64,000 nucleotides of DNA from Psammoneis japonica. Its lineage: Eukaryota. The stretch lies in the NCBI GenBank assembly GCA_008632985.1, contig QPGO01000008.1:476979-540978 (forward strand), read 5' to 3'. The notes under the pieces were generated by a model that was not told the origin of the DNA, made no database searches, and was given only the letters and a program-made list of their open reading frames with translations. Each line of letters starts with the position of its first letter. The first letter of the stretch is position 1. A program made the translations under genes and the position numbers. Below, piece by piece: positions 1-64,000 of the stretch.

Positions 1-240
1 TGGCTGGTGAGAAAACAAAAGCTCTCAGCTTTCTGGACAACGCTGTGTGCAGCAACAGCCGTTTGGTCAAATTCGTGTGACGAAAAGCACAGCAAACAAA
101 ATTGGCCACTTTTTTTTTGTTGCACATTCAAAGTCTTTTCTGGCTTTTTTGACAACTTTCACAGCACATGATGCAGAATGAGCAGCTGGCCACCAATGGC
201 TTCTCTCTCTCTCTCTCTCTCTCTCTCTCCAGAACGAGCA

Positions 241-420
241 AACGATCAAAATTGTTGAAGCCAATTTTCCATCAAATGTGACAAACAGACAGTGCCAGCA
301 GCCAAGGTGGAGCTGCTCAGTTGGACATTTGTCCAACCATTTCAATGAACAGCAGAAACAACAATGTCAGCCAAAGTCAGGAGAATGAGACTTTTGCAGT
401 GGCTTCATCAGTGGCTGGTC
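241..420. repeat. Terminal direct repeat of the PLE, copy 1, flanked by (CT)n tracts
   Basis: aagccaattttccatcaaatgtgacaaacaga...ggtggagctgctca.ttggacatttgtccaaccatttca...gccaaagtcagga...gacttttg...cttcatcag is shared with 3730-3908. Confidence 0.9.
368..417 (-). ncRNA. Type I hammerhead ribozyme-like motif (decayed), copy 1
   Basis: Minus strand: cagcca-CTGATGA-agccactgc-AAAA-gtc-tcattctcct-gac-TT-tggctg. Stem I is cagcca/tggctg and stem III is gtc/gac. GAAA appears as cAAAA, consistent with CpG->CpA decay. Confidence 0.65.
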
Positions 421-421
421 A

Positions 422-462
<41 letters not shown>

Positions 463-3400
463 GGGCCACCCAGGGGTGCAGGAGGTGCAATGTTTGCAGC
501 AGGAAAGAGAAGGTTTCCAAGGTTGTGTGAGCGGCTGCAACAGACAATCATGTGGTCAAGGCCAATGTGTTGTCAAGCATGATTTTGAAGGTTTGAGAGG
601 GGTTCACTTGATGGCAGATCATTCAGGTGACAGGGGATGTGCAGGAAGATGGGATTCAACTGGGGTTCTTGAGTTGGTCTGGCTGCATTTCTAAAGATGA
701 GGTCGCAAGGTCGCACGCCTTTCAGAAGAGCAGCTGCAATCATCTGCTGGGCTTCTTGCAGCCTCGAGCTTGCAGTCAAAGGTGGAGCAGTCTCATTTTT
801 GCTTTTGCACCTGCATTGTTGGAGCAAAGATTTTTGAAGCAGAAGAGCACACCCATGATCAGGCCGGCGAGCACTCCAGGTGGATGAGCTGAGTGGGGTG
901 GAATGTGCACGTGGAGATTTGTTTTGTTTTTGTAGAGGGCAGTGTGAAGGTGGGAGCCTTGGAGCAAGATTGTGAGGTCCATGAAGTTAACTTGGTGGCT
1001 TCAGGTGCTCATGATCCAGGTGGTGTCAAAGTCATTGGGCCTGGAGGCAAATGCTTCCCAGGTGGTGGCATTGGCGGCTGTGTCTGCCATGTGCCAGATG
1101 CCAAAGACATCATCAATGAATCATTTGCAGCAAAATGGCTGGGAGCTAAACTCCTCCAGGAGCATGTCTTCATGAAGTGCACAATGTGGGGCAGCATGTA
1201 GAGGGGTGGGTGGTGTGCCCATGGTGGCTCCATTGCACTGGTGCCAGCTGGTGTCTCCGAATGTGAGTGCATCTTTGTCCATCACGATTCAGAGGGCTTG
1301 GATGATGGCATCCATTGGGTGCATCATTGCAGTTGTTTTTGTGACGTTGAAGACAGGATGCAATCAATCGACAAAGTGCTTTGTTGGCGGACATGTTGGA
1401 GCAGTGGGCCTCAGCATCAGATGTGAAGAGGAGGCAATTTGGTGGCATCTCCATTTGGACAAGTGCTTGTTTCATGTCCAGGGAGCTCTTGAAGTGTGTG
1501 ATTGTTGGTGGTGAGCAACCTTCTGGAGCTTGTCATCTAACCAGACACCTGAGCTGCAGAGCAAGCTGCTGCTGGCAGAGATGATTGGTCAGGATTGCAG
1601 TGGCAGGGGCTTGTGCTCCCCCATGGAGTGAGGCAGAAGACAGGGAACAGGTCTTCATTGGTTTCAAGGCAATGTTTTGGCTGCTTGCATTCCATTAGAG
1701 TGAGGCCAGCTCATTGTGCCTTGAGCCAATCACTGAGGAGTTTTTTGATGCAGCGTTCTTGGATTCTGGCTTCAAATTTGCTCAAGAATTGATGCAAGTT
1801 GGTGTTGTTAAAATGTCTTGGAATGCCATCTTGATGCATTCAGTCTTTTCAATGATGGAGAGTCCCAGGTTCTTGTCGCATTGAGCCTTTGTGAAGTCAT
1901 CTTGTTTGCAGAGGCAAGTGAGGACGTGACATTGGTGGGGCAGGAGGTGGGTTCTGCCTTGACATTTCACAAGAAGGTCAGTGACTTGTTTCTTGAAGGT
2001 GGTGCAACAGCATTTGATGATGTTGGCAAGTTTCCAAGGTGGAGGTGTCCAGTTAGACTGAAGGTGCATCATGGGGTTGCAATCTCCATTGTCATTGTTG
2101 GTTGGTGTGTTGGCAAAACATTCACATTTGTCAAGGTCTTGTTTGAATTGTCCAAGTGTTTGTTCTTGGATCTTGCAAGATTTCCCATTGTTGGTGAAGC
2201 ACGGTGTTGGAATGAACTTCAGACCAAGACCAAGCAGTGATTGAAAAGGTTTTTTGGTGGTTGTTTTGTTGCAGTGCAGTCATGAAAGGCAAGGTGTGAG
2301 GGCCTGCTGAAGTGGCACCAGGCAGGCATGCTTTGCAGTTGGATGCAAGCATTGTGTCAGAGTGTGCAAGATGGGTGGGTGACAAATCCACACGTGCAAT
2401 GGATTCAGCATTTGATCACCTCTGGTGCCTGTGCCAATTGGTGTTGGAGTGCTGTTGCTTTTTTTTTATGGCTGTTTGATTTGAAGTGGCAGTGAGTGCT
2501 TTTGTTGGTGCTGGCAGTGTTGTTGTCGGCATCGTTGGCTTTGTGGTTGTGCTGAGGGCATTGTTTCCTCAATTGATCCAATGAGGCACCTTTGCCTTTT
2601 TTTGTGATGAGGTGCCAGCGGTGTTGTTTCAGCCCCTCTGGTTGTTTGACTGCTGTGCTTTTATGCTCTTGATGCATTGAGCAAGTGAGTTGACCTGTTG
2701 GGAGAGTTTTTCAGCATTTTTCTCTTGGTCTCCTTGCAGACCAGTTCTTGGAGAGTGACGGGGTCAACTGCAGCTTCACCATCATTTTCCATGGCAACAT
2801 TCTTGGTGGCCTCTGTTTCAAAGTGTTCTGTGTTTGGTTTCTTCAATTGGAGGTTGATGTTGTGTTTCTTCTTGGTTTCCAGGTGGGTTTCCCAGAGGGA
2901 GCCATGAAGATGCATTCAAATGCCCAGAAGATCTTGCCAAGTTCAGTCTTGATTTTCTGTTGTTCAGCAGTGATGTGCAGAGTGGCTGGTGCTGGTGCTG
3001 GTGCTTGTGTGAGGAACAAGGAGTTGCCAGCTTGGCTGTCTTTTTGGGTGTTGGTTGGTTGAGCAGTGGAGCAACCAGTGGTTGCGGCAGGTTGTGGACA
3101 GTGTTTGCTGTCTTGCACTTGGCAAGAAAGGCATTGAGGTCATGAACCTTGATGCATTTTAGCAGTGTCTCATGATTGCAGTCAAGTGGTGTCGACAGAT
3201 GTGGTGATGCTGTCAGCCACAGGCAGCAAAACTTTCGGTTGCAAGTCAGATGGCTTTTGTGCATGAATCCAAAATTTCTTCAAAGATGACTTAGAGTTCA
3301 ATCTTGGTGGCTTAGACAATTTGCTTTTTGAGAGCTTGTTGGGTTGCAGAGATGAGGTTGTTGGTTTCCTCCTGCAGAACCAAAACTCCTGGCTCTTTTC

Positions 3401-3729
3401 AGTGGTTTTGACATTTGAAATTCGAAATTGATTTGGGCTGAGCGGGGGATGAACTCCTCATCTTTTTCCATCCACTGGATGTAAAAGGCCTTGTCATGGG
3501 CCTTGGCTTGCAATTGAAGATGATTGAGGGCAAGCTTCTCAAGGATGGCAGCTGTTTCTGGTTGGAGCAATGCAATGTGGTTCTCAATGCAGTTGGCAGC
3601 AGCAGCAAGGGGTGTCCTTGGTTGCTTGTTGGCTGGGTTGGCTGCTGCAGTTGAATCAAAATGCATGTGTTTTGGATTGGTGGTCCCGGTTGCAGCATCC
3701 ATTGTTGTTGTTTCACTCTCTCTTGAATG

Positions 3730-3908
3730 AATGATTAAAATTGGCAAAGCCAATTTTCCATCAAATGTGACAAACAGATGACACTGGCAGCTGAGGTGGA
3801 GCTGCTCAATTGGACATTTGTCCAACCATTTCAGCAAACAGCAGGCACAACAATGTTGGCCAAAGTCAGGAAAACAAGACTTTTGTGGTCTTCATCAGCG
3901 GCCAGCTG
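3730..3908. repeat. Terminal direct repeat of the PLE, copy 2 (partial copy 3 at ~4075-4172)
   Basis: Aligns by eye to 241-420. Confidence 0.9.
3858..3903 (-). ncRNA. Type I hammerhead ribozyme-like motif (decayed), copy 2
   Basis: Minus strand: ggccg-CTGATGA-agaccac-AAAA-gtc-ttgttttcct-gac-TT-tggcc. Confidence 0.65.
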
Positions 3909-4121
3909 CTGTTGTCAACGTGGGGCAGCTGTTGTGTTAAAAAGATCCAAAGGAGGACAGACAAGTTGACCAGAACAACTCAAATTTAATTGCCATCTCT
4001 CTCTCTCTCTCTCTCTCAAACAAACAAACAAACAAAATTGGCAAACACAAGCAGCTGAGGCAGGAGCCACTGGCTTGGATGTTTGTCCAACTGTTTGGCA
4101 AATGGCAGGCACAACAACATT

Positions 4122-4167
4122 GGCCAAAGTCAGGGGTGAGACTTTTGTGGTGGCTTCATCAGCAGCC
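4122..4167 (-). ncRNA. Type I hammerhead ribozyme-like motif (decayed), copy 3
   Basis: Minus strand: ggctg-CTGATGA-agccaccac-AAAA-gtc-tcacccct-gac-TT-tggcc. Confidence 0.6.
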
Positions 4168-5699
4168 AGCTGTTGTTGTTTATGTGGTTGAGGTTGTTGC
4201 ATCAATGAGATCTGAATGGTGGGGGAGGACAGGTGAGTTGACTTGGACGAATGATTTTTTCAAGTTAATTCACCGCGCGCTGTCTCTCTCTCTCTCTCTC
4301 GAATGAACGAACGAATCGGCGCAGCCTGTTTGTAACCCCACAAGAAAAAACTGGGGGGGGGGGGGGGCAGACAAGATGTGCAGGTTGCAGCAGGAGAGCA
4401 ACTCTCTCTCTCTCTCTCTCTGCAGGGGTGTGGAGCTGTGTCTCTCTCTGCCAACATTGCATGCCATCCTTGTCAACAAAATTGGCCTGAGAGTCATTCT
4501 TTTTTCAACAAAATCCTCTTTTCTGGGTCACTCCTGCCTCTCTGCTTTGCTCATCGCTGGCTCTCCTCTCCTGTGCTGGTGGCAGCAAGTGGTGGCTGGC
4601 CATCTCTTTGTGATTTGCTGCACCTCCTTTGCAGCAGTTTTTTGCATGAGAGACAAAGACACACGCTTTTGCTCTTCCCTGTCACATGTGCAAATCTTCT
4701 TCAAAATCTGTCCAGCTCTCAAGTCCAGCAGATGGCTTTTTTGCCAGCTCTTTGGCTCTTGGCTCTCATTGGTGCTCTCGGGGGGGCTGCTCCCATGTCC
4801 TCCAAAGTCTTGCCACCATGGCCTGCTCCCAGGTGGGCTTGGCAATGTGTTGGCTTGCTTGGACACAACTGCAGCTTCTTTTGGGTTCTCTCTTGAAAAA
4901 CAGGCAAGTTCCTTTTGTCCTTGCTTCTGCCTTCCACTGCAACATCACTGCAAGCAGCCCTCTTGGTGCGGGTGCAAAAGGGTGTGTGTTGTGCCAAGAG
5001 TTGTTGAGGACACAGAGCTCCAAAAAAAGAGAAGAGCTGAGTGGCAGAGTGGCATGAATGAAAGTCATTGAGTTGTGTGGTGCTGGCACCAGCAGAACTT
5101 AACAGCATCACATTGAAGCACTCAGTTTCATGCTGCTGCATTGGCAAAAACTCCATGCACATGACTGGTGCAGAGCAAAAAAGAGAAAAAGGAGGGAAAA
5201 GGAGAGAAAGAAAGAGAAAAAAGACAAAAAGAGAAGGAAGTGGAGAGATGCAAGTTGGAGCCAAACAACAACAGAAGCATGTTGATGCCAATTGTGCATG
5301 TGCCAGTGGCTGTGTGCACCATGTGCAATTGGCGCATTGCAGCGGGGATCCTTGCATTTCTTGCAAACCACTTTCTGATGCTTCTTGGGTTTTTCCAAGT
5401 GGACCAATCCATCAGACAACATGTTTGGGTCATGCAACATGGGGTGCAAAAGGGTCATGGCTTGTCAAAATGGTGGTGAAAAAAAATCATGGGGAAAAGG
5501 GTGGTGCACCACAAAAAAATGGGCAGCGCGCCAAAGGGCAGTGGTGTGACATTGGTGCTCATGGTGGGTTGGGCCTTGAATCAGCAGAAGCCTCATTGTC
5601 AAGTGAGTTTTGTGAGAAAAAGCTGGAGCTGGAGCTGCTGAGCTTTGGTGGGAATCTGTTGACATGACAACTGGTTCTTGGCTGTCTGACCCATTCAAA

Positions 5700-6860
5700 G
5701 GCTCTGGCTCAAAGGGCTGGGGAGCTCAAGTCCCCTGGTTGTGGCTGAGTGCCTTTCAAGCCTCATTCCTTGATGCTTCTGCAGCTGTGATGGCCATCTT
5801 CAAATTCATCTGCCACTGCTTGCGGAAAGAAATCAAATGACCCACACACTTTAGAAATCTCAAGTTCCTGCTTGCTTTTTTTCAGCTGAGATGAGACCTG
5901 CACAAAATGTTGGCTCCACTCTTCATGCATGGCTTGGAAGGTTTCACATGCACTCAAGAACTGACCTTTCCTGGACCAACCTTTCCAGCAGCATCTTGAA
6001 CAGCAACTGCTCTTCTTTTGTGGCAACAGGTGTGCACTGTAGAACTGAGTCCATGGTGAGCCTTGCAGTGAGCTTCCAAGATGCAGGTGGCAGCTCTTTG
6101 CATGGCTCTCCCCTTTGGTCACTTGACTCAACATTCAGCACTGTTCCAAATGTGGGCCTCATGACAGGGGTGCCTTCATCAAAAGATGCCCAGTCAGAGC
6201 ATTTGGTGGCATCATGCACCCATCAACAAAGTTTGTTCTTTGCATTCACAAGAGAAGTGCCACAGTCATGAATCCTGGGGAAGCCTGGACAACATTTCTC
6301 TGATGCATGCCAACTCTGGACCAGTGCAAACTTGGCCAAATGATCATGCACACTGAGAATGCCCTGACTTGGTGGCACCTGTTCCTCAAAAACAATGCCA
6401 CAGCTGCAGTCTGTTGCTGTCATTTTTTGGGTCTCTGTTGATGTCAAGAAGCAGAGTTTAGAAAGAAACACATTTTGGGTCAGAAAGCTCACCACATGAG
6501 AAAGCCTCCAAAACCTGCTTGGCATCAGCTCATGCTTGTGCATTGAACAAAGGCTTCTGCATCTCCGAATCAATCTTGTCCTGGAAGCAGTCACATGCAA
6601 TGTTCACATGATGGCAAAGCAATTTTGGATGTGGCGCAAGTCTCCAGACCTGTTTGCTGACATGTTGAAAATTGTGGTCTGTGCTGCATGTGCCAAGTTT
6701 CAGCCTTTGCTTGATGGAATGCCACAAACTTGTTTCTCTTGTCATCACAGTCATGTGCAAAAATGGTGCCACACAGTGACACAAAAAATGTGGCTTTCCA
6801 GTCATCGTGTGCTGGTGCTCCAGCGCATCTCATGAAATGGAGAGCATTGCCCAAAACTCA
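5700..6860 (-). mobile_element. Decayed DNA-transposase-like relic (DxxH-type motif, superfamily uncertain)
   Basis: Fragments GNALHFMR...HDDWKATFFVSL..TIF (likely G-D-A-x-H-F-M before CpG decay) and VWRLAPHPKLL...FQDKIDSEMQKPLFN, in CpG/TpA-depleted sequence. Confidence 0.4.
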
Positions 6861-7117
6861 GCACAATGCCTCAAGAGCCTAAGACGCACTGTAAGTTTGT
6901 CTACTGTTGTGCGAGTAGGTTGGCAAGTGCGTCACACCTTTTCTCGGTGGCAGCTGCCGGCACGAGTAGAATTTCAAACCAAGAAGAACAGCTCATAGAG
7001 ATCCCTGCTTGTTAGATGTGTTCGGGGATGTGCCGGCACACAGTAGAAGAGACTGCAAATCTACAGCTACCATCATTGCAGCTTATTGGAGAATCGTGCC
7101 TTTTAAAAATGGCTTAG

Positions 7118-9952
7118 CTACAATTTAATGTGAACTCGCTCTCCTGTACTCTTACCTGGACCTGCAATCGTACAAACGCCGGCAAGATCATCCCCACCAC
7201 TTGCTTCGTGCTTCACAAGCTCCCCAATGACAGAGGCAAACTCGTAGTGGACTTTCAGCTTCGATAAAAAGCCGCCGCAAGAATCGGGAGATACGAAGAA
7301 GAGCAAACCACCCGCCGTCTGCGGGTCGAACAAAAGAGGATACTCGACAGGACAAGATTCTGCAGCTTGCTTGTGATTGGACACAGCACGTCTGTTCCTC
7401 GCGTTGTCGAGCTGCAACGACGAGAAAATTTCCTTGCGTGATGCCTCTCGCGCCCCTGAAAAAAACTGAATGTCGTGCATATATAAGACAGCACCAACCG
7501 TATCATGTTCAGCTTCGTCGTCGTTTGCCATCAGCATTTCCAACAAATGGCCGATCAGACCGAAACCAGTCACATCTGTACAAGAATGTACAGCTTGATG
7601 CTCCATCGCGATGCGACTAGCAGATCCATTGCTTTGAGTCATGCTTTTTAATGCCTCAACGACACACTCTGCATCACATTCTGCTCGCATATCGGACGCA
7701 AATAAAGCCCCTGTCCCAATGGGCTTTGTTAGGATAATCTTGTCACCGACCTTACCGCCTCGCTTTCTGAGCAACTTTGAGGTGTCATTGGAAAAGCCTT
7801 GGATAGCAAATCCACAGGCCAACTCGGCTCCCTCACAGGTATGCCCTCCAACAACCCGCATCCCCTCCTCTTGAAACACATCACTAGCACCGCTTAATAA
7901 ATCCACCAGCGTTGACTCAGTCATGTCCTCATCAGCCGAGAACGGCACTACCGCTAGTGCCAAGGCTGTCTCTGCTAATGCACCCATTGCGTGAACATCA
8001 CTCAGAGCATGAACCGCCGCAATCTTTCCAAACAAGAAAGGATCTGAAACAATGGAACGAAAATAATCAATAGTGCAAATCATACCAGCTCGCCCATTGC
8101 TATTTGTTGGGGTAGGGACAATCGCAGCATCATCGTGGTCCATTGGCGGCGGCGTATTTTTGCCATCACTACGGGCAACTTGTCGCGCATAGACAGCTTG
8201 AAGCACCCTTGACACAGTTGTGGCCCCGACCTTGGCCCCACAACCACCGCATCTCATGGGGTCAGCCGCAAATGCTTCCATAACACTAGAACCTTTGCTG
8301 CGGGCATTCTGCGGAACAACCGTTCTACTTCCCGTGCCGTAGGAAGAACTCTGTTTCTGAAAGCTCTCCATCATTTCTTCAAGGTCGGGTAGTTCCGTGT
8401 ACTTATTCATCCATTTTCTATCAATGAAATCCTTCCATGTCCACATGTATTTACCTTCCATGGCAAACCAAGATCCCCGAGAAGCAACCGCATACTTGTC
8501 GCCAGTTGAAATAAGTCCCAGAAAGTCCTTCTGCGGTCGAAATGCTTTCAATGGCTCTCCCTTCAAATACGCCAACATATTATGCATCAGGGGAGGTCCG
8601 GCACGAACAGCAAAAACACCGGCTGAATCAATGGAAATAGATACAGATAACAATGAGCTCAGGTGTACCTATGTTTGACAACAATCGATCCGCGATTCTC
8701 ACCTTTGGGCCGTGGGTGTTTGACCATGTGACAGCAATCGCCAGCCGCAAAGACACCTTCATGACTTACAGACTCGTAAGTATCTTCTACCATGACAAAC
8801 CCATCCGAGGTTGTAGCCAAGGGAGATGATTTTGCCAACCATGGCGCAGTCCCGGCAGATGTGCACCACAAGCATTCATCAAACACAACGGGATCTTGCT
8901 CATCAGAATCGGGTGACAAGACACACACCTTTTTATCATCTGAAGGATGGCAAGAAAGAGTGAAGGATAAGAGTAGCCATTTCATGCAGTAACATATGAT
9001 TTGTCTCGAAAGAGCGCATGCGCCGCCAGGCAGATAATTTTCTAACGTTGGCATGAGTTTGCCCCGGCAGAAAATAAACACACTTCACGCACCAGTGCTC
9101 TTCTCGGATACTAATTGTACCGATTCGACTCGTGCACCGTATCGTACTTCCACCTTTCGCTCACTCAGGACCCGCGTAAACTTCTCTCGTACACGAGTAT
9201 TGTGTTGCTCCAATATAGACTGGCCGCGAGTCGCAATGATGACGCGTAGCGCCTCCTCCGCGGCACCATTCTTTGACAAGATCGATTGGAGTTTCACCTG
9301 CATGGCCAGTGCCAACTCGATACCACCTATGATTAACAAGGTTATGGCACAAATTAAGGAAAGCCCCATGTAGCTCTGCTGTTTCACAGTTGTTATTCAA
9401 GCAACTATAGCACCTACCGGCACCACCGCCAACGACCAACAGGACAAATGGTTTGTTTTGGGAATACTGGTTCGCATGAAGTCGAATTTTTTCACAGAGG
9501 GCCTCGTACCTCTGTGAAAAATGAGCAATAGGCTTCACCGGTACAACAAAGCGAGGAGGTGTACCCGACGGTGTGCTTCCGATATCAATTGAAAGCGCGT
9601 CGTAGCGAACAGGCGGACGATCCTCCTGCAATTTGACGAATCCCCCACTTTTCGTTTTGCTTGGTTGAACATCAACAGCGCTCCCGTGAATTAAGCGGAC
9701 ATTTGAAAACCGACAAAGCTTCATCAAGTCCAAATGAATCTCGTCGAGAGAGTAATGTCCCGCTACGTAACCTGGCAACATTCCGGAATAAGGTGTGAGG
9801 ACATCTCGCGCAATCAGCGTGCATCGGATCCCGAGTTTTTGGCAGATCAGTCGACCCTCAGGCATGCCTAACATCTTCAACACGTGAACATGGGCATGTC
9901 CGCCTCCAACCAATACCAAGTCACTGATAAGCGGTACGCTATTATTGTTCAT
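7118..9952 (-). CDS. selD: Selenide, water dikinase (selenophosphate synthetase) fused to an N-terminal FAD-dependent pyridine nucleotide-disulfide (NADH dehydrogenase-like) domain; about 4 exons
   Basis: N-terminal LVLVGGGHAH, PYSGMLPG, VVGGGAG/GIELA and FAAGDC; C-terminal MRCGGCGAKVG, DDAA, ALSDVHAMG, GGHT, LTKPIGTG, DVTGFGLIGHL and DPQTAGGLL. GT-AG introns near 9416-9328, 9090-8943 and 8702-8623. Confidence 0.92.
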
Positions 9953-11229
9953 CGTGCTTTGCTTTTAGATAGCGATGCAGAGTTTTGCGCGAGTCGTCGA
10001 GTGCGACGACGAGGAGGAGGAGTCGATGACGAGAAACGCGGAGACGCGCATCGCGACAGGCGACGCAGTGCGGGCGCAACACACTCCGAATGAATGTTGC
10101 TGAGTGAGAGTGTGAATGTCAACAAATGTACAGCAATTTTTTAAAAGTTCGGCATTGTAGATGACAGGAAACAAAAAACAGTGATGAATGCGCAATTCAC
10201 GACAGAGTTTCTTGTGAACAGTCAGGTTGCAACTCCAAGTGCTTGAACTGCAATGCCAAAGAAGGGAAAGCTGACAAAGTGCACAGCAGCTGTTGTTGGG
10301 TTGTTGTGGGTCTCGCCCAGAATGAGCACAAGCCAGGATGAGCGAGGGCTGCAGTGTCTGGGTGCCGGCCACCCCATGGTTGTCTGGGATGAAACACAAC
10401 AATGGATGGATGCAGAAGCCAGAGTCAGAAGCACAGCACTAAAAAAAATTGTGTCATGCATGAGAGTCCCAGCAGGGGAGTTGTCATGGCAGATGCCCGG
10501 CTCCCAAAAAAGAGCGTCTTGTTTTGCATTCAAGCATCAGGCACATTGTGAGTCACTCAGTGCAAGCAATCAACATGGTGCAAGCACCCATCATCAAAAG
10601 CAGCAACCAAGCTGCTGCAAAGGGAGCCTTGTTGCTTGCAGCCACAGCATTTTTGGACATCATCAGGTGGTTTGTCAAGGTTGAAGAGATGCTTGGAGCA
10701 CCTCCAGGGTGCCAGCAACTGCTGCGCAGCAGTCAGTGGGGCAGCACTTGATGCAAAAGCACTCAATGCCTGCTCAAGATTGTCCATGCCAGCTGACCAG
10801 AGATTTGGTTGCAGTCATTGAACAAGGGGGCAAAGATGCTTGCTCAGATGTGTGCAGCATGCTGAGGCAAAACTTGGTCCAGCTCAAACACACAGCCAAG
10901 TTGTGTGTCTGGATCAAAGTGCACACAAGCAACAGCAAGCACAATGATCACTTTGCTGCAGCCAGCCTTGAGGATCCTGTTGATTGCCTTCTGAAGGCTC
11001 TTGGTGGCACAACAAGATGACTCTCACCCAGTTTTGATGGCATTGTCACCTTCACACAGTGGGGTCAAAGACAGCTGTTTGTCTGCAGTGCACTCAACCC
11101 ATGGCACTGCACAAAGAGGGAGAGAAACATCTGTGCATGCTGCAGAGTGAGTTGCAGTTGTGCCAGTGAAAAACCAAGATGGGCTCTCATGACTAGATGA
11201 GTTTGGGACATTTGCAGCAGAGAGCAGGC

Positions 11230-14200
11230 TGCCCAAATGACAGATGCTGGTTGCCTCAGTTTTGACAAGAAGGTGTGATGCAAGGAGTCAACATGCCTCA
11301 CCAGATGGCCTTTGGGCATGTTTTTCTAGAGGCCATGGCCAGCAGTGCAAAGGTTAACACACAGGACCCAGCCAGAGGACAGAGTGGAGAGCTGTGCGGC
11401 AGTGCCAGGGTGGGGTGGGAGTTGACAATGGCAGCAAACCTCCCAACATGGATTTGCTCAGCAGCTCAACAAATGGAGTGTGTGCAGCTGTTGTAGAGAG
11501 AAGAGGGCTGAGCCAAACACAGTGCACAGCAAGCAAAACAAAGCCATGCAGAAAGCTGCAAGAAAAATGCAGGAAGCTGTGGATGGGCAAGGTCCGCCAG
11601 ATGGCTCACTCCAAAGCTGTCATAAATTTCAGATGCCATGCAGCCATGAGCCATGGTGGCTCAAGATGAGACAGTCCTCAAATGGAGCCCACTTGAGTCC
11701 TGGATGGTGCATGAGTCAACCAGAACTGAGTTTGGGCAGAGGATTCCCCAACATTGTGCAAATCAAGGAAATGGCACGGAGCTCAAAATGGGCCCTTGAC
11801 AAACCCAAAGAGTGTGCAAGCTGCTGAGTGCATGGCAAAAAAGCAGGCACCTGGCCGTGGGACAGATCTGTGGCAACAGCTGAGAAAGGGAGCAAACAAA
11901 ATGCAGAGAATGTCCAGAAGCAACAGCTTGTGATGCAAACAACGACAACAATCTCCCAATCTCCTGCACACAGAACAAAGAGAGCAAATGAGAAGCTGCA
12001 GGGCAGAGGGCTGACTGTGGTCACAGCCCGGTCATCCTGGAGCAACCTGAGAGAAATTGGGGAGGACAGACTGGCAAAGAGATCATGGGGGCTTGGGAAA
12101 ATGAACAAAGGTTTCATCAGGGCAGCCACACACAATTTTCCTTCAACCTCCACTCTCTCAGGTCTCAGCATGTGGACATCTGGAGGCACATGGACTGGGC
12201 CCAGTCTCTGATGCCCCCCCCCCGTGGGACACTGCTGGCCACCTGAGGAGGAACTGGGTCAGGCAGCGAATGAAAACTCTGGTGCAATGACACCCACAGT
12301 GGATCCTCTCTGACTCCAACATCAACAGCAATTGCTGGCAAGGAATGCATCCACAAGAGCTGGTCAAAAATGAAGAAGCACATGGCAGCTGGACACAGCG
12401 GCACTCATTTTGGACATTTCAAAGCAGTTCATCATGGCACTCAACTTGCAGATTTTTTTGTGGCCATGGCTGATGCACCACACTCTTTTAGACAGAGTTC
12501 TCACCTGACATTTGGAAAGTTGGCCTCAGTGCCACATTGTGAGAAGAAGAAGGAAAATTTCAGAGCAGATGAGCTGCAGAATGAATGTTCTCATCTGTGA
12601 GGCACACAAGAAATCACAGTCACACAACTCATGAGAACATTTGGGAGGGAGACATTGGCTCACACACAGCAAAGGAAAGGGGAGCAATTGAAAGGGAGCA
12701 GTGCAGTGGCAACAGGAGAGCACCATTGAGACAGGCAGGTTGGCTGGTTCATTGCACCAAAAACAACCAATGATGACATTTCAAGGATTGGCTCCTGTCA
12801 CCCTCACCAGCAGGACCACCAGCATGTTAAGACCTCCGGGTCACTTTCCACAAAAGACACTGTGTGGGATGATGTGAACCTTCCACCACCGCAACAAATC
12901 ACTGAGTTGTTGACAAGGATGAACTTTGTGTTGCCAACGCTGAACGCACAATGAGATTTAAACATTCTGGTGCCACAGATCGCCAGAAGATTCAATTGGT
13001 TGTGGTCCGAATGACATCAAACCAAAGAGACAATGCACCGGCCCCAGCAACAATGCCGACTCAATGCCAAACCAACATGAACAAGCGCAAACAGAAAGAA
13101 ACAGAATGAGTGTGCACTCATGTGTTTCATGCAGCAATTGCAACAACATGCTCATGCCTTTTTGCAATGCTGCTGCCATTCATTCTTTTAGAGAAGTCAA
13201 AGAAAAAAACAACCCAAATCCATCCGGAAGAGCTGAGGTGTCCTTTGGGAGCAGTTGAAACAAAGCAAGAAAAGAAACAGAATGAATGAGTGTGTTCACA
13301 CATTTTGTGCAGCAATTCCAACAACACACTTGCACCTTTTTTCCCCAATGATGCTGCTCTTCATTCTTCCAAAGCTTCAAAGAGAAGAAAAACCATTGCT
13401 GTCCACATGAGCTGTTCTTGTGTCCTTTGGGAGCAGATGCAGAAAAGAAACAGAATGAATGAGCATCCACACATTTCGTGCCATCAACTGTCATTTCCCA
13501 CTTGGAAGGTCAGTTTGATTGTGGACAGGCAGATGCAAAAACAATGTTGAAATGAGCGGACATGAGAAATTGTCAAGAACATGTGTGCAAAGAGACTGAT
13601 TTCCATTGACTGCTAAATCCCACTTGGAAGGTTCAAACAATTGCCAATTCCCTGGGTTGATTGTTTGGGACTTGTTTTAAGAAAACAGGATTTTGAACAA
13701 GAGAGTGTGAATTCTGAACAAGAGCCACAACATTTTCCAGATGCAGTGGCAACAAGAGAGCACCATTGAGCCTGCAACAAATTGACAGTTGGCTTTTGAG
13801 GACCTGACTCTGCTTGAAAGCATTGCTGCAGGCCTGAGCTCACTGGATGCAAAATCATGCTTTGACAGGGTTGTGCATTCAACTGTGGGAGTCAGTCCTG
13901 GGAACCAAGATTGGCAAGGTGCCCATTGAGATGATGTTCTCCATGCTCAGCAACTTTTGCACTGTGACAGCACCCATTGTGGGACATCTGAGCTCTGCTT
14001 TGGAGGAGCCAAGGTGTGGAGAAGATTCCAGGAATGGGGCAGGGAAATGGGTGGAGTGGGAGCACTTTCTGTTTGGGCTGCACCAGCAAGTCCTTTCTCT
14101 TGGAGGAAAGAAGAGCAAAGTTCACACACACCCTGCAGACAGAGAAAGCAGCACAGTTTGTCAGTTTTTGTTTTGTGTGAATGGTTTTGACAGCCTTGAA

Positions 14201-16680
14201 CACCCAGGGGAGCAGGGGGAAACACTGCTGTGGAAGCAGCACTGGTGCACATTGTGCAGGAGACAAATGACCTGCAAAGAAGGCCAGGGTCAGGGCTGAC
14301 AGCTGCAGCAGCACAAAGAGATCATGCCAGAAAAAAACTCATGCTGGTTGTGGCTGGACTCAAGTGGAGGCAATTCCAAGGAAACTGGAGCCATGCAAAG
14401 GTGGATGATTTTGACTGCCAACTCTCTCAGTCAAGGACTTGAGCAAAACTGAGAGCCCATCAGATGCACCAGCAGGGCAGAGAAAGCAGAGAGGGCCTCA
14501 GTGGCAAGGCTTGTGGTTGACGAAATGACTGGGGAAGGTGAAGTGCCTCAGGCCAGCAGCAGAGGACTGGGCAGAAAAAGCACAAACTGGTTGCCTCAAC
14601 CACCAGGAAGAGTGCGCATGGCTTGACCTCACCATGGCAGCTGCAAAAACCTCAGCGCATCCACCACTGCTGACACTGGTGATCATGAAGAACCAAATGA
14701 AATGTGCTGCAGCTCCAGCACCAAAGTGGGGATTGCCAGGAGCAAAGGGGTGTCTGCAGGAACATGGCAAGGGGCACAGCATGTGGCCCCACAACCCACC
14801 AGGGTCTGGGAACTCAAAACTTGATTCACAACAAAGTGCTTGTCCCAAGTGGCCACACTTCTCAAACAGCAAAGGACATGATCACATGAGAGCTGGTGTG
14901 CAGGCAAACTTGCAGCAATGCCAACTTGAGCCAGGCACACCAGGGCAGTTCCTTGACAACAGTCTTGGTGGCTGTGCCATGCAGCAGTCACCTGCACAAC
15001 ATGCCACCTGGATCAAGGACATGTGGAAGCATTGCAAGTTTTACATTGAGCTGGATGTTCCAACTTTGCTGCCTCACAGGAGTGATGACAAGTTTCTCAT
15101 CCCTGAGTGAGCTGGCTGGGGAGAGCAGGTTTCAAAGGGAAGAAACTCAAGAGACTCAACCCCTTTGTTGGTGCAGGAAATCATGGCATTGGATGTCACA
15201 GTGGAAGGTGGATGGAAAGCATGTTGCAAGACTGCTGCTGGGGGAAGCTCCCCTGCATTTCATGACCCCTGTCCAAGAGCACTTTGACTGCCTTGAACAA
15301 CCAAGGTCACCCAACATGCAGGACAGCTGGAGGCAGGGGGTGGAAGGAAGTGCTGGAGCACATGAGCAAACAGAACAGCAACAACCCCTTGCAGAAATGG
15401 ACAGACAAGCAAAGAGAAAAATGGCCTCCCTTCATGAGCACAGCACAGAGGAACAGATGTGCATGAACAAATGCAAAATTGCACTTGGAAGTGTTGCACC
15501 CCAGTCTCAGGCAGAATGACAAGATCTGGACAAAGGTGCTGCAGATGTGCAGGAGGGGAAATGGCCAACACCCCGCCCCAAACAACATGGTCCAAACAAA
15601 ACTTTGTTGCTCAGACATGACAACAATGGCAGCAGGAGCAGCGCCAGAGATGGGCTTGCAAGAGGAAGTTGCTCCCATCCACTCAAGCAAGGCAGTTGAG
15701 AACCTGCATCCAGACATCTGTCAGTTGGCAGAAGGTTGTAAAAATGATGATGATGGGGCAGAGATTGCCCAGACAATTTTAGATGGTGCTGAGATTGAAG
15801 CCTCTCAGATGGCTCCCACCAACAAGGCAAAGGGACCTGTGCATGGGTCATGTGGCAAGGAACAGAGGATGATCACAAAGCAGATTGATTTGACAAAGCA
15901 AGAGAGGGCCTGGTGGTGTGGAGCAGTGGCAGTGATGACCCCTGCTTCTTGTGAACTCTCAACAGAGCAGCGCAAGGGAAAGCGATGATTGGCTGTGATG
16001 CCAGCCAGGCTTCTTTGCAAAACTCCACAAACCCGGGCGCTACAAGCTTGTGGCACACCACAAACAATGAGATTGCTTTCCTCTGTTCACCTCTGTCTGC
16101 ACAAACTGCCAAGTGAGTGGGACCCAATCTGTGTCAATGGACACCCAATGACCACATTTTGCCTGCAAGCTCCTGGGGCTTGTTTCCACTGCCCCAAAAG
16201 AGTGTTCATGTGGGTGCAAGAAAAAAAGAGAGATTGGCAGAGGCAAAGGAAACTCAACACAAGCTGTGAATCCAGGGTGAGATGCAGCCCTTTTGGACAG
16301 GAGACAGGAAGACAATGTCAAACTCAGCAACAGAAACAGGGTGCTCCAATGCCAGATGGACAAAGAGAGGTTTTTGTGCCAAGAAGTGAAGGAGGTGGCT
16401 GGGATTCCCAGGAAAAAGCTGTCTTGGACTTGAAACCATCCAGAAGATGGTGGGTTGCTTTGTGCGCATCTGGGCAGTGTGGAGTGAACAAGGTGCTTTT
16501 GCAGTGGCTGGAGCAAACAACCCATCCAGTCTGGCCTGATTTCTTGATTTGTCTTTTGGTGTCACCAAGTCTAAGAAATTTGTCCTTGTGCACTTTCAAA
16601 GATGAGCTGCTGGTGCTTTCAACTTCACAAGTGTGTTCTAAGCAGATGCTCTTGGTCTGCCATTTGATTGATGCAACTTG
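11230..16680 (+). mobile_element. Decayed non-LTR retrotransposon (LINE) with RT and probable C-terminal RNase H, diatom type (tentatively Ambal-like)
   Basis: Remnant motifs: KLQGRGLTVV (~11990); SGTHFGHFKA (~12398); EKKKENFRADEL (~12541); DAKSCFDRVVHS (13846-13881); GMGQGNG (~14030); GLPGAKG...GSGNSKL and TWIKDMW (14730-15030); RNase H-like IGCD and NGH near 15990-16145. Confidence 0.75.
12731..13741. mobile_element. ~1 kb insertion inside the LINE RT, flanked by a 29-bp direct duplication and containing ~180-bp tandem repeats
   Basis: tgcagtggcaaca(g/a)gagagcaccattgag occurs at 12702-12730 and 13742-13770. Tandem units begin at ~13090, ~13268 and ~13441 (aagaaacagaatga...gtgtcctttgggagcag). 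Confidence 0.7.
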
Positions 16681-17350
16681 AAGTTGATTTCAAGTTTTTA
16701 AGAAAATGCTGCAGGATTTGCAGAAATGCCCCCAGAAAAAGATCCAAAAATTGCCTTTCTCACTTGCTGAGGACATGGCTGCATTTGCATTTGAATTTGA
16801 ATTTTGTTTTAAATTGGCCAAAGCCAGTCTAGAAAGGAGCACAGCAAAGATCATTTTTGATCAAGGAGGTGCCTCCAACCAGTGGAGGAGGTTCTGCATG
16901 CACTGGCTTGCCATGAGGAGAAGGGGCAAGGTGGAGCAGCAAGGGCACAAATGCTCACAAAAACTGTGGCTGTGGTCATTCAAGGCAGGTGCTGACCCCA
17001 AAATGATGAAAATGCTGCTGCAGCCACTGTGAGAGTTGAAGGATGATGCACACATGGAGTGCGCAGCACTGCAGAATGAACCAACCCAGGATGCCACTGA
17101 TGCACAAGATGTGCTCAGATGGAGCCGGGGTTTGTGAAAGGGTGTGTGGCCCAGGATTGGAAAGTTCGCAGGAGATGGTGCCTGCTGCTGCCAAGCCAGC
17201 TGCTTCTGACCATGCACCTCAATGCTGCACTTCAGCTGCCCCTTGCTGTCAAACCTGGTGTTTGCTTTTTTAGCATGAAACTGCAATTCAACAATTTTCT
17301 GTGAGACTTGCTCCTGACATCATGTGGCTCTTTTTGCGCCTGTGTGCACA

Positions 17351-18267
17351 CGACTTGTTCCAGACTTAGGTGGCGCGCATAATGCCCCTTTTCGCAGAAA
17401 AAATAAATTTTTTATGCTTTATACAACAACGTATATATTTCATTAAATTGATCATATTTAATGGCTTCTAAGTAAAATAAACAGAATAAACTCGAACAAA
17501 CAAACAGCCAAACCGGCCATGGCTTTCAGTGACCATGACGGCCCACTTTTTTCAGCCTTATGGAAAATTGAATGTCATGACCAGGACCTCCGTATTTGAT
17601 ATAGTCTGTGTCATCAACAACAATAGTGAAAATGCTTCTTGAAGGCTGCAGCGCGGCACAATAATGCTAAAGCTGTCAGCAACAACAATTGAGCCTCAAT
17701 TCACTCACAATTTGCCTCTAAGGACCATTTCTTTTCCATTGCCATGTATATTTCCTCAATATATTCGAATAATTCAAGTGTATCAATCGTTTATGCCTTT
17801 TAAACAGTGAAAAATGGTCCGAAGTCGACGCCATTGCGTGGGCTGAGCTACACTTCTTCTCACGTCGTCCCAATTTTATTAATCAACGGATGCTTTATTC
17901 GATCCGTTGAGTGTAACTCATATTAGCGTATTTAAACAAAACATTAATTATGCTATGTTAAAGACTTAATTTATATATGAGAATAATATTTTATATGTAT
18001 CTTGATACATTTAGGCTTATATAAATCGCTCATCGGAAAACCGAGCTCTCAACTTACGGTACAATTTAGCGACTAATAACCCAGTCCATCCACAGTTTCG
18101 AATACATGGGTACACGCACAAGACCTTTCTGTATGTACCCATAACAACACATTTGAAAATTGTTATGTTTTTACTATCGAAAATGGTGCCGCAAGTGTGG
18201 ACCGCGCGTTTCATGCGAAAAGGGTCATTTTTTCGCGCGTGAGCGCACCTAAGTCTGGAACAAGTCA
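17351..18267. mobile_element. Non-autonomous TIR element (MITE-like), 917 bp, AT-rich
   Basis: Perfect 21-bp inverted repeat gacttgttccagacttaggtg (17352-17372) / cacctaagtctggaacaagtc (18246-18266), extending imperfectly inward (cccttttcgca / tgcgaaaaggg). The interior retains TpA and CpG. Confidence 0.88.
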
Positions 18268-19314
18268 CACCATGAAATGTGTCAACTCTGCCTTTGGCTG
18301 GTGGGTGGGCCGGAGTGGAACATTGACAGCATTTGTTTCTCAGAGGGTTGGGTGTGTGTTGGGTTGGGTGTCATGGATGTCTTTGTTGGGCATGCCAGTG
18401 GTGTGACCATCTGGAGGAACGGGGGGAGTTGGTGTTCTGTCACGATTGCTTCCACACATCACAAGTCAGGCTCAATGGCAAAATTTTGCACTCCAGTCTT
18501 GGTTGATGCAAAGGTGTGACACTCATTTTCAGCATTGTGTGGACACTGAACAGGTTGCAGGGTGGCTGGCATGCAAAGGTGTGACACTCGTGTCTTTGAC
18601 CGATGCGCCAGCAGCACTGCGAGGGGGGGGAGTTGCTGGCCGCAGGGGGCGCGGCGCCACCATCTGGATCTCTCCAGGGGACCGACACAGCACAAAAATC
18701 TTTCTCTGTGGTGCTGTCCAGGCATCTTCAGGAAACAGGCAAGACAGAAAAAATTCTTTGCTCAGGGCGCTGGGCAGTGCAGCAGCAGGGATGATGTGGC
18801 GCTGTCTCTGGGGGCGGATGTCTTCAGAGGACTGATGCAGCAGCAGGAAAAACTTTCATCCAACCAGACCACTGAGCAGTTAATGATGGCCATTCAACCG
18901 AGTTTTTCTCAAAAACAAGGACTCCTTATCTTGGGTGTTTTACTGCTGCCTGAGGCCTGGCCTGGCTGTCTGAGGGGCCCGACGTGTCTATCCGTCCATC
19001 GGACCAAGGGAGGCAGGGTTTCACGCTTCGCAACTCCGAGTGTAAAACGTTCAGGAATGATTGTTTTTATAATGACTGTTTTCACTTTAAAACTATTTTT
19101 CGAATCTGTTGATAAACATATTTATCTTCTCTACAATTTGAATACAATTAATTTTTGGAATCAAGTACGGAAAACCCCGTAGGCTCAACGGCTAGCGCTG
19201 AATATCAATATTTCAATATATCAGTGATCATATATGTGTATGACAAATCGCATTCCAACATTGCAACAGAATGGTCACAAAAACAACGTCAAACATCAAA
19301 ATCAGCAACTCACG

Positions 19315-20610
19315 ATGAGATTTACCACCGCTTTGCTTACAATCTTGCTGGCCAATGGGCCGGAAGCGTTCATCTCCCACCCACGGATGCACAGAATATC
19401 CACCGATTTGTTCAATTTTCGTGAATATCTCGAGCAACGCCACAAGGCACAAACTGCCTTCAACAACGGAGCGAGTTCACCACCACCACCATCATCTGCC
19501 GTCGGCGGGCAAGGTTATGCGGAACTAGCAGGATCACCCGGTGGGCTAGCATCTGACTATTTGAATGCAGCTCAAAGTTCTGTTTCGGGTCAGGCTTCTG
19601 AACATCTGAACAGAGCTCATGGGTCCGCCGTAGTCGAAAGAGCTGCAGAATTTCTATACGGAGGAGCCCAGACACCTGTCGGCGTGGGACAAACCCCTGG
19701 ATTATCGAATGGAGCTCGGCTTTCTACTGTTCGACAACCTTCGGAGCAAATAACTGGAGTGCAAAACGGACCCCAGGCTCCTATCTTTGGACAACCTTCT
19801 GAACAGCTGAACGGAGCTCCGTCACCCATCGCCGGACACACTACTGAACAGCCCAATCGTGAGGTCTCTTCGGTATCGCATGCGACATCGACTCCGGCCA
19901 CGTCAAGGTTTGAAGCGCTTGAAGCAGAGTTAGCGGCAAAAGAGGAAGAGAAAGCTAAGATGAAGGTAGAGAAAGAGAATGCGCTCCTTCAGGATTTTCA
20001 GGAACGGGAGCAAGTGCTACAGAGGGAAATGGAGTTCCTCATTTTACAGCTTCGGGAAGCAAATGAGAGAATATTTTCCAATGACGCTGTTAATAGAGAA
20101 ATCATTGAAAGCAGGGACAAGGTCGAAAAGGAATTTAGCGATTTCAAGCAGCAGTATAAAACCGACAGCAAGGAGTGGGAGGCAAAGCTGAAAAAAGAAC
20201 AGGAGGAGCACAACTCTCTGGCGCTAGAGTCACGACAAGAGCTCGAAAAGCTTCACGCTGAAATTGACAAACTAAACAAAGAAAAGTCGGAGATGGAGTT
20301 AAGTAACAAACAAGTGGAAGAATATGAGGAGAAGCTGAAGCAGGCAAAGGCCAAAGCAGACAAGAGTGAAAAGAAGTGTTCCGATCTCGAAGGAGAGCTG
20401 AACACGCTTCTGACCAGGTACTCAACAGAAAGTAAACTATGGGAACAAAGTTTAAAGCAAGAAACATCACGTGACAAGGAGATTGCCGAAGCCATGGCAG
20501 AGGTGGAGAAACTGAAAGAACAAGTAGCAAAAGTGGAAGCTGAACGCGATCACACAAGGGGCTTGTTTGAACGATCAATGATGCTCGTGCTTCAAGATGA
20601 GCAGCAGTAG
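19315..20610 (+). CDS. Signal-peptide (probably plastid-targeted) long coiled-coil protein
   Basis: MRFTTALLTILLANGPEAF signal with AF cleavage motif, low-complexity linker and E/K-rich heptad region; ORF ends at TAG 20608-20610. Confidence 0.75.
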   Translation: MRFTTALLTILLANGPEAFISHPRMHRISTDLFNFREYLEQRHKAQTAFNNGASSPPPPSSAVGGQGYAELAGSPGGLASDYLNAAQSSVSGQASEHLNRAHGSAVVERAAEFLYGGAQTPVGVGQTPGLSNGARLSTVRQPSEQITGVQNGPQAPIFGQPSEQLNGAPSPIAGHTTEQPNREVSSVSHATSTPATSRFEALEAELAAKEEEKAKMKVEKENALLQDFQEREQVLQREMEFLILQLREANERIFSNDAVNREIIESRDKVEKEFSDFKQQYKTDSKEWEAKLKKEQEEHNSLALESRQELEKLHAEIDKLNKEKSEMELSNKQVEEYEEKLKQAKAKADKSEKKCSDLEGELNTLLTRYSTESKLWEQSLKQETSRDKEIAEAMAEVEKLKEQVAKVEAERDHTRGLFERSMMLVLQDEQQ

Positions 20611-21492
20611 CTATCACGTCTTGGGAGGAATAGTGTTTTTACAATAGTTGGTGTTGTATTGGCAGGAAAGGCTGCGTTCGGGCGCTGATGCCAGTTCGCA
20701 GTGTTGGCGCGCGATGTCGGCGGGGAAAAGATTTAGGCCCTACCTAAAGGTCGAGGATTTATTTGTAAGGGGGCATCTTTTAAAAGTTGGGAATAAAATA
20801 GCTTTCGTTTAAAGCATTTCTGCATATTTAATGCTGTAGTAGGGCCCTAGCACTAAAAACTAAAAAAAGTCGAAGTGCTGGTCGTCCGCGAGGGAAGAGA
20901 AAGAGTCAATCCACCCTTTCAGAAAATTTCGTTTCCATCAATACATCACAGGGCCTTCACCTATAGGTTATTGAATATCTATGCCCACTCTACTACAAGA
21001 AGATTGAAGATGGCAAGCTAGGTTGATACCTTATTTCTCTCTACTCTGCTCTATTAGCTCTCTACTCTAGAGAGTAGAGACTGTAATAGAGAGGAACCGT
21101 AGGCCTTAAGTACCTTTACCGGGGGGCCTGGGGCGCCGGGCGGCATGCCTCACACCGCGCGCGAGAGACGCATCATGGCATTGAGCTTTAGCGGTATCGT
21201 CATGACCGTGTTGCACTGCCGCCAAAACCCGAAGTACCAGTGCTCCTTACGGCTATAGATCTTTGTTTGAAGAAATTTCCCTGCAAAAAATGCCTTTTGT
21301 TCACATCACGTGGTTGCCAAAGGCTTGCAGAACGGCAGCCGTGCGCAAAGAGGTTGCCGACGCTGTATTGAAGGCAAGGTGAAAAACTTCAGCTCTTACA
21401 TCACCACATCGCGATCAAGTGAGAGATCTAATATCTGATTTTATGTTTTCTGTCGTTCATACAGGCCATGGTGTCGGTGAAAAGCGCCGACA

Positions 21493-21810
21493 TTAGTCCG
21501 GACAATCTTGTGGTCCCGCAATAGCTGAGTCGAGAAGGCTGCGTTGTCGCTCCGCTTCACTGCAAGTGTAGGCTTCACCACGGACAAAGTTCGGAGCCTT
21601 GCCCTTGAGAACCGAATCCGGGAAAGCGACTGACTTCCCCGACTCACATAGGCTGCATGACGAATCCACATTTGGGCATCCACAGTAAAATTGATAGTCA
21701 TCGATTGAGTCACAGACGTCGCGAGATTCTCCGAAAGCGTGGACCGCTACCAAAAGGACATAGTATGAATCCAGATCTGCAGGCGCCTCAAAAGGAGGGA
21801 GCTGAGGCAT
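21493..21810 (-). pseudogene. Fragment of a Cys-rich repeat (CSLC...P...TC) protein
   Basis: CDSIDDYQFYCGCPNVDSSCSLCESG...PDSV...YTCSEAE resembles diatom Cys-rich surface-protein repeats. No signal peptide; directly abuts the RING gene's 3' end. Confidence 0.4.
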
Positions 21811-21872
21811 TTTTAAAAGAGAGGGAATAAATACGAAAGTAGTCTCTGGTAGTCTTGACACGCCATGCAGCT

Positions 21873-22724
21873 TCAGTTCTTTTCTTGTTGCTTATCGTCC
21901 TTCCAGAAACACGAAAGATTCGGACACTTGGAGGAATTAGTTTGGAGCCACTCGTCGATGCACGACTTACAGAAAACATGTTGACAGGGCAACCGACGTA
22001 ATTCTGTTCCATCTGGAAGCTTCTCAAACACTTCAAGACAAAAAATGCAGTGACTGCTCATGCTTTTCGACGCTGGTTTACCTGTTTGGCCAATAACTAT
22101 CGTCTCAAAACGACCAACGTCGGACTCTTCTAAAGTGGACTTTTTGTTCTTGGAATCCAGCTGCAAAAGCAACTCAAAGTCTTCGGGCGTAATGTCATCT
22201 CCATCTAGAGCTATTTCCATGAGCCGTTCGTATTGTGCCTCATCTTCAATACCAAGATCATGAGCAGACAACATGTTTTGTTCGTTGTGCTCCAGTAGTT
22301 CTTGATAGAGTGTGCCGCCTTGTTCCTCCCTAGTTAGAATGTCTCTTGATTGGTAATTTTCTTTCTTCATTTCGTCCCACTTGTAATTCCATTCTTCTCG
22401 TTTGGCATTTCGATCATCCAGCTTTGCTTGTTTGCGTATTTCACGTCTTCGTGCTTCACGAGGCTTCAGCGATTTTCGCTTTTCCTTGGCTTCCTTTTTA
22501 CTTAAAGCATTTCTCCTATACTTGGAGCGCACTTGCTTACCCGCTTTTCGGCTCGATTTACTTGAAAATTTCCGTTCAAACTCCTCTTCATCCGAAATGC
22601 CAATGTCGCACTCGTACACATTGCGGGCATAATCGCTGCGGCTTCTCGACTCAATCTGCCACTCTGTCGAGGAACAACCAGTGCAACGACATTCTACAAA
22701 TGATTCGTGAGTCGGGTTGCTCAT
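21873..22724 (-). CDS. RING-H2 zinc finger protein (putative E3 ubiquitin ligase)
   Basis: C-terminal CIFCLE...LPCQHVFCKSCIDEWL...KCP, preceded by DITPEDFELLLQLD; likely start MSNPTHESF. Confidence 0.85.
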   Translation of the reverse strand: MSNPTHESFVECRCTGCSSTEWQIESRSRSDYARNVYECDIGISDEEEFERKFSSKSSRKAGKQVRSKYRRNALSKKEAKEKRKSLKPREARRREIRKQAKLDDRNAKREEWNYKWDEMKKENYQSRDILTREEQGGTLYQELLEHNEQNMLSAHDLGIEDEAQYERLMEIALDGDDITPEDFELLLQLDSKNKKSTLEESDVGRFETIVIGQTGKPASKSMSSHCIFCLEVFEKLPDGTELRRLPCQHVFCKSCIDEWLQTNSSKCPNLSCFWKDDKQQEKN

Positions 22725-23661
22725 TTTTTCAATGATCAATTTCTCTCGAAAATGTTTATTTCCTTCTTCCTTGGTCGTGCATCCGAGCAATCGTTTGTCG
22801 GTGCTCAACTTCCAAACTGTAGTTTGCGTTCTTTGCCTGCAATCCACAGATTTTGTTTCCGACAATGAAAGCAGCAACTAAACGCGAAGAGAAGTCGAGC
22901 GAATTCGAATGGTTCAGACGTGCATCATCGACTCCTCTACCTACCTAGAGTAGTACCTGCAGGATGCAGGACTAAAAGCAACAACTAAACTAAGAGATAC
23001 CGTAATAGCACCGGTACCGTGCGTGGCAAACACGACTGATATCTCTCTGTCAATTCACGACTCGATCGACTCACTCGCTCGAATTTGAAGCTTGAAGAAT
23101 CGCAAGATTGTGGAGGATGAGATTAGGGCCCTACCTACCTAATAATGGAAGGAAACGCACTATGTACTGTAGAGCTATGGAACCTAAGAGTAGAATAGAC
23201 AGCACAGACAGTAGATAGATGATAGATGTTATGGTGACCACTTCGTTCTCCTTGTCCTACTTCGAAGAATGTGGTGTGAGGAATCATGTTGCGGAAGCTT
23301 AACTCATTAGAGTAAGCATCGCGAAAACTGACTTGTTGATGGCTTCCCATGAAGCCATGAATCAGCAAAAAGGCGATTGATTAAGCAGCAGTAGCAGCAG
23401 CTAATGAAGATTCCCCTTCGAACGAAAAACATTCCTACATATCGGAGTTGTTTTTTTAACGTACAGTACGTCTTTTGATTTATGTATGTATGAATATTAA
23501 TAAGGCTATTCTCGTTGGAAGCATGGAAATGATTCATATTAGCCCGTCATTTGTCAACTTTCAAAAATGAAACGAACTCTTTTTGGTATGTCGATTCGGC
23601 GAATCCTGTTTTTGTCCGCCCAAATCGCACAAGCAAGCCCACCCTGTCTTACAACACACGC

Positions 23662-24300
23662 TTACCAATGAAGCAGCGCTGTTTCAAGAGCCGATACCTT
23701 CTTTTTAAGTTCGGCAATTGTCCTAGCATGCTCTGCCCTTTCCCGTTCAAGGACTTGCTCCTGTGCAAGTTTCTGCGCATCCAAGCGGTCTTCCGCTTCC
23801 TTCCTCAGATGCAACGTTTTCTCCAAACATTCTTGCTCGTCTCTTTCTACTTTTTCCTCGAGCTTTTCGATTTCAAGTATATACTCTTCTCGTGCGTTTG
23901 TGAGACGAGTCAACTCAGCCTTGAGCTCTTGTTCCTTTGCATTGCTAGAAGCCATCATGCTGGCCGTTTCCTTTTCGTGATTTCTCTTGAGGGCGGTGAT
24001 TTGCTCGTGCATTTCAAGCTTGATTGCCACAACTTGTTTTTCTGTGCGAGTAGTTGTTTCCTCTTCAATTTTCTTGACCATGGCTTTGAGAGAAGTGATT
24101 TCATCCATGAGTTCCCGCTCGCGCGACTTGTAGTATGTTCCCATCATCGCCAACATGACTAGTGCCCCCGAAGCAGCAAATACCCACCCATTCATCAACA
24201 CGGCAAAGGCAACTGTCATGAACTCCATTGGCTGACCCCCACGGTCAAGGGTGAGATTAGAACCACCGCCTGTAGCGAAATGAGGAAAGCCGGTCGTCAT
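23662..24300 (-). CDS. Membrane-anchored coiled-coil protein
   Basis: Hydrophobic segment(s) followed by an E/K-rich coiled coil; intact ORF. Confidence 0.65.
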   Translation of the reverse strand: MTTGFPHFATGGGSNLTLDRGGQPMEFMTVAFAVLMNGWVFAASGALVMLAMMGTYYKSRERELMDEITSLKAMVKKIEEETTTRTEKQVVAIKLEMHEQITALKRNHEKETASMMASSNAKEQELKAELTRLTNAREEYILEIEKLEEKVERDEQECLEKTLHLRKEAEDRLDAQKLAQEQVLERERAEHARTIAELKKKVSALETALLHW

Positions 24301-24775
24301 GGTCAGCAAGCAGAAAGCGAAATAAATGAATGATGAATGAGCGATGTTTTTGATGTCTTCTCAATTTTTATGATTACTCTTCATGACATATATCTAACAT
24401 ACGAAATTGGCGCGAAAACGCACGTATTACTCCTAAAGACTTGCATATCTCATATATGTTCAATGATATATCTGCCCACGAATGCCGCCGAAATAAAAGT
24501 AAGACTTCCTTCGTTGATCCGTACGACGTCGCCTGTATGTAGAAAGTAGGAAATATAGAACGAAGAATGGAATCGAGAAGTTGACACAATCAATCAGAAT
24601 CTGAAATCCCCGAGGAGCTACCGGTAGCACCCACCCCACCCCACCTCTCATCTTCATGGGCTTGCGGCGTCGGTTTCTTGCTCTATTATAGAAATAGTTG
24701 TCACCCGCATCGATACTGTCGGAAATATAGCTTGAAGTGGTCCACCCGAGAGTCTTTTACTGTTGTTTTTTAACG

Positions 24776-25333
24776 ATGATGCGTCGTATTTTGACCAAGG
24801 CTGCCTCCACCTCCACGCTCTGGCAACATCGCCCCGCAGTGGCGATCGTCAACACTCGGCTTCTGTCGAACATCACGGTAGGTTGTAATTGTGCTCTTGA
24901 TGATCTCTGAAATATTTCGAAAATTGCATGCCTAATTGACGATCTTTTCTTGTTCCTGCAGTATTCTGGTGGTCAAGCTACGGAAGGACAAGGTGGTTTC
25001 TATGGATCCGGCGGAGCCCGCGCTTCCGCTTCCAACACGGAACACCGTCCGGAGATGCTCGCCATTGCCGCAGATGTTCATAAAATCGTCGAAACCATGA
25101 ATGAGGTTGAAGTTTTAGAAAGTCTCTTGCTTCGAGAACAGGAAGAGAGCGGCGATGGTGTAGTCACAGGAAAGAGCATTGAAATCTCGTCAAGCATTAA
25201 GAAACTTATGACTGCGCCGGAGTTCATGGAATGCCTTACTCGTCTCGAAGTTGAGGGAGAGCCCGTATGGGGTCTCAGTAGTGATGAGCGAGATTTAATC
25301 ATGACGGCAAGGGCCAAGGTGAATGACTGTTAG
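24776..25333 (+). CDS. Hypothetical protein with a mitochondrial-type presequence; 2 exons
   Basis: Exon 1 MMRRILTKAASTSTLWQHRP...SNIT, then gtaggt...ctgcag intron (~24878-24961), then exon 2 YSGGQATEGQGGFYGSGGAR... Confidence 0.75.
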
Positions 25334-26089
25334 GTAGGATAACTTCCGAGAAGAAGAGGCAGGCACCTTGCATGGAATAGAAAAAAGGTTAGGTACAATA
25401 CTAGAATCTCATGGCTTTCATGACACAGATTGATCAAGTTCAAGATGTTTCTAATCTCTACGTAGCATAGTATTCAGGTAGGAGGCTCGGCAAATGCTAC
25501 TACTAGCTTGCATTTTCCTGGGAATCATGGTGCCTTTTCTTACGGTGCCTCTCTCTAGGGAGACTAGCTATCTAAAAATTAGCAGAATGCGCCTACAATC
25601 AACGCCATGGCGCTTGGAGACCGGAATGAGCCGCGGCGTAAAAAGAACGCAATTTCAAATTTTAGTCATTGATAATGATGGCACCCCAGTTTGAGAATTT
25701 TGGCGTCAACGTCACAAACTTTGCAAATTCTCCCATGCGCACGTAGATTCTACGACGATCGATAGGGAGAAAGCTGAGCTGGCATTATTCCGGGTTCTTC
25801 TGCCATAGAAGAGCAATGACACGCGCTTCGTTCTCACACGACATCTGCGTTACTCACAATTCACAACACGACCGCATTGTGCAACACTCTGCTTTTGGTT
25901 GTATGCAAGGGAAGGGCTTGTACGCTTCGAGTTGGAGCGTTTCGATTTCGATTTCGTAGGAGCTGTGAAAAATTTTGAAAGTACTTGAGCGCCTACGACG
26001 AGCGACGAGTGACGTCTTGGAGGGAAAAGTTTATTTCTCATATCATCCCGCCCGTTTCTAAAAAAAAGAAGACTGCCATTGATTCCGTC

Positions 26090-28392
26090 ATGTTGCACCG
26101 TTATTTCGTGTTTTGGGCACTCGCTATGATAGCAGAGTTGCAGCTCTCATTGGCATTCTCTCGTGCACCGAGTGGACAGTTAAGAGTCGGTTCTCGACTT
26201 TCTCCCAAGCTTTCTGTTTTGGAAATGATCAAAGGCGGTGGGTATGGCATGTCACCGAAAGGACGACGAGAATTGGAGATTCGACGGAAAATTATGGACT
26301 TGAAAAAGGAGGGTAGGCTGAAAAAGCAAGCCGATGAATTTGATGATGATGATGATGACGAAGAAGAAATGATGTTGGAGGAAGATATGGCAATGGAAAA
26401 ACTTATGCAATCAAAGAGGTCCATGAGAGGTAGTGCCGCCACCGACGAATACGCTGATAAAATCAAGGCGAAGCTGGCAAAGAAGGAGGACCAAGGAGAA
26501 GACGGCTCTGGCGAAAATCCTGCTCCTAGACGAAAGGCGCAGTTGGGGTCCTTATTGTCTAGCAGTGCTGCTACCGTGGAGGACAGTGATTCGAGTGCCG
26601 GGTACAAGCGACTCACGGAGTCTTCGACTACGGAAGATCGCCCCAAAATAATTGACCCTTCCTTGTTTGAGACTGGTGAGGACGAGCCCGAAGAGCTTGC
26701 GGAAGAAGATTTGTTGGAACTTGTGGCGAAGAAAATGGAGGAAAAGAGGAAACGGGAAGCAGCAGATCGAAAGAAGCAAACACAAATGGCCATAAAAGCA
26801 GAGCAGGAGGAGCAAGAAAAGAAATCAGCTTCTTCTCGAAGCGACGATCCAGTGGCGAAAGCCCTTCAATACAAACAAAATAAAGAAAAATCTGCAGAGT
26901 CCGCTTCCAAGAAGACAACCACAGGTGTTGGCGGTACGTGGGAGAAGAACGAAACTGCTGTCGTGGAAGACTACCGCCCAAGTCGGGGATCTTGGGGATA
27001 CTTTCCAAGGCCTAAAGATATATCAAAAGCCTATGGAGGAGGACGAAAGATTCAAGCAGATGATAGAAAGATTGAGGAATCATCTCAGGCAACCAGAGAT
27101 CGACTTCGTGCATACCGGGAAAAAGTAGGAATCGAAGTTCAGAGCGAGAAAGATCATGCCGCCGAAATCGAAGAGGCACTGCGAATCGCGACATACGCTA
27201 TGCAGGTAAGTAACATGATCTATCAATCCAGCGGTGCTTGATGTTGCGTCTGGCTGATATTTGAATTTCGACGACACTGGTTTCTTCTTGTATGCAGCGT
27301 GGAGTGTACAGTTCTGCGGTGTCTGCTTTGGAAAAGGTTACAAAGTGGTGTGGGTCTAACTCAAAAGTTGGTGGAAAGGTATTTCTGGAACTCGCAATGG
27401 CCTACGAGGCAGTTGGACGAACCGATGAAGCAATTGCCGTGTACTCTACCTTATCAAACTGCCGAATTGAGGAGATCAAGTTTAATGCGAAACGCCTACT
27501 TTATGGTATTGAAGCCATGAACTTTATGCGGAACGAGGTGAATAATCCCAACTTTTCGAGGAAGAAAATTCGAAATACCTTTATCGATACAACGGGCCTG
27601 GCAAACATTGCAGAAAATTTTGACGATCGATACGAAACTGCGTACATTGATTTAGACAGCGGCTTTTATCGCAAATTGACCGAAAGCGTTGTGCGTTCGA
27701 ACCGCGAGGCGCGACAGATTCTCCTTAAGGCAACAGGCTCGGGTGAGGTACAACGAATGAAGATTGTCCAGGCCCTTCGATCTCTCAGTCGGACTTTTGA
27801 CACTGCTTTGGAAGAAGAAAAGAAACGAGCGGCACCGGCCCCTGAACCCGTGGCTGTCATGAATGGAAAGCCTATCCTCCAGAAACAGCAAGACGAATTA
27901 TCTGACCTGATTGATATGGATAAGTTCAATTTGGCTAGTCCCGACCAAATGTTAGAAAATATATCAGGAGAATGGCGGCTGCAGCTCTTGGCTGACAAGA
28001 AGGGAGACGGTGTTCGCTACTACAACACCACTCTGGCATGGCAGGTAGTGGATACCGATACTATGCGCTTTAGGAGTGTTGGGTCGGGCTTTCTTTCGAC
28101 TTCTGAATCAGGCGCAATTGAGTTTGACGAGGAAAACCGTGTCGTTGAGCGCACTCAGGTGTCAAAATCAGGTGCGGGGGGAATGTTTGCTGCCATTCTC
28201 TCCGGAACCAAGGGATCTGCCCAATCACAAAGTGGTCCGCAACAAATAATTCTGGTAGATTCAACCATGCTGGTGACGAGGTGTGCGCCAAAAGCAAAGA
28301 AATCCGTTTTGGATGAAAATGTGAAGGACTATTTTGGCGTTTGGAGAAGAGTAGAGCCTGGAACCTATTCAGAGAGCTCAAGCCGACCGTAA
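26090..28392 (+). CDS. Plastid-targeted TPR-like protein with a C-terminal fibrillin-like beta domain; 2 exons
   Basis: Signal ending SLAF; YRPSRGSWGYFPRPKDISKAYGGGR motif like a plant chloroplast TPR-like family; helical repeat ELAMAYEAVGRTDEAIAVY; intron gtaagt from ~27206; GEWRL motif. Confidence 0.7.
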
Positions 28393-28569
28393 CCATGCCA
28401 ATCGCACATTCTATCATGCAACTCTCTCTGGAAAAGAACAGTTGCAACACATTCATAGTAGGGTAGAAGTATCCAGCAAGTTTCTCTAGATGAACACAAA
28501 CAATGACCTATTAACCGACACTATTACACACAATTCTCCCCCGTTCATCATTACTTGTCGATATAAGCA

Positions 28570-30018
28570 TCACAGTGACTTTATTGCCGAGACCATATCG
28601 GCCTTCCGCAGCAACTTTCCGTTGTCACCTATCGTATTGACTCCCTATACAACGTGCGTGTGTGTCGAGGCGCAAACGTGTCAGATGTACCAAGGTAGGA
28701 TGGAACAAGTCGCCTCTGCGCAATTCTGTTTTGCTTCTACTTACCCTTTCGGTTAAATAATCTGCAAGCTCTTTTGCTGTCTTTCGCATAAGGGAAGAAT
28801 CCGAAAGAGCAGCCCATGGGTTTTCTGATGGTTGAGTTCCTTCATCTGTTGTCACCTTGGCTTTGGACGCTTTCTTCGTTGTTGCCTTCTTTTTGGCAGG
28901 AGCCGATTTCTTTGTTGACTTTGCCTTTGCTGCTTTCTTTTTGGCTGGAGCCGTTTTCTTGACCGGGTCCTTTTTAGCAGCAGGCTTTGCTGCCCCCTTC
29001 ACCTTTGTTTTCGTCGAAACTTGCTCTACTTCTGGTTCCTTTGGTTTAGGTGCTTCCTTCTTTTCGGCCAGTGATGCCTACGATAGACGTAGTCAGAGAA
29101 TCAAAACGACGGTAAGCATCCGCATCCAACAAACACCGCAACACTCGTATAGAAACCTACCTTTTCTTCCTCGAGCTGTTTCTTTATCTTTTCTTTTTCA
29201 AACGCTGCCGCAATGGCCGCCAAGGTCTCTTCGTCTGCATTGGCAAGTTGCTCTGCAAGCTGCTTTTCGGCATACGCCTTGCCGGCATTTCGTTGTTGAG
29301 CGGCAACCAGTAATGCAAGTGCCGCCAAAATGAATGCGCCGTATTCATCAAGATGAAGTTTATCAAGAAAATCGCCAATACTGGATACAGAAAGATCTCC
29401 TGCATCGGTCGCCTGCGACAGAGCCTTTGTTGCGGTAGCTTCGACTCCCTTTGCTGACTCCGACAATGCTGTCATTGGATCCTTTGTACCAACAGTGACA
29501 TCAGTCACGTCCGAAACAAATTTGCTCAAGTTTTCTTGAATAAGAGCCCACTTTTCCTTTGCAATAGCAACGCTTTCGTCAAAGTTCCCAGACGGTTTTT
29601 CGAGAGTCGATTGATATCCGCGTTGTGTCAGCATCTCACCAAGAGTAGGAACTTTGGCCCGTACAGCTTCTTCCTGAATGGGGCTGTTGAAAGGTGACTT
29701 TTCTGATACTGCTTTCACAATTTCCTTCGCGGCCTCTTTTACTTCTGGAATATCGGGGACGGTGGGCGCAGCATCCACTGACACCTCGGGGGTTGGCTCA
29801 GAAATAACAGGTGGTGGTGGTTCAGGGATAGCATCAGGTACCGGTACTGGCGCTTTTTTCTGATAGGCTTTCACCAGGGGATCAACGTAAGGATCGTCCT
29901 TTATCACAAACATGACAGGTAGCTTTCGGCTCCTTTTCGTGACTGCAACCGGGAAAGTAAAGCCATTCGAAGTTACGATCAGAAGTGGAAACGTTGCCAC
30001 CGACAATAACAACCTCAT
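28570..30018 (-). CDS. Plastid-targeted protein with a TM segment, Lys/Ala-rich region and C-terminal HeH/SAP-like domain; 3 exons
   Basis: MRLLLSVATFPLLIVTSNGF signal; introns near 29160-29079 and 28744-28647; C-terminal LSDSSLMRKTAKELADYLTERGV...KLLRKADMVSAIKSL. Confidence 0.7.
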
Positions 30019-30610
30019 GTTTTGTCAGACGAAATATGAGGGGCGGCGGTATCTTTCCCGTTATACTCAGCCTCGTTCTTGTTTAGAAAAACACAAACAC
30101 CCTTATTGTAGCTGTTGGTGAGTGACTTTTGACAACAATTCTGCGTCTACTGTAAGGCCAAAGAAGCTTCAGAGGGAGAGAGAGCAACAAGCTTTCGGTC
30201 GCATCAGCTCAGTTGTTGTCAAATGTTGCGGTCGTCGGACGGAGGTCGTCGGATTTGATGGAGGCGGTCGTTGAAATACAGTACGTGCGCGTTCGGATCG
30301 ATCGGATCGGATGCACTATTTCGTTTTGTACTGCCGTTCTACATGAACCTACGTATGTAAAAGGGGGTATATCTTCTACGCAGTGTAGACCATTTTTTGA
30401 AATTGGTTACGGGAACTCAAATATATCTGGATTGGTAAAAGAATATACATGACCGAAATTTCTTTGGAGCGTTAAAAATATATATCGAATGGATATCAGT
30501 AAATAAGCTCAACGTTATCATTTAGTATCCATGTTGGAATAAAATCTTTTCAAATTTGATTCAGCCACGAACTGACCGACGACGAAAACGACTGTCATAA
30601 TTTTTTCACA

Positions 30611-33600
30611 ATGGCGCGGCATTCATCATGTCAAAAGGCTACAAGCAACATTTCCACGTCAAGATGGAAAGTCGTAAACATGTTTGTCATATCAATCGTT
30701 ACTCAAGTCGTCAAGGCAGTGGATAGACCGAGTGTTGACAACATTCAAAGTCATGTTAGACGCAGAGCACAGTCAATTGCAGCGGAAGGAAGAAGCGAAA
30801 GTGGCAATCAAGACAGTGGCGATGAAGGCCCGTCTGTTGTTTCAATCGTCTGCGGGTTCTTCGTTGTAGGGGTCGCATTGTTATTGTTCGGCACGCACAG
30901 TTACTTTTTGATTCAGAATTTACGAAAAAAGCGAAAAGAAAAAAGAGAATCGAACTCGATGAAACCTCCAACAAGAAAGAATGCTAGCTCACCATCACCC
31001 CTTTCCAAGCGAAGTCATCATACCACCAACTTTGAAGGAGGCTATTCATCGTCATCCTCGCCATCGTTTGCTGTTCCATCGGATTCATCGTCCACGAGTG
31101 ATGCTTTTGCCAAGGAATTGAAGATGGCCGCTCATACCGACACGCGGGTCTGGAATGAATACGAAAAGAGCAAATCGGTATGTTTGCCTCTGAATGCCTG
31201 CTTGATTATGCTTTTCTTGTAAAGCTCACTGATTCCTGTCGTTTATCATGTAGGAGTTATTGCAGGTTGGTAGGGTGCTTGGGCTAAGGAAAGAATCTTT
31301 TGTAGACGAAGAAGCTGACAACAGCTCAATTGAGCTAGTTTTTGACGGTACACATGCTGCTGCCGGAACTATCCAAATACTTGACAACGAAGAACCTTCT
31401 TCTCCTCTTAGTGTGTCATACAATGAGTATAGTCGTAATACTGTGAACTCTGGGACCACAACAGGAAATGACGGCTATTCTCCATATGGTGACGAAGAAG
31501 AAAAGGAAGCGCGTCCTGGCACCATTGTAAGTGCACCTCGCGTTGATCAACGCAACCAGCTTGACAAGCAAGAGCAGGCCTTCAACGTGGGAAGTCCCGA
31601 GAAAGGAGCTACTCTTATGCCACGGGATAATGCAGAAAGCACAAGACAGTCCTTCCGAGCTCAAAATGAGGGTATCCAACCTTCGCGTACCGGTAGGCCT
31701 CCAATCAGTAGCACATCTCGACCGTCCTTGACGGAGCGTCAAGCACAAGCTTTTGCAGTACCTCCTGTCGTTCAAAAATCATTGGCGCTTAACTCTTCTG
31801 GGGATACGGAACGGCTACTGGTGGATGACATTCACCAAGAGTTTGAGGTCATGCCAATACCTAGCGCTGACATATATGAGAGTGATGATTCTTCGTCCAG
31901 TGTCAGTGACGAATCCTCCTCGAATGATGATGGGTCCGCTATTGAGTTGATGAAAACTCTGACTCCATCGCCAGGGAAAAAGATGCGAAATCAAAGTAAA
32001 AAGTATTCATATGAGCCCATGGGAACAGACACAAGTTCTCCGACGCTGTCGCAGTCATCCATTCCTGGTACCGAGTTGCCCCAGACAAATTCACAAGCAT
32101 CGGCTGATGCTGATCGTGATGATTCTCCTCGGGCAGAAGCTCCAAACAAGGAGAGTTCTTCCTCTGACTCACCGCCTCGTTTTCCGGCAACGACACCTGC
32201 ACCGAGTGACGAAAAGTCATTTGACTCCACGCGAAATGGCAGACATGGGGGAAAGTGTCCCTCGGATGAGTTCACGTGCAAAAGCGATTCGTCATCGTCC
32301 GACCCAGTTCCTACAGATGACATTGTCAACGAACTGGAACGTCTCAAGAGTTTTGTTCACAACTATGAAAAAAGGCGTGAAGATAGTCGTCAGGACTCAA
32401 TACGAGAACCGAAAGGATCCGAGGACTGGAGTAAAGCCAAAAAGAAATCTTCTCCTGGTCTCGCGCCGATGAAAAGCGAGTCAGCTACCGTGGGAAGGGG
32501 TGGACGGGGTACAAGAAGTGAATCGCCTGTTAAAAATCGCACAGCGCTCTTTTTCAGGCGTTTAAGTGCATCTGTATTGGACAATCATGACAGGAAACCT
32601 GGCAGTATGGTGCCTACGGGTAGCTGGTCAACCGAATCGACAACAGGGGATTCATCTGATCCCGTTGGGAGCGATCGGGGTAGCAGCGATCGGAGTAGCG
32701 TGCAAGACAATGTGGTTGAAGTACTGGCTGCAAAGCTGATGAGGTTGGAAAGTGTTTCGGCAGCTCTTGACAACGATTGGTCTGGTGCCCGTAACCTTAA
32801 ACAGGACTCGAGCGAAGAGCAGGTTTCGATTCTAGACAAGATCAAAAGTAGCAGCCCCGGTATGGACAGTGTCCCAGCGCCTACACAGCGAGCGCTTCCC
32901 GCTAAAACCGATGACAAGGAACAACATCTCCCGAATGCGAACCGAGTTTCTTTGACATCAAGAGAAGCATCGAGGAACGTACGGTTTGACGAGCAGGCGA
33001 ATTCGCTCAGACATTTCAATGCTGATAAACATGGCGCATACTCTCCGACAAGAGATGATACCTCCTCCTCGGAAGAGGAGATTGGCGTTGACTCTGGCTT
33101 TTCCGACGTAGATTCTACCTCAAGCGAAGAGTCATGGGACAGCCGGAACGGAGGGGGGTCTGATGTCCTAAGGTTGGGAATCACACCTTTCAGTGTTCAA
33201 AAACCACCCAACACATCAAAACTTCATTACAGGCACTCTGGGATACCCCCTCCGAAAAAAAAAAATCAATCCGTGCACATGCCGGACGACACGAAACGAT
33301 CGGCAGACCTAACTGAAGATGTCAAGGAAACGCCATCGCAAATGCACGTACCGCGCCGACGGGTTTCGAGAATTCCTCCGCCCAGGGGCATGAAAGGATC
33401 CCCTAGTCCGTTTTCACCCCCACCAGTGATTGATGCTTTGAAGGAAAGCTCCAACGTAATGTCTGAAGCTCCTTTGGACGTTCAGCGAACATCACGCCGC
33501 AATGCGCCACCTCTTGACGTCCTTCGTATTCCGTCTTCAAGCGAGAAAGAAGACGCCGAAAACCTGCAGAACAAAGCGAGGACAGTGGGCATTGCGGGTG

Positions 33601-33845
33601 ATAAGCAAACCAGTGAGGAAGTGGAGGTGAACGCATTCAAGACAGGAGAGTCGGAGTCTGGAGAAGTCGAGCAGGCGACAACCGCAAAGACCGACAGCAC
33701 GAAGTTTCTTTCATCACCGCGACCTTCACCGCTACGCCGAGCCGGCAACAACAACAAAAAATTCAGCAATATCGTCAATATGTTTGAGGCCAAGCCAAAG
33801 AACTCGATATATCCTCCAAATGAGGGTTGGCAGTTTAATTGCTGA
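30611..33845 (+). CDS. Single-pass membrane protein with a long Ser/Pro-rich disordered tail; 2 exons
   Basis: TM VVSIVCGFFVVGVALLLFG followed by a basic stretch; intron gtatgt...tag at ~31178-31253; 861-codon open second exon. Confidence 0.75.
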
Positions 33846-34135
33846 TCTCAGATTGATAGCCAGCAGAGCGATAACAGTGAAAACGAATTGTAAGTAGTTT
33901 TGAATTGATTATTTTATGTATGAGATGCCCCCCTTTGCACCGTGTTTTCGACCCGGACCTAAAGATCCTGTTTTCTTTCTTTTGTCGTCTGTCTGGTAGG
34001 CATATCGATATTTTGGGGGGTTTGAAAACGTTAATTAAGGAAGGTCAAAAACGTTTCGACCATCGTGGCCGAGAATCGTGGAAGAACGTGTATCCCTTTT
34101 TCGCACCCGCCATAGTTTCTCACAATCAGGAAGTC

Positions 34136-35785
34136 ATGGCAGCGATCAACGACGTCGTTTGCTCTTTCATCAGTGGAATCGCCTCTCGACCACGGAGTGA
34201 CGACGAGGGCAGCACCCTCGCTCCAAAGTTGGTGCCTGTGGTCTCACCTGCAACGAACGAACCGGCACTGTATTTTGCTCCTGCTTCTGATCAAGACGTG
34301 AATCGTGCAGTGGAAGCCGCTCACGAGGCATTCTTGAATACTAGCGAAGGGACTTCCTGGTCGTTGCCTTCACGTTCTGGCTTTCGAGCGGAAGTTCTCA
34401 TGAGAATCGCGAATGAACTCCGTCCCCATACCTCTAGGCTATCAGATCTGGAGGTGAAGCAAATCGGTAGGCCCAAGAAGGAAATGAGATCGCAGCTGGC
34501 ACGTCTCCCAGAATGGTTTGAGTATTACGCTTCGCTGTTGCGTGTGCGACATGATATCGTCACCCCTTTTGGTGATGGATATCTCAACGTGGTGCGACGG
34601 GAGCCGTTGGGGGTCGTGGTACAAATCACTCCGTTTAACCACCCACTTCTCATCACCGTCAAGAAGTTAGCGCCAGCCTTGGCAGCGGGTAACACAGTGG
34701 TACTAAAACCCAGTGATATGGCCCCAGCTACGATTGTTGAGTTGGCAAGCATTTGCTCAAAGGCAGGACTGCCTCCTGGCGTCCTACAGGTTGTACTGGG
34801 AAATGAAAGTGTTGGAAAACAACTAGTTTCTCACCAACTTGTTTCAAAAGTGGACTTTACCGGTGGACCTGTTGCCGGAAGAAGCATCGGACAAGCGGCT
34901 GGAGCGAATCTGTGTTCATACACTGCGGAACTGGGAGGTAAATCACCAATGATTGTGTTTGGCCCGTCTCATAAAGCTGACGCCAAGGAGCTTGACGAGT
35001 ATCTCGATCCCATTGTCAACGGCTGCGCATTCGGGGCCTTTATCGCCTCTGGACAAACGTGCATAGCAGGAACGCGTATACTTATCGAGCACTCTATTTA
35101 CGATGTTTTTGCTAAAAAGTTGGTTGCAAAGACCAAGTCGTTACGACTAGGCGACCCAGAGAATTTGGAAACGCACATTGGCCCTGTCATTACCAAGCGT
35201 CAGGTTACATTCATTCAACATACGGTCCAAAGCTGCATTGCGGCAAGCGAAGGCTATCTCGAACTGCTCTGTGGCGGCAAGGAGTACCGTTCTTTTGCAG
35301 ACGAGGATGCTTTGTTGAACCATGGCAACTATTACGAACCGACCGTGATTGCCGCCAAGGCCTCAATGGCAGACATAAAGAGCGAGGCAGTCGTAGATTC
35401 GATCCTCCGCTTACATCAATCGTCTGAGGTGTTTCAAAAGGAATTATTTGGTCCAGTCGTCGCTCTAATGCCATTCCGTGATGAGTCCCATGCAGTTCAG
35501 CTCGCCAATGACTCCAAGTATAGCTTGGGATGTTCAATCTGGACACACAATCTGATTCAAGCCCACGCTACGGCGGACAGAGTGAAGGCTGGAATTATTT
35601 GGATCAACGACCACCACAAGAATCATCCTTGTAGTCCGTGGGGTGGGCTGACTAAGGAATCTGGGATTGGACGTGAAAATGGACTGGATGCATTTCACGA
35701 ATATACTCAGACAAAGAGCGTAGTGACAAACTCCAACTACTACAAGACGGATTGGTTCAAGGATGCAAACGCCAGATATAATTAA
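34136..35785 (+). CDS. NAD(P)-dependent aldehyde dehydrogenase
   Basis: ITPFNHP, LKPS, FTGG, AELGGKSP, SGQTCIAG, ELFGPV and SGIGRENG motifs. Confidence 0.95.
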   Translation: MAAINDVVCSFISGIASRPRSDDEGSTLAPKLVPVVSPATNEPALYFAPASDQDVNRAVEAAHEAFLNTSEGTSWSLPSRSGFRAEVLMRIANELRPHTSRLSDLEVKQIGRPKKEMRSQLARLPEWFEYYASLLRVRHDIVTPFGDGYLNVVRREPLGVVVQITPFNHPLLITVKKLAPALAAGNTVVLKPSDMAPATIVELASICSKAGLPPGVLQVVLGNESVGKQLVSHQLVSKVDFTGGPVAGRSIGQAAGANLCSYTAELGGKSPMIVFGPSHKADAKELDEYLDPIVNGCAFGAFIASGQTCIAGTRILIEHSIYDVFAKKLVAKTKSLRLGDPENLETHIGPVITKRQVTFIQHTVQSCIAASEGYLELLCGGKEYRSFADEDALLNHGNYYEPTVIAAKASMADIKSEAVVDSILRLHQSSEVFQKELFGPVVALMPFRDESHAVQLANDSKYSLGCSIWTHNLIQAHATADRVKAGIIWINDHHKNHPCSPWGGLTKESGIGRENGLDAFHEYTQTKSVVTNSNYYKTDWFKDANARYN

Positions 35786-35844
35786 TCACTGACTACTCTA
35801 GGGAGAGTATGTGCTGTACACACACATAATCGTAGCTCTTCTTT

Positions 35845-36435
35845 TCACACAATCTCGATTGTTGCGCCCAGCTTTTCCAATGTTGCCTTCATTTCCTCTG
35901 CCTCTTCCTTTTTCATTCCCTTTTTAATTACTTTTGGAGCCCCTTCCACTAACTCTTTCGCCTCCTTCAGACCAAGCCCCGCCATACTTCTTACTTCCTT
36001 AATCACTTTTAGTTTCGCCTTTGCGTCAAATGCCGTCAATTTCAGGTCGAACGCAGTTTGCTCCTCCTCCTTTTCTTTTTCTTGAGCCTGTGCCTTGCCT
36101 CCTCCATCGCTCGACGACGACGATCCCATGCTTGCACGAGCTGCCGAACTATATTTGATACCCAGCTTTTCATTTATCAATTCTGTCAAGAGATGAACCT
36201 CAATCATGTCTAAATAAATAATCTTCTGAAACAAGTCGTCCACCTTTTTGGAAGTGACTTTATCGCTCGATGCTACTGCCACTGACGCTTCGGGTTGCTT
36301 ATCATGGGTGCTGCACGATGCGTGGTAGCATGCTCTCTTTGACGAAGTCTTTGTTGTTGATGATGCCAGAGATCGAATAATTGGGACCAACCTCTGCGAC
36401 GTTGTGCAAGCCACAAGTCTGTGATAGGTCGTCAT
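35845..36435 (-). CDS. rplL: Ribosomal protein L7/L12 (bL12), mitochondrial-type, paralog A
   Basis: C-terminal [40 protein letters not shown]; Arg/Ser-rich presequence. Confidence 0.93.
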
Positions 36436-36812
36436 GATCGGCTCTATTTGTTATGTGTCGGTTGCCTATTGCCTACTGTTTGTTGTGTTTTCTCTCCGAT
36501 TATTGGCCGCTGTCGGTCGAGTGCCATCGCCATAACGGCAGGAATGTCGTTTCCAGTTTCCTGGCCGTTTTGTGTTGGAGGGAGAAGCGATACCGATTAC
36601 GTCATCATTTCAAGATTCCTTTTGGTGCATGATTTTCATAACCTTTTCAACCACGGCGAGGAATCCTGAAATGTCAAAACTCTCCGGTTGACGCGCGCAG
36701 ACGCGTTTCACGCACAACGCTCGCAACCTCACTTTTTCGTCGCTTTGCTTTTGCATCGCCGTCGCCCATAAGGAAAACGTTGTGAGTTTTGACTACAACA
36801 TAACTTATAACA

Positions 36813-37610
36813 ATGACACAACGACTGCTGATGAGAAGTGGAACGCTCGTGGGAAGATGGAAGCTCCGTCAGTCTCAATTTTGCTCTCTGTGTTTGCGGC
36901 ATGCTAGCAAACGCAGCGACAATACCACCACGACGATATTGTATGCAAAATGTAAACGCAACAACGCACGTTGGATCGGATCATCGACTCGCGTAGTGCG
37001 ACAAGAAAAGTCCAAGAAAGAGGAATTACCACCTCCAGCAAAAGAAGAGAATGAAACTGACGACGAAGTTGCGAGTTGGGAGAATCCACTTCATCACAAC
37101 AACCCTGACTATCAGCCTGATAAGGTCTTTGAGGAGGACTTTGAAGCCGGGGAAGAAATTCCCAAAATACCGTTGCCTCCATTGGATGATGGATCAGGCA
37201 AGGTTCAAGCTGCTCCTCATTTACACGAGTTGGCAGATGAAATTGTCAACCTAACAATGTTGGAAATGAATGATCTCATCAACAAGATTGGCGATCACTT
37301 TGGCTTTGACGATGACGAGGATGACATGATGGTTGGGGGCGGAGCAGGAGATGCACAAGGCGGTGATGCAGATGAAAAACCTAAAGAAGAGGAAAAGACG
37401 GCGTTCGATCTAAAACTAACCGGCTTTGATGCCAAGGCCAAGATCAAAGTTATCAAAGAAGTACGAGCAATCGCCGGCTTGGGTCTGAAGGAAGCAAAGG
37501 AGATGGTAGAGGGAGCACCAAAGGTTATCAAGACAGGTCTCAAGCAAGAGGAAGCAGAAGAGTTGAAAAAGAAGTTAGAAGAGATTGGCGCAACAGTAGA
37601 GATAGCATAG
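36813..37610 (+). CDS. rplL: Ribosomal protein L7/L12 (bL12), mitochondrial-type, paralog B
   Basis: [16 protein letters not shown] dimerisation helix; C-terminal [28 protein letters not shown]. Confidence 0.93.
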
Positions 37611-38166
37611 TCCCTACTCGAAACTGTAGTAGTGCAGAGCCACTTTCATCCGTTCAAATCAGTTCTCCAATATCGTCATATTATTTCTATACTGTAGGCA
37701 ATCAACTCCCTTGAAGCACACGTTCTATGCAATGGCTCCATTCTCAAGCTTCACCACGAGGTTTGCATGGTCGATAATAACTCTCTAGCATGTCTGTATA
37801 CGCCTTCCCGTTTTGTGTGCGGTTTGGTGATGAAGGCGACAGCCAAAGAGCTACCAGTGAAGCTACCAGTCCGTCTCAGGACACGTCAGAGCACTAAGCC
37901 TTAGAAAGAACAAGCGTGTGGCTACAGTGGACATTCGCACATCATAATTATTGACACCGATGTGACCAGACAAGCTCGTTTTGTATCCACAACGTTACAA
38001 ACCATACCCCCTCACTAGCCGCAACGTAATAGAAAGATAGAAATCCCGTTTCAAAACCAGCTTCAGTTCTGTTAACTAATAATAATAATGTACGGTAGCT
38101 GCTAGGTCGAGTACCTGCAATAGACGATAACGATGCATCAGCCCACACGATGGCGCGATTCACGCT

Positions 38167-38934
38167 TTAGACGTCACCAATCAGTTCAATGAGCTCTGGT
38201 TCCCTTCCAGGAACACCAACCATTTCCACCTCAAAGACAATAGTGGCATCCCCTGGAATCCTTGGTTTTCCTGCAGAGGCTGGTCGCCCTTTGGGGCCAA
38301 AGGCCAAATTAGACTACACCAAAAGGAAAGAACGACGAAAGAGGTTAGAGCCATTTGTTCGCACAGTCTAATGTTGGCCATCATCAATCAACTTACCGGA
38401 ATGCTCAAGGTAAATTTATCGCCAGATTGCATTAGAGGGAGAACTTCTTCCACACCCTAAAGAACAAAAGCAAATAAGCACTGTGAGTGTGTTGCTATGC
38501 TGAGCGAAACGCCGAACAGAATGTGCTGATCTCGGAGCAAGTCTCACCTTCAGCAATCCACCAGAGCCGATTCTGGTGTAGTAGGGCTCGGGCGATTCCG
38601 TAATATCATCAATCTTGATGTCTCCGTAAAAGGCACGGAAACGAATGGCGGCAAGTTCTCCAATGTCGGGCTTGGGTCCGTCTCCTTTCTTGTCGATTTT
38701 GTAAGAAACGCCACTTGGAAGAGTCACAACGTCATCTGCCAGTGCAGATGGGACGAAGAGACCCTGACTCACGACAGCCGCAGCACCTGTTCCGACCACG
38801 AGAGACTGAATAAAGCTCTTGCGAGTTTGCATATCGAGACTTGTGGAGGACGAGGACGTTCTCGCCATGAGAGGGGCAGAAAACCCATGTACCGTCGCCA
38901 CGGAAGCGAGTGCAAGAGCGACACTAGTACGCAT
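38167..38934 (-). CDS. FKBP-type peptidyl-prolyl isomerase, thylakoid-lumen type; 3 exons
   Basis: Signal + transit peptide + RK/hydrophobic/ALA lumen signal; LPSGVSY...GDGPKP, GVEEVLPLM, LAFGPKGRPASAGKPRIPGDATIVFEVEMV. Confidence 0.88.
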
Positions 38935-39199
38935 TGTTTCCGACTCAAAAACTTGTAATATCAAAAAAGTATGGCTTCAAAGAGCAACGTGCCGAGGCAG
39001 GACAATCTCAGACGATGGTGCTGTTTTGGCTGATGTTGTCAACGTTGACACGCTTGCGAGAATGATGATTCAGCACCCGATCTTTTCGAGAGCGATGCGA
39101 TGGTCAGGATCGTGAACACGTACGTCAACGAGCGACGTGCAGACATTCAGCAGTCGATCCGACTAACTAACTAACTGAATGGATGCACGGACGATTGTG

Positions 39200-40230
39200 C
39201 ATTTGCGGTCGGAAAGCAAGGACTGGACCACTTCTGTCATGGCAGCTGGTAGAAGCACAGGATTCAATCAATCAAAGCAACTGTTGCTGGTTAGCACTTG
39301 TGCTCTTTGTGGGCTTGCTTTTGTTCAGCCAGGGTGCACCAGCAGTGGAATGATCATCCGGAGAGAGAGGAGAGAGGAGGAGAGGAGGTGAGCACCCCCA
39401 CTCCAGAGATGCTGCAACACATCATGTGCCCAAAGAGGGAAAAAATGTTGTGCAAGTTGGCTCAAACTGGGCAACAGGTGCACAAGGGAGCAATGCCATC
39501 AGTTCATTCTGTCACAAAATTGAGGTGAAGCGGTCCCTGGTGCAGGCTCTTGGTGTGTGAGAAGCAGAGGGAAAAGAGAGAAAAAAGCCCGCCATTGGTT
39601 GCCCAGTGCAAACATGGCAGTGCATTTGGGCAAGCAGGCTGCACATGGGGAAAGCAGAAAAAAGAGCTGCTCAGTCATGGGGAGCTTTTCAGTGGCTCCA
39701 ACAGTTGTGCCTCATTCTTGGCAGCCTTCTCCTTCACTTTGATGAGGAGTGCTGCCACAGCACACTCATTGCTCAATGTTCACACTGCCTCTTTTGAGAC
39801 TGTCCCAAATGTTCTCATCATTGCATGGAAGCACTCTTGCCATGAGCTTGTCAATGAATTCTTTCTCTGTCTGCAAGTCTGTTGTGGTTGAGATTTTTTG
39901 GAGGGGAGGCAGGCCGGTCAGACAATTGATCATCATCATCACGCAGACAGAGTCACCTGGGCATTGCTCTTTTCTTCGACAGGGTGTCAAGGATCATCAA
40001 GTCATTGTCATTTCTGATGGCATTGTCACCTGATCCAACCATCATCTTGGTGGCCTTGGATGCAGAGTCTAAGAACTCATTGACAGGAGGCTGACAGGGA
40101 TTGTTTGTTTTCTGTTTGTATTTCTTGGGTAATTGGCCTCACATTAGTCAGCTGAATTTCTTGTGAGAAGCAACGGCGCCATTACATTTGGTGCCGTTGG
40201 TGGAGGTCTTCATGGTGAGTTTTGGGATGC
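39200..40230. other. CpG/TpA-depleted decayed repeat block, origin unidentified
   Basis: Abrupt compositional switch; no Tyr-containing ORFs. Confidence 0.6.
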
Positions 40231-40394
40231 TTTTCTAGGCTACGTAAGAATGCTTCACGCAGCGTTGCTGGTGACTTGTTAGGCTGATTCTCGCGGGAAA
40301 CAGTAGCAGAAGTAGTGCTAAAACAGTTTTGATGCTGTCTACTTGTCATCGCTCACTCTGTATAAAGACTAGTGCTTAATTCAAAGCTTCCCTA

Positions 40395-41534
40395 TTAATG
40401 TTCGGCATCCCTCAGCCACTTTAGAACCGCCTCATCCGGCAAGTCCGCTATTCGAACCTCTTCTACCAAAGTTGAAAAGCTAAGCATTGATGAGTTGAAC
40501 ACTCGGACGTCCTCATATTGACGTGCTACCTCGTTCATCCAAGGGTAGAGTCCAGATTTGAGCAAGTACCCAGTGCCCAGCGAGGACATGGTTGCCAGGC
40601 AACAAAAGGTCGATGGACCACAAATTGTGGCGCGTTTTGCCGAAACAAGGCGATTTATGGTTCGTGCAATGGTTTCTGTTGTCGCGTCATTATGAATACT
40701 AATGGTTGCATTGCGAAACCGATCCTTGAGGTACAAAACAAGATCCTCGACAATTAGTTGGCAGCGTTGAGCGGAAGGCTCATCGTTTTTTCTCAACTGA
40801 GATGGATCAAACGATTGAGTCAATATAGCAATAGATTGCACCGCACTCGTGTCATTGTTGAACTCATCCATGATGAGTCTGGCATATGTCTCATGGGGTA
40901 GAAGGCCATATTCAGGTGATGTTGTCGTCAAGGCATCTCCGCACCGATAGTGTACTGCTACGTCCGATGGGGTCACATTCGGAAGGTACTTTGTGGCCAG
41001 TAATCTAAAGTGAGTTCGAATGGTTGGAGCGATGAGATTAATTGATGGCGAGTCGCATACAGAAGGAAACAATTCGTCGCAGCTACTGCAAAGATCTGTT
41101 AAGGTTGGCAAGTTGTCATAATACCCCATCTCATTAGCTTGATCAAACGAGACGTGGTCTCGAAATAGAGACAAGAACGGTTCCTGAGCAGCGTTTTCAC
41201 CCTTTAAACAATTGAATGTGAATGATGCTCCCGCTGCCTTTGCCAATAGAAAGGCCGTGTATATGCGAGGAAGTACATTGCCAATACGGTTATCCGCGCA
41301 CACCCTCTTGAACAAACGAACGTGTCGGTCTTTGTCATCTACGCCACCCTCTGAAAACGCTTGTTGGAGCGGCGAGCACACCGACGGATGCTCATAGTCG
41401 TACATGATGGTAAGCGTCCCTGCTTGGTGGCCATTCTGAAAATCGGTGTTGACAAAGATCAATACATACGGGAAAACACCGAAAACAGCAAGCACCAGCA
41501 CCAGCAGGCGGCATCTCTTGCTCGCTTTCCCCAT
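40395..41534 (-). CDS. Type II membrane glycosyltransferase-like protein (fucosyltransferase-like motifs)
   Basis: N-terminal TM, RIGN, VAVHYRCGD and GPSTF motifs reminiscent of GT11/GT23-type enzymes. Confidence 0.65.
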   Translation of the reverse strand: MGKASKRCRLLVLVLAVFGVFPYVLIFVNTDFQNGHQAGTLTIMYDYEHPSVCSPLQQAFSEGGVDDKDRHVRLFKRVCADNRIGNVLPRIYTAFLLAKAAGASFTFNCLKGENAAQEPFLSLFRDHVSFDQANEMGYYDNLPTLTDLCSSCDELFPSVCDSPSINLIAPTIRTHFRLLATKYLPNVTPSDVAVHYRCGDALTTTSPEYGLLPHETYARLIMDEFNNDTSAVQSIAILTQSFDPSQLRKNDEPSAQRCQLIVEDLVLYLKDRFRNATISIHNDATTETIARTINRLVSAKRATICGPSTFCCLATMSSLGTGYLLKSGLYPWMNEVARQYEDVRVFNSSMLSFSTLVEEVRIADLPDEAVLKWLRDAEH

Positions 41535-41941
41535 CTCATTCGTCAAAACGTTCCACTCCTCTTTTTCACAGAATCAGTAAAGACGAGAGTCACAATATCA
41601 GATCATTGGGGTGGTGGATGGGTAGGACATGCCATACCAGTACATAGTCTCATGCATCATGGTCTCCGAAGCCCTCGCTGACGATTTTACGACGTGCTTT
41701 CCCATTGCCTGTGTTGGGATTTCTGAGCGTTGGGTGTGAAGTCCGACCTCCCTCCGACCTTCTGTCACTCCAAAATCTGGCGCGCCGTCTTTCGCGAGAA
41801 GAAAATTCTGCGTCCACCCTGCTGCCATTTGCATTGACAAGCCATTGAAACGCAGCGAGAACGTTCTACCCTACTCTCTCTAGAGACTTTGTCGACCGGC
41901 ATTAATCGCCAAGGCGTCATTTCACCAGTTGGCAACCCTTG

Positions 41942-43450
41942 ATGTTGGTAAAATCGACAAGGATTGAATCATTCTTGACGATTCTGTCACTTGCTCTAGC
42001 TACGGTCTTATCACAACATTGGTTGACTGTGTTGTTTGGATCTTTTCTTATCATGTGTTCGCTTGCTTGTTGGAAGTGCTTTGAATCCAATCGTGACAAG
42101 CAAGAGGAGAGCAATCCTCCCATACAAGAGCTCGAGGAGCAACAAGCCATGGCTCGGAAAAAGAATGCCGCGATTGAGAAGATTGTAGAGGCTCGTAAGG
42201 ATGCGGATGCGGTCGATCGAATCAAACACGATGCAACTATAGAGAAGCTCAAACAAGAACACGAACGTGTGTGTAAGGAAAAGGATGAGCGTATTCGCTT
42301 ACTAGAGAAGGAAAATACACAGAACAACAACAGCCATGAACCAGAAGTCACGGATCAGAGCGGTTCCGATCAATCTACACACAAAGCAAAAAAGGACGAT
42401 CTGTTGCAGGAGCTGCAAGAGGTAAAAGCCAAGGCAGAGCTGGACCGCAAGGAGTATGAATGCTCTTTAAAGAAAATACAAGAGGATCACCAACTCGAGT
42501 ATGATGAAATGCTAGTACAGCTGGATCAGGTCGAAAAAGAGGAAAAGGAACGAATGCAGCAGCACGAGCAACTTGTGGCTCAGAAGAACGCAATCATTGA
42601 CGCGCTGGGTACCAAGCTCAATCAATCCGTCCAAGAGGAAGGTAGTCTGAAACAGGAACGAGATCAGCTAAAGATTGATTTGCATCAAGCAAAAGAGGAT
42701 GCTGCATCGGCGAGGGAAGCGGCTCTAACAGTAGAGTCGAGTCTCACTACGAAACACGAGAATGAATTGCAAACTCAACGCATCAAGAGTCGACAGTCGG
42801 CTGAACGAATCAAGAAGGAAATGATTGCGTCCGCGACCGAGCAATTTGCAAAGGCTAACGAGACATATCTTTTGCTCAAAAAGGAATACGATGCCAACAA
42901 GGAAAAGCTAGACGCTGCACAGAAAGAATCGGTCAAGTGGAAGAAGCAAACAGAACTAGCCAAGCACAAGTACAAGGAGAGAGAAGTTGAGACTGCCGCA
43001 GAACTCGCCCAACTCAAGGCTGGTAAGTAGTAGCCCTGCAAATAAAGTTGGAGATCCGTTACATTTTGCAATTCTTTGTTTTTTTTCTCACAAGTGTATT
43101 TTGGCTTTCTTCTACGTTCTTCTGCTACGGTAGACTTGGCTTCGATCGAAGCAGCGGCTGCACGTGAATCTCAGCGCCATGAGACGGAATTGCAAGTACT
43201 TCGTGCATCAGAGGAATCGTTGAAGCAAGAGCTGAACAATTCCAAAAAGAGTTGTGCTGCAGCACATGCTAGCCTTGCATCCTTGGTGACGGAAAAGAAT
43301 GCACTTGCCAAAGAATACGAGGAAACGAAGTCCGTTTGTGAAGAGCTCATGTCCATGATGGAAAACACTGCTAGTATTGAAAACACTGCCAGTACACCCA
43401 CAAAATCTCCGCCCAGTGCCCTGACTTCTGTTGTGAGCCCTAGTCCATAA
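41942..43450 (+). CDS. Membrane-anchored long coiled-coil protein with a TACC-like C-terminus; 2 exons
   Basis: N-terminal hydrophobic segments; intron gtaagt...tag at ~43022-43133; C-terminal EKNALAKEYEETKSVCEELMSMME. Confidence 0.7.
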
Positions 43451-43590
43451 CTACCGGTACTCTCGTATGCGGTACCTTACCGTATGTCTCGATAGATATT
43501 GGTACCGTATAGGCAGTTGTTGAGCAAAACGGTTGTGTGCCATATGAGTGGACATAGAGGAAGTAAGAAAGATGTAGCATTAGATTAGAT

Positions 43591-44211
43591 TTATGCGACT
43601 TCCACCGTCGCTCCTATCGCTTCTAATTTTTCTTTCAGCTCGTCCGCTTCTTCTTTCTTGAGACCAGTCTTGACTACCTTGGGTGCTCCCTCTACCAGCT
43701 CTTTTGCTTCTTTTAAGCCCAATCCTGCAATTGCTCGTACTTCTTTGATAACTTTAATTTTGGACTTGGCTTCAAAGCCGGTTAATTTCAAATCAAAAGC
43801 AGTCTTTTCTTCAGTGACTTGCTCTTCTTGCCCTTCTCCTTCAGCCGCAGCCGCTCCGCCCTTGGCTTTTCGCAACAGCTCACCGGGAATTATTTTAATT
43901 CCCAATTTCTCCATTGTGAGTTTCCCAATCAAATCTAGCTCCTCTCGTTCAAGAGCTGTCATTTTGTGAAAGAGTTCTTCAACCTTTGGCGAATGAAATG
44001 ACAGAGCAGCCGACTCCTCTTGTTGCTTTTTCTCCTCTGTGGCAGCAGCGTTGGAAGAGAAGGGCGAAGCATGTGCAGGTATTGGATGTCTCGTCCAGGA
44101 TTTCACACTGCAACACACCACTCTGTCCACAACATGTCGCTGTAGTCTGGATGATGCAATGAATCGCCACCGGAGCGCCATTGTTGTTGCCTGCCGCAGC
44201 GGTTTGTTCAT
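43591..44211 (-). CDS. rplL: Ribosomal protein L7/L12 (bL12), mitochondrial-type, paralog C
   Basis: SPKVEELF helix; C-terminal [30 protein letters not shown]. Confidence 0.93.
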
Positions 44212-44555
44212 GGTCGCAAATCTCAGCAAACTTGAAAACGCCGCAAACGACAAACCCCGCCGCACGCACGACGCAAGACGACAAGACGAGACTGTGACAA
44301 CTAACTAACTCATAACCTCACAAATTTTGGAATTTTGACTGCGGCTGGCGCGCTTTGCGTAGGAAATGTACCAGCTGCTACTGTACACTAGAGATACTGC
44401 ATGCTGAGGGGTCGATCCGACGACAGAGGAGAAAATAGCTGTGAACGCAATGGTGCCGCCGAGCCGCCCTTGAATCAAGCAATTTTCTGTTTACTGAGTT
44501 ATCAAATGTACAAACAACCTTTAGCATAATAGAATCAAACACTTTCCTGTTGAAA

Positions 44556-45437
44556 ATGTACAACAACCAAGCAAGACAACGACGCAACAACAACAACGCC
44601 AATCCCTATTCTGAAACAGATCAGAGAAGAAGGCAAAAGAGTAGACGGCCGCAAGAGCTCTACCTTTTCGGTGGCCTTGTTGTGCTGTTGGCAGCGTGGT
44701 TTTTGACTCCGGTATCCGAGTGGGTTGTGGCTGTGGTGCTCCTGACGGTGCCGGTTGAAGCAGATGTTCAGCTGGGAATGCAAGCGTTAAAAGACATTAA
44801 AAAAGAGTACCGACAGGTTCCTGATCATTGGGGCGTAGAACGAGTTGGATGGGAGCTGATAAAGACGTTGCCAAAAAATACAGAGAACCAAGCTTGGGAT
44901 TTCGGTGTAGTTCATGCAGATTTCGTTAATGCTTTTGCGCTCCCCGGCGGCATTATCCGAGTCACCGACAAGCTTTTAAAGACATTGTCGCTCAACGAGG
45001 GTGAATTGGCAGCACTGATTGGTCATGAGATTGGGCACGTCATCCATCGTCACGCTCAAGCTCGCATGATTGAACAACGTCTAGTGACAACCCTTATCCA
45101 AGCGCTGTTTTACGAAGATAACGACGACCACGACGAAACCTTTGGCGAAGCCGTCGGCGAGCTAATGCTAAAGAGTGCCACATGGTTGGGTCAGCAGAAA
45201 TTCAGTAGGCGCGACGAGTATCAGGCAGATGCAAAATCATGGGAGCTATTGATTGCCTCTAAATACCACGATCCAAGATCCTTGCAGTCTCTCCTTGCCA
45301 AACTATGGAGCTTGGAAGGCGGAAGCGGCACGACATCATGGGAGAGTACTCATCCTGGAACGAAGGATAGAATTAAGGCACTTCAACAGAAATGGGATGA
45401 TTCGCCGGAAAGAGAAAAACGACGACTGGCGAGATAG
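44556..45437 (+). CDS. M48 family zinc metallopeptidase (Oma1/YfgC-like)
   Basis: VNAFALPGG, HEIGH, FSRRDEYQAD and STHP...RI. Confidence 0.92.
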   Translation: MYNNQARQRRNNNNANPYSETDQRRRQKSRRPQELYLFGGLVVLLAAWFLTPVSEWVVAVVLLTVPVEADVQLGMQALKDIKKEYRQVPDHWGVERVGWELIKTLPKNTENQAWDFGVVHADFVNAFALPGGIIRVTDKLLKTLSLNEGELAALIGHEIGHVIHRHAQARMIEQRLVTTLIQALFYEDNDDHDETFGEAVGELMLKSATWLGQQKFSRRDEYQADAKSWELLIASKYHDPRSLQSLLAKLWSLEGGSGTTSWESTHPGTKDRIKALQQKWDDSPEREKRRLAR

Positions 45438-45636
45438 GACTAGTTCTATCTAGGATAAAGAATCTGAAGCGAGTCCAAGAGCCTTCGTTTATCTTGTTGC
45501 TATAGAACTGTACTTGGATTCAGACTTTGTTTCTTAAAGCCTTCTGAGAGATTCTTCTACCAGCGCCCGCTGGAACTTATTTTCCTGAATCTTTCGTACG
45601 CCTCTCTCTCTCTCTCTCTCTCTCTACAGTACCACT

Positions 45637-47038
45637 CTAGGCATATGCCTTGGTTGGATCTGTGTATTGCTTGTACACAGCTGAAATCTTCTCCAAGGTT
45701 TCGTCATCTAGTCGAATATCGTATGCTTTAATATTCTCCTTGAGCTGTGGAATTGTTGTAGCGCCAATAATGGTGGAGGCCGAATGCTCCCGGTGATAAC
45801 ACCACGCCAGCGCCAACTCTGCGGGGGACATACCGGCGTGCTCTGCAATCTCACAATATCTGGTTACAGCGGCTTCATTTTGGCTGTCGAGGTATCGCTC
45901 CATAAAGCCAGGAAACAACTTGAGTCGGGCATTGTCTGGGACCTTGTCTGGATGGGCATACTTTCCAGTCAAGACTCCAGAGGCAAGAGGCGAGTATGGC
46001 AAGAGACCGACATTGTGGTGAAAACAAGCTTCAGCCAAACCTGCTTCAAAATCTTTTCGCACCACGAGCGAGTAACTGTTTTGAATGGATACAATTTTTG
46101 GAAGTCCCTTGTGTTTGGCAGTTTCCACCATGGAGCAGACACCATAAGGAGTCTCGTTGGACACACCAATGTATCTGACCTTTCCAGCCTCAATGACTTC
46201 TTGAAGCGCCGACAATTGTTCCTCAAAGCCCACGACGTCCTCCTTGTATTCTGCTGGTGAGAAGTCAGGTTGCCCAAAGAGTCCTCCAGTGTAGCGATCA
46301 GGCCAATGCAACTGCAACAAATCAATGTAATCGGTTCCCAACCGTTTCAGCGATGCGTCCACTGATGCAATGATTTGATCCCGCGTCAAGGCTGCTTGCG
46401 TCTTTGGCTCATCACGCGGAAGCCAGTCAATGCGATCCGAGCGACCGCACACTTTGGTCGCCAAGACTACATCGTCCCGATTCCGTCCTTTAAGAAACGC
46501 TGCCACAGCTGCATCAGTTCTCCCCTGTGTCTCCGCCTTGGTCGGAACTAGGAAACAGAAGTAGCCATTCTCGAGTAAGAAATCATTCTCGTTGCCGTTT
46601 CTACACTCCATCTTCTAGTAACCTACCTGGATACATTTCTGCCGTGTCCAAAAAGTTGACACCAAACTCATCCCAGGCCAGGTTGAGCTGTTCCACGCCT
46701 TCCTCCAAGGTATTTTGTTCTCCAAACGTCATTGTGCCCATGCACACTTTGCTCACCACCAAGTCGGAAGACCCAAGCTTGACATAGTCCATACCATTTT
46801 CAAGTCCAGGAACTGCAACATTTCCTACGGATTGGACAGTAGACGATGACAGGGAGAACCCGCGAGTTGCCAAGGAACTACGTTGTAACAGTGAGATTGT
46901 TCGAAAAAACGTGGGTGAGAAAAAAAGTGACGATCATCCAAATTGCCAGTCTGAAACTTTTGATTGCGAAACTTACGCTAGCGTTGCAACAGTAAGCCCG
47001 GTTTTGGTAGGAGACACTAAGTTCTTGGTGAACGCCAT
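45637..47038 (-). CDS. Aldo/keto reductase (Tas-like); 3 exons
   Basis: GTMTFGEQN, DTAEMYP, SLKRLGTDYIDLLQLHWPDR, GVSNET, YSPLASGVLTGKY and IIGAT. Confidence 0.92.
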
Positions 47039-47436
47039 GTTGCTTTCGGCTGTTCTCTGCTTCTTTCTGTTTGTTTGTTGCTTTTGGCGCTTTTTCCCGC
47101 TCTCGCTGACATTGACACGTCATTGTCGGAGGGAACTTCTATTCTTCCATTGAGTCAGTCAGCGGTCAGCAGCGGGAATCGCACGGGCAAAAAGGTGCTC
47201 AAAGCACCGCCAACAAGACATCGCAATCAGAAGAAAACACGGGCGATGCGAGACGGCAGTAGAACGCAGAACTAACGCAGGCAGACGCTTGGGCAGACGC
47301 ACAAGGCACAAGCCAGACACACACAAGACGAGATGTGAAAGGTGTGTTTGAGTTACCGTATAGGTCCGCGTCTCACAGTTGACATTATTGCGGAGAAACG
47401 CGTTGCTACTAGAACTTAACGAACTCTAAAACAAAT

Positions 47437-48642
47437 ATGCAAGACAACGGTATGCTGAACGAAGAGCACGACGATGCAGATGCAGCTCCACCGGCTCAAC
47501 GTGCCAATCAGGAGCATACCGGTACAAGAACACCACCTACTGCAAGGCCATCATCTGCGGGTCGTACTTCATCCTTATATCATGAATTGTTAAATCGTCC
47601 GCGGTCCAACCCGCGATCACGAACCCCCATGAGATATGAGAGTCCTTTGGATCCTGATGCCTTTCGACGCAGCAGTGTGTTGCAAGAAGAAGACGCTCCC
47701 ACAGAGCGAGAACAGCGTCAGGCTTCTGTAGAACGGCGCCGAAGGAGTATTCGTCCCACAGCTGGAGCTGCAGTAGGTGCTATCGCTCCGGGGCCACTGG
47801 GCCGTCACCAAGAAGAAAAGGCAAAATCGTCAAAGCAGGGACCCTCTCGTCGCAAGGTACAGCGATGGACAAACGATAACTTTCGTCACCTTGCGGCGGA
47901 GATCAAGGCGGCGGGTGGATCGGCAGCAGTCACAGACATGTTGATGCAGGCGCACATGGACGCGCATTTGTATCGAGACTATTATACCGGTCCCAAGAAT
48001 TGTTCTCTGCTTACAGACTTTTATCAAGAGGATTCGTATCAGAGGGTACGACAGCAATTCTTTCAGGGCGAAATCGGAATGCCACCGTCCGTGTCAAAGT
48101 CGTCCAGGAAAAGCAATTCTACTCTCACTCCAGAGCTCATGGTGAAACGGGTACATGGTCGATTGATCAAAGTTATTGAACGTGTTCACTCGTCTTCTTC
48201 CTCCTCTCAGCAAGTTATTGATCAGCTAGAAGTGTTTTTGGTTCAAGCTCTTGGCCACGAACAATCTTCAAACCAAAAAGCGAAAGAGCCGTCTCTGGAC
48301 TGGAAACAGGCTGGGTTAAAGCGAGCGCCAGCGGTGTTGCATCACGAAGGGAGCAATTCCATTGTTCATTTTGTCTTTGACAAAGACGCTGGCTTGTCGA
48401 GATTGTTTCTTCATGCCGTTTGTCAATTTCATGGTATTCAGGTTAGCAGCGCAACGCCGGCGGCAAAAGACGCTAAAGTTACAAAAGGGCTTTTGGTTTC
48501 GGGTCGTGCTCAGGGCCAGAACTACCGCTTTTTGGATTACATTGGCAGCAAGGTTGAGAGCCAAAGCGATGGAGGCATGGGGAAGACGAATCGAAGTGCT
48601 GATGCCGTGACAGATATGCTGAATCGATTGAGCGTGAGTTGA
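47437..48642 (+). CDS. R3H-associated/R3H domain protein (R3HDM4-like)
   Basis: RRKVQRWTND N-terminal motif; RLFLHAVCQFHGI R3H-type motif. Confidence 0.7.
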   Translation: MQDNGMLNEEHDDADAAPPAQRANQEHTGTRTPPTARPSSAGRTSSLYHELLNRPRSNPRSRTPMRYESPLDPDAFRRSSVLQEEDAPTEREQRQASVERRRRSIRPTAGAAVGAIAPGPLGRHQEEKAKSSKQGPSRRKVQRWTNDNFRHLAAEIKAAGGSAAVTDMLMQAHMDAHLYRDYYTGPKNCSLLTDFYQEDSYQRVRQQFFQGEIGMPPSVSKSSRKSNSTLTPELMVKRVHGRLIKVIERVHSSSSSSQQVIDQLEVFLVQALGHEQSSNQKAKEPSLDWKQAGLKRAPAVLHHEGSNSIVHFVFDKDAGLSRLFLHAVCQFHGIQVSSATPAAKDAKVTKGLLVSGRAQGQNYRFLDYIGSKVESQSDGGMGKTNRSADAVTDMLNRLSVS

Positions 48643-48899
48643 AACTAAAAAAAAAATAAGTTTTTATCTTGTTACCTAGTAGGGCTATTTGTACTCTACG
48701 GATAACTAGCTAATGTTTTCTATTGTGGGTAATAACAACAAGAGCAGAAACAAGAAACTTAGAAGTACTGGATGGCGTTCGAAAGTCCGCGACAATAGCT
48801 CTATGCATACTAACTTGAACCGTAACCAACAGAAAGGATGAGGATCCTAGGGAGGCCCAAGAACAAGAGCAATCATGTCTTGTCGAGAGAATTCACGTC

Positions 48900-51150
48900 A
48901 TGCCACTTGGCATTCTCAATAGAAATTAGAGCACTGTGCGGCACTCACACACTTGTACAAGCAGCCGGATGAAGTTAAATGATTGATGCAACGCAATTCG
49001 TTTCACTCCGGTGCTGCGCGAGTCGGTACCATCAAATGTGAATGTTCTGCCTGGTACTTGGGCTTAAGATCAAGAGATACCTCGGTGGACGTCTCAAGAA
49101 GTTTAAAGCACGATTTTGTGTGCAGGGGAACCATCAACAAGAGGGAGTTGATTTCTTTGAGACTCCATCTCCAGTGAGGGTTGGAAGCTTTGATGTTTAG
49201 TATGGTGCTGGATGCAACAATCTGCAAACTAGGATTTGGCTTCTTGCCACATGGCATTGTTTTTTAAACTGTGGTCATCAAAAACCATCTTTTGCAAGGC
49301 GAGAGAGAGAGAGAGAACTTCCCTTGAACGAAGATGCCAAGGAGCCAGATCTGGCGATTAAAAGTGCTGTCTGTTGGGAATTGGAACAGGATCAGGTGCA
49401 CTCAAGGCGCTTGTCAAAACCAGCTGCAAGTGGAGCCTCTTGAAGAGATTCATTTGAAGCTGTTCAAATTTAACTGGAATTGCCAAGCAACCTGCTGTGG
49501 ATGGAATCCATTCCAAAGTGATTGATCTGGTGGCCTTCTGATTTGTTGCATGAGCTGTTGATTGAGCCCTGGTTTATGGCGCAAACCCAGATGCCTTCCA
49601 TTCAAAGAACAGCAGCAATGGGATCACACCAAGACACACTTCATCAACAGAGGAGACAGGCCAGGTCAGCATCTTGAAGTTGACAAAACCAGAATCTCAC
49701 AACACCAAAATCCTGATGCAGCCAGTGCCCAAATGAAACAGGCACTTTGACCCCATCCAGTTGCAAAAAAGCAACTTGCACTCCCATTTGAATGACACCA
49801 AAGCTGTGCAATGAGACTCAAAGATGACCATCACATTTTGCTGAACTGCAATCCCCAGGTTTTGTCTTGTCAGTCAAGACAAGTCAACCGACGCTAAAGA
49901 AAGTTTTGCCCCACATGGTTGCAGCTGGGTGAAGTGCAGGCTGGCAAAAAAACCGATGCATGTCCTCTGTGGTGTTGCAGCATGTCAACTTGCAGCTCAC
50001 TTGCAACTCTCTGCATGTGCACATGATTGCCATTTCTCCAATGTGCTTGGCTCTGGAGATTCTGGTGCTTCCAAGGAGGGAGCAATGCCAACCAAAATTG
50101 TGCTGTGTTTGGTTGATGCTGCTGCTGTGCAATTGTCAGGTGTTGACTGCTTGGCTCTGGAGATTTTGGCTCTCTCAAGGGACATCAACCCAAACTGTGG
50201 TTTGCTTGATTGCCATGCCATTGCCAGGTGTCAACTTTCATCTTGCTCTCCCAGCATGTGGTGTGTCAACCATCAAGCCAGATGGAACTCAGAGTGTCAT
50301 CTTTGCTGCCACCATCATCATCAACCTTGCTCTGAAGCAGCTCATCAGTTCTCCTCTCAGAGCTCAGTGTTGAAGTTTTGCAGCTTGCCGAATGATGCGC
50401 GCTTGGTCTCACTGTCTGACACCAAACTCACGCTCTGCGCATGGCTTGCAAACACATTCCCAGCATGTTCTTGTCAACCACTGTCACCATGTCAACTGGG
50501 TGCAGAAGCCAAAAAGTGACCAAAAAACCCACAACACAACCCGAGTTGGGAAAGCAAATTTACCAGCACCTCTTCCACAATCATCAGTGTGTCACGTGTC
50601 ACTCTTTCATTGCAACATTGTTGTCTGTCTGTCCTGCAAAAACTTCTGCCTCTCCTCACTCTGATGTTCTTCCAACACTTGGAGTCAGCATTTTTGTCTT
50701 GACCAGCCAGATTGCAAAATGCTCTTTCTCCAGCTCTTTTGTCACACAGTCTCCCTTTGGTGAGCCAGCAGTTGGCTGCATGATCGTCAAAGCCTGCAGC
50801 AGGTGGGGGGGGGCTCATTTGGAGGTCAGAGCAGTTGACATGGCAGCCTCATGTTCCAAACCATTCACAGCACCACAGCATGTTGAGTGTGGGGCTCCCA
50901 CCACACTCCCAATTGCCCCCGGCCAGAGGCTGGTGATGACATGCTTTCTTTTAGAAGAAAAAGTTGAAGCACATCTCTGTCCCACGCACCTCCTGCACCC
51001 GCAACAGCAGCTTCCCTTGATTCTCGATGCACTGCTCCCAGGGCCTGCCACCACCCGGTCGACCATGCTTTCAATTGTATGCTCTAGCACTTGTGAGCAA
51101 CCCACAGTTGTTTTTGATTCACGACATGATGTTGCTGTGGGCAGGAGTAA
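48900..51150. other. CpG/TpA-depleted decayed block, possibly containing an LRR-like gene relic
   Basis: Compositional switch; short duplication tgcttggctctggagatt at ~50044 and ~50148 reading CLALEIL. Confidence 0.5.
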
Positions 51151-51332
51151 TTTGCAAGCAAGGGCTCGAGAGAAGCTGAAAATGACGAACCAGGGTGAGC
51201 GCGAGGGCGGCCGCGCAGACACTCCGTAGATTGAGTAACAGACTTTCACGTACGTACAATTCTACTCAATTTTCTCAATAGCATCTTTCGTTCTCGTTGT
51301 CAGCACTTTTTTTCTGTTTAGCGAGAAGCACC

Positions 51333-52920
51333 ATGACAGCGGAGGCATTGGTACAGTGCCGGGCGGTAGCCTCGAGATACGGTGGGTCCTTTGGGAGCAT
51401 TCGAATGAGACTGCTATCGTCGAGACCCAGCTTTAGTATTACTTCCAGAACTTTTTCAGAAGCTACAAAATCGAACAGTGTTCTCGGAACGTACGATGCG
51501 AAGAGACACCTTTCCGATCTTGCGAATAACAGACCGCTCGCATCGATTGTATCGAGATTAGACGAGTACGAATTAGCAGATCCTCCTCCTGATGTTTTGC
51601 ATGTGAGAAAGGGTCAGAGAATTGTATCGTTTGGGGATGTTCATGGTGATGTCAGAGCACTGACTAATTTTCTGTTGGTGGCTGGACTGTTGGATCCTGC
51701 GTCGACTCGAGAGGAGCCCGTGTGGTCTGGAGGTGATACGATTTGTGTACAAATTGGCGATGTTCTGGATAGAGGAGATGACGAACTAGAATGCTACCGA
51801 ATGCTGGCATCGCTATCAAAGCAAGCCGAAAAGGAGGGAGGAGCGCTCGTGCTACTGTACGGAAACCACGAAACCCTCAACACAAACGGGCTTTTTCATT
51901 ACGCTACGGAGCGAGGGAATTTAAAATATGAAGAGGAAATTGGAAAAAGGATTAATGATGAAATGGAAGGTAGCATGTGGAGGGTACAATTTGCAGGTCT
52001 GGAACCGGCACGTTGGGCATCGCTGGAGCCAGGTGGGTTATTGGCGAAACCACTGCTATCTAAACTTAAAGTGGCAACGATTGTTGGTAAAACCGTCTTT
52101 GTTCATGCGGGTCTAACAAGCGAGCACTTGAGAGAGTATGGCAGTATAGAAGCAATGAACAAGGCAGCACAGGAATGGATATTGAAACGTAAGTGTGAGA
52201 TTCGTGGGCACTGATTCATTCATTCCGTTTGCTACTTCGCACCAACCGCCGTTGTTCGGTGTAGACCACTATGAAGGAGACAGCTTGGACCTTGACTCTT
52301 CTATTGAAGACATTATAAATGCAGCTCAGAAACGCGCTATGGCCGCCTCTAGATCCATGCCAAGTTGTCTAGGCGGTGGTAGCGATGGCGAAGAATCTCC
52401 AGTTTGGATGCGAAACTACAGTGCTCCAAGTGATGTCGTCCCCGACAATCCTGAAGACGCTCAAAAAATGATAGGTAGGTACTTTTCAACATGCTGTGCA
52501 ACTATCAACAGTTACGTTGCATCCAAGTACGCTCACACCGCTGGCGTTCTCGACAGATGATACCCTGGAAGAATTGGACAATGACGTCCGGAGAATGGTA
52601 ATGGGACACACGCCTCAACAACAAATAAATGTTGCCCTCATGGGCAAGGCGTGGCGGATCGATGTTGGAGCATCACAGTAAGTTTCGTACCGTAGTAGCA
52701 TTTTTCTCGTTGTTGGATACAAGCCTAACATTTATTACTTTTCGGTCGCAGAGGAATCGCCGGAAGACAGCCCGAAGCCCTTGAGATCATACATGGCGGT
52801 GTGGACGAGGAAGATGAAATTAGCATTTTGACAAGAGATGGCAGAGTGGACGTTTCGGAACGCGAGGTCACAGACAACTCATCTAATCGATTGCTGGGAT
52901 CATTCTTTGGCATGAAATAA
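51333..52920 (+). CDS. Shewanella-like protein phosphatase (Shelph, calcineurin-like metallophosphoesterase), paralog 1; 4 exons
   Basis: GDVHG, GDVLDRG, GNHE, HAG, MVMGHT and IDVG motifs. Confidence 0.9.
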
Positions 52921-53025
52921 AACATTTATTAGTGCTAAACTCCTCCTGCAATTCGTCAATATAGAGTCTCTCTCTCTCTCGAGGTAAAGATACGGTTTTT
53001 ACAAGCTCTTCTATCCTTCCGTAGT

Positions 53026-56016
53026 TCATTCGCTATCTTCGTCTTCTCCCTTGTTTGCTTGGACAATTTTAGCGGAGAGACTGTCCCAGTCTGACACGGC
53101 GAGCAAGTATGTGAGCGTCGTTCCAGCAACCGATGATCCAAGAACGACCGCCGATGCCAGTCCTTGCAAGTCTAACCTGACCACGAAACAAAAGATTGCG
53201 CCCAATGGCATTGTTACGCCCCATGAAGTGACAAACTGCACTATCGTAGATAGCTTGTACCGCCCCTGTGCCCCGACAATTGCCCAACTAACTGATCCCG
53301 CTGTCATTGTAATATTACCGATCCCGACAAATGGGACGAGGTCAATGACCATTCGCTGTAACCTAGGATCTGATGTAAACCATTTCGCCAAGTCTTCACC
53401 GAGAATGAAGATGATTGATGTAACAAAAATCGCCGCATACACACCCCAGAAAACCGCCTTGTACGAAGCCATCTTCGCTTTCAGCGGGCGACCAAAGCCG
53501 AGATGATACGCGCAACGTATCTCACCTGGAAACAGCAAAGTAAGGGTGAGCAACCGTGATTACGAGCAAGTCACAGAAAGTAAGCTATCCTGACGTACCC
53601 GCGTCGCCAATTGCTTCTGAAGTGGCCTCGATTAAATCCCACAGGCTTCCCAGCATTCCCCACACAGCCACCTCGGCTGTGCCAAGCGGTGCAGCAAATA
53701 TTGTGAGAATTTCCCACTGAGAGCCGCAGAGAAAAGTGCCAACAATCACATCGTGTCAGTGACATGAGAAAGAAAATGGAAGAACGTATCTGTAATAACT
53801 CTTACCTCTCCGTACTCAATCAAAGACCCGAAACAAAGGGGTAACGACAGCTTGAACATTGTCCGCACCGCCACGCGGTTCTGAAGAGGACGAGGAAAGG
53901 GTCAACACATGTGGAAAACGATTGTTAGCTACCACCAAGCCGTAAACACTGCGACAAAACACCGAAGTGACAATAGGAGGATACGGCGCACCTTTAAGGC
54001 AAAGTTTCCAACCATTCCTTTGAGATACCGTGATACCCATCCTTTCTTGATCGTATAGATGGTGGTTAGAATCTGAATGTAAACATCAGAAAAAATCCAG
54101 ATCACTCCAAGGTCCGACAACGTAGTACTCTCCCTTGTAAGGAGAAGGATGAGAATGATGACAAATTCAACTGTTTCTTGTACGATTCCAACCACTGCGA
54201 CGAATACCTCTTTCTCAATCACATCTAAAAACTCCATATAAGCATCATGCCAGCCAGAAATGAATTGTGATACAGCAGCAAATCTGGCAAGCTTCTGTCC
54301 TTCTCTTGCCATTTCTTCGTCAACGCCAACCCAAAGAAGCAACGGCTCCATAGCAAAGGACCACACAAGCAAGAGCGGAATGTATGCTAAAGAACATGTA
54401 ACAGCAGCAATCTGCACATATTGTCCTGCCAGGTACCTATTACGAGCGCCGATGGCATGAGGACAAAGCACAGCTATCGAGTCGATGACTCCACCAATGA
54501 ATTCATCCGTCAGCTCAAAAGCAAGGTCGACAACGGTATATGCAGCGACGGCCTCGGTGCCGAGGTAATGCGAAATCAGAGCCACGGTAGCAACATCAAA
54601 CATGCCTTCAACGATGCCGTCAATGGAGTATGACAAACCCATTCTAAACAACCTTGCCGTTTCATGGTCCCACTCAGTCAAATCCAGCAAGTCATTGAAG
54701 GCGCCACGAACAATGGCTGGCCTCCACCAAGCTCGCGATCCGCAGCACAGGTCGATATCTCCTAGCGTGAATTGCTTTCGGTTCACAAGGTGCTCGGCCT
54801 GTAGGCCTGAAGGAACGGAGGAAAGCAAGGATACATTCGCGTCATTGGCTGCTTCACCGTATGCGGCGTTGCTTTTTTCTGCGTGGCTCGCGCCAACTGA
54901 TGTTTCCTCAACTTGCATTGACTTCAAAGAAAGGATATCACTGTGGGGCGATCCATGTCCATCGTTGGAATGAACACTGCGTGCTAAGGCTGCCAACGGT
55001 GACTCGGCTCCGTGATCGTGTTCATTCCTATACTGATCTCTGACGCTCTGCCTTTTCGCGTACTGCAACCTACGACCACGTCGTCTCTTTCGGACTTGTT
55101 CGCCAACTTCCAGCAAAGAAGTGCTCACTACAGAAAACTCGCTGCCGCTGGCTACTGATTCATCCCCTGGATACTGTGACATTTCGGGAGCGGTTTGTCG
55201 TTGCGTTTTCTGTGCACGATAGAGAAGAGCGAGTGTCGTCAGTCGGTTGCTTATCTCTCAAAACGACTGGCAGTGCCCAAGAGCCAAACTTACCGGTCCG
55301 TCGAAATACCTCATCCAATCCAGTGCGTGACCTGGGATCCACCAGTTCTCATCTTCGGTGGAATTGTCCTTCGTTTCCTGCTCTTTCGAGGCAGCTTCTT
55401 TTACTTTCTCCCGTCCTTCGTTTAAATCGTCATGCGTTACTTTCTCTTCCAAAGAACCATCCAGCACGCTGTTCTCTCCTTGTTCCTTGAGAATGTTCCG
55501 CGCTTCCTTAGAATCGTCTCGCGTCTGTATTTCGTTAGGGACCGCTTTCGATGATCCCGAATTTCCTTCCCGTGTTTCCGGTTCTTTTGAGTGATCACCC
55601 TGCGCATGCGTATGGTTCGACTCTGTAGTTATCGTAGCCGCATCAATAAATCCTTCTGGTTTCGTCCACGTAGGGATCCGGTGACGCCGGTGGTAGTAAT
55701 AGACTCTTCCTTGATCATCAGTAGCTTGCCTCCATTCGCTCGCCTCGTTCTGAGCACCATCCTCATCAGGCGTCGGTGAACTTTCGAGGGGAGCGGATTC
55801 CTGGACTTCGAGGTTTTCGCACTTAGGATGAACCTCTCCGTTCTCCTGTGTATGAGAGGCAGAGGCGCGTCTCTTTTGAAAGCGAGAACCCAAAGAGATA
55901 TAACATGGCAGAAACATATTCGTCAAAACACAAAAGAGAATGGTGACAATCAGCAACGTAGTTCCTTGATCGACCGTATCAGATTCGACGTAATAATCAT
56001 CGTCATCGTAGTCCAT
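53026..56016 (-). CDS. MATE family transporter with N-terminal TM and WW domain; multi-exon
   Basis: WW domain EWRQATDDQGRVYYYHRRHRIPTWTKP; intron gtaagt...cacag at ~55292-55174; MATE motifs ISHYLGTEAVAAY, AIGARN, HLGFGRP, GAQGRY and LQGL...VSDW. Confidence 0.82.
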
Positions 56017-56550
56017 TTTGAAAGGTTGAAGCTAGAGAGAAAACGAGGGGATGAATGGATTAACACAGGAGCGGGATGGAAGGCGACAGCGGCGGTGGTG
56101 TGGTGTGATGCTACCGGTATTTCTTGAGTATGATGCAATGTACCGGTAGTCATGGGGTTCGCTTCGATGTTGTGTGTTGTGGGGTCAAGGTGTGTGGGGT
56201 GCGGTGCGGTGAGAGAACTTTACCGGTACGTGGAATTTGTACTGAAACAGTCTGTCGATCAGTGCGTTGGCGGTATGTTGTCCGTGAACGATGGAAAGAC
56301 TCTCAGCATCACACGACTTCGTCCAATCATGTTAAACGTACACTAATAAATATTAATGATCGAAATTTTTTACCCGTTGTTTAACGCATAATGTGTCCGT
56401 TGGCGGGTCGCTCGACGTCACCTTCTACCACGTCACAATTTCAATTTTGATTTTTTGACCGCGTCACGCGATCTGTCTTGGAGGGAACTTTGTGCTTGTC
56501 AGAACTGTCAGAACTGAAACAGCCGCCGCCGCTGATGACAACACAGATAG

Positions 56551-58255
56551 ATGGTCCATTGCAACAACAAAGCCGTTAACCGAATGCCCACTCTATATAC
56601 AAGTATTTTTGTGACCATGATGACATTGGTAACATGTTGTCACGGCACGTTGGCGCGAAACACTTTGGCTCTTGTAGCCGCCAAATCGAAAGGAAGAGTT
56701 CCGTTTACCACGTCATTGTCGCGATCCACTCCAAGGCAGGGCGTGGCACGTTGTTCTGATGCTTTTCCATCTGCAAGACCTTCTAATGTACGTTGTTTTA
56801 GTGTAGAGCGAAGCGCGGAAGAGTGGCTTGATATTTCCAGGATGCCTCTCTCAACCCTGTTATCCAGCAATCCTGGATTCAATTTGAACGAGTACACTCT
56901 CCCACCTCCACCGCCTAGTGTCCTTGATCTCAAGAAAGGACAACGAGTCGTATCATTCGGCGACGTTCATGGAGATATAGAAGCGTTGAAAGAATTCTTG
57001 GTAGTTGCCGGTGTGATGGACCCAAGATCATCGACCAGCAACCCAAAATGGGTGGGTGGAGAAACGATTTGCGTACAGGTGGGAGACGTTTTGGATCGTG
57101 GTGACGATGAGCTGGCATGTTTGAGATTACTGACTTCTCTGTCCCGACAAGCATCAATGGCGGGAGGGGCTTTGGTGTTGCTGTATGGAAATCACGAATC
57201 GCTCAATGCTGCTGGACTTTTTCAGTATGCCAATCAAGGAGGAAATGAAGAATACGAGAGAGAAATTGGCGCGCTTCTGGATACCAAGTTGGGCACTGAC
57301 CGATGGAGGCTTCAATTCGCCGGAAACGAGCCATCTCGATGGGCTGCACACGAGCCTGGCGGTCTACTTGCCGAGCCTCTGTTGGCCAACATGAATGTTG
57401 CAATGGTCGTTGGACGGACTGTCTTTGTACATGCAGGACTGACGGCAGAGCATTTGAGACGGTATGGCGGTCTCGACGGCATGAATCAAGCGGTGCGCGA
57501 TTGGATTCGTCAAAGTGAGTTTATCGAATGATGATGTTTCGTGACATGTCGTGTTTCGTTGGCTGTTGCTCAGCTTGTGTTTCTGAAAAAACTTTTGAAT
57601 TAGGCCAACACGGCGACAATAACAATTTGGGCGTGTACAAGTCTGCTGAAGAAGTTATCGAATCGGCTCAGACACGTGCCACATTAGCTTCTCAAACCAT
57701 GCCAGAGTGCCTAGGCGGGGGCATGGGCGCCGATGCACCAGTGTGGATGAGAGATTACAGCAGCCCAGCTGATAGTCCACCAAAGAACAAAAAGGCACAG
57801 AGAATGATTGGTAAGAAGAAGATGGGAGATGGTCTAGCTTTTCTTGGAGCTTTTCTTACCGTGCATGATTCTTATCCGTCTCTGTTTTTGTGATGCTTTA
57901 CAGATGAGGCACTGAACGAACTTGGCGGTGATGTCCAACGGATGGTTATGGGGCATACGCCTCAACGACATATCAACGCGGCGTTGGATGGTAAAGCTTG
58001 GAGGGTGGACGTTGGCGCGTCAAGGTATGTATGTTTGACCTGTGAGGGCAACCCAATCTGACAACAGTTTTCAGAATTGTCATATGCTAACTCTTCCGCT
58101 CTGCGTGTTTTATGCACAGAGGCGTCATGAGTGGCACGCCGGAAGTTCTAGAAATTATTCACGGCGGACAGGATGGAATGGATGAAATCAGCATTTTGAC
58201 GAGAGAGGGCGCTGTCGTTAGCAATCAACGACAACTAATGGAGATGCTGATATAG
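56551..58255 (+). CDS. Shewanella-like protein phosphatase, paralog 2; 4 exons
   Basis: Same motifs and same intron positions as 51333-52920. Confidence 0.9.
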
Positions 58256-58490
58256 AAACTCATAAAGTCGTTGGCACCCAACGACAACTAAACAGTTATG
58301 GCGATTCTGATAGAGAAACTTATACAAAGCATAAACAAAAGTTTATATCGAGAAACTCTTTCTGGATCGAGAAACCTATTCCGAATGCCACTGCTGCATG
58401 AAGTGCTCTACATAATGTCCCAGTGTCGAAACTAGATCGCCACGTCACGTCAAGTTTGGCGGCGTAAACGAGAAAATATTAAGTTACTTT

Positions 58491-59078
58491 TTAGAAACTC
58501 TCTTCGGCGTCAAGTTGCTCCAATGCCCCTTGTCGTATGAGATGCTCAACATCACTTCTTGGGAGAAAATGAATCGTCCCGTGATCCAAGGCAACGCTAC
58601 CACCTCCCACAACGATCCGCCCAAGACCCTCCACTAGCACGCGCACTTGAATCAAGTCCTGTTCCGGAGGAGTCTGATTGGCCGTAAGGTCTAGATCGAG
58701 TGAAGTACTGTACCTCGATACGAGTCTATCATAATCAGCGTAGAACTCTGCTTCTGTCTCCGATAAGAGAGACTTAAGAGACGGGGGCATCGTCGGTGTT
58801 TGTTTTCGCAGAGCCCGTAGCTTGTCGACCCGAGCTGCATGGTATGCCAGTAAGCACTGCTTGTTACGACGAATCGCAGCCTCATGGAGAAACATGGACG
58901 GACGAGCCTCCATGGGAGGTTTCTCTCCGTTCAGAGCATCGACCTGATCAGACAATTCATCAACGTGCAAGCCAACCTCTGTCAGGATCGACCTTACGGT
59001 GGCCTCGTTGTAAGGTGGCATCCAATCCGATCGCTGCAGTTCCACCAACAAATCTCGGCCTCTCTGACCGTAGTTCAT
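58491..59078 (-). CDS. PSF1: GINS complex subunit Psf1
   Basis: PPYNEATVR, RRNKQCLLAYH..R, LS..EAEF..Y and DVEHLIRQGALE. Confidence 0.92.
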   Translation of the reverse strand: MNYGQRGRDLLVELQRSDWMPPYNEATVRSILTEVGLHVDELSDQVDALNGEKPPMEARPSMFLHEAAIRRNKQCLLAYHAARVDKLRALRKQTPTMPPSLKSLLSETEAEFYADYDRLVSRYSTSLDLDLTANQTPPEQDLIQVRVLVEGLGRIVVGGGSVALDHGTIHFLPRSDVEHLIRQGALEQLDAEESF

Positions 59079-59542
59079 CTTTTAAAAATGTAGGATCAGG
59101 AAAGAGGACTTGACTTATCGGTGTATATGATGGTTGACAATGTACTGAACAGCAACGCAACACAAGCGAGAATGATCTTTGCTGTTTTGCCTGCTCGCTT
59201 GGATGCGATCGCCTTGCGGCCTGCGGGCTGAAAAAATGGCGCGCCTGAGATATGAATATATACATCATGAAAATCATAAAAACTGACAATTTTTCGCATT
59301 TGCTTCCCGCACAGCGCACAGCCCACAACCGGTAACCTTCCGGTAGAGCGAGGAGAAAGCCAAAAGATTGCAGGAAGCTCTAGAGAGTATAAATAGAGTC
59401 TTTACCAGTCCCTTACCCTCCCAGTCTGAAGCCATGGGGACGAAGCTAGTCTTGATTGTTATTCTAAACTACCATCTAGACACAAGGAGGGATGCCACAT
59501 GTGCAAATATAAACGTACGAAGCAATAAATTATCAACTGATG

Positions 59543-60378
59543 CTACGCTGCCTTAACCCGAAATGATCGTACGGAATTGGTCAGCTCTGACTCCTTTTCT
59601 TTGTAATTTTCTTCCTTTACTTGCCCCGTTACAACATAAAGCTTTCCGTTTTCAATCAGAATATTGGCAACAAAGTGTTTGTTCCCTCGCTTTCCGCTTG
59701 AGAGATAGTTCATCTCGTATCCACCCGTGTCGGAGTTTTCTATTGGATCTTTAACCAATGTCACATCAAATACACCATCGCGGTTTACTTCAGCTGTTAC
59801 TACACGCGCTGCCACTTCTTCCGGAGTGCCAAACTTTAACACATGAGCAAGAGTGGCAGGATGAGCAAGAGTGAAGTACCAGAAGAACACAAAAGGACTC
59901 GTTACCTTACCTCTTTAAGGGATTTAATTCTCACGGGATCAACAGTAATACCAATTTGGTATCCTTTGAGGTCTTCAGAAACAAAGTTAATTTCATCCAA
60001 GTGCGTCTTTAGTGGCTTGTTGGTGGCCTCAAATCCAGCCGGCGGAACGAACTCGTAGCTAAAGTCCTTCGTTTCCCGAGTGAATGCATCCGCGCTACCC
60101 ATCAGTGGACCCGATATCCATGATCCTAGGAAGAGTGTGGAAGCCACGACATTCTTGATAAGAACTTGACGCCTTGTCTCATCGTCAGGGCTGCTTGAAG
60201 AGGCAGCAGCCAGCAACGTTGCTCTTCGTGGATTGCCGTGCAATTCTGCGCTGGGTGCGCCCGAAAACAAAGCTATTCTCGAATGGCCATAGTAGCTAGG
60301 AACAAAGGCGGATGTCACGAAGCGTGTAGAAGTAGCAATCACAATATAGACAAACAAACTCCGTTTGAGAAACGCCAT
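59543..60378 (-). CDS. PsbP-domain thylakoid lumen protein; 2 exons
   Basis: Signal ending SAF, TAT RR motif (TRRQVL), KPLKTHLDE, ITVDPVRIKSLKE/FGTPEEV and SFRV end. Confidence 0.88.
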
Positions 60379-60806
60379 GGCGGACGACTTCAACGCTTCG
60401 TCGGTTGTCGTCTATTTTGGCCAGCCAATTTTTGACGCGATGAGCTGTCATTTCTGTCCGTCTGACGTCATTTCCCTCCAATTGACCAGCAAACCCGGAA
60501 GTTGAATTCATGATGGAGGATCGCGACAAGAATGATCTCACATTCTGGAACATAACGATTCCTATTGGAGAATAGAAGAACGCATCTTTCGTATTGGGTT
60601 CAAAAGAATAAGGAATCCTTCACTCTCCTCTGAAACAAATGCAATGATATTTGGTCGTCGGTGCTCACAAATTGCCTGTCGCTTGTGACGTTTTCTTCGC
60701 ACATTCACATCAACCTTGTTGTGACTGTGGAAACGCAACCCACTCAGTGGAACCCTATCACGTGTTGACGATTCAGTAGCTCATTACGACCAAAAGAAAG
60801 AGCACC

Positions 60807-62642
60807 ATGAGATTGTCAATGTTGGCGGTAGCTGCTGCCATTGCAGCTCCTTGCTATGAGGCTTTTGCTCCGCATACCCGCCTCGCCCCGAGAACAATTC
60901 AGTCGAACGCGAAGAATGCCTTGGTTATGAAGGACTTTCCTAAACCCAACGTGGAGGACACAGACAACTACAGGGCAGGCGAGGCTTTATCGAGTAGCTT
61001 CAAAACAACCCTGAAAGCTACTCCGGATGAAAAGAAAAAAGTTGCCATCATTGGAGGCGGGCTGTCAGGATTGGCCTGTGCAAAGTATCTTGTTGATGCC
61101 GGACATGAGCCTGTCGTGTACGAAGCCAGAGATGTCCTCGGCGGCAAAGTTTCTGCTTGGCAAGACGAAGATGGCGACTGGATTGAGACGGGGCTTCATA
61201 TTTTCTTCGGCGCATATCCCAACATGATGAATCTTTTCTCGGAATTGGATATTCACGATCGTCTTCAGTGGAAAATCCATCAAATGATCTTCGCCATGCA
61301 AGAGCTTCCTGGCGAGTTTACAACTTTTGACTTTATTCCTGGAATTCCTGCTCCCTTCAATTTTGCCTTGGCCATTCTGATGAATCAGAAAATGTTGACT
61401 CTTCCGGAAAAGCTGCAGACTGCCCCTCCCCTGTTGCCCATGCTTGTCGAGGGCCAGTCGTTTATTGATGCACAAGATGAGCTGAGTGTGACTGAGTTCA
61501 TGCGAAAGTTTGGAATGCCCGAACGCATCAACGAAGAGGTCTTTATTGCCATGGCCAAGGCTCTCGACTTTATTGATCCGGACAAACTCAGTATGACTGT
61601 GGTGTTGACAGCCATGAACAGATTCCTCAACGAATCCAATGGTTTGCAAATGGCATTCTTGGACGGAAACCAACCCGATCGTCTCTGTGCTCCCATGAAG
61701 GCACACATTGAAGCCGGCGGTGGAAAAGTGATTCTTAACAGCCCCGTCAAGGAAATTGTTACCAACGATGATGGTACCGTAAAGCATCTGTTGATGCGTT
61801 CCGGCGAAAAGGTGGTCGCCGACGAATACGTTTCCGCCATGCCGGTGGACATTGTGAAACGCATGGTCCCGAAAAAGTGGGCCAACATGCCTTACTTTAG
61901 ACAGTTCGACGAACTCGAGGGTATTCCCGTCATTAATCTACACATGTGGTTTGATCGCAAGCTCAAGGCCGTCGACCACTTGTGCTTCTCAAGGTCTCCT
62001 TTATTGAGTGTTTATGCTGACATGTCGGTCACATGCAAGGAATACGAAGACCCGGATGCATCCATGTTGGAGCTTGTGTTTGCTCCCTGCAGTCCTCTTG
62101 CCGGAGGAAACGTAAACTGGATAAGTAAGTCGGACGAAGAGATTATTGATGCCACCATGGGTGAGTTGGCTAGGCTTTTCCCTACGGAGATTGCCGCAGA
62201 CGACAAATGGCCCGCCACCAAGAACCAAGGTCCACAAGGCCAAGCCCGTCTCAAGAAGTATGCCGTTGTCAAGGTTCCTCGCAGTGTATACGCTGCCATT
62301 CCTGGGCGCAACAAGTACCGTCCCTCGCAAACCACTCCTATCCCACACTTCACAATGGCTGGTGATTGGACATCTCAGAAATTTTTGGGAAGTATGGAGG
62401 GTGCTGTGCTTGGAGGCAAGCTTGCCGCTGAGGTGGTGAGCAACCGCGCCAAGGGAAACGCCGATAAGCCCATCAAGGAAATCCAACCAGAGATTGTAGA
62501 GGCTGCGGCATCGCACGAGGCCAAGAATCCTCTCGGTGTCAAGGGAGAAGGAGCCATTGCCTTTGGTGGGGGTGCTGTTCTGACGAAGAAAGAGGAGAAG
62601 CGTTTGAAGCAAGAAGATCCTAGCCAGTTCGTTACCGCTTAA
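60807..62642 (+). CDS. PDS: Phytoene desaturase (15-cis-phytoene desaturase)
   Basis: [58 protein letters not shown] and SMEGAVLGG; plastid presequence. Confidence 0.97.
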
Positions 62643-63263
62643 AATAATGCTTTTTGAGTGTGAAAGGCTAAAGGATAGTTGTTACACTAGCAGTATGATA
62701 AGGTAGGATCGACACTTATGCAATAGGCATTGGAGCTCAATTTCAAATTGCTCTCTCGGTCTTGCTGCTAGAAGAGATTGTAAGTATTTCAAGTTTGTGG
62801 CGGCCACAAGAAGAGGTGTCTGATGTTAGCCATGGCAGTGCATTTTTGCATTGGTAGATCAAACTACGGTTTTCATCTTGGTGGCAAACAGCGAAAAAAG
62901 AAGAGTTTGGCAGACATAGTAGATGTAACGTTCGTCCAGTGTTCAAGTGGGCGGCAAGCACAACAAAAGGCAGTGAACCATGCAGACCATGTAATTCCCT
63001 CGACTGTTTGGGAGTTGATGAATACTCTGAAGAATCGGTGTCGTCTACTGAGGAGGTATGTTGTGTTTCCTGAGCTTCGAGGGAGAGGTTTTCAACGATT
63101 GATTCTTTTCTCTTTCGCTTGATCGAAAAACTCTAGCGTTTTATCTTGCTATTGACAATCTCTGTGATGACTTTCTGGATTAGAGCCTCGCTTATTTCTT
63201 CGTCGTCTTCAAAGTTTCTGACTCTAATTCTCTTACTCTCGCAACGGATAGCACATCAGCTTT

Positions 63264-63437
63264 CTACTTGATCTTGTGCTCGTTAAACAAAACCCGTCGT
63301 CTGACAACAGGGTCATACTTTACAAAGGCAAGCTTCTCGGGATTCTTGGTGACATTCTTTCTCGTCGTGTAGAAGAACCCGGTCCCCGCTGAACTCAAAA
63401 GCTTGATGGGTATTGTCTTGCCTTTGCCACGGGCCAT
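63264..63437 (-). CDS. rpmG: Ribosomal protein L33 (bL33, probably mitochondrial)
   Basis: [28 protein letters not shown]...[14 protein letters not shown]. Confidence 0.93.
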
Positions 63438-64000
63438 GCAGACTGCTCGCGTTGCGTGCATGTTCGATTTGCTGTGTTCGAGAAAAGTTCTACACGTGAG
63501 AATGTAACCTGCTGCTCCACGAATCGACAAGTGGTGGAGCGGTACTGTATTGTAGCCTAGAGGCAACAGAAACGGGGAGGCAAAAGGGTTGGGTTGGGCA
63601 CTTTGGACTTCGCTGATGAAAACGAAAGTTATTGTGTCGTCATGGCCGCATGCCGCATGATGCATGATGCGTCGTTGTTAGTGTGTCGGCGCGAAAATGA
63701 TGAGCGGCGTCAGAGTGAGTGTGGAAGCTCAAGCGTCTGCGTTACGCGCGCTCCATCAACCGTGCACGCATACCATAGGGCCCCTACATACATACATCAG
63801 AGGTGCATAAATCGTCTGTTGTCGTTCGCACACGCGCATTCGCACACTCAGCGCGTGTTGATTGCGCGCAAGGAAGCACACGCGCGGACGACAAGACGAT
63901 TTATTACTACTTTTGCCCTCCAAAATCTTTGAGCGTCTTGACAAAACGACGAGAGACGAAAGAGAACAACATGCAACGAAGTCTTTGCTCTGCCTCATAG

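Follow-up and report, generated by a model that had tools for sequence, protein, structure and literature searches.

The window, by which we mean the whole 64-kb stretch of DNA analysed here, contains the remains of a retroelement at 205–4260 on the minus strand. Judged from its sequence, this is very probably one full-length, dead, endonuclease-deficient Penelope-like element (PLE) of the Coprina/Athena kind from a diatom, with an extra 5'-truncated unit, a fossil type I hammerhead ribozyme in each unit, and a hammerhead core lost by dinucleotide-specific decay.

Three direct repeats, of which 156–180 nt are alignable at 78–84% identity, accompany the relics of two reading frames. Read along the minus strand, repeat unit A (3990–4260), an extra 5'-truncated pseudo-LTR unit, ends in a (GA)n tract ((GA)11, 3996–4017), and is followed by unit B (3725–3989), the pseudo-LTR at the upstream end of the full-length copy, which leads on to a short GAGAGAG and the start of ORF1, a layout shared with the related locus L008. 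The relic of the N-terminal part of ORF1 (3376–3705) retains 35% identity over 120 aa to ORF1 of L008 (E = 1.9e-12), and the reverse transcriptase (RT) relic (507–2329), which has frameshifts and stops, is covered by tblastn over residues 1–620 of intact relatives of ~600 aa, with all eight stops in the stretch 482–1288 being TGA. Unit C (205–470), the downstream pseudo-LTR, lies between two (GA)n tracts, with (GA)18 on the sense strand (425–460) separating the end of the RT frame from the hammerhead-like motif of this unit, as in L008, and (GA)14 (202–229) closing it. The order of features in L008 (hammerhead, short GA run, ORF1, RT, long (GA)n) matches that of the window element. As befits pseudo-LTRs in partial tandem, the repeat units carry the hammerhead-like motif, and in relatives a pair of hammerheads is spaced by one unit.

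The RT translation contains the motifs GLKF (GxKF) and DKN, as do those of the relatives, and PMC8557442 and PMC13159263 give GxKF/Y and DKG/DKN as motifs of PLEs and Coprina. Thirty-nine homologues of ~480–740 aa match the RT piece (E down to 2e-47), one of them from Cylindrotheca closterium. Pfam gave no RT or endonuclease (GIY-YIG) family for four intact relatives, three having no family at all and the fourth one unrelated weak match, and nothing useful for nine ORF fragments of the element that are free of stops; the RT alignment likewise drew no meaningful match in a profile search of PDB. No endonuclease domain is present in the window element, the RT frame passing straight into (GA)n and the hammerhead-like motif. 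The nearest protein-atlas clusters to the RT comprise proteins of rotifers and arthropods carrying DUF8422, HTH_animal, and RVT_1, which we regard as a lead only. Among named organisms, those with the sequences closest to the neighbouring aldehyde dehydrogenase are diatoms. Across the 64 kb there is no match, with up to one mismatch, to a dimer of TTAGGG, the diatom telomere repeat unit, and (GA)n tracts are found in place of such repeats. A blastn comparison of the element with 78 relative loci gave only matches in microsatellites and two short ones in coding sequence, so that the untranslated regions are not alignable to those of the relatives.

Hammerhead-like motifs in the repeat units

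A type I hammerhead-like motif is present on the minus strand in each of the three direct repeats, at 4171–4118 (relic A), 3907–3854 (relic B), and 420–365 (relic C), with a common layout of helix I strand, CTGATGA, A, 6–8 nt, AAAA, GTC, a loop of 8–10 nt, GAC, TT, and the second helix I strand. In relic A, CUGAUGA (4162–4156) is followed by the extra A (4155), with an A at position 12 (4146), helix III formed by 4143–4140 with 4131–4128, helix I by 4168–4163 with 4126–4121, and H17 at 4127, placing the predicted cut at 4127/4126. The equivalent features of relic B lie at 3898–3892 (CUGAUGA), 3884 (A at position 12), and 3863 (H17, predicted cut 3863/3862), and those of relic C, the best preserved, at 411–405, 395, and 374 (predicted cut 374/373), with helix I of relic C pairing 417–412 with 373–368. 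The CUGANGA box (C3–A9) reads CTGATGA in all three relics, G10.1-C11.1 and A15.1-U16.1 are kept, and H17 is always U; the GAAA box, with its G12, is absent and reads AAAA throughout. Helix I comprises 6 bp in each relic, and helix II 2 bp in relic C, one pair and a mismatch in relic A (the second pair being broken), and a single possible G-C pair in relic B following a 2-nt deletion. Helix III consists of the same 4 bp (A-U, G-C, U-A, C-G) in every copy and is capped by loops of 8, 10, and 10 nt, in line with the stem III kept and the loop varying that the original prediction had noted.

Searches of the window with R1, a covariance model built from the hammerheads of 10 related metagenome elements and excluding the window copies, recover relics A (29.5 bits, E = 5.4e-6), B (27.4 bits, E = 2.1e-5), and C (39.9 bits, E = 5.4e-9), all of these E-values being rough, in alignments with the three-helix layout of an open helix I and capped helices II and III. 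A further match at 57637–57677 (15.7 bits, E = 0.049) is without helix III and was taken as chance. The literal motif pattern occurs three times in the window and in none of 100 dinucleotide shuffles, and the core-only pattern (CTGANGA, gap, GAAA) matches nine times against an expected 6.7, so that no canonical hammerhead lies elsewhere in the window.

Rfam reported no hammerhead match in the whole window at the gathering score, or in window 1–5000 at E up to 10. Its hammerhead families (type I, RF00163, and relatives) have the core and three-helix layout in common with the window copies, yet no model reports these copies or 12 relative loci at the gathering score, nor four of those loci at E up to 10. 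The silence of Rfam is discounted here as evidence, since canonical relatives are missed too. The whole lineage, canonical members included, is thus missed by the Rfam hammerhead models and found by a lineage model such as R1, and Rfam-based surveys therefore undercount stramenopile hammerheads.

Were the motif a chance look-alike within a repeat, with no ribozyme kinship, one might expect the imperfect core, the lack of Rfam matches, and the weak fold z-scores of the window copies (−1.3, −1.5, and −0.8), although the z-scores do not discriminate, with three relatives falling between +0.1 and −1.5. The minimum-energy fold is likewise a hammerhead only for copy C among the window copies, with intact relatives doing no better. 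However, an independent model drawn from relatives alone finds exactly three sites, whose position and strand are as in the relatives and whose loop 3 has a pyrimidine run in common with theirs. Mere resemblance is therefore exceedingly improbable, and is refuted by the R1 matches unless their rough E-values are off by over 4 orders of magnitude. The window motifs are homologous to the canonical hammerheads of the relatives and, together with the GxKF and DKN motifs and the diatom-like aldehyde dehydrogenase neighbour, the three R1 matches bear out the original prediction of three hammerhead motifs in the terminal repeats of a diatom PLE.

Among the 78 relative loci, R1 finds 37 matches, all on the RT sense strand and representing 25 distinct hammerhead copies. 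These have CUGANGA (with one variant letter in two copies), G12, A13, and A14 in all 25, the extra A in 24, and a C-G step, that is CpG, at 11.1/12 in every case. In an alignment that is itself fitted to the model, helix cells are paired in 89.2% of cases, against 29–39% with the partners slid, and both sides change in 10 of 12 pairs, with G10.1-C11.1 and A15.1-U16.1 invariant. By these sequence and structure criteria the motif of the relatives is a real hammerhead. Of the 28 loci that retain a complete RT end followed by 600 nt or more, 21 have it downstream, the other seven having no R1 match there (two of them, L078 and L076, show weak matches with altered cores). Of the 13 loci that extend 1900 nt or more ahead of the RT, 10 have it upstream, and paired hammerheads lie 3.7–4.9 kb apart in L018, L019, L038, L063, and L066.

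In active relatives the ribozyme comprises CUGANGA, one unpaired A, a helix II of 2–4 bp closed by G10.1-C11.1, GAAA, a helix III of 4–7 bp whose loop is rich in pyrimidines, and a U-H cut site, and is situated on the sense strand ~190–510 nt past the RT frame, with a second copy ~1.5–2.6 kb ahead of it. It would presumably cut read-through or tandem transcripts after H17, thereby providing the ends of unit-length RNA for reverse transcription.

Units A and B could instead be more than pseudo-LTRs, belonging to a short tandem repeat of retrozyme-like, non-autonomous character that arose from the element end and was perhaps once able to release a small linear or circular RNA. Their predicted cuts are 264 nt apart, same-genome contigs join units in several registers (back 250/241; skip 291/358), and animal retrozymes are linked to PLEs in a 2026 preprint (10.64898/2026.07.22.740005). 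Summed contig depth is also higher in the bins of the repeat (2648 and 5248) than in the interior (111–1472), although summed contig depth is not copy number. The same facts are explained by 5' truncation and partial tandems, described as the normal PLE insertion pattern in PMC8557442, and we consider a retrozyme-like origin unlikely.

Dinucleotide loss and the catalytic core

The element is strongly depleted in CpG and TpA, with observed/expected ratios of 0.15 and 0.07, compared with 0.78 and 0.48 elsewhere in the window, corresponding to a loss of ~85% of its CpG. Differences between the repeat copies follow the same pattern, with 13–15 CA/TG swaps per pair of copies and, between copies B and C, 13 such dinucleotide sites accounting for 26 of 42 transitions. 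At 11.1/12 all three window copies read CA where the relatives have CpG, and the catalytic G12 appears to have been lost because this CpG (C11.1-G12) is now CpA in each copy. The decayed relative L072 (CpG observed/expected 0.42) also reads CAAAA, and this, with the invariant C-G of the relatives and the depletion of the element, agrees with the earlier proposal that an ancestral cGAAA was lost at a CpG. According to PMC6155905, the hammerhead uses G12 as its general base, so that the change from CpG to CpA in the three units would have abolished activity, with helix II damaged besides in two of them. Both reading frames were destroyed by the same dinucleotide-specific decay that hit the ribozyme.

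The covariation in stem I that was first offered as evidence for the hammerhead does not stand as such. Both changes are CA/TG swaps at mutually paired sites, and they are no evidence of selection. By our reckoning, when two palindromic dinucleotides that pair with each other decay at random, pairing survives in three of four outcomes; the covariation is a by-product of decay.

One aspect of the core change fits poorly with decay in place, as all three copies read CA and show no mixture of CA and TG, an outcome that we estimate to have a chance of ~1 in 8 under independent CpG decay, so that A12 may predate the insertion. The family may have spread in the diatom with A12, the hammerhead being dispensable or its A12 core active enough with host help, and CAAAA being ancestral to the insertion. 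The uniform CA contrasts with other inferred old CpG/TpA sites, which differ between copies; the repeat is multi-copy in the same-genome run (733 contigs aligned, 39 at one place), and Naiad and most Chlamys PLEs are described as thriving without canonical hammerheads in PMC8557442. Set against this are the retention of G12 in 25 of 25 distinct relatives, its role as general base, and the nature of the site, a CpG within an element stripped of ~85% of its CpG. Furthermore, of two same-genome contig snippets spanning position 12, one reads GAAA (with G at 11.1) and the other AAAA, with position 12 absent from the 40 of 734 contig differences listed. Spread with A12 is accordingly quite improbable, and loss of G12 by dinucleotide-specific decay of a once canonical core remains the preferred reading.

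As to the cause, the ribozyme and both frames may have been lost to repeat-directed, dinucleotide-specific editing, taking CpG and TpA nearly completely to CpA/TpG, rather than to slow ordinary CpG decay, a proposal we find plausible if somewhat short of probable. Such a defence would kill a hammerhead at its catalytic base, because C11.1-G12 is always CpG, and for the same reason cytosine methylation and decay of silenced elements would strike this base directly. Other blocks of the window resemble the element, with CpG and TpA almost gone and sharp boundaries; a six-frame read-through of these blocks against Pfam returned no families. We regard this loss of CpG and TpA in bounded blocks as a more interesting lead than the ribozyme itself.

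Comparison with known systems

Cervera and de la Pena (2014, PMC4209133) described hammerheads in the repeats that flank endonuclease-deficient PLEs of protists and fungi. In these PLEs they report that helix III is large and that helices I and II vary in size, and they figure a Thalassiosira oceanica variant. Protist PLE flanking-repeat hammerheads, diatoms included, are thus already published, and our findings add little to ribozyme biology. The motifs described here resemble the published descriptions in being type I, in both flanking repeats and on the sense strand, with variable helices I and II, one nucleotide between A9 and G10.1, and a conserved G10.1-C11.1, and differ in that the window copies are dead (A12). 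The extra A after A9, short helix II, and large helix III, previously suggested to define a distinct diatom variant, are traits already present in that work. A stable, large helix III makes folding as a monomer possible in hammerheads of this type. The minimal, dimer-type hammerheads of metazoan PLEs also lie within pseudo-LTRs and have an extra nucleotide after A9, but their helix III is a palindrome of 1–2 bp, their helix II is long, and folding takes two copies, whereas the window lineage has a helix III of 4–7 bp and a helix II of 2–4 bp.

Athena and Coprina elements, as described in PMC8557442 and PMC13159263, carry a 3' module of hammerhead, short spacer, and reverse-complement telomere repeats. 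The window element shares with them an endonuclease-less RT with DKN and a hammerhead beside a simple-repeat tract, and has two ORFs, as do Athena and Coprina-1_Alen. In contrast to these elements, however, the tract is (GA)n here, or (TG)n in close relatives, with no telomere repeat, and ordinary genes lie ~7 kb from the element copy. The presence of (GA)n/(TG)n tracts where Athena and Coprina have telomere-complementary repeats is a hint that insertion is primed at microsatellites and not at telomeres.

The combined loss of CpG and TpA resembles the TpA hypermutation of integrated viruses reported in 2026 for Bigelowiella natans. If the proposed editing is real, it would represent the stramenopile counterpart of that process, with an added CpG arm.

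Hammerhead motifs in the repeat units and in related elements

The minus strand carries three direct repeat units between window positions 205 and 4260 (A, 4260–3990; B, 3989–3725; C, 470–205), with 78–84% identity over 140–180 nt. Each has the layout CTGATGA, A, 6–8 nt, AAAA, GTC, an 8–10 nt loop, GAC and TT, with six base pairs possible between the stretches on both sides of the motif. A literal search for this pattern gives three matches in the window and none in 100 dinucleotide shuffles. Directly past the last (GA)n, window 170–201 (minus) holds ~20 nt like the start of unit C, the part of that unit ahead of its CUGAUGA box, after which the similarity stops, as if a fourth repeat unit had begun.

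Rfam yielded no match, either across the whole window at gathering score or in window 1–5000 at E up to 10, and relatives of the element were therefore sought. The RT piece of the window, with stops read as X, retrieved 39 homologues ~480–740 aa long with E-values reaching 2e-47; the diatom Cylindrotheca closterium is the source of one. Searching with an alignment of 25 of these homologues and the query then retrieved 78 metagenome loci. A simple descriptor permitting G or A at position 12 found 44 sense-strand motifs in these loci (29 distinct sequences, with one weak coding-region match left out); the single minus-strand match was regarded as chance.

A covariance model (R1) built from ten of the relatives' motifs in common register, and none from the window, bears out the original prediction of hammerheads in the three repeat copies, matching at 39.9 bits in C (420–365), 29.5 in A (4171–4118) and 27.4 in B (3907–3854), with rough E-values of 5.4e-9, 5.4e-6 and 2.1e-5. 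The sole further match lies on the plus strand at 57637–57677 and scores 15.7 bits at E 0.049; both core boxes and a helix I are there, helix III is missing, and the match is probably chance. Rfam matched none of 12 relatives at gathering score, nor four of these at E up to 10, and its silence on the window therefore says nothing; the proposed model search of the minus strand was empty with Rfam, which misses the relatives too, and positive with R1.

With a cut-off of E 0.01, R1 made 37 matches across the 78 loci, every one of them in the sense orientation of the RT. In the relatives' alignment, which is fitted to the model and so favours pairing, 89.2% of cells are paired compared with 29–39% when partners are slid, and 10 of 12 pairs show two-sided changes, with G10.1–C11.1 and A15.1–U16.1 invariant. 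Among 25 distinct relative rows, G5, A6, G8, A9, G12, A13 and A14 do not vary, and both the extra A after A9 and a U or C at the cut site nucleotide H17 occur in 24. This Penelope-like element (PLE) lineage thus has a textbook type I hammerhead, of which the window motifs are homologues.

A pyrimidine run in loop 3 persists across otherwise unalignable elements (e.g. window 388–379, L018:2534–2588 and L073:2960–3016). Of 25 distinct relatives, 12 have CTCC there and 20 have one of CTCC, CTCT and CCC; the run could in principle pair with the RNA's own (GA)n tract. Hammerhead-like stretches with altered core letters lie at the expected site downstream of RT in two further loci (L078:2990–3052, 13.2 bits; L076:4502–4557, 7.7 bits), and may be decayed or variant cores.

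Probable decay of the core and of helices I and II

C11.1–G12 is CpG in every relative and CA in all three window copies. G12, described in PMC6155905 as the general base of the hammerhead reaction, is therefore lost in the window copies, which with this residue gone are predicted to be dead. Loss of an ancestral cGAAA through CpG decay, as originally proposed, is supported by the CpG in all relatives, by a CpG observed/expected ratio (o/e) of 0.15 in the element versus 0.78 elsewhere in the window, and by the same CAAAA in the CpG-poor relative L072; however, three copies with CA and no CA/TG mix have a ~1-in-8 chance under independent decay, so A12 may predate insertion of the element. The family is multi-copy in the sequencing run (733 contigs aligned), with the window's own sequence represented by contigs with 0–2 differences. 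Position 12 lies outside the 40 listed of 734 contig differences to the window, and two contig snippets across it read GAAA and AAAA.

Two pairs of helix II remain in copy C. Copy A retains one pair and has a mismatch, and copy B, from which 2 nt are deleted, retains one. Only copy C among the three adopts a hammerhead shape as its minimum-energy fold, and fold z-scores are unremarkable for the window copies and intact relatives alike.

Covariation of stem I between copies, previously taken as support, does not serve as such. Over 206 aligned columns, copies B and C show 49 differences, of which 42 are transitions and 7 are transversions. At 13 dinucleotide sites one copy has CA where the other has TG, and both stem I changes are CA/TG swaps on both helix strands. 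Random decay of two paired palindromic dinucleotides to CA or TG would keep pairing in three of four outcomes, and the window changes are therefore no evidence for selection; the real covariation is among the relatives.

The element and its dinucleotide loss

The 3.3 kb interior between units B and C holds an ORF1 relic (3705–3376, minus), to which a relative's ORF1 aligns, and an RT relic (2329–507, minus), to which residues 1–620 of intact relatives' RT proteins (~600 aa) align. Both frames are broken, with eight stops in RT stretch 482–1288, all TGA. GLKF and DKN are present in the RT; PMC8557442 names GxKF/Y and DKG as PLE motifs, and PMC13159263 assigns the DKN form to Coprina. GIY-YIG had no match in intact relatives. 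Placement in Coprina or Athena is tentative and draws on motifs, on domain content and on a lead from a protein atlas.

Hammerheads lie 192–512 nt downstream of RT in 21 of 28 loci with enough downstream sequence and 1.46–2.6 kb upstream in 10 of 13 with enough upstream sequence, with two hammerheads 3.7–4.9 kb apart in five loci. One locus, L008, has exactly the window order (hammerhead, ~110 nt, short GA run, ORF1, RT, long (GA)n) and a similar ORF1 N-terminus. The closest named relatives of the neighbouring aldehyde dehydrogenase (Extubocellulus, Fragilariopsis, Amphora and Pseudo-nitzschia; 52–59% identity) indicate a diatom host.

CpG and TpA are nearly gone, and CpA and TpG in excess, in four sharply bounded blocks comprising the element and three others (window 1–7000, 10001–17000, ~39001–40000 and 49001–51000), with o/e of 0.04–0.42 for CpG, 0.00–0.18 for TpA and 1.3–2.6 for CpA and TpG, against 0.56–1.33 (CpG) and 0.33–0.73 (TpA) between blocks. 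The element has 33 CG, 19 TA, 507 CA and 368 TG, compared with 199–274, 105–176, 282–414 and 155–218 in intact relatives over the same length, the four-dinucleotide total being the same; all six conserved tyrosines are changed to His or Cys. Pfam had no match in the three other blocks. The signature resembles the TpA to TpG/CpA hypermutation described for integrated viral DNA of Bigelowiella natans (in a 2026 preprint, 10.64898/2026.01.13.699255), but has a CpG arm in addition; a literature search found no published report of such hypermutation in diatoms.

Microsatellite tracts and comparison with known elements

(GA)n tracts end unit A (window 3996–4017) and unit C (202–229) and part the end of RT from unit C (425–460), with a further tract at 4402–4421. 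In this endonuclease-less lineage the RT frame is immediately followed by a microsatellite: (GA)n for the window and for L008 (3708–3934), (TG)n or (GT)n for five of the close relatives, and (AG)n for a further one (ends of L001, L002, L003, L009, L010 and L006). Athena and Coprina, as described in PMC8557442 and PMC13159263, instead have telomere-complementary repeats at this place, and the 64-kb window contains no telomere repeats. The microsatellite may reflect priming on microsatellite DNA ends.

Cervera and de la Pena (2014, PMC4209133) reported hammerheads in every PLE that they examined, within the flanking repeats. The suggestion of a distinct diatom variant is not supported: PLE hammerheads with a nucleotide between A9 and G10.1 are already described there, as are, for fungal and protist PLEs, a large helix III and helices I and II that vary in size, and a Thalassiosira oceanica variant is named in a figure legend. 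Given these described hammerheads, and Coprina elements in Phaeodactylum (PMC13159263), the finding correctly identifies, in a dead copy, a feature of a kind that was already known.
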